Shown one piece after another: positions 1 through 64,000 of a stretch of DNA of 64,000 nt. Source of the DNA: Cetorhinus maximus (lineage: Eukaryota). The stretch covers positions 32,860,001-32,924,000 of the forward strand of contig NC_135902.1 in NCBI RefSeq assembly GCF_964194155.1. Reading direction: 5' to 3'. How positions within the stretch are numbered: position 1 is the first letter of the stretch; each line of letters opens with the position of its first letter. Both the position numbers and the translations under genes were made by a program. Below the pieces are notes generated by a model. The model was given only the letters and a program-made list of their open reading frames with translations, made no database searches and was not told the origin of the DNA.

Positions 1-804
1 GACATCCCAAGGTTGTGAAAGGTACTGAAACTGCAATTATGGCTTATCTACAAGTAGTTATCCTTGGTGCATGCTATTTTTAACCCAGGACTACAATAGA
101 GTCTGAAGACATGATGGCTGAATAGCTGTTTGTTCTGTATGGTGTGGTCACAGAGTATCCTCTAAGTACCTAAAGTGGGAATTAACGTCCAGTTGATTTT
201 AATTGTAATTATGTTGACATTTGTTCAAGAAAAGAACAATAAGGCATATATGACTAGCAGCTATTAAGAAGGTGTAAAACATACCCAATAAGCTCCATAG
301 CACTATGATAAACTCCGTAGCACCAACATAAGTTCATCCAAAGTCTACTGAAACAATGCTACCAGCTATGTCTAATCTTCAGTGACTTCGATTGTGTACT
401 GTATTTCCGCAACCTTTAAGGTCTTATTACTGAAGTTTCACTGGCGTCAAAAGAGAGCAAATAAACACCGAAAGAGGTTTTAATAAGCTACAAGATCAGA
501 AGGTTTAACCAACTCCACACCATGAGCTTCGGGGAAAATGCTTCCAGGCTGATCCAGCTTTATCTCACAAATGCTAATATAGTTCGACTCCAAGATCGGC
601 CAACAAAAGCAATCTAGGGAAACATTTCAATCTTATGATGCGTGGAATAATCCAGATTATTTATTAAAAAAGGATCTTTGTAAAGTTGTCTTTATGCTGA
701 ACTTCCAGTCCTGGCTCTCCAGACTGCATGGGTTAAATCCCAGGATCATTTTCAATGATTGCAAAAATAAAATGGCCCAAATGCAGTCAGAAACTTCCGG
801 ACAT

Positions 805-975
805 AATAATGAACAAACTTGCATTTATATAGCACCTTTCATATCCAAGACATCCCAAAGCACTTCGCAGCTAATCAACTACTTTAAAAATGCAGTCGCT
901 GTTGGTTTGGACGAAAGCACTGAAGTCAATTTGCAAACAGCAAGATCCCACAAAAGCAATGAGATAAATTCTCAT
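805..975 (-). mobile_element. SINE/L2-type 3' end fragment
   Basis: aacttgcatttatatagcacctttc tail motif repeated at many sites in the window. Confidence 0.6.
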
Positions 976-994
976 GGGTTTGGTAACAAGGCGG

Positions 995-3765
995 TTTTGT
1001 TACTGGACCAGAAATCCAAAAGACTGGACTAGTAATAGGGACATTGAATTCCAAACCCACCATGGAAGTTTGTGAATTTAAATTCAGTTAATTTAATGAA
1101 AATCTGGAATTAAATGGTGACTGCGAAGCAATCAGGTTGTCATAAATATCGATCAGATTCACAAACCTGCCCTCCTTACCCAGCCTTGGCCTAAAGGTGA
1201 CTCCAAACCCTCTCTAACATGATTGACTCTTAATTGCCCTCTGAAACGGGCCAGCAAGCCACTATTAAACCACTATAAAGAGCAATAAATAATACCAGAC
1301 AGACAGCCCAACATCTAGCCAGGCATGGAGTTGGACACTACATCCAGCCTTATCAACTCTAGAAAGATTTCCTGCATCGAGGGACTTGTGTAAAAACTGG
1401 GAGAGCTGTCCCATACACCAGTCCAGCAAAATCCTGACATAGACATATTCGTAAAATCACACCTTTCAGTCAACGTCAGACTCCTTCATCACAATCCCTG
1501 GATATGTCCTCTCTTAACAGATGGCAGCACAGTGATATAGTCAGGCAGGAATGACCCTGGGAGTCCGCAATACTGACTCCGGACCCCAATAAATGATCAT
1601 GGACAAGGAAACCTCTTGCTGATTACCAGCTACCGCCATCCCTTAGCTGATGAATCAGTGCTCTTTCATGTTGAACGCCACTTGGCAGAAGCACTGAAGG
1701 TCCAGAATGTACTCTAGTTGGGGAACCTCAATATCCATCACCAAGAGTGACCAGGTGGCAGCACAATTGATCAAGCTGACCAAGTGCTGGTGATGAAAAC
1801 AAAGACAAGGGAAAAACCTATTTGACTACATCCTCACCTTAATCCATCTGTCCATGACAGTGACCATCTGTCCCGTCTTCACAATGAGGACACCCTCCAC
1901 TGTGTTGTGTGACATTACAACCGTGCTAAATGGGGTAGATTCAGAACAGACCTAGCAGCTAAAAACTGGGCATCCATGAGGCACAGCGGACCATCAGCAG
2001 CAGCAGAATTGTATTCCACCACAATCTGTAACCTCACTGCCAAGTATATTCCTCACTCTACTATCACCATCAAGGCAGAGAACCAACTCTGGCTAAATGA
2101 GTACAAGAGAGCATGCCAGAGGGCACACCTAAAAACAAGGTGCTAGCCTGTGCCACAACACAGGACTACCTGCATGCTAAACAGCACAATTAGCATACTA
2201 TAGACAGAGCTAAACTATCCTAAAACCAACAGATTAGTCAAAGATATGCAGTCCTGCCGCATCCAGTCATTAATGGTGGTGGATAGTTTAACTAACAGGA
2301 GGAGATAGTTCCATGAACATGTTGTTGAACGAAGGGCAGCATGATTGCAAAAGACAAAACCACTCGCAACTATCCTCAGACAGAAGTGCCGAGTGCATGA
2401 TCCATCTCAGCCTCCTCCAGAGGTCCCCAGTATCACAGATGCCAGTCTTCAGCTAGTTCATTTCACTCCCTGTGATGTCAAGAAAGCTGAGTACTGTGGA
2501 TACTGCAAAGGCTATGGGCCAAGACAACATCCCGGCAATACTACTGACGGCTGCTGCTCCAGAACTGGCCAGGCACCTAGCCAATCTGATCCAGTAAAGC
2601 TACTGCTCCAGAACTAGCACGCAGGCACCAAACTGCTTCATTATCTGAAGAATTGTAAATGAAACGGAACACTGTGCGATCATCATAAAACACCCCTACC
2701 TCTGACCACTAGCCTCTATCCGACAATGTGGAAAATTGCCCCTGCGTGTCTATCCAAAAAAAAACAGGTCAAATTCAACGTGGTTAATTATCGCCTCTTC
2801 GGTCTACCCTCAATCAGCATCAAAGGAGTGGAAGGTGTCATTGACAGAACTATCAAGTGGCACTTACTCGCCAGTGACCTGCTCAATGATGCTCAGTTTG
2901 AGTTCCAAGAATACTTGGCTCCAGATCTCATTACAACCTTGGTCCAAAGATGACGCGAGGCGAGAGCGACTGTCTTTGACATCAAGGCAGCATTTCATCG
3001 AGTGTCATCAAGGAGCTCTAGCAAAACTAAAAGTCAATGGGAATCAAGGGATAATTCTCCACTGGCTGGTGTCATACCCTGCACCAAGGAAGATGATTGG
3101 GGTTGTTTGAGGCCTGGACATCTCTGTCTGAGTTCCTTGGGGCAGTTTCCCAGGACCAACCATCTTCAGCTGCTTCACCAATGTCTTTCCCTCTATCATT
3201 AGTTCAGAGGTGGGGATGTTTTCTGATGATTGCACAGTGTTCAGTTCCATTAACAATTCTTCAGATAATGAAGCAGTTTGGTTCCCGCAAGAATTAAGAC
3301 CTGGACAATATCCAGTCTTGGGCTGACAAATGGCAAGTTACATTCGTGCCACACAAGTGCCAGGAAATGACCATTTCCAACAGGAGATAATCTAACCATC
3401 TCCCTTTGACATTCAATGGCATTACTATTGCTGAATTCCCCACCAGCAACATCCTGGGGGTTACCACTGACCAGAAGCTGAACTGAACCAGCTACTGTGC
3501 CTACAAGAGAGGGTCAGAGGCTAGGAATCCTGCGATGAGTAACTCACCTCCTGACTCCCCAAAGCCTGTTCACCATCTACCAGGCACAAGTCAAGAGTGC
3601 GATGGAATACTCTCCACTTACCTGGATGAGTGCAGCGCCAAAAACACTCAAGAATCTTGGCATCATCCAGAACAGAGCAGTCCGCTTGATCTATACCCTG
3701 TCCAGCATCTGAACCTTTCACTCCCTCTACCACTGGTGCAACGTGGCTGCAGTGTTTACAATGAA
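995..3765 (+). mobile_element. Decayed CR1/L2-group LINE (APE endonuclease + RT remnants), 3' truncated
   Basis: APE-like remnants from about 1370; RT remnants WKIA..C...KKQ, FSDDCT, WADKWQVTF; same family as 11545-12491 and 55487-58342. Confidence 0.85.
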
Positions 3766-4159
3766 CCAAATTTACTGTTTATCACATAGGAGTCTTACCA
3801 ATTCAGAACCAATTGTGTGATTCCATTGATTTTTCTGTGTACATAAAACCAGTTTCCTTGATACAAAGAAAATCAACTGCACCAGAACTCAAACAGTTTC
3901 TGGAATATCTGAAGCACAGCTCCACCCAAATAATCAAGCTTTGACAACTTTGCATCGGGATAACTGATGCTAAAACTTCTTTTCACATACACCATTACTC
4001 TTCGGTCAATCTGGATTAATGTTTCACCCCAAGGGTGATGCATACAATATATAATGTAATGAATAAATTTCAGGGGAAGTCACAGGTTATGGTCATTACA
4101 ATTGGACATTACTATGCTCCCTCTCAATCCACAAATACATTGCTGGCACTTAGACTCAC

Positions 4160-4253
4160 CAAGCTGTCCATCCCTCAGTGCTCCATGGATCACAGTTCTG
4201 AATAAACTTTTGAACAAGGGCATTATCCTCTGGAAGTGGTAGTGGTTTTAGTA
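4160..4253 (-). CDS. ENGASE: ENGASE exon 12 (VLKPLPLPEDNALVQKFIQNCDPWSTEGWTA); gene continues left of window
   Basis: atacag acceptor, GTGAGT donor, 94 nt, phase 1 to 2; L.PL...C.....GW pattern as in the equivalent vertebrate exon. Confidence 0.82.
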
Positions 4254-5848
4254 CTGTATGAATGCAGAACATGAAAAACAATTGATGGAGCACGCATTGG
4301 ACAAACCACTGACTGATAAGACTGTTTAAAGAATAATTTGAAGTAAGTCTGGTCAACCGACTACCATGGACAATCGTCTTACGCCACAATATAGGGTCGC
4401 ATTATAACAGTGACAGGACAAGCTACCATGCCTAAACTGTTGTGGAATAGATGGCAGAAGGTGCAGGAATACTCAAGCATATTTATGAAACACAAGCAAT
4501 CTGACATTTAAACGACACAGAATCACAGAATCATAGAATGGCTACAGTCAGCCATTTCATCCGTCATGTTCCTGTTGGCTGTCTGACTGTCAGGACTTTA
4601 AACTGTAGACTGGCACAAATTTGCTCTACAGCAATATCAAACATGTACTATAGTTGTAGTGTTTAACCTTATTGCTGTAACAAGATCCAATTTACTCTAA
4701 AATCTGGTATCCATTTTGGACACAAAATGACCTGAACCTTTTAGTTCTGAATCACACTGACTTACCAAAGTCCAACCCTCAGTAGATTTCAATATTTTTA
4801 ATTTCAGAAACCTTCCAGCCATCTACCCAATATAAGCTTAGCCATGTTAGATCTCAATTACTGTCAAGCAACCTCTCTGGCACTGAAAAAAATACTTTTA
4901 CAAATGTAGAGTCTCATTCCTTCAAATTTTAATTATTGTTGGATATTTTAAAAAGGTGTTTTTGTCCTGCTTACACAGATCCCCTCTACAGAATGCCATG
5001 CTGTTTTGGCTTTCTACCACAAATTACAGTAAAAAGGCCTGCAGAACGTCTGTGGACAATTGGGCATGTAACATATGGCGAGTGGTGCTCATTCATCCCT
5101 GACTCCAAAATCTGTGCCAGTACCCTTTTTATTGGACATCTAATACCCAACCTCAATCAACATCCATCAGAATTTTTTTAAATAAGAAGTATTTAGTAAT
5201 CGATCAGAAAACTTGTCATTTGGGAATTGGACCTTGTCAAGCTGCTGAAGCTAATGGGAATAAGACAAAGTGGAGTCACCATAGCCAAGAAACTGTGTGC
5301 TGGATCAAGCCTTCTGTACAGGGGATGAATACAATCACTAAATAGGATCTTTAGGCTTAAATCAAATGTGTGTTTATCCAGATTGCTGCACATTTAAATT
5401 ATAAAACATTAGAACTGCCAATTGTGTGGCAACAAAAAAACTGGCCAACTAGTTTGTATGTTTTGGAGCCATCTCTGTAGAGTAAACAGAACAACTCACC
5501 ATACTGCATATTATATCATGATTATATCTATGGTCTCCACAATATACTAATGAAGCTTAGCCTGATATTTCAAATAGGCCAAATACAGCAGATGTTAATT
5601 GGTGATGAATTAAGAAATGATACTGAGGTTCTATAGTAGGAAACACATTTTACTGAATTCTGTTTTCTTTCCTCCGATCAAGGATAAATAAATCAATTTA
5701 GATGTTGAAAAATAGAGCCAAATGAGCAGCACTGGCAGTAGCTACAGAGCATTCTGTGTTCAACCGATGGAGGGGTCAGGGAAAAAAAACACATGCACAT
5801 TGGTGCTGAATTTCCATGCAATGAACTCTGAAACTAGTTTCAATTATG

Positions 5849-5876
5849 TATATCTATATATATATATATATATATA
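5849..5876. repeat. (TA)n microsatellite
   Basis: tatatctatatatatatatatatata run. Confidence 0.9.
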
Positions 5877-5975
5877 CAAAAGCTGCAGATTTCCAGAAAT
5901 GAATCCATTGCTAGCATTTAGTACATTTTTTACAGTATAGTGTTTTACACTCAGAGCCATTCCCATTTGACTTAC

Positions 5976-6124
5976 CATCAACCATAGAAGCCTTCGCCGA
6001 ATTGCACTGTGAGAGTGGACAAGTTGTCAGCTCTGGACTCACAGCAACTTTGGCACCATCTTCTAACTTATAAACAAAGGCAACAAAAACTTTGGGAGGA
6101 CTCTGGACCTTCAAACTAAATAAC
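5976..6124 (-). CDS. ENGASE: ENGASE exon 11 (LFSLKVQSPPKVFVAFVYKLEDGAKVAVSPELTT...)
   Basis: Resembles human LFSLQAPVPPKIYLSMVYKLEG..VALELTT (recalled); AG/GTAAGT; 149 nt in phase. Confidence 0.93.
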
Positions 6125-7047
6125 CTGTGGAGATAAAATTGTCTAAATGTAACACATGATAATTAGAAAGGGTATTTAAACAAAGATGGTGATAGAGATG
6201 GGAAGCAGTATCACAAAGACAATTCTTCAAAATATGATTTTTTTTTAAACCTTGTGGGCATTACTCTATTAAAATGGATCTTAGTTTGATAATTCAGAGA
6301 ATGCATTAATCAAACTTTCTAATATTATTTCAGGAATTTCTAGCAACCATCTTTTGCACTTATTTAGAATGACGGGGAAAAAAGTGCCTTATGATAAATT
6401 AAAGTATTTGCTACAGGGGCTGCTGTCATGGTTTACACATTTCAATCCATATCAGTGTATCCATCAGTAATACCGTACCATTTAACCCAATTAACATCTG
6501 CTTGCTTTCAGCATTAAAACAAGCACGTGAATTCTAGGGTAGTGTTACAAATTAACATCTCTGCAAGATGTTCTCAACAAGTTCAGCATCACCAGTTTCT
6601 CCTGAAAGCGGACTTCACATACCTTATGATCAGGAGCTTTCCTCCATTGCCCAATAACTTGTCATATGATAGCATGACCCAGAGCTAACGTTATCAAAAA
6701 TGAAATTCACGTGAACGTTCGGGAACCAGATACTGTCCCTAATGTGGTTTCTCCTGCCTTCCAAAGGTGGATTGATGAACACTTCAGTGAAGCTATTGAT
6801 AAACCAACAGGCTGATTTGTTTTTTTACAAATAATGTGAATGATCAGAGTAGCATATGGAATAAACTATAACTTATTTCCTAACATCACTTGTGACATAG
6901 GGAATGATGAAACATGTCACGCTATCTCTCTTAGCAAGCTAAACACACTTTTTGAACATTAAGCTTAATCCTGACCAATTTCAGAGAAGTTAAGGAGTGA
7001 GCCACACTCTGGTTACGTTCCTCTCTGGGTCTAACAGGGGGTCTTGT

Positions 7048-7461
7048 GGCCTGAATTTTCACTAAGACAGAGAGGATCCCCGGCTTATCCAAAATGGCGC
7101 CGGTGGCCCAATTCCAGAAGTCTCACCCCTGAATCCGGCACCCGCCATTTTTGTCAGGGGATAGGGTTCAAAACAGGGGCAGGTTGTACTTTGCACATCA
7201 CTAGTGGGATGTCCAAAACATGACTTGTGCACTTTAAACCTATCAAGAGAAAGTCTAAAGTTGGCAAAGTTCTTTGAAGAAGTAGGGTACTCTTCTGGAT
7301 AGGTCCAGGGACACCTTTGGGAGAGGTAAGGTTTCCCTTTGGGATTTCTAAAAGTAGAAGTAAGGGTTGCGGATTGGTGTGGGGCCAGCTGCCGGCTGTC
7401 TTCCCCTCTCCCATCCGGGCCAACCTGTAACCTGCTGCATGCAGGTGGGAAATTTTCTGCC
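7048..7461. mobile_element. Probable non-autonomous Harbinger-type element
   Basis: Imperfect TIRs GGCCTGAATTTTC / GAAATTTTCTGCC like those of the 15928-20067 element; GC-rich interior; no clean TSD. Confidence 0.5.
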
Positions 7462-7556
7462 TTCAATAATCGGCGAGTGCAGCAGAGTGCCGGTTTAGCA
7501 CCACAGCTCGCTGGTTACATTTAATTGATGTCTGAACCTGAACATGGTTATCTATG

Positions 7557-9070
7557 TGAACACATAAATTAGGAGCATGAGTAGGCCACTTGGCCCTTCG
7601 AGCCTGCTCTGCCATTTGATAAGATCATGGCTGATCTGGTTGTGGTCTCAACACCACTTTCCTGACTGCTCCCCATAACCAACTCAGCCTTAAAAATATT
7701 CAATGATCCTGCCTCCACTTCTGTCTGGTGAAGAAAATTCCACAGACTAATGACACTCAAGAGACAAAAATTCTCCTCATCTCAGTCTTAAATGGGAGAC
7801 CCTTTAGTTTTAAAAAGGTGCCCCCCTAGTTCTAGATTCCCTCATGAGAGGAAACATCCTCTCAGCATCTAACCTGTCAAGTACCCTCAGGATCACCTCT
7901 CATTCTTCTAAACTCTAACGGATACAGTCACAACCTGTCCAACCTTTCCTCATAAGATAACCCCTTCATCCCAGGAATCAGCCTAGTGAACCTTCATTGA
8001 ATTGCCTCTAATGCAATTATATTCTTTCTTAAGTACTGTGGATGTGGTCTCACCAACATATAACTGTTGCAAAACTTCCCTACTTTTATTTTCCATTCCC
8101 CTTGCAATAAACGACAACATCCCATTTGCCTTCCTAATCACTTGCTGTACCTACATACTAACTTCTTGTGATTCATGTACCAGGATACCCAGATCCCTCT
8201 GTACCAGAGAGTTTTACAATCTCTCACGATCTAAATAATGTGCTGCTTTTCTATTCTTCCTGCCAAAGTGGACAAGTTCACAGTTTAAAAACAAAAAACT
8301 ACTGCGGATGCTGGAAATCCAAAACAAAAACAGAATTACCTGGAAAAACTCAGCAGGTCTGGCAGCATCAGCGGAGAAGAAAAGAGTTGACGTTTCGAGT
8401 CCTCATGACCCTTCGCCGAAGGGTCATGAGGACTCAAAACGTCAACTCTTTTCTTCTCCGCCGATGCTGCCAGACCTGCTGAGTTTTTCCAGGTAATTCT
8501 GTTTAAGTTCACAGTTTCCCACATTATACTCCATCTGCCAAATTTTTGTGCCCATTCACTTAACCTATCATTATCCCTTTGCAGACTCCTTATTTCCTCT
8601 TCACAACTTATCCTCTCACTGATCGTTGTGTCATCAGCAAATTTAGCAACCATATCATCCAAATCATTGATGTACATTGTAAATGTTTGAGGCCCCAGCA
8701 TTGATCCTTGTGGCACTCCACTAGTTACAGCTTGCCAACCCAAAAATGACCCATTTATCCCAACACTGTGCATCCTGTTAGCTAGCCAATCCTCTACCCA
8801 TGCTAATATGTTACCTCCTACACTATGAGCTCTTATTTTGTGTAATAACCTTTGATGTGGCATCTTATCAAACACCTTTTGGAAATCCAAGTACACCACA
8901 TCTACAGGTTCCCCTTTATCCACATTGTTTGGTACTTCCTGAAAGAACTTTAAGAAATTAGTCATACATGATTTCCCTTTCACAAAACCATGTTGACTCT
9001 GCTCGATTCCATTAAGATTTTCTAAGTGCCCTGCTATACCCTCCTTAATTATGAGTTCCAGCATGTTCCC
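7557..9070 (-). mobile_element. CR1 LINE 3' portion (RT + 3' UTR), interrupted by a fold-back insert
   Basis: ORF 8336-9121: QHGFVKGKSC, YLDFQKVFDK, SGVPQGS, KFADDT; CR1 tail near 7560-7630. Confidence 0.92.
8287..8504. mobile_element. Fold-back Penelope-derived insert, copy 1
   Basis: About 90-bp near-perfect inverted arms; 13-bp TSD AAGTTCACAGTTT at 8274-8286 and 8505-8517. Confidence 0.9.
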
Positions 9071-9128
9071 AAGCACATGTTTGTTCAGTTTCCCAACAGC
9101 AGCTTTGAGTGGACAAGGCAAATGTATT

Positions 9129-9305
9129 CAGGGTGACCAACTCTCGCGGAGAAGATTAAAGGGCACTCTGGCATGGGGTGGGGCTGCCAGGGCTAAGAGA
9201 TCCAGAATGGAGGGTTCTGACAGGGCTGCATTTGACCTGGGACACAGGTCAGTGTCCTCAGATACGGGACGATCCTATAAAATAAGGGATTAGTTGGTCA
9301 CCCTG
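9129..9305. mobile_element. hAT-type MITE
   Basis: Perfect 14-bp TIR CAGGGTGACCAACT; flanking 8-mers AATGTATT / GATGTACT (6/8 identical). Confidence 0.72.
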
Positions 9306-11149
9306 GATGTACTGGTGACTTCACACTATTGTTAAGCTGGATAAAAATGACTCCCATAAAATCTGTCTTGTCTCTGAATTTTTTTTTAAATTCCAATACA
9401 ATTTTTCTTAAAAGATAAAAGTACACATATTTACAATTTGCGCAATCCTAATGTTTGCAGAATCACAAAATACTGACGTTCCTTCCTGTCCCATTAAACA
9501 GAGGAAAAGACTGAAGTTTAGCTTCAATTGAATCTCCAACACAGGTTCAGTTGTTGAGAACTCAAGCCATTCTTTTCACTGGAGGAAGGAGCTGCAGGAG
9601 CTCTCTAATCCCACTGCAACTCGATAGCACTTTCTTCAAGATGCTATAACCTCAGATGTCTTAACAGCTGAAGATGTTTAAGCATCCTCTCTAGATCACT
9701 GAGCTCGATCATTTAACTGAAATTCCAGGGAATTGGCATCCTTACAAATAGCACCACCGAGTCCATAACATTACTTTAAAAGATATGACTGGAATTTCTT
9801 TTTTTGTTTTGGTAAGTCAGATTGAAATATATCAGTAAAAGTAGTCTGTATTTAATAAAATGACCATGGAGGAGAAGTTAACACATAAAGGCAACTGTAA
9901 TCATATAAAGGCCATCAAAACCTGCCTCTGACCATCAGTAACAGATTAGTCTTCCTTACTTGGAAGAAAAGGCTGTGGCCAATGTGTATCCAATTTGATG
10001 TTATTTCCTTGCAGATATGAAGTCTAAGAAACATCACTTCCTATGGAGTCTGAAGTGAGGGAGATTATATGTCCAATATGAATAAAGACACACAGCACTG
10101 CTTAGAGAAATACAATAATTGATGACGTTGACAAGAGCGAATCCAGCTCACAAAATATGACAAAATGGCGATCTCGTCTACTGAACATGGATTGATACAC
10201 GGGCAATGGTTTTCTGAGTTACATGATTTGTTGACAAATCACAGCATGACAGCCAGTTTTAAAATTTCACAGCGATGGACATATATACAAATCGAAAATA
10301 TAACGTGTACAATTTGGAATTGGTCAATATATAATGAAGCAAATCGAAGAGAATAACCTACCCTCAGTTACCACACCATTTTAATTGCTGAGCAGCTACA
10401 ATCAAAATAGATGATACCTGTTCTTTCATGATATGTATTGTGGGACAGACCAGTCTTGCTCAGGCAAGTGGTTACCAGTTCAAAGTAATTTGGAGAAACT
10501 TGTTCTAACTGAAGCTTTCTCATACCCGACACAATAGGCTTCTACCACAGCAAGCCCTCATTCCTTATAAACTTAAACATGACCTTACGTACAAGCTATT
10601 CCAGGTTGGCAGGGTGAATACTGAACTCTTTTTACTATTAAGGTATGTGCTAGAAGAGGATCACAATGCACAATCTGGAACCCTCACAACTAAAGGGCAA
10701 ATAATACAGTCACAGGCCCTGTAACTTTGGTTAAGAAACTACCAATCAAGATTACTAAAAAAATAAGACTAGCACAAACCAAGGAAAATAGCAAACACGT
10801 GTCAAAATGATTAACATCTGAAAACTTCCAGTTTTTAATAATAACCAAATTACTTTGGACTGCAGGCATCCATGAGGACAAATTTTGTGTGAGAACTGAA
10901 CTTCCATTGAACCCTGAATCCAGTGGTACAGTGAGAAATGGGCAAGTAAATGAACAACATCAAGTCATACTCGTACCTGGTTTCAGGTAGCTGCTGGCGA
11001 CAAAATTGTCAAAGCAAAATCAAAACCCCATCCAGGTGGCCCCTTGTCCTCCCAAAGGTCTGACTTCAGCCATTCCCTTATTTCCAAGACAAACCAGAGC
11101 TGAGAGTCTGGTAAATAAGATCCCATAATGAGACTGATAACACAGCTTC

Positions 11150-13275
11150 AAAACAACAACTTGTATTTATGTATTAATATTTATATATTTAATGTTAATA
11201 AAATGTTCCGAGGCATTATAAAACAAAGCATGGCACTGATCCACAGAATGAGATATTACAGCAGATGGTCCAAGCTTGGTAAAAGAGGTGGGTCTTAAGG
11301 GGCTTCTTAAAGGAGGAAAGCGAGGTAGAGAGGTGGAGAGATTTAGAGAGGGAATTCCAGAGCTTAGGCAGCTGAAGATACAGCCACCAATGGTGGTAGC
11401 GTTTAAAATCGGGGAGGTTCAAGAGGCAGGATTAAAGGAGCACAGATATCTCAGAGGGTTGCAAGGCTGGTGGAAATTACAGAGGGGCCTGGCCATGGAC
11501 TGATTTGAAAACTAGAATGGGAATTTTAAAATTGAGGTTTTTTTAAAAAATTCATTTACAGGATGTGGTGTCGCTGGCTAGGCCAGCGTTTACTGCCCAT
11601 CCTTAACTGCCCTTGAGAGGATGGTGGTGAGCTGCCTCCTTGAACCACTGTGGTCCATGTGGTATAGGTACACCCACAGTGCTGTTAGGGAGGGAGTTCC
11701 AGGATTTTGACCCAGCGACAGTGAAGCAACAGCGATATATTTCCAAGTCAGGTTGGTGAGTGGCTTGGAGGGTAACTTCCAGGTGGTGGTGTTCCCATGT
11801 ATCTGCTGCCATTGCCCCTCTAGATGGTCGTGGTCATGGGTTTGGAAGGTGCTGCCTAAGGAGCCTTGGTGAGTTCCTGCAGTGCACCTTGTAGATGGTA
11901 CACACTGCTGCCACTGTGTGTTGGTGGTGGAGGGAGTGAATGTTTATGGATGTGGTGCCAATCAAGCGGGCTGCTTTGTTCTGGATGGTGTGAAGCTGTG
12001 TTGTGGGAGTTGCACTCATTCAGGCAAGCAGAGAATATTCCATCACACTCCTGACTTGTGCCTTGTGGACAGGTTTTGGGGAGTCAGGAGGTGAGTTACT
12101 CGTCGCAGGATTCCTAGCCTCTGACCTGCTCTTGTAGCCACAGTATTTATATGGCTCGTCCAGTTCAGTTTCTGGTCAATGGTAATCCCCAGGATGTTGA
12201 CAGTGAGGGATTCAGCGATGGTAATGCCACTGAACGTCAAGGGGTGATGGTTGGATTCTCTCTTGTTGGAGATGGTCATTGTCTGGCACTTGTGTGGCGC
12301 GAATGTTACTTGCCACTTGCCAGCCCAAACCTGGGTATTTCCCAGGTCTTGCTGCATTTGGACAAGGACTGCTTCAGTATCTGAGGAGCCTGGAGTGATA
12401 CTGAACATTGTGCAATCATCAGCGAACATCCCCACTTCTGACCTTATGATGGAAGGAAGGTTATTGATGAAGCAGCTGAAGATGGTTGGGTGTTGTTGAA
12501 CTTGGTGCCAGTGTGGATGGGTGAATAGGATTTGGCAGCAGAGATTAGGATGACTTCAACTTTAGAGCACGTAGAATGTGGGAGGCTGGTCAGGAATGTG
12601 TGAGAATAGCCAAGCCTGGAGGTAACAAAGGCATAGATGAGGAATTCAGCAGCAAAGGAACTGAGTCAGGGCAGTGATGGGCAATGTTAGGGAGGGAGAA
12701 ATAGGAGGTCTTACTGAAGGAATGGATATGTGATTGAAAACTCATTGTGAGGTCAAATATGACGCCGAGGTTGTACAGAGCATGGTTCAGTCTCAGACAG
12801 TTGCCAGGGAGAGGGATGGAATCAGTAACTCCCAAAAAACAGTTTGACAATTTCGAGAGTGTGGAGAGGTCCAGAGAGGAGGTGTTGAGGTAGTACGGGT
12901 TGTGTACATGTGGAAACTGATGCTGTGTTTTGGATGGTGTTGCCATGAAGCAGCATGTAGATGAGAAATTGGAAATGTCTAAGGACAGATCTTTGGGTGA
13001 CACCAAAGGTAATGGTGCAGGAATGGGAAGAGACGCTATTGGTGGCAATCCTCTGGCTATGGTTACATAGATAAGCATGGAACCAGGTGAGTGCAATCCC
13101 ACCCAGCTGGACAATAATCGAGAGGTGTTGGAGGAGGATGATGTGATCATCTGTGTGAAAGGCTGCAGACAAGTCAGAAAGGACAAGGAGGGATAGCTTG
13201 CCTCTGCCACAGTCACATAGGATGTCATTTGGAACTTTGATAAAAGCCATTCTGGTGCTGTGGCAGGGGCAGAAA
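11150..13275 (-). mobile_element. L2 LINE remnant split by a nested LINE
   Basis: L2-type RT remnants LVLSDLSAAFHT.DH.ILL, NLGVIFD, KLWNSL..FKKPLKTHLF; tail at 11150-11180. Confidence 0.85.
11545..12491 (-). mobile_element. 5'-truncated CR1/L2-group LINE nested in L2
   Basis: MFADDCT...KWQVTFAPHKCQ, IQNKAARLIG; A-rich tail near 11545. Confidence 0.9.
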
Positions 13276-13659
13276 CAAGGTAAAAGAGCAAATGAAATAT
13301 TCTAAATAAGAGAAGATCATTCATATTGAATTTTCAATCACTTGGGTAGGCAGTAATTCTTCTCTCACACTCTTTCCCTATTTGTCAACAAATTTCCAAA
13401 TCCATAGTGAACCTTCAAATATAATTAGACATCTAAGGCAGAAAATAACTCAAAGACACACTACTTACACAGCTTTAAGCTATAAATGATGCAGACCTGG
13501 TTCAGATAATGTGTGCGTTCATGTTGACAGGCTGCTCCCAAAAAGCAGTAATCATTTTAAGATAGGGATAATATTGGCAAAGTTGCAAATTGTTCCCCAC
13601 CAAGGAAAATATACAGTTAGGTAGAAATTCTTACGGTGATAAACAGAGCTCCGATCTGT

Positions 13660-13776
13660 TAGAACCATAGAAAAGTCACAGCGCACAAAGAGGCCATTCA
13701 GCCCATCGTACCTGTGCCGGCTGGGAAAATTAGCTGCCCATTCTAATCCCACCTTCCAATAGAACCATAGAAAATT
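13660..13776 (-). mobile_element. Short CR1-type 3' end fragment
   Basis: gaggccattcagcccatcg CR1 tail motif; TAGAACCATAGAAAA repeated at both ends. Confidence 0.6.
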
Positions 13777-14167
13777 ACTGTCATTAGTGTTATTGTCATT
13801 AAGTTCGGTGAAAATCCAATAATTTGCTTCGAGTTATGAGGAAGTGGGTATTTGCAGAAGGAATGCTCAAGGACAACTGGGTGCCTTTTACAAATGGAAC
13901 TGAAAGGAGGTAATTTCACTCACTGGGTTTGGTTAAAAAAAACAGTTGTTGAGGCATTGGTGACAGAGAACCTAACAGCGCTGCAACTCCATGTGAATGG
14001 TGTCCAGCAACATTATGAAGCCCTGAAAACAATGAAATGACACTAGGGTAAGCCACATTGCACGGAGGGGTGTTTCTCAGAGTCTACCTGAGCTTAGAGT
14101 GTGGAATTGGGGAGGCGGGTGGTGTTAGAAAATGAAAAATACAATAAATATTGATGCACACACTAAC

Positions 14168-14355
14168 CTCAAAGACACATTTGATCTGGCAGCAGAGATT
14201 AGCCCGTTAATCACTAAACAGCAGCCCCCATTCCAGGCAACTTCTGAACACCCACGGATCTTCACACAGCCATTGGCTGGATCCAGCTGCTGGTCTGCAA
14301 ACAAAGGCTGAATTTCCTGTGCACTCAGGTTAAGCCAGCTTCCAATAGCCTCTAC
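14168..14355 (-). CDS. ENGASE: ENGASE exon 10 (VEAIGSWLNLSAQEIQPLF...AWNGGCCLVINGLISAARSNVSL)
   Basis: Hand translation; W.NLSAQEIQP and AW.GG motifs; ctgcag acceptor, GTTAGT donor; 188 nt. Confidence 0.96.
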
Positions 14356-14639
14356 CTGCAGGAAGCAACATCACAGTGTTGTTCATTAACTGGAGCTAGA
14401 TTCAAAAACACTGTAGACAATTGGCAGGAAATGTTAGGCAGGGTTCAGTAAATTGTGTAGATTTTAATTTCTATTGATGGTGCTCAAGAATATAAATATA
14501 ATAAATTACCACCTTCTGCATTTTTAAGCTCAGCCTACGTATTCATTCGCCAAGGGGTTAATCAAAAATATCAACAGTTTAGCATCATAATCATGAATTT
14601 CCAAGAATGTATCCATCACGCGTGCCGAAAAGAGAAAGA

Positions 14640-15062
14640 ACAAAATTGAATTCATTTAGCGCCTTTCACCAGCCCAGGATGCCCCAGTGCACTTTACAGA
14701 CAACTACATGTTGTTGACGTGTAGTCACTGCTGTAATGTAAGGAAAGTGGCAACCAGTATTTTGGGCACAGCAAAGCACCAGCACTTTGATACATGACCA
14801 GATAATCTGTTTTAGTGATACTGGTTGAGATAAATATTGACCAGGACACCAGGGAGAGCTCCACTGCTCTTCTCTGGAAAGATGCCACAAGATTGTTAAA
14901 GAACCACGAGGGCAGAGGAGGCCTCACTTTAATGTCTCATCTGACTCCTGCAGTAAATACTGCACTGGGAATGTCAGCCAGATTACTGTGTTTAAGCCTC
15001 TGGGGTGGGTCTTGAATCCACAACCTTCTACCTGAGAGGCGAGAGTGCTACCACTGAGCTGG
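14640..15062 (-). mobile_element. Near full-length tRNA-derived SINE with L2-type tail (SacSINE1/DeuSINE-like)
   Basis: Minus strand begins agctcagtggtagcactctcgcctct..aggttgtggattcaag (A/B boxes) and ends in the shared L2-like tail. Confidence 0.75.
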
Positions 15063-16110
15063 AGACTGTAGATGCTTAAAAGGTTATTCTCCTAACACGT
15101 TGCTGTCTGAAGGTCAAACCAGGCCATGAACTGAGCAGATTCAGTGCATCAAACATCACAGACTTGAAGACGTGGAGAAGTGGTTATGCTTAAACATCGG
15201 GTCTGAACTTTGCCTTTTACAGCTTTTAAATTACCCACAGAAACTGTATCGCAGCACTTACGCCACTGCATTTCTGAGAGAGTCTAACAGTGGATGTAGA
15301 TTTAAAAAATGATAGGGAGCAAGGACTGATGACAAGCCTGTAACCTAATCAAAGGGTTCCAATTCTTTGGACTGACCCTTTATTATGTTATCCAAACTCA
15401 AAGATTAGATATGTCTTTTACTTTGTTCCCTATTATCTGTGGCAATATATATGGGAATTCTGGATCGTTACATTGGTAAGTCTTAATGTCCTTGGCTATG
15501 GCTTTGCCTGCAGGTTGTGAAGGTTAGTATTAATATGCTCTATGACTTACTGCTTTTGCATAGTCGATGCAAAACGACAGAGAAAATGAAAATTACAGCA
15601 ACTGTTGGCAAGATCATTTCTGAATGAAGATGTTTCTTTTAAAAACAGAATGTTTTTAATGAAATATTCTAACAGATACCATAGTTACTGTGACACACAT
15701 TCAGATGTTGTTTGCAGTTGATTCACGGTGAATCAGTGTGGCCAACTCCACTTCAGTGTCAACAGTTTCCTTCTTGTGGTAAGTATTCAACCTCTCGGAT
15801 TTGGGAAATGAAGGGTTAAAACGATTACTATGATTTATAAAGTGTGTTATACTTATGAAGGCTGTTTCTCTCGCTATATTTTTCTACTACAACCTTCGGC
15901 CTACACATCTGGCCTGTTTTTCTCTATGGGCAAAATTTTCTGGCTGGCAGACGGGCTGAGCGGGAGCAGACCTGATCGCCGCCCGCGATTGGGTCCACAC
16001 CGCCGTTTTACGCGGGCTGGCCGATTAAGGCCCGCCCAGTGTGAATCGCGGCTCCCGAGGACAGTGGAAGTGGGCGGGCGGCGGCAGGACTGCAATGACC
16101 ACCGGGTCCA

Positions 16111-18028
16111 ATGGCGACCCGAGGGGCCCGTTTTAAAAAGCTGCTGCAGCCTTTCAAAGGCTGTGAATCAGGGCCAGCAAGAAGGGCTCCCCAGAGCACT
16201 GCTGCTGAGCAGGCCAGGCAGGCGGGCACTGTACCCCTCATTTTTCAGACAATTGCCTTGCTGCCCTCCTCGAGGCGGTGGCAGCATGGTGGGAGGTCCT
16301 CGTACCCCAGGACGGGAGGAGGAGGCCCCCCTCCACATGACCAAACGTGCCTGGGAGGAGGTAGCGGAGGTGGTGAGCTCCCGCGACGTGGTGTGACGCA
16401 CGTGGATCCAGTGTCGCAAGCGATTCAACGACCTGTTGCACTGGAGAAGAGCAAGTACCATGTTGGCTCTGGTCACTTAATCCAGCAGGGTCTGCTGTCC
16501 TCTGCACTCCACGTGCTTGCACTTCCTTACTAAGGAAGGTTAGACCATACGGTGCCAAATGTGATGCAGGCAGCATTTGGCCAAGGGGGTGGGGCGGGTA
16601 AGACAGGCCTGGCATCTTTGTGTGAGTGTTCAGCAGCTGCGGGGTGAGGAGGCACTGGGGTCCTGCAATGTCCCACTCTAGTTGGGGTGGGCCGTGCGCG
16701 AAGAGAATCCAGGTACAAGTTGCACTAATCAATGCTCTTCTCTCCTTTTCAGGAGAATGCACATAATGCCACCGAGCGGGTGAGGGCTGGCCCAGGTGGC
16801 AATGCTTAGCCGCTTCGAGCAGGAAGCCCTAGATCTGGAGAGGCGCCATGCGCCCAGGTCCACCAGTGTCGGTGAGGCTGGGGTGCCACGGACAGGTATG
16901 TATGGCCAGCAGTGAGGTCACCATTGTTCTCCCAACAGCCATGACAGTGCTGAATGTTCAGTGATTGAAGTTTGCAACATGACTTGTCCATTGCTCATAA
17001 TGATCTGGGGGACAGGGACGCACATTGACATTGTCACCATGTTAACTGATCAAATGTCCTTGTTCTTCCTTTCAGTATCAGTGAAGCAGGGCTGGGAGGA
17101 GGAGCAGAGGTCCCCTCTCACACCTGAGGGCCCTGAAGTCTCGTACTCACAAGCGTCACACCATCTCTGCCAAGCAGACACCAGCGCAGATACTAGCACC
17201 TCGGTGGGAATTCGAACACTGGCTAGTGTCCCAGGGCACAGCAGTGAGGGTACTTCACAGTCGCTGGAGGAGCTGGCAGAGACAGAGAGTGCCCATGGCG
17301 CCAGCAGTTGGAGGACTGCAGGGGACCAGGCACATGCTCAGTCGGTGCCTGATGATGTGCCTCTGGAGTCATCCACGACACAGCAGCTGCAGGAAATGCG
17401 GCCGGGTGTGCGGGAGCATATGGTGGAGATGCATGAGGCTGTGCTTGGCTCAGTGTCCGTGGTGAAGGAGTCTACGTGGATCATCGCCAATGCAATGAAC
17501 CTCATGGCCGAGCACCTTGCATCCTCCATGGAGAGAGTGGCGACTCTCATGGAGAGGCTTCTCCAGGAGACCAATAAGGGTTTCCTGGGGATGCGCTCAG
17601 ACCAGCAAGCCCTCACGTTGGCATTGACCTCAGCTGGTCAGTGCCAGTGTGGGAGATGGTCTGGGCACCAAGTTTCCCAGCTCGGTGCCCATCCATCCAC
17701 GGTGAGCAGGGAGGCCCGAAGCGACCTCACGTTGGCGCAGCAGCTGCCTGTCGTCTCTGCGGGCTCCTCTCAGGGCAGCAGCTCCTCCGCCCCTCTGCCA
17801 GCGATCATTGCATCCGATGAGGCTGCAACGACTGGGGAGATGCCAGCTGTGGAACTGGCAGCTCCCTCCCAGGCGGGGCCGGCACAGGCTCCACGGGCCA
17901 GAGGACAACCGCCAAGGTCATCGAGGCCAACAGCACAGCACAGTGGGCAGGCTGTCTCAGATGCCACTCCCAGTGAGGGATCAGCACCAAGACGTAGCAC
18001 CCGAAAATGTAAGCATAAGACACCTTAG
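16111..18028 (+). pseudogene. Harbinger Myb/SANT-like DNA-binding protein gene, three exons (about 16111-16450, 16753-16895, 17076-18028), disrupted
   Basis: FSD..L..LLEAV...KRAWEEVAEVV..*RTWIQCRKRFNDL Myb/SANT pattern with frameshifts and TGA at 16394; exon 3 open for about 317 codons; true start uncertain. Confidence 0.82.
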
Positions 18029-18345
18029 GCACACCACAGGTTTATCACTGGTGCTTTTGTGTTGACCCGCAATGAGGTCTTTATGAGTTGGTGTGATTCT
18101 TTGTCATTTTGTTCTCTTAAGTTCCTTTTGTTATACCATTAAATTCAGACATGTCACCATGGCTGAGGGTGCCTCTTTTCTTCTGCAGGCGTATGGTTTC
18201 CAATAATGTAACGAGTGTTTTGTGGGACATTCAGCTTTATTAACAATGCCCTTAGTTAATGTTCCTATCCAGGCAGATTTTGCACTCAGGTATCGAGTAT
18301 GGAGCCTGCAGCCCAGGTTTGTCCTGGAGGTCCATCTGTGGTGAG

Positions 18346-19572
18346 CTAGCTGAAGGTTCGTTGGATTAAAGCCTCCCAGGTGTCCCTGCCTCCCTGGAGT
18401 ATGCCCAGGTCAGTGTCTACCCCCTCAGCATTTCCCTGTGCGTGCTCATCCTCAGACTCACTGCTGGACTCATCGTGTGCAGCCGCAGCCACAGCATCTA
18501 CGTCTTCATCGTCCACAGCTTCCCCCTTTCCAGCGCAAGATTGTGGAGAGCGCAGCAGCAACCACTATCACCGAGACATGATCTGGGGGGTACTGGAGTG
18601 CGCCCCCTGAGCGGTACAGGCACCGGAAGCGCATTTTGAGAAGACCGATGGCTGTCTCCACCACAGCCCTTGTGAAGCCCTGGCTCCAATTGTACCGCTG
18701 CTCAGCTTCTGTTCTTAGATGGCGGAGAGGCGTCATGAGCCACCTTCTGAGGGGATAGCCCTTGTCACCCAGCAGCCATCCATCAAGCCGGGCCGGAGCA
18801 CTGAAGAGCCCCGGCACCTGGGAGTGTCTGAGGATGTAGGCGTCATGGGAGCTGCCGGGGAACCTTGCACAGACTTGTAAAATCTGCATCCTGTGATCAC
18901 ACACTATCTGCACGTTCATGGAGTGGAAGCCCTTCCTGTTGACGCAGGCACCAGGCTCACCTGCTGGCGCCTTGATGGCCACATGTGTACAGTCTATTGC
19001 ACCCTGGACACAGGGGAAGCCAGCAATGGCCGCGAAGCCTCTGGCTCGCTGTGTCTGGCTTGCCTGGTCCCAACAGAAGTGAATGAAAGTCAATGCCCGT
19101 CTGAACACAGCGTCTGTGACCTGCTTGACACAAGTGTGGACAGCTGATTGGGAGACACTGCAAAGATCACACACCGAGCCCTGGAAGGAACCAGATGCAT
19201 AGAAGTTGAGGGCAGCTGTGACCTTTAGAGCCACTGGCATGGGGTGTCCACCCACACAGTTAGGGGAGATCTCAGGCCCAATCATCTAACAGATATAGCT
19301 GACTGTCTCCCTTGATAGTCGGAGCCTCCTTCGGCACTGCACCTCAGACATATTGAGGTAGCTGCTTCGCCACCTGTAAACCCTGGCAGCAGGATAGTGG
19401 ATTCTTTTGCGGCCCCTTCCACCTTGGTCCACCTCTCCACCCTTTGTGCCTGCGCCTCTCCTCCCAAAGGTGGCCCCCCTGGAGGCTGAATGTGCACTCC
19501 TGGCCTCCTCCCCCTTCTAGCCCTCCCTTCCTCCTCAGAGGAGGTGCCTCCAGTAGAGAGTTCAACTCCCAT
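18346..19572 (-). pseudogene. Harbinger DDE transposase (HARBI1-like), disrupted
   Basis: GAIDCTHV, NRKGFHSMNVQ, PGSSHDAYI, LLGDKGYP, RAVVETAIGLLKMRFRCL; in-frame TAG at 19286-19288 and frameshifts near both ends. Confidence 0.93.
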
Positions 19573-20094
19573 TCCCAGGCTGAGGGAAGGCTTCCTGAAA
19601 CCTGCAGGCCCAAAAATGATTCTTCACTGTATAATGCTGACCTGAAGGTTGTGAGTCCAGTCCAAGCAGCTGGAATGAGTTTTTAAGTATTGCAGCTCAC
19701 ACAGGTAAGTATCAGTAACTTTCCAAATTAAGTATTTGACCGTGCACACTCGCGATCCCACAGAGCCCTCTTATCCCGCCAGTGGATGAGGTTAATACAA
19801 ATGTCTCCTACCCGCCTGCCCGTTGCAACCGTGCGACGACCCAAAGATCGCACGGGCACCGAAAAATCGCCATCAGTTGGCGTCTCAAGGGTCTTAAGTG
19901 GCCCATTAATGAATGGCAGGAGCGCATCGGATATCATTGTACACCCGCCCAACAAAATATCACAATGACGCGCGGTGACATTGGGATCTGGCCCGATGTC
20001 ACCGCACATCATTTTATGCATCAGCGCGCGAGTCCCGCCCCTGTATGCCAACAGGAAAATCCTGCCCTATGTGTTTTACTAGAGATGAAGTTAC

Positions 20095-20391
20095 TGTAGT
20101 TGATAAGCTCAAGCTGTTTGCTTTTTTTCCCCCCACGTTTGTACTTTTCCACTAGCTTTCTCTTCCGGGAGAGAGTGACAGGATGTGCTTACCAGGGAAA
20201 GATGAAGGCCATGAACAGATAAAATAAGATCGGGCATATAACCAGCCAAACATGTGCTGTGTATAAATAAACGCTACTGTAACTGTTTTTTTTGAGAGAC
20301 TTTGATTCGCTGATGTTCCCTCCTACACGCTTGTAATAAAATTTCCTACTTTCAGCTTACTTCAGACTCAGTGTTTTTTTTGACCTACAAC
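20095..20391 (+). mobile_element. Possible solo LTR
   Basis: TGTAG...CTACA ends, internal TATAAA and AATAAA; no TSD found. Confidence 0.35.
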
Positions 20392-21049
20392 ACTCAGCAT
20401 AGGCAGCACAATCTTAAAACACTGAGCAACAACGTGTATAAATATAATGCCTTTAATATAAAAAAAGGGGTCCCAGGAGAATGAGATTACCTTGAATGCA
20501 CATGAACATTTTTTTTAAAAAAGCTCAAGCATTGTGCAAATTGCCTCATTTCACTTGGGCTTGCCTCACTTGGACCAGGATATTAATTCAGTTGCAACTA
20601 TTTGCGGCCTGGTCTAATTTGAGGGATGGTGCAGGGAGGGAAGACAAGGAGATGGGGAAGAGATGGTAATTGTTTTACACATGAGGCAATAGGAATATTC
20701 AGGTAGCTACAATGAAGAAGAATCTAATGCTCCAAATGGTCAGAAATTGAGCATGGCTTTATTGCCGAGCATTGAATAGGTATTTATGCTCACAGAGCAT
20801 TTATACCCAGTGGTGTCCAAACCCCACTCTATGTTAAATGGAGTTTGCAGCAGATTGTCTTTAATGCTGATTTGTAAACAGTCATTAAGAAAAGATTCAC
20901 AAGTAAATAAAAGATGTATGTCCAATATATTTGAGTGTAATATTACATGGAGTCACAGAACATTTATTTTACGCATACTTGAATAAACTGGCAAATTTTA
21001 ATTTTGGTGCCGAAATGTAGCATTAGTCCCCAAACAGAACAAGCATCAG

Positions 21050-21700
21050 TGCAGCATCAAAGATTCTATACAAGTGATACAGGAACGACAAGAGCATTTG
21101 TTCTCAAGGGAGCGTTCAGTCCAATACAGGTCAGAAAGGGTGACGGGGAAAGCCTTCCGGTTGCTGCTGTCTCACCCAAGACATATGGAGATGGCCACGA
21201 TTGTCAGAGGCCAATAATTGCACCCCTAGGACATTGCTCCTCAGAGAAACATCCTGAGGCAATCATCTTCAGTTGTTTTATAAAGACATTCCTTCCATGG
21301 TGAGGTCAGGAGTTAAGCTGTTTACTGACGATTTCACTGTGCTCCGCTCCATGTGCTGTTCCTCTAATAATTATGCACTCTGAACTAGCCTACAACAGGT
21401 CCTGAACAAATATAGACCTGGGATAACACTCACACAAATGCCAGGTAATGACCATTTCCATATTTCCAACCTTCAACAGTACAGTTATCAACAAATTTCC
21501 CACCATCAACATACAAGGGCAGGATGGTCATCACTGGTTAGAATATTAGCTGGACCAGCCATATCAATACAGTGGCTACAAGAGCAAGGCAAAGACTTCA
21601 CCCTTTGAAAAGTGGTTCACTTCCTGACCCCTCGGAGCTTCTCTACCAACTACAAGGCTCAAGTCAGGAATGTAACGAGGTACTCATACTACATCTATCC
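21050..21700 (+). mobile_element. Highly decayed LINE RT fragment
   Basis: gctgtttactgacgat (LFTDD) and gtggctacaagagcaagg as in the FADDCT LINE family. Confidence 0.65.
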
Positions 21701-21861
21701 AGGCGAGTCACAACACAGATTAAAGACGACCATTTTAAGTCGTCAAATCTTGCATTGCACTAAAGAAGCTCATTGACAAGAACAGTGTTAATTGTATAAA
21801 TTAAGGTTAAGTGTCAACAGTTGGGGAGGCACTCATTGGATAATGACTTGTGCACATAGTT

Positions 21862-21934
21862 GTTCCAGTAGTGTAGTGGTTATCATATTTGCCATACATT
21901 CAAAAGGTCCCCGGTTCGAAACTGGGCAGAAACA
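21862..21934 (+). pseudogene. tRNA-Val-like pseudogene (73 nt, anticodon position reads TAC)
   Basis: GTTCCAGTAGTGTAGTGGTTATCA...AAGGTCCCCGGTTCGAAACTGGGCAGAAACA is colinear with vertebrate tRNA-Val; A and B boxes intact, anticodon and acceptor stems mismatched, no T-run terminator. Confidence 0.8.
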
Positions 21935-22077
21935 TTACAAAGAAACACTTACTGACTGTGGGTTGTAGAGTTAGGAACTCTATATTTGTAATGCCTCAAT
22001 TTGTGAATAAATCTAAAACTGAATAAAGATTGACTTCTGGTCTCTTCCTTCACCAACGGGCTGTAAGAAATTTTACA

Positions 22078-22095
22078 TGCTATCAGAGGATGGTT
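22078..22095 (+). promoter_or_regulatory. Primer binding site complementary to initiator tRNA-Met
   Basis: TGCTATCAGAGGATGGTT versus TGGTAGCAGAGGATGGTT (16/18), immediately after LTR terminal CA. Confidence 0.8.
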
Positions 22096-24770
22096 GGCTA
22101 AAGGTGAAGGATGGAAACTAAGAAAAAAAATGAAGACATAAGATTACAATCAGAATTAGCTTTTGAGAAGAATGGCTGAAAGCAAGTGTAAATCGTCAGG
22201 GTATGATAAGCCACTGATGTTCTCAGAGTCTGAACCTTATAGCCAACGGAAGAACAAAGCGGCTATGTGGATACGGTTATATCCCTGCCAAAGAGGAAAC
22301 AAGGTATGGCTTTGGCATTGTCACTTAGTAACAAAAGGAAAATCAGAAGCAAAGTATTTTGTGAGCTGGAAGTCCATCAGTTGGATACTAAGGAAGGTTT
22401 GGCTCTTCAGTTAGGTTTCATGGATGAAATTTACCAGGAAGATGAGGCATGGTCAGACTTGGATAGATTTGGAAAGACTGACAGTCATTCCATGGAGGAA
22501 TATATCATGGACTTTATCAGCCCATATAAAAGATTGCAGAAATTCAACTTAAGAGGTTCCGTGCTCAGTGTTCACATTTGAATTACCAAATTGTGCTAAG
22601 CTGTCACATATGGACAGGATCCTGGACTTAACGGCGTTTGGTTCTCTGGAAATGGACCCCATTTGGAGCATGTGTTTGCCGCCTTTGAAAAATTCCTGGG
22701 GAAGCAGTCATTTGCAGGAGCCTTCATGGCACAAATGGGACATTCTACAGTGTCACAAAGGATGGATTGGTTGCCCAATTTGGAGATCGTCCAGATGTTG
22801 GATGCAGGCTCCAGTACAAAGGAAAAGTTACAGACAAAAAGGAAGAAGGATGAAAGCACTTTTAGCAGATCTAGATACCACAGCAGGCGACAGGACTGGA
22901 GCAGCAATAATAGGCGAACAAACCCCAGGAATGCCTGGGGAACAGTTAACAGGTGCTTCAGGTGTGACTCGAAATATTATGCAATGAACTGCACAAAGCA
23001 CAATAGCAGGGTTCTCAAAGTGATGCATGACACAGTGAATTTGGAGGCTGAGGATGATGATAATGATCAGTCTGGAGGAATTGTACTCGTCACATGAAGC
23101 TTTAGTCCAGCGATGAGCATATAGCCATGGATTCATTTAACTGTGCGGTGATGGGTAATGGTTGCACCTCAACAAGAGTGTGGAACAGATTGGTTATAAT
23201 GTTATCTAGATTCATTCAGTAGTGAGGATCAACACAAGGTCAAGGTTGTATGAAAGTGCTCTTTGTTTTAGGTTCAAGGATGAAAACACACTGAGGTCAC
23301 TAAAACAGTGATGCAAAATAGCTGGAGTAAGCCACTTTATTATAACCAATATAGGCTCTAGTGAGGTACTTTTGCTGTTAAGTTAGCCTTGTATGAAAAA
23401 GGCACAAATTAAACTGGATATGGAGCAATATAAAACAATTGGTTTTGGAAAGTCAGCGGATCTGTAGTTGACCGAATCAGGACAATATTACATCAGCTTA
23501 ACAAAGCCTGATGTTTCTATCCAGAATGTTAGGGAAGTATCACCAGGTGATAAGAATTAGAGAGAAACAGAGCAAATTGTCTTAAAGCTGCACAATTTGC
23601 TCACCCCTCTTGTCAAAGATTAAAAATCCTTCTGAAGGATAAAGGAATGGCTGATGAGGAGTATACAAGACTCAGAGATCACGGCAAAATGTGAAGTATG
23701 TAAAAAGTATCGGAGGGTACCACCACGTCCTATTGTAAGTCTTCCATTGCCAGATGACTTTAATGAGGTAGTTGCCATGGATCTAAAGGTATGGGATAAA
23801 GACATGGCAACTATATTTAGTTGTTCTACAGTAATACATGATAAGGACAAAGGGGTATATTGTAGATAAAGTTATGGAGAAATAGATAAGGACTGGACTG
23901 GGAGCACTAGCTAAATTTCTGAGTGACAATGGGGGATGTTTGTTAATGACAAGTTTAGGGGTGTGTGTGAAAACATGAACATTGTGGTCATGAGCACTGC
24001 AGCTGAAAGTCCTTTCAGCTACAGACTCTGACAAGAAGCATGCAGTGATGGATGGAATGCTGCATAAATTTTTAGCAGATCAACCAAACTGCAAGTTGGC
24101 AACTGCACTGGCATGGACAGCTCATGCAAAGAATTTGCTTCAGATGGTTGGAAGGTATAGTCCCTATCATTTGGTCTAGGGGACAAATCCCAAATTACCA
24201 GCTGTGGTGAGCAATAATCCCCCTGCCCTACAGGGGATTACAATTACTTCCATTTTTTCTGCACATTTGATTGCTTTAAATGCAGGGAGATGAAGAACTT
24301 TCATCAAGGCTGAGGTCTCGCAGAAAATTCAGAGATCTCTCAGGCATCACATAAGACCGTCTGAGATAGACTTTAATTCTGGGGATATGGTGTATTACAA
24401 AAGAGAGGGCCATAAGGAATGGAAAGGTCCTGGCAATAGGGCGTGATGATCAGACAGTGGTTATCCAACATGGTAATTAAACTACTAAGGCTCAATCCTC
24501 ATGGTTAACTCACAGAATCTGAGCAGCTGATAAAAGGCGATGAGGCACCCTGTACCTCACATACTCATGTGTTTTGCGATGATAGTCCTGATCCTCAGAA
24601 ACGCGGTAAAATAGATCGGGGGCTGGATGGTGGTCAGCTGGGTGGTCATGACGTACAGTACAGGGCTATCACATTCAAAGGCCAATTGCCTAAAGTGCAA
24701 TACCTGGGGATTGAGGTGTTGAGAATGTGGAGTTAAAGTTGTACCGTTAAGCTATTCATTCAAATCTTAC

Positions 24771-24879
24771 CTTTCCATTCCTGTAAAGATTCTTCCCAAA
24801 GCCTTGGCAGAAAGAGGTGGTAAAGGGCAATGTGCAGATGCTGTGAATGGGCAAATACTCGGTCAACAAGTTCCAGAAC
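24771..24879 (-). CDS. ENGASE: ENGASE exon 9 (FWNLLTEYLPIHSICTLPFTTSFCQGFGKNLYRNGK)
   Basis: Hand translation; LPFxTSFCxGxG motif; tag acceptor after (CT)n tract, GTAAGA donor; 109 nt. Confidence 0.96.
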
Positions 24880-24882
24880 CTA

Positions 24883-24908
24883 GCGAGAGAGAGAGAGAGC
24901 GAGAGAGT
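24883..24908. repeat. (GA)n microsatellite forming the polypyrimidine tract of ENGASE exon 9
   Basis: gcgagagagagagagagcgagagag abutting the acceptor. Confidence 0.85.
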
Positions 24909-25084
24909 GACAACAGATTCCAATGTATAACAACTCAGTCACAAAATGTGATCAATAATGTTCCACCCCCAACAACAACTTGTATTTATATAGCTCCTTT
25001 AATGTAGTAAAACATTCTAAGGCACTTCATAGAGCCCCAAACAAAATTTGACAGAGATATTAAGGCAGGTGAGGTCGGTTTTAA

Positions 25085-38564: not shown

Positions 38565-38713
38565 CTAGAACAGCAACACCATGTTTATGCGCAGCATTTG
38601 TCCAGCAGACTGGTGGGATGGTCACCATGTGATGACTGAAATATACAAAGATGTCTATATATAGCCAGTGGTAAAAGACAAAAGGATTCTCTTCCTGTAC
38701 ACCTTGTATGAAC
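38565..38713 (-). CDS. ENGASE: ENGASE exon 4 (FIQGVQEENPFVFYHWLYIDIFVYFSHHMVTIPPVCWTNAAHKHGVAVLG)
   Basis: Hand translation; GH85 motif IDxFVYFSHH..TIPP..W.NAAH.HGV.VLG; ctccag acceptor, gtaaat donor; 149 nt. Confidence 0.97.
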
Positions 38714-39324
38714 CTGGAGAAACAAAGCAGTAGATTAGCGTTAAATCTCTCAGAATCTCAGAGGAAAGATCAACTAGGCAGGATATCGAACCTCTTCAAA
38801 CCAGTACGTTGCATTGTTTGGTCAGTATGGGGCAACAATGTGCCCCAAATAATATTCTAATGATAACTAGCTATGTTGTGTTAAATTAGGATCAGCTTTC
38901 CTATAAAAGATTTGCATTTATATAGTGCCTTTCACAATCTCAGAATCTCCAAAAGTTAATAAAAGTAACAGAAGTCCAAACATAAGCACACAGTTTAAGG
39001 AAGTATTCAGCACCATCTCTCTTCATTTTCTAACCAAACTGAATACAAAAGATCCCATGATGTCTACTCACTGCTTACCAAGAAAGATTCCAACACTATC
39101 TTACTTTTAATTCCTGTTCACAGTTCAGAGTTGACGAACCCAACTAGTAACCCTGCTAAAGGTTTCTAATTTTAAGGCATGCACTGGGTGAAGTGCAACA
39201 TTGAAAAATTTGGATTGGCAACTAGAATTAAACGGCTACATACAATCACGTCTGGATTTCAAAAATATTTGATGCATGAAGCTCTGATACTGCAAGGCTC
39301 TAATGATGAGGCGGGTCTTCAATA

Positions 39325-40487
39325 TTACTGGCAGAATAAGTAAAAGGGAAACCAGTGGATGTGATGTATTTGGATTTTCAGAAGGCTTTCCACAAAGTCC
39401 CACACAGGAAGTTAGTAAACAATGTCAGAGCACATGGGATAGGGGGTAATATAGTGACATGGATTGAGAATTGGTTAATGGACAGAAAACAGAGAGTAAG
39501 AATAAATGGGTCATTCTCAGGTTGGCAGGCTGTAACTAGTGAGGTACCGCAGGGATCAGTAGTTGGGCTCCAGCTGTTCACAATCTTTATCAATGATTTG
39601 GATACGAGGACTAAATTTAATATTTCCAAGTTTGCGGATGACACAAAACTAGGTGGGAATGTGAGTTGTGAGGAGGATACAAAGAGGCTTCAAGGGGATT
39701 TGGACAGGATTAGTGAGCGGGCAAGAACATGGCAGAAGGAATATAATGCGGATCGGTGCGAGGTTATCCACTTTCGTAGGAGAAATGGAGGTGCAGAGTA
39801 TTTCTTAAACGATGAGAGATTGAGAAGTGTTGATGTCCAAAGGAACCCGGGTGTCCTTGTTCATTAGTCACTGAAAGCTAACATGCAGGTGCAGCAAACA
39901 ATTAGGAAAAAATACGAACATACAAAATAGGAGCAAAACTAGGCCTTTCAGCCCCTTGAGCCTGCTCCACTATTCAGTAAGATCACAACTGATCTGTGTG
40001 TGTTTTGAATTCCACATTCCTATCCACCTCCGATAACCTTTGATTTCCTTGCCTACCAAGAATCTATCTACTACGTCTGTCTTAAAAATATTCAATGACC
40101 TTGCCTGCACCGCCTTCGGCGGCAGAGAGTTCCAAAGTTGCACAACCCTCAGAAAAAAAAATTGCAGAAAGAATATATCACCTGGCTGGGGAGTTCAGAA
40201 CAAGGGGACATAGTCTCAGAATAAAGGGAAAGCCATTTAGAACTAAGCTGGAGGAGGGATTTCTTCACTCAGAGGGCAGTGAATCTTTAGAATTCTCTAC
40301 CCAAGGGCTGTAGAGGTTTAGTTATTGAGTATGTTCAAGACATAAATCAATGGATTTCTAAATACTAATGACATCAAGGGATATGGTGTGGGAAAATGGT
40401 GTTGAGCTAGACGATCAGCCATGGTCTAGTTGAATGATGGAGCAGGCTTGAGGGACTCAGTGGCCTCCTCCTGCTCTTATGTTTCTA
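39325..40487 (+). mobile_element. CR1 RT and 3' end with an opposite-strand CR1 tail nested at about 39912-40160
   Basis: ORF 39355-39867 YLDFQKAF, VPQGSV, KFADDTKL; CR1 3' UTR at 40410-40487. Confidence 0.9.
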
Positions 40488-41081
40488 TATGGGTAACCAT
40501 GTTTTGGGGATTTCAAGTGCTTGCCAAAATTGCAGGTCAAAGCAAGAAGAAGAGTAAGTCAAAGGGAGATAGTACTTCTTGCAAAGGTGGTTATTTTAAT
40601 GAGGTCCCATGCTATATATACGGGCCAATCTGCAAACCAGAAGCTGAACCAGCAATCATTGGATTGTTAAAACTACTTTTCAGTCTTCAAAATTTTACTG
40701 AAAAATGTGGCTTCTTTCAATGAAAGCAGAGATGCTCCACTGCATTTTGCTCCCTGCGTTATGTTACCTTCATGTGAAAGTCACCATTTTTGTTGATTTC
40801 CCCAATTCTTTACCAACCTCTCCAACAGTATTTTTGTTGCTACACAGCAAAGAGAAGATGGGAATTGAACTCCATGAGTTAAACGAAGACGACAGATTCA
40901 TGGAGGAACAGCATTATAGGTGTAATGACACCTGAAGCATTATGGACAGATCTGTCAATGTCCAAAGTCCTGCACTGACAGATCCCAACACTCATACCTG
41001 GGCATGTCAGATATGATCTCACTTTACCATCTCCTCTTCTCAAAACAGACTGTCTATGAACCTTGTCACCTGCTTCAGACT

Positions 41082-44045
41082 AGAGTCACGGAGGGCTACA
41101 GCACAGAAAAAGGCCCTTCGGCCCATCGAGTCTGCACCGGTCAAACAAGAACCTAACTATTCTAATCCCATTTTCCAGCGCTAGGCCCATTGCCTTGTAT
41201 GCCATGGCATCACAAGTGCACATCCAAATACTTCTTAAATGTTATGAGGGTTTCTGCCTCATGAGTGTTTCAGTCAGTGAGTTCCAGATTCCCACCACCC
41301 TCTGGGTGAAAAAATTCTTCCTCACATCCCCTCTAAACCTCCTGCCCCTTACCTTAAATCTATGCCCCCTGGTTATTGATCCCTCCACCAAGGGGAAAAG
41401 TTCCTTCCTGTCTACCCTGTCTATGCCCCTCATAATTTTATATACCTCAATCATGTCCCCCCTCAATCTCCTCTGCTCCAGGTAAAATAACCCCAGTCTA
41501 TCCAATCTCTCCTCATAACTAAAACTCTCCAGCCCAGGCAACATCCTGGTAAATCTCCTCTGCACTCTCTCTAATGCAATCATATCCTTCCTATAATGCG
41601 GATTCCAGAACTGCACGCAATACTCTAGCTGTGGCCTAACCAGCATTTTATACAGTTCCAGCATATATTATATTACTCTTATATTTTATGCCTCAGCTAA
41701 TAAAGGCAAGAATCCAACCTTAACCTTCTTAACCACCTTATCTACCTGTCCCGCTACCTTAAGAGACCGGTGGACATGCACACCAAGGTCCCTCTGACCC
41801 TCACTACTTCTCAGGGTCCTACCATTCATCATATATTCCCGTGTTTTGTTTGTCCTGCCCAAGTGCATCACCTCACACTTATCCGGATTAAATTCCATTT
41901 GCCAATGACCAGCCCGTCTATATCCTCCTGTAATCTAAGGCTATCCTCCTCACTATTTACCCACCCCACTAATTTTCATGTCATCCACAAACTTATTGAT
42001 CAACCCTCCTACATAAGTCTAAATCGTTCATATATATCACAAACAGCAAGGGACCCAAAACCGCTCCCTGTGGAACCCCACTGGACACAGGCATCCCAGT
42101 CACAAAAACACCCCTCACCAATCACTCTCTGCTTCCTGCCACTCAGCCAATTCTGGATCCAATTTGCCAAATTGCCTTGGATCCCATGGACTCTTACCTT
42201 CGTTATCAGTCTCCCATGCGGGACTTTATCAAAAGCCTTGCTGAAGTCCAAGTAGACTACGTCAAATGTATTGCCCTCATCTACACACCCGCTCACTTCT
42301 TGGAAAAATTCAATCAAGTTGGTCAGGCATACCTCCCCTTAACAAAACCATGCTGACTGTCCTTGATTAATCCCTGCCTCTTCATGTGTAGATTAATTCT
42401 GTCCCTCAGAATTGCTTCCAATAGTTTCCCCACCACGAAGGTTAGACTGACTGGCCTGTAGTTCCCTAGTTTATCCCTTCCTCCCTTCTTGAATAACAGT
42501 ATCACATTGGCTGTCCTCCAGCCCTCTGGCACCTCTGTTGTGGCCAGAGAGGTATTGAAAATTATTGCCAGCGCCCCTGCTATCTCCTCCCTTGCCTCAC
42601 TCAACAGCCTGGGATACATTTCATCCAGGCCTGGAGATTTATCTGCTTTTAAGCCTGCCAGACCACTTAGAACCTCCTCCCTTTCTATGCTAATTTCTTT
42701 AATTACATCACCGTCCTTCTGCCTGATTTCCATACCCACATCGTCCTTCTCACTTGTGAACACCAACACAAAGTATTCATTTAGAACCCTACCTATGTCT
42801 TCCGGCTCCAAACACTAATTACCACTATGGTCCTTAACGGGCCCTACTCTTTCCCTACTTATCCTCTTAATGCTTGTAAAATAACTTTGGATTTTCCTTT
42901 ATTTTACCTGCCAATGTTTTTTCATGTCCCCTTTTTGCTTTCCTAATTTCCTTTTTAAGTTCCCCCTACACATTCTACACTCCTCTAGGGCTTCTGCTAT
43001 TTTGAGCCCTCGGTATCTGCCATAAGCCTCCCTTTTTCTCTCTACCCAATCCTGTATATTTCTCGACACCCAGGGTTCCCTGGATATGTTGGTCCCACCC
43101 TTTGTCTTTACTGGAATATGTTGGCCCTGTACTCTCCCTATTTCCTTCTTGAATGAGTCACACAGCTCTGACTCAGATTTACCTAAAAGTAACTGCTCTC
43201 AGTCCACTCTGGCTAAATCATATCTGATCTTATTAAAATCGACCTTCCCCCCCCAATTTAGAACTCTGATTTCTGGCCCATCCTTGTCCTTTTCCATAAC
43301 AACCTTGAATCTAACGGAGTTATGATCGCTATCTGCAAAATGCTCCCCCATTGATACCTCTACCACTTGCCCGGCTTCATTCCCTAAAATTAAGTCCAGG
43401 ACCACCCTGCTCTTGTAGGACCTCCTATGTACTGGCTTAAAAAGCTCTCTTTAGGAATTTAAGAATTCTGCTCCATATAAACCTATCACACTATGACTAA
43501 CCCAGTTAATGTTGGGGAAGTTGAAATCCCCCACTATTACTACCCTATTATTTTTACACTTTTCTGAAATTTACCTACATATCTGGTCTATTTCACTGAC
43601 TGTTTGGGGGCCTATAGTACACTCCGAGCAATGTGATTGCTCCTATTTTGTTTTTCAGTTCTACCCATATGGCTTCATTTGAGGAGCCAAGATGTCATCC
43701 CTCTTTACTGCTGTAATTGATTCCTTGATCAATATTGCAATATCCCCTCTTCTTTTACCTCCTTCCCTGTCTCGCCTAAAGATGCTATATCCTGGAATAT
43801 TGAGCTGCCAATCCTGCCCCTCTCTCAACCATGTCTCATACTTCCATGTGTTAATTTGTGCCCTCAACTCATCTGCCTTATTCGTCAGACTCCTTGCATT
43901 AAAATAAATACCATCCAACCTTGCCAAACTCCCTTGTGCCTTAACAGGCCCATAATTTCTATGCCTTCCAGGCTCACTTGCTCTCTCTTCTAATTCTGGT
44001 TGTGCATCTCCCCTGCTGAACCTCCTCTCAGGATCCCATCCCATC
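41082..44045 (-). mobile_element. CR1 LINE, near complete ORF2 (APE + RT) plus 3' UTR, frameshifted
   Basis: YFNARSL..KADEL, ETWL, LDLILGNE, SDHN, NYRPVSLT, LDFSKAFDKVPH, RPQLEYCVQFW in successive ORFs. Confidence 0.95.
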
Positions 44046-44892
44046 CTCCTCTTAAGAAATCCACCCCCACCAGAAACCAACGAGACATCCACTTTCGTGG
44101 TAAAATTTCCATGCTACCCATTAGCATATTTCCATGTCCACAACTGACAGCATTGAAGAACAAAATGAATTTAAAGTCGTCTACTTATAGACCTGGCCAC
44201 TTCTGCTGTCAGAGCTTATGGCAAATGGTTGACTTGCTGCAATGCACCCAGCTACAGAAGTTCAAAAATATTTAGACAGGGCTTTGTACGATTTGAAACC
44301 TAACAAATCACCAATCCCCCCCACTGTGCAATTCTTTCATCTAATGAGATGGCAGAACTGTAAACATAGACTCCATTACATCTCAATGCTTGGCACATTT
44401 TAAAGCATCAGGTAGGAGCACCTGCAGCACAGGTGATCTCACTGGCTTTATCAGCAGTGCCATTCCACCTCAATAACATCACTCATTCATGGCACATAAA
44501 GGATCAACAAATTTCATCATATTTCACAATGCTATGGTGAGCACTATATGTCTTAATTCAATGTACCAATCAAAATATGAATATAAATACATATAACTAA
44601 CATTGTATATTTGCAATTACATAAAAGGAAATGTCGTGCATTGTGCTTTAAATAACTATATAAAAATTAATGTTAAAGCATTAATGATTAGATCAACACC
44701 ATCATATCAAAGTTCCCAAGACTACCAACTTGGGTCAAAGGGCAGAAGGTCCTTGCCAAGTTTCACATGATAAATGATGGAAATGTGAATTGCTCGTGTC
44801 TTTTTTCTTCCCCATTGAAACTCACATCATCACATTTTAAGTAATACTGTCAGGATATCGATCAATCATCATGTTATCCTGAGAAAACACAC

Positions 44893-45097
44893 CTGTCATT
44901 CAGGTAGCCGCCAGCCATATCATGACAGACCAGTGTCCTTGGCCGATTACACTGCAGAGGCGGCTGTCGTGGAGCCAAGGGGATAGCAGCTTTGTTGAAA
45001 TGCTCATCTTGATTAGAAGGCTGCCATGATTTCAGTTCTGCGAGTGATGGGATGTAAAAGCTGACTGGTACACTTGTGTCAGGGTCATAGCATCGGC
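44893..45097 (-). CDS. ENGASE: ENGASE exon 3 (GRCYDPDTSVPVSFY...RPRTLVCHDMAGGYLNDR)
   Basis: GH85 N-terminal motif LVCHDMxGGY; AG/GT boundaries; 205 nt in phase. Confidence 0.96.
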
Positions 45098-45619
45098 CTG
45101 CATTTAACAAAGGACCAAAAACAATAAACAGACTTATCTCCCATTTACACATGACACTCAACCTTCGCAAACACAATAATGATTTCTCAAAATTTACAAC
45201 AAAACATCAAGGTTTGGATGAGGCAGCTGGATGGCATGCTGTCCTTGAATCAGGGTTCAGACCTAAACTAGACAAGCTGATAGTCTGCTCTCTCAATTGG
45301 ATGTAATGTCACTTTATGAAGAGTTGAGCAGTTTCAACTTTAAAACAAATGTACGCACACACCAACCTTCCATAATGTTTGACTACAGATAAAAAATTCT
45401 GAAATAATAATAATTCAAATGTGAGAAGTTCAGCAATCCACAATACAGGAAGACTTATTCGCATCACTGTGCTACTTAAATTCCTTCTAATCATTCCAGT
45501 CTCTGGCCTTCTGTTCAGAGAATGCCGCCCTCAATTACATGGGCCATAGGGGCTATTCTAACGTTTACATTCAAGCAAAATTTATAAGCAAACAAATATT
45601 TTACATGGTCAACCACGCC

Positions 45620-46320
45620 ATAATGCCTTTCTCCCACTGTCCTTCTCAGTGGGACTGACCTTGTTTGGTTCCAATCTTACGTATCCAATAACAGGCAGAT
45701 CACCTGCAGTGCGCCTTCTCTTCCCACCGCTGCATTATCATCTCCCAATTTCCCCAAAGATCGTTCCTTGGCACCCTGCTCTTCCTCATCCTAATCTACA
45801 TTGGCGACAAGATCCACAGATATGGAGTCAGCTTCCCCAAGTATGCTGTTGACCCAGCTGACCACTGCCCTCAGCCCCTCCACTGTCTCTGTATTGCCAG
45901 ATATCCAGTCCTAGATGAGCTGCAATTTCTTCCAGTTAAACACTGGGAAGGCCAAAGCAATCATCTTTAGCCCCACTATAAATTTCACATCCTTGCTACA
46001 AATACCATCCACCTCCCAGCCACTGTCTCAAGCTGAATTAGGCTGTTTGAAACCTGGGAGTCCTATTCAACCCTGAGCTGAGCTCTGATCCCTTACTCTC
46101 TCAATTACAAAGTCTCGACATTACGTCAGCCACTTTCACTCCAACTGAATCCATCTACCACTTTGTCTTCCTTCATGAGTCATCGCAATTATTCCAGGAA
46201 TCTCCTGGCCAGCTTCCCAGCTTCCACGAACTTCAGCTCATGCAAAACTCCGCTGTCCATATCCTGTCCTGCACCAAACCCTGGTCAACCGTCACCCTTG
46301 TTGTTGCTGACTTACCCAGA
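45620..46320 (+). mobile_element. L2 RT remnant
   Basis: ccccaaagatcgttccttggc (PQ.S.LG), tatgctgttgac (YA.D), aacctgggagtcctattc (NLGV.F). Confidence 0.7.
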
Positions 46321-46724
46321 GCCAGTGCAAGGTACTGTTGAACTAGGTGAACCTTCAGCCTTGAGCTCCCCCAACCACCCCTTCTACAATTAACTTTCAA
46401 AAATGAACATTCTGCATCAGAATGAATAAAAATTGTGCATTTATAATTAGATTTATTTTACTCTAAAAAAGGAGAATATGATGATACTGATTGTACATTC
46501 TCATTGTTCTACACTTTTCACAATATATGTACCATAGAAATGCACATAATATAATGTGGCTCACATGATGTAATATTGTGTTCCTGAAACAGTTACTAGA
46601 TGATTTTATGTGCAAATGTGCAATTTACACAATCAATAATCATTACAATAGATGGGCTAGATTAAATAATGTGGTATTATTTACTGGTTCGCACTTTTAG
46701 AATAACCATCTAAATGTAAAGATT

Positions 46725-47265
46725 TGGCAAGGGAGGGGGTCAGTCAGGAGGCATTGGAGAAACTCCTTGCAGTACTGGGGGGAGTCCCTTGCGGGGCAGA
46801 GGGGGGGGTGGTGTTCCATGGAGGGGGTCAGAGGGGGTGGTAGTTGGGGGGGTGGGGAGTACTGTGGGGATCAGTGAAGTCCCATGTGGATTGGGGGGGG
46901 TTAGGGGGAGTCCCATGGGGGGTGGGGATGGGGGTTGGGGGCTGGCAGGAGGAGTGGGGGAAGTCACGATAGGGGTCAGGGTGGGTCAGTACAATAGTTA
47001 CCCAGAAGCTAGAAGTGGTCGCAATTCTTCTAACTTTTTCTGGGTAACTATTGCTGTAACCCAGTCGGAACCTTCTGAAGTCTCTGATTTAATTCGCATT
47101 TTCGGATAGTTCCCAGTGCAGGACAATTGCCCAAAGGAAGTTTAAGCTTCCTAAGCAATTGCCGTGTAATTCTTACCTGGGAACGTCCAGTAGGGGTTAA
47201 GTGCATCTTTGGGAGACCCCCCGACCCCAGATATACTGCCTTGGAACTCAGAAGTTATGGCCAAA
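46725..47265. repeat. G-rich low-complexity segment, probably part of a non-autonomous DNA element
   Basis: Dense G-runs 46730-46985 followed by GC-rich sequence ending gaagttatggcc. Confidence 0.45.
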
Positions 47266-47949
47266 TGTGAAATTTTGGGAAAGACTTTAATGTAAATACA
47301 TGGAAATTGACATATATGTTAATATACGTGGATGTATGTCAGGAGATCTAGACCTTTTCTTTCCACTACTGAAGCCTGTTGGTGGACTTATGTAGTTTCG
47401 TGAATAGTTCATTCAGTGTTTGCCACCCCACAAGTCTTGTCCCTCTCGGGGACCGCCTAGTTTGTCTGATAGTTGCACCAGTCCTGGACTTGCATTGCCT
47501 TCTCATCCCCCAGTGTTTCCTAGCTTTCTATCCTCATGTTTAAATCATTTCATGACTTCTCCTCTCTCCGTCATGTAATCTTCTCCAGCTCTACAAACCT
47601 CATCACCAAGCTCCCCAATCCTCAAGATCTGTGCTTTTGTGCCTTCATCCCTTAAGCTTCAAGCACTGGAATTCCCCGCCTACACCCCTCTACCTCTCCA
47701 CTTCCCTCTGCTCCTCAAAGTTCTTCCTTAGGACCCACCTCTTTGAACAAGCTTTTAGTCACCTTGGTATCTACTTCTTATGCTCAATGTACATTTATTT
47801 CTGATTAAACCTCCATGAAGTTGCTTGGGTAAATTTTCTACGTTAAAGGCAGTGTGTGTGTATTATATTGAAATATATAGTCGAATTAGTCGTTATAATG
47901 TCCTTGCTTACAAAATATTAGATTAGAAAGAACATCACGCTCCTTGGAA

Positions 47950-49200
47950 TATAAACAGAAAATGCTGCAAATATTCAGTAGGTCATAAGAACGTAAGAAA
48001 TTAGAGCAGGAGTAGGCCACACAGCACCTCGAGCCTGCTCCGCCATTCAATGGCTGATTTGATTTTGGTCTCAACTCCACTTTCCTGCCTGTTCCCCATA
48101 ACGCCTGACTCCCCTATATTTCAAAAAGCTGACTATGTTTAAGGCTGAGAGAAACAGTGACTCGGCCTCCACAGTTCCCTGGGGTAGAGAATTTGAAAGA
48201 TTCACAACCCGCTCTGGGAGAAGAAATTCCACCTCACAAACAGAAGACCCCTTATTTTGAAACCGTGCCCCCTAGTTCTAGATTCACCACGAGGGGAGGC
48301 ATCCACCCTACCAAGCCCCCTCATAATTGAACACATCTCAGATAAGATCAAAGTCAGGCCGTATCAGTGGAGAGTGAAAAAGCGTCACCATTTCAAGTTG
48401 ATGACCCTTCAGCAGAAAAAGATTTAGATATTTAACAGGTTTTAAGCGGGGAAAGGGATGTCTGTGATTGGGTAGAGGGCAGGAGTGATTCATTGACAGG
48501 AAGGGGTGAGGCTGCAAGGCAAGAAGGGTGATCACTGGATACATAAAGCAACAAAAGATGGGTCTTGAAGAGCTGCAAATAGCCACAGCTGGATCTTAAC
48601 CAGTGCCTGCTCTCTTAATAAGAGAGACCTATTTTTATGATCTGAAATTGTTGAACTCTATGTTGAGTCCAGAAGGTTGTAAAAGACTTAACTGTAAAAT
48701 GAGGTGCTGTTCCTCAAGCATGTACCAAGATTCACTGGAACAAGAGAGGAGGCAGAGGACAGAGATCAGAGTGGGATAGAAAATTAAAATGGCAAGCGGC
48801 CAGAAGCTTAGGTCATGCATGCAGTCCTGGAGATGTTCAAGAAGGCAATCACCCAACCTATGCAAGTGGTCTCTCTTTCCCCACCTCCCACCATCCACCC
48901 CACTCCCAAGTGGAGGAGAATACAGTTTCTAGATGGAAATAAATTTAGAGTATTTAGGGCTTTGGAGAAGGAGGAGGTAATAGGGCATGTGTTGCATCTC
49001 CTGTACTTGCACAGGAATGTGTCTTTGGGGATGATTCACGAGTGGATCTGGGTGTCATGGAGGGAACGATCCCTTCAGAATTCTGAAAGGCAAGAAGATA
49101 TTTCTGGTTTTAGCCAACACGGGAAGTAATGGGAACGGCAGAGGATGGCCGGTTAAACATGGAGGCTGGTGGGGCGGAACATCAGCACAAGGGGAATCCT
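47950..49200 (-). mobile_element. Decayed Penelope-like element with a CR1 3' end nested at about 47985-48350
   Basis: LEEQHLILQL..LQPSGLNIEFNNFRS GIY-YIG C-terminus; terminal repeat split by the CR1 tail. Confidence 0.8.
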
Positions 49201-49528
49201 ATTGTGGTACTGGAAAGACGAGTTCTATTTCTCACCACCCACCCCATCTCCCCTCCCCACCCCAGAGAACATTCAATTATGCACATTTATCACCCATGCA
49301 GTCAGGTTTTGGCCTACACATATTCATCGTATCATAACTGAAAATGTGCCCTCAGAAGGTTCCCAGCTTAAAAGAGTCTCATTTCTTTCAAGTGAAAATG
49401 AGCAATTAGCTGAAATGAGCATTTATCCATCAGGTATTTGGTAACCGGACAAAACATGAACAGGTCAAGAAGGAATATGTAATAATCGAGTACTTAAAAA
49501 AAAGAATGTCAGGATGCCATTCACTACC

Positions 49529-49749
49529 TTGATAAAAACAAAAAACTACTGCGGATGCTGGAAATCCAAAACAAAAACAGAATTACCTGGAAAAACTCAG
49601 CAGGTCTGGCAGCATCGGCGGAGAAGAAAAGAGTTGACGTTTCGAGTCCTCATGACCCTTCAGCATGAGGACTCGAAACGTCAACTCTTTTCTTCTCCGC
49701 CGATGCTGCCAGACCTGCTGAGTTTTTCCAGGAAATTATGTTTTTGTTT
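49529..49749. mobile_element. Fold-back Penelope-derived insert, copy 3
   Basis: Inverted arms; 14-bp TSD TGCCATTCACTACC at 49515-49528 and 49750-49763. Confidence 0.9.
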
Positions 49750-50586
49750 TGCCATTCACTACCAACATGCACCAATCACAAAATCAAACTCATCAGCTAA
49801 ATTCTTCACACTATCTTCACCTGCCATTTTACTTCTTTACTCGGTATTATGTAGTTAGAAATATCTTTTAGAAAACACATAATTCTAAATAAGGTCACTA
49901 AACTTCCCCAGAAGATTGGTTATTTAATATTGGAATTTCCTGCAAGCAGTCACCTTCATATAGGCTGGTCTTTTTGTTAGACGCCTGGGGCCTGAGTTAG
50001 AAATTTCATTTGGGCCTACAGAAAGGGAAAGTGAGAAAAAGGACCAAAAGAGAGAAAAAAATAAATTAAGTTGTTTCTACTAGAGATCTTATTTTTTTCC
50101 AACAATCATTTAAACACCTCTGTTTCCAGTCCAGTCACACACTGAATAAAACAGATAAAATACTCAAAGCATTAAAGGGTAAGGTACATTGACATGAAGG
50201 ATGTAATGTTCTCACAGAGTCCTGTTAATATAAATTCCAATGAAAAGCCTTCATGTTCTGGGAGCATGTCAAATCAAACAACACATTCTCTACAGCTTGT
50301 ACCCTCAAGTATCTCATTCATGTACATCAGGTAATCGCTTTATATGCTGCACATAAAAGAATTAACGCAATAGATTGGAAAGCAGCAGAAGTTCCTTCAT
50401 TCCAACCAGCGCTCTAAAGTAAGATGCACCGTATCTCCATTGGTTCTGGATGATAAAAACACGACAAATACAAAACTCTGGAATATATTTCAGTACTAAC
50501 ATTTGATGCATGCATAATTACTGGGGTTTTCCACTTGCATCCTCACCAAGTCTAGCATTGAGTTTGCTGAAGTTAGAGATACTCAC

Positions 50587-50663
50587 CAGGGAGTTGAGGT
50601 GCATCATACTGGATCATGTGATCAACTTGACGCTCCACTAAGCAGCCTTGAGCAAGATCGAGG
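50587..50663 (-). CDS. ENGASE: ENGASE exon 2 (DLDLAQGCLVERQVDHMIQYDAPQLP)
   Basis: ttttacag acceptor, GTGAGT donor, 77 nt, phases 2 to 1 match both neighbours; end resembles the human segment VVSFSPDPLP (recalled). Confidence 0.8.
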
Positions 50664-51977
50664 CTGTAAAATAGGCATTCATGCATGACGAGATTTAACC
50701 ATATAATCCCAAACAATATACTGAAAACAGCAGAGAATCAAATGTGGCATTTGAATAAAAAGTAAATTACTAGCTGGCATAATTAACCCATGTTACATTA
50801 CTGAATGCATTTGTGGAGGCAAGAAAGTTATTATGAAACCACCTCCCTGAGGTAGTTCAAATTATAAGAGCAAAGTTTGAGCGAAGTGTTTCTTGAACCC
50901 AAGAGCAGATTTTTTTCCCTCACTTATCACCCCTTTTTAAAATTATGTCAATGACATGATATCAAACAATAATTTATAAGATAAGCAATAAACATGCAGA
51001 ATTAATTAGTCGTGCAAAACTGCAGTACATCTGTATCTGTGCTACAATAACATGTACACTAACATATAACAAGGTATTTTGTTAATGCAAGGTGACAAGG
51101 AAGGTTCGAGGTTCAATTTCTATTCTACACTTCATTAAATGACCTTAGGTTGGTTTTAGGGGGGACTACGATTACTCGGGAAGGAAATAAATATATCGAC
51201 TCCCCACTGCAGAGTTTATGTATGTTGATGTCAAGCAAAGGCAAGGCCGGGCTTGGTCATGTTGCTTACACTCTTGCTGTCTAGGTTCACAAATGAAGAG
51301 TGGTCATTTGGATAAGACACCAGAGGGCAGCCTTTCCCATGGAACTTTACACTTGCATTTCCTATTAGAAGGGGATAGCAAGGTTTTATACACTGAAAAG
51401 TGCAGTCTAGGCTGACAGTGCGATAAAAGTGTGATTAAAAGCGATTAATTGCTGGTTTCCACGGTGCATATGGAGTTTCGAACGGAAACAGTCTGTGGTA
51501 ATTATATAAGACAAGGCTATGAGGCATGCAAAGTAAATCTTGACTACTCGCTACCTGGAATTTCTATTATTGCTGACTTTCCTGTGACTAAACTGCTGGT
51601 GATGATGAGTTGCAGGTAATGCAAGTTTTAGAATAATCGAACCATTATAACCGTGTAATGCAAAATGCATCATCCAGCTCTAGATGACTAACTATCCTGT
51701 CTCGGGTCTGCGCTTCCTGGTGTCGCAATTTTTGGTTGCGTTTTTCTGTTAACAATTGTGAATTACTGCAACAACATTTCAACAAGTTTAATCGTGACGG
51801 GGAGTGTGACAACAGGCATGGGAAAGTGGGACGAGAAATAAATGTTAACTTGAGAGGAAATGCTGACAAAAGGCAAGACTTTTGAACCTGGCAGAGCCTC
51901 AATCCACAGCTGGGCTGCTCACATCTGCTGGGCATTGCCTGCAACATCTGGGCGTTTGCCCAAGTCTGTTTACTCAC

Positions 51978-52069
51978 TCCTTCCCGTTGTCACCTAGCAA
52001 TGTGTTGCTCTCTACCGCTCTCTTAGTCCTACGCTCAGGCTGAGACCTCTTCCTCTTCCTTTGCTCCAT
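51978..52069 (-). CDS. ENGASE: ENGASE coding exon 1 (MEQRKRKRSQPERRTKRAVESNTLLGDNGK)
   Basis: ATG in aagATGG context, GTGAGT donor at 51977-51972, 92 nt (phase 2) joins in frame to exon 2; basic low-complexity N-terminus as in vertebrate ENGase, but not sequence-conserved. Confidence 0.7.
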
Positions 52070-52094
52070 CTTCTGCAACACTCTGTGTTGCCAT
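52035..52094 (-). promoter_or_regulatory. 19-aa upstream ORF overlapping the ENGASE start out of frame
   Basis: gaaATGG at 52094, reads MATQSVAEDGAKEEEEVSA-stop, stop lies downstream of the main ATG at 52069. Confidence 0.5.
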
Positions 52095-53261
52095 TTCTAA
52101 CGGCAGCTCTTTGAGGACAAGCTACACCGAACTACCTCGAAACGCGTTGCTAACAACAAATTGTGGATCAGCCTGAGTTGAAATCTGTTATGAGTTGCGG
52201 GGTTTGGGCTGATTTTAATGGCTTGAAATTTAGTGCTGTGGTGCTCTTTATAAAATTGCCAAGGACGAACAAAGAAACAACGTGAAGGAAAGTGAAAGAA
52301 GTTTATTTTTTCTTTAAAAGAAATAGTCTGTGTTTTGTTTTTGCAAATAGCATTTCCTGGAAATGCAGTGGGAATTTGAGGCTACATCTTATAGCATTTT
52401 GCACTGGTTGGTTTTGGGTCGTGGTTTAGCAGCAGGCGCTATCTGTACCCTAGTTTTAAGCTTTGCAACTTTCTGCTGTTGCGCAGTGTACTGACCTGAA
52501 CTCTACAAATGCCCCCAATGTGTATACAGCGAGGTTACAATCCCAGTAGATCAAAGTGCTGACCATCACTCGTTTCTTTGCTGTTATTTACGCCCTGAAC
52601 AAAGAAATTAAGTAAAAATGTGAATTTGGAGAGATGCATATTTAGGGTTGGAACACTCCAGATTGTCCTGGAATCTGCAGAAATTAGGACTCATCTCCAG
52701 GACACTGCTGTCAGCAACCAAATGATAGGAGCAATACAAACATTGTTTTTGTGTATTGTTGTTTCTGAGTTTTAAAAGTGTTGACGTAAACAAATAAGGC
52801 TTTGGACTGATGGCGAAGAATCGGCCAATCGTGTAATGAAAAAACTTTTCTCTTTCTGATTGGCATAGGATAGAGATTTGGGATGGTCGGTGTTTGGGGG
52901 CCAGAGTGGGTGAAGGCAAGAGGCCATGTGAATGAAACCTCCAGATATATGTTAAGAGTTGTATGTTGCAAATTTGTGAAATCCCCTTAGTCTGGTGTCT
53001 ATGTAGATAATTATTCTGCATTCAGTTGTTTTATTTTCCCAGTAGTTAAATCATCAATTTAACTACAAGTACATAGTTACCCCTTGAAGAAAGGATAAAC
53101 ATTTTGCAGGACATAGAGTTTGTTTTGTGAATATGGTAACGTATTGGTTATGGTACTGGGCTAGGCATCCTGAGGTTATAAATTCACAATAAGGGGCAGA
53201 TAGTGACATAGTGGTATTGTCACTGGACTGGTAACCCAGAGGCCCAGGCTGTAGGTTGTAG

Positions 53262-54918
53262 GAACTCACTCAACCGTTTGGCCAATTCATGTTATGCAGA
53301 ACCGGTCATAGATAACCAGTTTTGAACAAATTTTTCACATACACGGTGAAGGATTCCTTCACATTTGCAAAGACCATACAGGACTTGCATATTGATAGCA
53401 TTGCCGTGCCCATGTGCTCATTTGACATTGCTAGCATATTCACCATGTACTGCTCAAAGAAGCCATAGACATTTGCACTGCAGTACTATATCATGGCGAT
53501 CTGGACCCACTGCCATTGTTTGAAGCGGTATTCATTGAATTTATGAACTCAGCAACTCGCGCAGTTGAGCTCAGTTTTAACGATGCCGTGTACGCCCAAA
53601 TAGATGGGATCCCCTCTAGTCCCAGCTCTCACAAGCATCTTTGTGGGGTTCCACGAGAAATGCATTTCAATGGAATGACACCTAACCTCTTACCCCTTGC
53701 ATATTTCCGATATGTAGACGATACGTTTGCTATATTTGAGTCCACAGCTGCATGCATAAATTTCCTTACCCACCTTAATGGGCTCCATCTTGTGCTTAAA
53801 TTAAGGAAAGCTCCCTTTCCTTAACGTGCTAGTTGAGATATCTGCCAGGGGGTTCTCTATACCGTCTAACACAAACCTACCTTCACTGGTCAATATATGT
53901 GTTGGGATTCCCACAGTTCCACGTGCTACAAGATTGGCCTAATCAGCAACTTCGTAAATTGGGCCGGAGCCATTTGCTCACCATGCAGGTTTGATGCTGA
54001 AATGGGGCACATCAAATGCGAGATAATGGCTACCCTGATAAGATCATTTTGCACTGTATATCAAGCAAGTTCATGAACGGGCCTAAGGCCGCCACTTTCT
54101 GTCCTGAAAAGTGCCCAGCCTACCTCCGATTACCCTGAAAGGGAAAGGTATCTCAAAAAATTAAGCAACAGGTGAAGCTAGCTGTTTCACGCTGCTACTA
54201 TGCGGTAGCAATATAAGTGGCGTTTGCCACTAACGGGATGCTGCCATCAAGCCAAAAAGACAATCACACAAATGAGTAATGTTTTGTGTGAATTTCAGTG
54301 CTGGCGTGATGCTATGTATGTAAGCCATACGTCCTAAAGACTGTCTGATCATATCAAGCTTTCAGCTGTTCGCAACAGGCAAGGTACTGACCATACCCAA
54401 CCACCCGTGCTTGCAAAACTCAAAACAGTGTCCAACATTAGATGTGATTTTGCAATTGGACAACATTTGCTAAACAACCCTGAGTGTGCTAAGAATTACA
54501 CTGACAACCAATGCAAGGTTATCAGACAGGCTCGCAGTGTGGCTCACTTATCCGTGCTAGAAGCTACATACAAGGGCTCTGTCCTTTGCAGACAGAAAGA
54601 ACATGTACACACGTTGTGCCTTCTTCAACTAAACAAAATAGATGACAGCCATTCTCTGGTTCATCCCCCAGGGCAATGCCTTGACCAATCAGAATCAACC
54701 TGCCTGCTTTGAATCTAAACACATCTTGGCAGTTAACTGTCAATCATCAGTTAACTGGTGCATTCGCTATAAGAACGGCTCTACCAATCAAAGACCACTT
54801 GCCAACCAATCTGCACTCTCTTATGTAGTATAAATTGTTCTGTTTACATTTGGTACTCTTGTGAATTGTCCTGATGAGTGCTAGACAAAAAACTTTGACA
54901 ACGTGTGTCTTTTTCAGG
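53262..54918 (+). mobile_element. Penelope-like element (second family): RT + GIY-YIG remnants and hammerhead-like motif
   Basis: SFDIASIFT, YAQIDG, YFRYVDDTFAIF, EFQC..DA.YV, AIGQHLLNNPECA, LSVLEA; CTGATGA at 54871. Confidence 0.9.
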
Positions 54919-55072
54919 AGTAAAGAAAAAAGAAATCCCATCACAATTGTGCTCTGGCCCACGTTATTGTAATCAAATCTTAATGCCATTAAGGTAATAA
55001 ATACTGTATCACCAATCCTACCCGTATCAAAAAATATTTTTAAATTTCTAATTCCCAATACTGTGTTCTTAG

Positions 55073-55152
55073 GTAAAGTAGCTGTTGATCTTGACACATT
55101 CCTTCAGAATCAAGGCCAGCCATCACTATTTCAGCACTTTTTTGACAGTTCC
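55073..55152 (+). CDS. Candidate internal exon of an unidentified divergent gene (KVAVDLDTFLQNQGQPSLFQHFFDSS)
   Basis: gttcttag acceptor, GTAAGT donor, open frame, unique sequence between TEs; no homolog recognised. Confidence 0.4.
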
Positions 55153-55251
55153 GTAAGTTTGGGCAGATTTTAGGTGTGAGATTTTTAGTCTTCAGCTGCA
55201 AAACTGAACCATTGATTTGCATATTTGGTTTGCTAATTTTAAAGAGAGAAA

Positions 55252-55486
55252 GAATGAATTTGCATTGATATAGTGCCTTTCATGCCCTCGGATATCCCAA
55301 ACAGTTCACAGGAAATCAAGTAGTTTTAAAAAGTAGTAAATACAGTAATACAGGTAAGTGCTGCAGCAATGTGCACATAAGTTCCCACTAACAGTAATGA
55401 GATAAAAGAACTGATAACTTGGTGTTAGTAGAGATAAATACTGACCAGGACATGAGGAGAACTCCCCTGCTGCCCCTCAGTGGTTC
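55252..55486 (-). mobile_element. SINE 3' half, interrupted by a LINE
   Basis: Shared tail and gagaactcccctgct core. Confidence 0.65.
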
Positions 55487-58342
55487 TTTTTTTATTCTTT
55501 CACAGGATGTGGGCATCACTGGCTAGGCCAGCATTTGTTGCCCATCTCTAATTGCCCTTAAGATGGTGGTGAGCCACCTTCTTGAACCTCAGCAGTCCAT
55601 GTGGTGTAGGTACACCCACAGCACTGTTAGTAAGAAAGTTCCAGAATTTTTACCCAGCAACAGTGAAGGAACAGCGATATAATTCCAAGTCAGGATGGTG
55701 TGTGGCTTGGAGGGGAGCTTGCAGGTTGTGATGTTCCCATGCATCTGCTGTCATTGTCCTTCTAGGTGGTAGAGGCAACGGGTTTGGAAGGTGCTGTCGA
55801 AGGAGTCTTGGTGAGTTGCTGCAGTGCATCTTGCAGATAGTACACACTGCTGCCACTGTGTGTCGATGGTGGAGGGAGTGAATGTTTAAAATGGTGGATG
55901 GGGTGCCAATTAAGCGGGCTGCTTTATCCTGGATGGTGTCGAGCTTCTGGAGTGTTGTTGGAGTTGCAATCATCCAGGCAAGTGGAGAGTATTTCATGCC
56001 TTGCAGATGATGGACAGGTTTTCGGGAGTCGGGAGGTGAGTTACTTCCACAGAATTCTCAGCCTCTGACCTGCTCTTGTAACCAAAGTATTTATATGGCT
56101 GGTCCAGTTAACTTTCTGGCCAATGGTAACCCCCAGGATGTTGAAAATGGGGATTCGGCAGTGGTAATGCCATTAAATGTCAAGTGGAGATGGTTAGATT
56201 CCCTCTTGCTGGAGATGGCCGTTGCCTGGCACTTGTGTGGCACGAATGTTAAATGCCACTTATTAGCCCAAGCCTGGATGTTGTCCAGGTTTTGCAGCAC
56301 AGGCACACAAATTGCTTCAGTATCTGAGGAGTCGTGAATGGTGCTGAACATTGTGCAATCATCAGTGAACATCCCTACCTCTGACCTTATGATGGAGGGA
56401 AGGTCATTGATGAAGCAGCTGAAGATGGTTGGGCCTAGGACACTATCCTGAGGAACTCCGGCAGTGATTTCTTGGGACTGAGATGACTGACCTGCAACAA
56501 CCATAACCATTTACCTTTGTGCTAGGTATGACTCCAACCAGCAGAGAGTTTTCCCCCGATTGCCATTTGACTTCAGCTTTGCTGGAGCTCCTTGATGTCA
56601 CACTCGGTCAAACGCTGTCTTGATGTTAAGGGTAATCACACTCATCTCACCTCTTGAGTTCAGCTCTTTTGTCCATGCTTGGACCAAGGCTGTGATGAGG
56701 TCAGGGACTGAGTGGCCCTGGCAGAACCCAAACTGAGCATCTATGAGTAGGTTATTGCTGAGTAAGTATCTCTTGATCATCAGTAAATTGATGGAAGGTG
56801 TTATCAAGTGTAGACTGGTGGGGCGGTAATTGGCCGGGTTGGATTAGTCCTGCTTCTTATGGACAGGACATAGCTGGGCAATTTTCCACATAGCCAGGTA
56901 GATGCCAGTGCTGTACCTGTACTGGAACAGCTTGGTTAGGGGTGCGGCAATTCCTGGAACACAGGTCTTCAGTACAATTACCGGAATATTGTCAGGGCAC
57001 ATAGCCTTTGCAGTATCCATTACCTTCAGCTGTTTCTTGATATCACGTGGAGTGAATCAAATTGGCTGAAGACTGGCATCTGTGATGCTGGGGACCTCCA
57101 GAGGAGCCAAGATGGATCATCCACTCGGCAATTCTGGCTGAAGATTGTTACAAATGTTTCAGCCTTATCTTTTGCACTGATGTGCTGGGTTCCCCCATGA
57201 TTGAGGATGGGGATGTTTGTGGAGCCTTCTCCTCCGGTCAGTTGTCTAATTGTCCATTATCATTCACGACTGGATATGGCAGGACTGCAAAACTTTGAGA
57301 TATGATCCGTTGACTGTTTGCTTAGCTTTGTCTGTCAAATGCTGCTTATGCTGTTCGGCATGCAAGTAGTCCTGTATTTAGCTTCACCAGGTTGACACCT
57401 CATTTTTAGGTATGCCTGGTATTGCTCCTGGCATGCCCTCCTGCACTCTTCATTGAACCAGGGTTGATCCCCTGGCTTGATGGTAATGGTCGAGTGCGGG
57501 ATATGCTGGGCCATGAGGTTACAGATTGACGTTGAGTACAATTCTGCTGCTGCTGATGGCCCACAGTGCCTCATGGTTGCCCAGTCTTGAGTTGCTAGAT
57601 CTGTTCAAAGTCCACCCCATTTAGCACAGTGGTGGTGCCACACAACAGGATGGAGGGTATCCTCAAAGTGAAGACGGGACTTTGTCTCCACAAAGACTGT
57701 GCGGCGGTCACTCCTACCAATACTATCATCGATGAATGTATATGCGGCAGGCAGGTTGGTGAGTATGTGTTTCCCTCTTGTTGGTTCCCTCACCACCTGC
57801 CGCAGACCCAGCCTAGCAGCTAGGACTCAGCTAACTCAGTCAGTAGTGGTGCTACCGAGCCTCTCTTTGTGATGCACGTTGAAGCCCCCCACTCAGAGTA
57901 CATTTTGTGCCCTTGCCCCCCTCAGGTGCTTCCTCCAAGTGGTGTTCAACATGGAAGAGCACTGATTCATCAGCTGTGGGGAGGAGGGGGCAGGAGTGTA
58001 CATGGTAATCAGCAGGAAGTTTCCTTGCTCATGTTTGACCTGATGCCATGAGACTTCATGGGGTCTGGAGTCGATGTTGAGGACTCCTAGGGCAACCCCC
58101 TCCCAACTATATACCACTGTGCTGCCATCTCTGCTGGGTCTGTCCTGCCGGTGGGACAGGGATGGTGATGGGGGTGTCTGGGACATGATCTGTAAGGTAT
58201 GATTCCGTGAGTATGACTATGTCAAGTTGTTGCTTGACTAGTCTGTGCAACAACTCTCTCAATTTTGTCACAAGCCCCCAGATGTTAGTAAGGAGGACTT
58301 TGCAGGGTCAACAGGGCTGGCTTTGCAATTGTCATTTCCAGC
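55487..58342 (-). mobile_element. CR1/L2-group LINE, near complete ORF2 (APE + RT), frameshifted
   Basis: RQDRPSRDG.TVVY, PWFNEEC, AQFGFCQG, AFDRV, GVPQDSVLGP, FTDDCT, IQDKAARLIG. Confidence 0.93.
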
Positions 58343-58344
58343 CT

Positions 58345-59360
58345 AGCTCAATGTGTACATGTGCGTGTGCGCGTGTGTAAATGATTTAATTAAGCTGGGG
58401 GAAGGTTACCAGAAGACAGATTGTCTGGGAGGTTTAAAACATGAAAGGATAGAGGCATTCGTTTATGCATTTTTAGTAAGATATTATGAGCGGTTAGAGG
58501 TACAAGTGAACAGGTTGGATCTAACATTTGCATTTTTAGTTAAGTTGAGAGTTCGTCTGAATATGAAGGGAAGTCAGGGGTAACAAGAAACATGTCTGCA
58601 TCTTACAGGACTTCCATAGGTAAATAAAAGAGGGTATATTATATTTTATTGACCCAAAAGCAGAGACAAAATAGAAACATGAAAGATTTTATATTTGGAA
58701 AGATTTGAGTTTCAAAGACGTTTGAGAACAATGGAACCTGAGATGACAGGGGAGAAAGGGTATTCTAGAGTTACTGCGGAAAGCTTAAGATAGATAGAGC
58801 TGGTAGCGGTTAGCTGTAGCTTTGGGCTATTAGCTCAGTGAGGAAGATCTCATGAAAACAACTCCAGGCTGAGGGGAGATGCAGCTTGAATCAGCCATCC
58901 AGTCAAGCCAGAAAAGGCCTGGGCTGCAAAAAACAGTCCTGTTCTAGAGTCTTGGATTTCCACAGCAGAGTGGGAGAGAGTTTAAGTATGCATGTGGTAT
59001 GCCTTTATTAAAGCTACAGCAGTTTGCCTTGGGTAATATTACTGTATTTTTATAGTTAAACATCTATAAGGGAGTGTTGCCTATTCACTTGTGGGTCTGA
59101 CCAAGTAGGGAGCTTTTTGGGGGAAGATTTTGTAAGATTAACTTAAACTGTGCAACTGTAATCTTGTTTTATTTTATTCTTGTAATAAAACTTTTACTTT
59201 TAATTTTTAAAATCCCGAAAGTGTTACTGGACTTCTTGCTGCTGAGATCAGTATGTTTTCTTCTTGCTTTCAGAATACAAAAAAGGGGTATGGCCCGTAA
59301 GCCAAGTTTCCGTCTGGGATTTGGTTTGTGCAGCAATTAACATCTGCTGTGGTCATAACA
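58345..59360 (+). mobile_element. Probable LTR remnant
   Basis: AATAAA about 59184, ends GTCATAACA; left end cut by the LINE. Confidence 0.45.
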
Positions 59361-59962
59361 CTTTATACTCAAATTGTCTGTGTTAGTTACCTTTGGCAAA
59401 TCATGTTTGTTTTCACCAAGCAATGTACTGATTTTCAACACATTGTGTTGACCACTTCTATAGTAATGTATATAAAACTATATAATTATCTGTACATACA
59501 ATGAGGTGCCCTTATTATATCCCATCGGGAATGTCAAACTGTAATTGCTAGAAACACAACGAGTCAGTCAGTTTCTGTAGAGAGGACAGACAAGCCAATG
59601 TTTGAGGTGCAGAGTTCTGGTGCCTTGTAATGGGATTTACAGTGTCATAATAGCCTCATCGAAACTTTACTGTACCACATTCACTTTGATGTGCAATAGT
59701 GAAGATAATGTTTTTTACTTCCTTCAATTTAACATCAGAATTATATGTCATAGCCAGATACAACCTTGATAACTTAATGTCTTTGTTTAAAGTTCAATTC
59801 CAGAAAGCCAATTTCCTTATAATTTATCCTTGTACTTTGTAGTGATAATTTATTGATTTTTGCCACCAGTCTACAAGTCTCTTTCGCAATCTGACCATTG
59901 GATTCTTTTATAATGTAACAGATTTACATTGTGATGCAGTGATCTATATCTATTATAAATAG

Positions 59963-60076
59963 AGTACAAGAAGAATTGTTTCATTTGAAAAATTGGCAAG
60001 ATTCCAAACTCAATACAAAGTGCTCGGGTTTAAGTCTTATTTGTTCAATGCAATGAAAAACGGTCATTTTATAAAT
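59963..60076 (+). CDS. Candidate internal exon of the same unidentified gene (STRRIVSFEKLARFQTQYKVLGFKSYLFNAMKNGHFIN)
   Basis: Weak ataaatag acceptor, GTAAGT donor, 114 nt open, phase 0 compatible with 55073-55152. Confidence 0.3.
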
Positions 60077-60309
60077 GTAAGTTTTAAATATGGCTCTTGC
60101 CATGTGCAAGTCAGATTTCATGGGGGAAAGATTCATGCACATGGTACCACTTTAATTGGCGCAATGCAGACTTGCATCAATTCCCCAAGGGCAGATAGTG
60201 CCATGGGCCACTAATTGCTCAGCCTATCTGAGTTTCCTCATTGATATCATTGAAGAACGCTGCTTGGGCCACATATGTAACAGCCAGTGGCACTCTGTTC
60301 CCAGGGAAT

Positions 60310-60950
60310 CATACGAACATAAGAAATTGAAGATTATATAATAGACCATTCGGCCTCTGCAGTCTGCTTAACCATTTAATATGTTCAAGGTTGATCTTCT
60401 ACCTCAATCCTACTTTCCTAGCTGCTCCCCATATCCCTTGATTCCTTGAGAGATCAAAAATTCATGAATCTCAGTCTCAATATACTCAGCGATCAAGCAT
60501 CCACAACTCTCTGGGGTAGACAATTCCAAAGTTTCATAACCCTCTGGGTGAAGAAATTTCTCCTCATCTCAGCACTAAATGATCAACCTCTTACCCCAAG
60601 ACTCTAGTGTTCTAGGTTTCCCAGCCGGGGGAAACAACCACTCAGTGTCTACCCTATCAAGCCCCTTCAGAAACTTGTATTTTTCAATGAGATCACCTCT
60701 CATTCTTCTAAACCACAGCCAGTATAGGCCAAATTTATTCAGTCTCTCATCATAGGGCAACCCATTTATCCCTGAAGCCAATTCAATCCAAGAATCTTTG
60801 TTGTACCACCTTTAAGGCAAGTATATCCTTCCTTAGATGTGGTTTCACCAAAGCCCTAAACAATTGTAACAAGGTTTCCTTATTCTTGTACTTCTATCCC
60901 AAGCAATGAAGATCAGAAAGCCAGTTGCCTCCTTAATTGCTTGTGGTACT
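60310..60950 (-). mobile_element. CR1 3' fragment
   Basis: GLPYDERL..RRMRGDLIE.YK.LKGLDRV. Confidence 0.85.
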
Positions 60951-60954
60951 TATT

Positions 60955-63660
60955 ATTGTATCATAAAATGATTGCAACATAGGAGGAGGCCATTCAGCCT
61001 GTCATATCCATGATGGCTCTCTACAAGAGCAACGTCGCTAGTCCCAATCCCCTGCCTTTTCCCTATATTTCTGCAAATGTTTCCTCTGCTGATAATTATC
61101 CGATTCCCTTTTTGAAACTACGATTGAACCTGCCTCCACCACATTCTCAGCAACTTCATTCCAGATTCTAACCACTCGCTGTGTAATCAAGGTTTTCCTC
61201 ATCTCATCTCTGGTTCTTTTTGCTAATCACCTTAAATCGGTGCCCTCTGTTTCTCAGTCCTTCTGCCAATGGGAACAGTTTCTCGCTATCTACTCGGTCT
61301 AAAACCCTCACGATTTTTGAACACATCTTATCAAATGTCCTCTCAACCTCCCCTTCTCCAACAAGCAAAACCCCAGCTTCACCAATCTATTCACATAACT
61401 GAAGTATCTCATTCCTGGAACCATTCTGGTAAATCTTTTCTGCACCCTCTCTGATGGCTTCACATTCTTCCTAAAGTGTGGTACCCAGAATAAGACAGAA
61501 TGCTCCAGTTAAGGCTAAGCCAGAGTTTTAGAAAGATTCACCATAACATCCTTGCTTTTGTACTCCATACTTTTACTTATAAAGCCCAGTACCCTGTTAT
61601 GCCTTATTAGCTGCTTTGTCTATCTGTCTGGCATTTTCAACGATTTGCGCACATATACCCCCAGGTCCCTGTGCTCCTGCACCCCTATTAAAAGTGTACC
61701 TTTTATTTTCTAATCCCCTCCGTGTTTTCCTACCAAAATGAATCAATTCACACTTCTCTGCATTAATATTCATCTGCCACATGTCCGTCCATTCCACCAA
61801 CTAGTCTATATCTTTTTGAAGGTGAGAAGAGAAAACTATAGAGGAGATGTGTGGGGCAAGTTTTTTACGCAGAAAGTAGTGAGTGTCTGGAATTCACTGC
61901 CAGAGGAGGTGGTGGAAGCAGGTACGAGAGTGGTGTTTAATAGGCAGCTTGACAAATACATGAATAGGATGGGAATAGAGGGATATGGACCCTGGAAGTG
62001 CAAAATGTTTTAGTTGACGGGCAATATGATCGGCGCAGGCTTGGAGGGCCGAAGGGCCTGTTCCTGTGTTGTACTTTTCTTTGTTCTTTAACACTATCCT
62101 CGCAGTTCACATTATTTCCAAGTTTTGTGTTATCTGCAAATTTTGAAATTGTGACCTGAACACCCAATATATATTAATTATATCATTAATATATATCAAG
62201 AAAAGCATTGGTCCCAATCCCGATCCCTGGGAAATCCTCCTATGTACCTTCCTCCGGTCCATTCACAAAAACAGCCATTTACCATTGCTCTCTGTTTCCA
62301 TCAGTCAACCAACTTCATTTCCTTGCTGTTGCTGTGTCCTTTTTATTCCATGAGCTTCAACTTTGCTGACAATATGTAGCACTTTATCACACACCTTTTG
62401 GAAGTCCATATACACTGCATCAACCACATTACCCTCATCAACCCTCTCTGTTACCTTATCTAAAAAACTCAATCAAATGAGTTAAACATGATTGGCCTTT
62501 AACAATCTGTGCAAGCTTTCCATAATCAGTCCGCATGTGTCTAAACAATCGTTAATTCTGTCCCAGATTATTATTTCAAAAGCTCCCCCACCACTGAGGT
62601 TAACCTGAATGGCCTGCAATTGCTGGGTTTATCCTTACACATTTTTTTGAACGAGCAATTTTCCAGTCCTCTGGCAGCACCCCTGTGTCTGAGGAGAATT
62701 GGAAAATTGCAGCCAGTGCCTCTCTAATTTCCACCCTTACACACCTCAGTATCCTCAGATGAATCTGACCGAGTCCTGGTGACTTATCAACTTTAAGTAC
62801 AGTCAGCCTTTCTAATACCTCTTTTTTGTAAGTTTTAGTCAATCCAGTGTCTCAACTATCTCTTTCATTATAACTTTGCAGCATTCTTCTTCCTTGATAA
62901 AGGCAGGTGCAAAGTATTGAGTTAATACCTCAGCCATGCCTGCAGCATGTGTAAATCCCCTGCTCGGTCCCTTATTGGCCCCACTCCTCTATTTATCACC
63001 CTTTTACTAATTACATGACTATAGAAGACTTTAAGATTCCCTTTTATGTTGGCTGCCAGTCTCTTCTCATACTCTCTCTTCGCTGCTCATATTTCTTCCT
63101 TCACTTCCCTTCTGAACTTTTCATATTCAGCCTGTTTCTCAATTATATTATCAACCCGACATCCACACTACACACCCTTTTTCTGCTTCATCTTACTCTC
63201 TAGCTCTTTCATCATTCAGGGAGCTCTGGGTTGGTTTGTCCTATCTTTTCCCCTTTGTGGGAATGCACTTGACTGTACCCAAACTATCTCTTCTTTAAAG
63301 GCAGGCCAATGTTCAATTACAGTTTTTCCTGCCAATCTTTGATCACAATTTATCTGGGTCAGTGCCATTCTCACCCCATTGAAATTGGTCCCTCCTCCAG
63401 TTAATTATTTTTTACCCTGGATTGCTCTTTGTCCTTTTCTATAGCTAACCTAAATCTTATGATACTGTGATCACTTTTCCCTAAATTTTCTCGCCCCACT
63501 TCTCCTATCTCATGCCCCAGAAGCAGGTCCAGCAATGCCTCCTCCTTCATCGGGCTGAAACATACCACTGTAGAAAATTCCCCTGAACAGACTTCCCATT
63601 CTCTGCCCTGTACACTATTATGATCCCAGTCTACATTAGGTTAGTAAAAGGTCTCCAGTA
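60955..63660 (-). mobile_element. Old CR1 LINE ORF2 remnant with a younger plus-strand CR1 tail nested at about 61817-62090
   Basis: SKFADNTKL, LKVDKSPG, LPEDWKIA on minus; FFTQKVVSVWNSLPEEVVEA on plus. Confidence 0.88.
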
Positions 63661-63666
63661 TAACTC

Positions 63667-63905
63667 TGTTATCATCGTTGTGGGTCTTAGATGAGGTTGT
63701 CCTTGGTCAGGATTGATAAAGACTGCTCGAGGCAAAGCTATCGCTAAACTTTACCTTTTATTGAACATTGTACTATGTTCAGTACCAGCTTAGCATGAGA
63801 TTCTAATGGAATTCTATCTCAGCATACTCTGCTGTCATGTGATCTTACACTATTGATGATGTAAACTGTCTATTTACATGTTTAACGTTAACCCTTTACG
63901 CAACA
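63667..63905 (-). mobile_element. Possible solo LTR
   Basis: TGTT...AACA termini and a minus-strand AATAAA; TSD imperfect. Confidence 0.35.
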
Positions 63906-64000
63906 ATAACCGCTCAATATTTTTTGCACCTCACTCTAATTAACTTGCAAATTTGTTGCTGTATATCTTTCTGATTAGTTTGGTGGCTAATAGAATATAC

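What the first reader, a model, noticed from the sequence alone, without database searches (positions are those of the whole stretch)
8274..8517. Young fold-back (hairpin) retro-inserts built from Penelope termini, each with a 13-14 bp TSD
Seen: three near-identical 182-221 bp inserts (8287-8504, 29904-30085, 49529-49749), each two inverted copies of one sequence, with perfect TSDs of 13, 14 and 14 bp. One arm always carries an extra terminal segment, and the central junction differs in every copy. The arm is homologous to the 3' end of the Penelope element at 35410-35510. Known: Penelope-like elements often insert with an inverted, truncated terminal repeat. Inference: differing junctions mean each hairpin formed during its own insertion (two priming events on one RNA end) rather than being copied from a master MITE; three in 64 kb implies a very large, recent family.
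Basis: partly seen in the sequence, partly recalled or inferred. Interest (0 to 1): 0.72.

Follow-up and report, generated by a model that had tools for sequence, protein, structure and literature searches.

The report
Minimal two-armed Penelope retroelement insertions
These ~200-base hairpins are real insertions and the shortest form of a very abundant Penelope-type jumping gene, in a layout already described for that class; their paired arms suggest that both cut DNA strands likely start copying the same RNA at two sites 36 bases apart.

Summary
Confirmed: three fold-back inserts (218, 182, 221 bp) with exact 13, 14 and 14 bp TSDs. An orthologous empty site is shown for one, in a related organism. 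They are not a MITE: 45 of 46 short copies have their own junction, and sizes run from 125 bp to near-full-length RT + GIY-YIG elements with the same ends. The parent has a Neptune-type linker. The copy at 35410-35510 is an older relative (about 82%), not the parent. The layout (inverted 5'-truncated copy, one-sided 30-40 nt tail, TSD) is published for Penelope-like elements, and this scan found it before in this and other genomes. Added here: both arms come from one source (334 of 347 diagnostic sites agree; shared rare variants about 20 times chance). Arm lengths are coupled, either arm can be the deeper, the target has a mirror-symmetric consensus, and short arms stop at a predicted TATA/Inr start. 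The likely mechanism is twin target-primed reverse transcription from two start sites, joined by microhomology repair; it is inferred, not shown. I estimate 8,000-20,000 short hairpins, fewer than the window's density implies. Known kind; moderate mechanistic interest.

The parts
8274..8286 (.). Copy 1 left TSD (13 bp)
   Evidence: present once in uninserted host-LINE copies
8287..8414 (-). Copy 1 tailed arm (element 3' end, reference positions 2943 to 2815); about 8287-8321 is the ~35-nt tail
   Evidence: 98% to coding copy L133
8415..8504 (+). Copy 1 untailed arm (reference 2812-2901); junction without filler
8505..8517 (.). Copy 1 right TSD
29890..29903 (.). Copy 2 left TSD (14 bp)
   Evidence: single at the empty site of organism B
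29904..29953 (-). Copy 2 untailed arm (reference 2908 to 2858)
29953..30085 (+). Copy 2 tailed arm (from reference 2818), another subfamily; 1-nt overlap at the junction
30086..30099 (.). Copy 2 right TSD
49515..49528 (.). Copy 3 left TSD (14 bp)
49529..49665 (-). Copy 3 tailed arm (to reference 2811); runs 2 nt past the usual tail end into the tandem read-through sequence, plus 2 extra bases
49664..49749 (+). Copy 3 untailed arm (reference 2822-2909); 2-nt microhomology at the junction
49750..49763 (.). Copy 3 right TSD
34534..35516 (+). Older, single-armed, 5'-truncated PLE of a related family (GIY-YIG remnant with stops; canonical hammerhead core at 35419); own 13-bp TSD 34513-34525 / 35520-35532; not the parent of the hairpins

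Best explanation
The hairpins are the smallest, gene-less insertions of an abundant endonuclease-bearing Penelope-like retrotransposon, likely made by two target-primed reverse transcriptions from one source RNA. Shown: ends, TSDs, a size continuum to coding copies, a single source for both arms, coupled arm lengths and a symmetric target consensus. Inferred steps: (1) two GIY-YIG nuclease sites nick both strands about 14 bp apart, leaving 3' overhangs. (2) Each 3'-OH primes cDNA in one of two U-rich tracts of the RNA about 36 nt apart; the outer start gives the tailed arm, the inner the untailed arm. (3) The transcript of a partial tandem carries these tracts twice. Priming on the 5' copy, about 100 and 138 nt downstream of a predicted TATA/Inr start, runs off the RNA end and gives arms of at most about 100 and 138 nt, hence 180-250 bp hairpins; priming on the 3' copy gives long arms. 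(4) The two cDNA 3' ends are joined head-to-head by microhomology or filler end-joining, then gaps are filled, giving the TSD. The short products lose the TATA box and are likely dead ends.
For: Identity: coding copies with the same end (RVT_1 E 1e-5 and GIY-YIG E 4e-4, both below Pfam's gathering cut-off; YIG/CCHH and CX4CXXC motifs); partial tandems in which the tail runs into the ORF start 38 nt later. Two starts: 76 of 77 two-armed inserts have exactly one tailed arm, and 49 of 77 untailed ends lie at 2904-2910. Both end types also occur alone (25 untailed and 9 tailed of 34 single-armed copies). This matches two in vitro RT start sites and extension of both strands in an anole PLE (PMC11167929). 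One source: 334 of 347 diagnostic-site comparisons agree (3.7% discordant, against 39% in shuffles); shared rare non-CpG variants 4.1 per kb against 0.18 per kb. Coupled lengths: rho 0.59, n = 37, p 1e-4; 6 mixed long/short inserts against 13.8 expected. The untailed arm is deeper in 42 and the tailed in 31 of 76. Symmetric target: pyrimidine at +3 from the nick in 115 of 130 half-sites (60 of 66 and 57 of 66 by side), and 28 of 36 in single-armed copies. Joint: 12 of 19 filler-free junctions have 2-4 nt microhomology against 14% expected; 25 of 46 have filler. Run-off: 22 arms stop at 2801-2811 against 2 at 2789-2800 (37 against 6 in all 77), where TATA and an Inr-like TCAGTT lie 29 nt apart.
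Against: No RNA start was measured: no RNA holder was listed and contigs cannot show starts. Single-armed copies show no clear pile-up at the predicted start (4 of 34 in 2800-2824, against 7 in 2825-2849). A second small peak at 2775-2780 lies in the TATA box and is not explained by run-off. The same point also holds a short dyad that could favour annealing of two cDNAs. Concordance cannot tell one RNA molecule from two RNAs of one active source, and conversion between arms after insertion is not excluded (within-insert 2.1% and 1.1% against cross-insert 3.4% and 3.2%). Near-symmetry of long arms is weak (4 of 18, p 0.03, in a set enriched for pairs). Position 2813 differs between arms in 7 of 46 inserts, which is unexplained. 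The +5 and +7 target signals did not repeat in single-armed copies. The less-biased sample is the first 7 Mb of one contig and needs an exact 33-mer, so arms starting after 2864 are missed.
Confidence: 0.62

Rival explanations
1. Self-priming or fold-back: one cDNA (or an antisense template) folds on itself and copies itself back, producing the inverted arm. This is the published reading of head-to-head palindromes in PLEs.
For: Explains a single source and coupled lengths. Proposed in PMC3846280 (Discussion). Compatible with the 31 of 76 inserts in which the tailed arm is the deeper.
Against: A copy-back cannot be deeper than its template, nor add a tail that its template lacks, yet the untailed arm is deeper in 42 of 76, by up to 1.1 kb. 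Untailed ends occur alone, several with called TSDs, so the inner site primes by itself. Both strands are extended in vitro (PMC11167929).
Confidence: 0.13
2. Twin priming by a dimer that holds two separate RNA molecules, both from the same currently active source.
For: Symmetric target half-sites; a predicted PLE dimer (PMC11167929); subfamily concordance is expected if one master dominates in a cell; discordance at 2813 in 7 of 46.
Against: Does not by itself explain why the arms use different start sites (both tailed in 3 of 81, both untailed in 1 of 81), nor why long/short mixes are rare. No insert joins the two main subfamilies (0 of 65 scored).
Confidence: 0.2
3. A non-autonomous family (MITE or hairpin SINE) copied from a master hairpin.
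For: Modal size of about 180-250 bp and thousands of copies.
Against: 45 distinct junctions in 46; a size continuum to 3.3 kb; a variable 12-16 bp TSD; one-sided tail; each insert's arms track its own subfamily. The single repeated junction joins copies of different subfamilies.
Confidence: 0.03
4. Assembly artefact (fold-back reads) or later recombination between neighbouring copies.
For: Palindromes are a known assembly hazard (PMC8557442 passage).
Against: TSDs on both sides, an empty site in organism B, arms about 2% diverged and one-sided tails.
Confidence: 0.02

Closest known systems
Inverted-pLTR + tail insertions of EN+ Penelope-like elements (Pen2a_Av, PMC3846280, parts 1-4 of 5 read; PMC8557442 Fig. 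2 legend and passages read)
   Same: Inverted 5'-truncated copy at the 5' end, 30-40 nt tail on one end only, TSD, TATA/Inr-like motifs in the pLTR.
   Different: Here the ORF-less minimal form is a leading product (22 of 76 units in the sample), in thousands of copies, with a 14-bp modal TSD (9-10 bp in Adineta). The arm statistics argue against the self-priming reading given there.
PAc (Poseidon of Anolis carolinensis) in vitro system (PMC11167929, parts 1-3 of 4 read; supplements not read)
   Same: Two RT start sites whose spacing is the tail; both strands cut and extended; start internal to the RNA near the ORF start; uncleaved RNA is the template.
   Different: Other clade (no CX2-5CXXC linker). 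There the starts lie in an AC-rich stem-loop inside the ORF; here in U-rich tracts upstream of the ATG. The text read does not model how the inverted arm forms.
Opposite-strand pairs of minimal hammerheads 100-700 bp apart in Schistosoma (PMC4209133, parts 1-2 of 4 read)
   Same: ORF-less, inverted, truncated PLE ends, probably the same kind of object.
   Different: Mentioned in passing, with no TSD, tail or junction analysis; the core here is non-canonical (never A at position 6 in 100 listed matches).
L1 twin priming / 5' inversion (recalled, not read here)
   Same: Both target nicks prime cDNA on one RNA; joined by microhomology.
   Different: In L1 the second primer lands upstream, so the inverted and direct parts do not overlap. 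Here both start at the same end and overlap fully.
Non-LTR retrozymes (bioRxiv 10.64898/2026.07.22.740005, part 1 of 5 read)
   Same: Short, non-coding, derived from PLE pLTRs, hammerhead-related.
   Different: Retrozymes are head-to-tail tandem units with complete ribozymes; these are head-to-head, with individual junctions and truncated or altered cores.

Membership tests
EN+ Penelope-like element insertion | Parent encodes RT plus C-terminal GIY-YIG with two cysteines between GIY and YIG (CCHH) | tested here: met
   RVT_1 E 1e-5; GIY-YIG E 4e-4; below gathering scores; motifs read directly; copies seen carry stops or frameshifts
EN+ Penelope-like element insertion | Partial tandems forming pLTRs | tested here: met
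   L142-L145, L149, L158, L167: 3' end + tail runs into the ORF start
EN+ Penelope-like element insertion | Inverted 5'-truncated copy and one-sided 30-40 nt tail | tested here: met
   76 of 77 have one tailed arm; tail about 35 nt
EN+ Penelope-like element insertion | Variable-length TSD | tested here: met
   65 of 76 called TSDs are 12-16 bp, mode 14; empty site
EN+ Penelope-like element insertion | Hammerhead motif in the pLTR | tested here: inconclusive
   Stem I/II/III layout seen by eye, with the core altered at position 6; no Rfam hammerhead hit; activity not testable; truncated in the three hairpins
Neptune clade | CX2-5CXXC Zn-finger-like linker between RT and EN (absent in Penelope/Poseidon) | tested here: met
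   CX4CXXC upstream of GIY-YIG in L122; criterion from PMC8557442
Neptune clade | RT phylogeny groups with Neptune rather than Nematis | not tested
   No reference PLE set at hand; Nematis also has a linker
MITE | Copies share one fixed internal structure | tested here: not met
   45 distinct junctions of 46
MITE | Fixed short TSD and symmetric TIR ends of a DNA transposon | tested here: not met
   TSD 12-16 bp and asymmetric ends
Non-LTR retrozyme | Head-to-tail tandem units each with a complete type I hammerhead | tested here: not met
   Head-to-head arms; cores cut by the junction in the three copies
Named Dfam/Repbase family | 80-80-80 match to a library consensus | not testable with these tools
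   No Dfam or Repbase on hand

The most novel reading that the evidence does not exclude
The inverted pLTR and one-sided tail of all EN+ Penelope-like elements are the footprint of an undescribed integration mode: a two-fold symmetric nuclease makes a 14-nt staggered break, and both ends prime full, overlapping cDNAs on one RNA from two staggered start sites. Priming near the RNA's 5' end mass-produces ~200-bp perfect hairpins, thousands per genome, replacing the published self-priming idea.
Probability: 0.4. Interest if true: 0.6.

Novelty: new member of a known kind. Interest (0 to 1): 0.36.

Why it matters
How Penelope-like elements integrate is still open: one protein has been studied in vitro, and the published reading of the inverted ends is self-priming. 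Thousands of short, cleanly bounded copies record start sites, nick spacing, target preference and joints, so they give precise predictions that the existing in vitro assay can test. They also warn that repeat pipelines may misfile such hairpins as MITEs or miRNA precursors (Rfam miRNA models hit them below gathering score). If transcribed they would be ready-made double-stranded RNA; a Penelope element is the heavily A-to-I edited repeat in lizard (PMC5625713 passage). That was not tested here.

Tried and rejected
MITE and assembly artefact: rejected. The 34534-35516 element as parent: rejected (73%). A G/C difference at the hammerhead core between arms first looked like evidence of two templates; it came from the end of my first query (0 of 100 listed matches have it) and was dropped. 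Ribozyme cleavage as the cause of truncation: few arms stop near the predicted cut (4 at 2837-2848 against 37 at 2801-2812). Tail read-through length as a marker of 5'-copy priming: inspected, no clear difference between short and long inserts. Rfam gave no hammerhead hit. RNA: no RNA holder listed, so no start or expression test. Polymorphism: no empty joint among those shown for the organism A runs (117 joints not shown), inconclusive. Hairpins could not be counted genome-wide by one pattern, so the number is an estimate from samples. No dimer fold was run (two full copies exceed the size limit). Literature searches: 'Penelope' + 'twin priming' gave 3 papers, none on PLE mechanism by listing; Penelope + shark + palindrome gave 4, none describing these (one read in passages); a six-term mechanism search gave 0; some searches gave the papers cited. 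Arkhipova 2006, Evgen'ev and Arkhipova 2005, Dfam/Repbase notes and all supplements were not seen and may already describe the minimal form or this model.

Full report
Observation. The three inserts, their coordinates and their exact 13, 14 and 14 bp TSDs are as stated. The palindromes are highly significant. Copies 1 and 3 are 99% alike; copy 2 is of a sister subfamily. The duplication is real: a single contig of organism B crosses the site of copy 2 without the 182-bp insert and with the 14-mer once, with 44 other letters in about 1,200 flanking bases. Uninserted copies of the host LINE carry copy 1's 13-mer once. The genome is 3.99 Gb. That it is a shark is my recollection of the repeat and the wording of earlier notes; I did not test it.

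Family. An exact 33-mer of the arm occurs 35,961 times and an exact 56-mer 5,033 times, with 0 for the reversed controls. I recovered the units behind the first 100 matches (first 7.07 Mb of contig C1): 76 units, of which 37 are two-armed, 34 single-armed and 5 complex or cut; 22 of the two-armed are 300 bp or shorter, and sizes run from 125 to 3,132 bp. That scales to about 7,900 short hairpins as a floor. Three young hairpins in 600 kb of evenly spaced regions give about 20,000, with wide error. The window is 10-20 times richer than average.

Parent. Long copies share the same end and the same layout. L133 has a 2.9-kb body, a 430-bp inverted arm, a tail and a 14-bp TSD. Their frames carry RT and GIY-YIG (below gathering scores), with the CCHH pattern and a CX4CXXC linker, which points to the Neptune side rather than Penelope/Poseidon (PMC8557442 passages); no tree was built. 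In partial tandems the tail runs on into an ATG 38 nt later. The window's element at 34534-35516 is an older family with its own 13-bp TSD. All positions below are on the real copy L133 (tail end 2943).

Not a MITE. Of 46 short two-armed inserts with an 11-20 bp TSD, 45 junction pairs are distinct. Nineteen have no filler, 12 of them with 2-4 nt microhomology (14% expected, p 2e-6); 25 have filler, some copied from nearby sequence; 2 are ambiguous. This resembles polymerase-theta-type end-joining (recalled knowledge).

Two start sites. Of 81 two-armed units I dropped 4 (three complex both-tailed units without a sound TSD, one older family). In the other 77, 76 have exactly one tailed arm; 49 untailed ends lie at 2904-2910; 65 of 76 called TSDs are 12-16 bp, mode 14. 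Both ends fall in similar U-rich tracts, and both end types also occur alone. This matches the published tail and its in vitro explanation as two RT start sites with both strands extended (PMC11167929).

One source, coupled arms. The arms agree at 334 of 347 diagnostic comparisons and share 46 rare non-CpG variants in 20 of 77 inserts (4.1 against 0.18 per kb in 300 shuffles; 165 rare variants are unshared). Their depths correlate (rho 0.59 in the 37-unit sample; 0.75 in the pair-enriched set), and long/short mixes are under half the expectation. The untailed arm is deeper in 42 and the tailed in 31, which simple fold-back cannot give. This sets the data against the self-priming reading of PMC3846280. 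Limits: one molecule cannot be told from two RNAs of one source, conversion between arms is not excluded, and position 2813 differs in 7 of 46.

Target. Read outwards from each inferred nick, both half-sites show a pyrimidine at +3 (115 of 130), with weaker G at +5 and pyrimidine at +7; only +2/+3 repeat in 18 single-armed copies. Position +1 is biased by the way TSDs are called and is ignored. The symmetry fits two equivalent nuclease sites; a dimer is predicted in PMC11167929.

Why about 200 bp. Arms pile up at 2801-2824 with a sharp upstream edge (22 at 2801-2811 against 2 at 2789-2800). A TATA-like motif and an Inr-like TCAGTT lie 29 nt apart there, 138 nt before the tail end. I infer run-off at the RNA's 5' end after priming on the 5' copy of the start sites. 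Against this: single arms show no clear peak, a small peak lies in the TATA box, the spot also holds a short dyad, and no RNA data were available. The predicted hammerhead cut, near 2841, is not a stop hotspot.

Prior knowledge. The layout is described in PMC8557442, PMC3846280, PMC2377424 (passages) and PMC8969392 (passages). Opposite-strand hammerhead pairs 100-700 bp apart are noted in PMC4209133. Very short PLE insertions (median 128 bp) are reported in PMC9977147 (passage). My searches found no paper giving this twin-priming model or describing these hairpins in sharks, but key subscription papers, Repbase/Dfam and supplements were not seen. This scan has noted the same thing many times: 125 findings held my search words, and 16 Penelope notes fit in this genome. 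These include the transcription-start and both-strand ideas; I had written the start-site idea down before looking. They are not independent support. A search for notes on the symmetric target and template test found none.

Verdict. Real, well bounded, a known kind of product in unusual abundance. Identity as minimal PLE insertions: about 0.97. Twin priming overall: about 0.8; the one-RNA version with 5'-end run-off: about 0.6. Interest 0.36.

Noticed in passing
family pLTR, reference 2810-2816 (e.g. L142, L143): The hammerhead-like core never has A at position 6 in 100 listed genome matches (only CC, CT, TT at positions 6-7), whereas the older window copy at 35419 has the canonical core.
   Followed up: partly
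reference 2813, e.g. L095, L182, L238, L262: This one base differs between the two arms in 7 of 46 inserts, also where the arms share rare variants elsewhere; hypermutable site or unequal 5' and 3' pLTRs; unexplained.
   Followed up: partly
L130:4180-7257: 3-kb insert with an internal duplicated inversion and arms differing at only 1 of 632 compared bases: very young or converted.
   Followed up: no
L035:4674-4996 and L135:5743-6249: Short tandem repeats built from pLTR pieces at the junction or 5' end (44-bp and about 60-bp units).
   Followed up: no
L098, L123:6491-6753, L247, L258: Copies in which the ORF start joins the 3' region directly, i.e. hollowed partial tandems.
   Followed up: no
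L009:1476-1608: Apparently single-armed copy with a micro inverted arm of about 13 nt made of the tail end only; such tiny arms would raise the two-armed fraction.
   Followed up: no
window 48634-49213 (-): Old PLE fragments, 67-71% to the young family, about 300 bp from hairpin 3.
   Followed up: no
window 18509-19285 (-): 259-codon open frame resembling a Harbinger-type transposase (label recalled, not searched).
   Followed up: no
window 28205-28331: Degenerate GC-rich palindrome (69%), unrelated to the Penelope arm, no TSD found.
   Followed up: partly
window 2621-2705 and 3204-3288: 85-bp inverted duplication (89%) inside an old LINE, no TSD found.
   Followed up: partly
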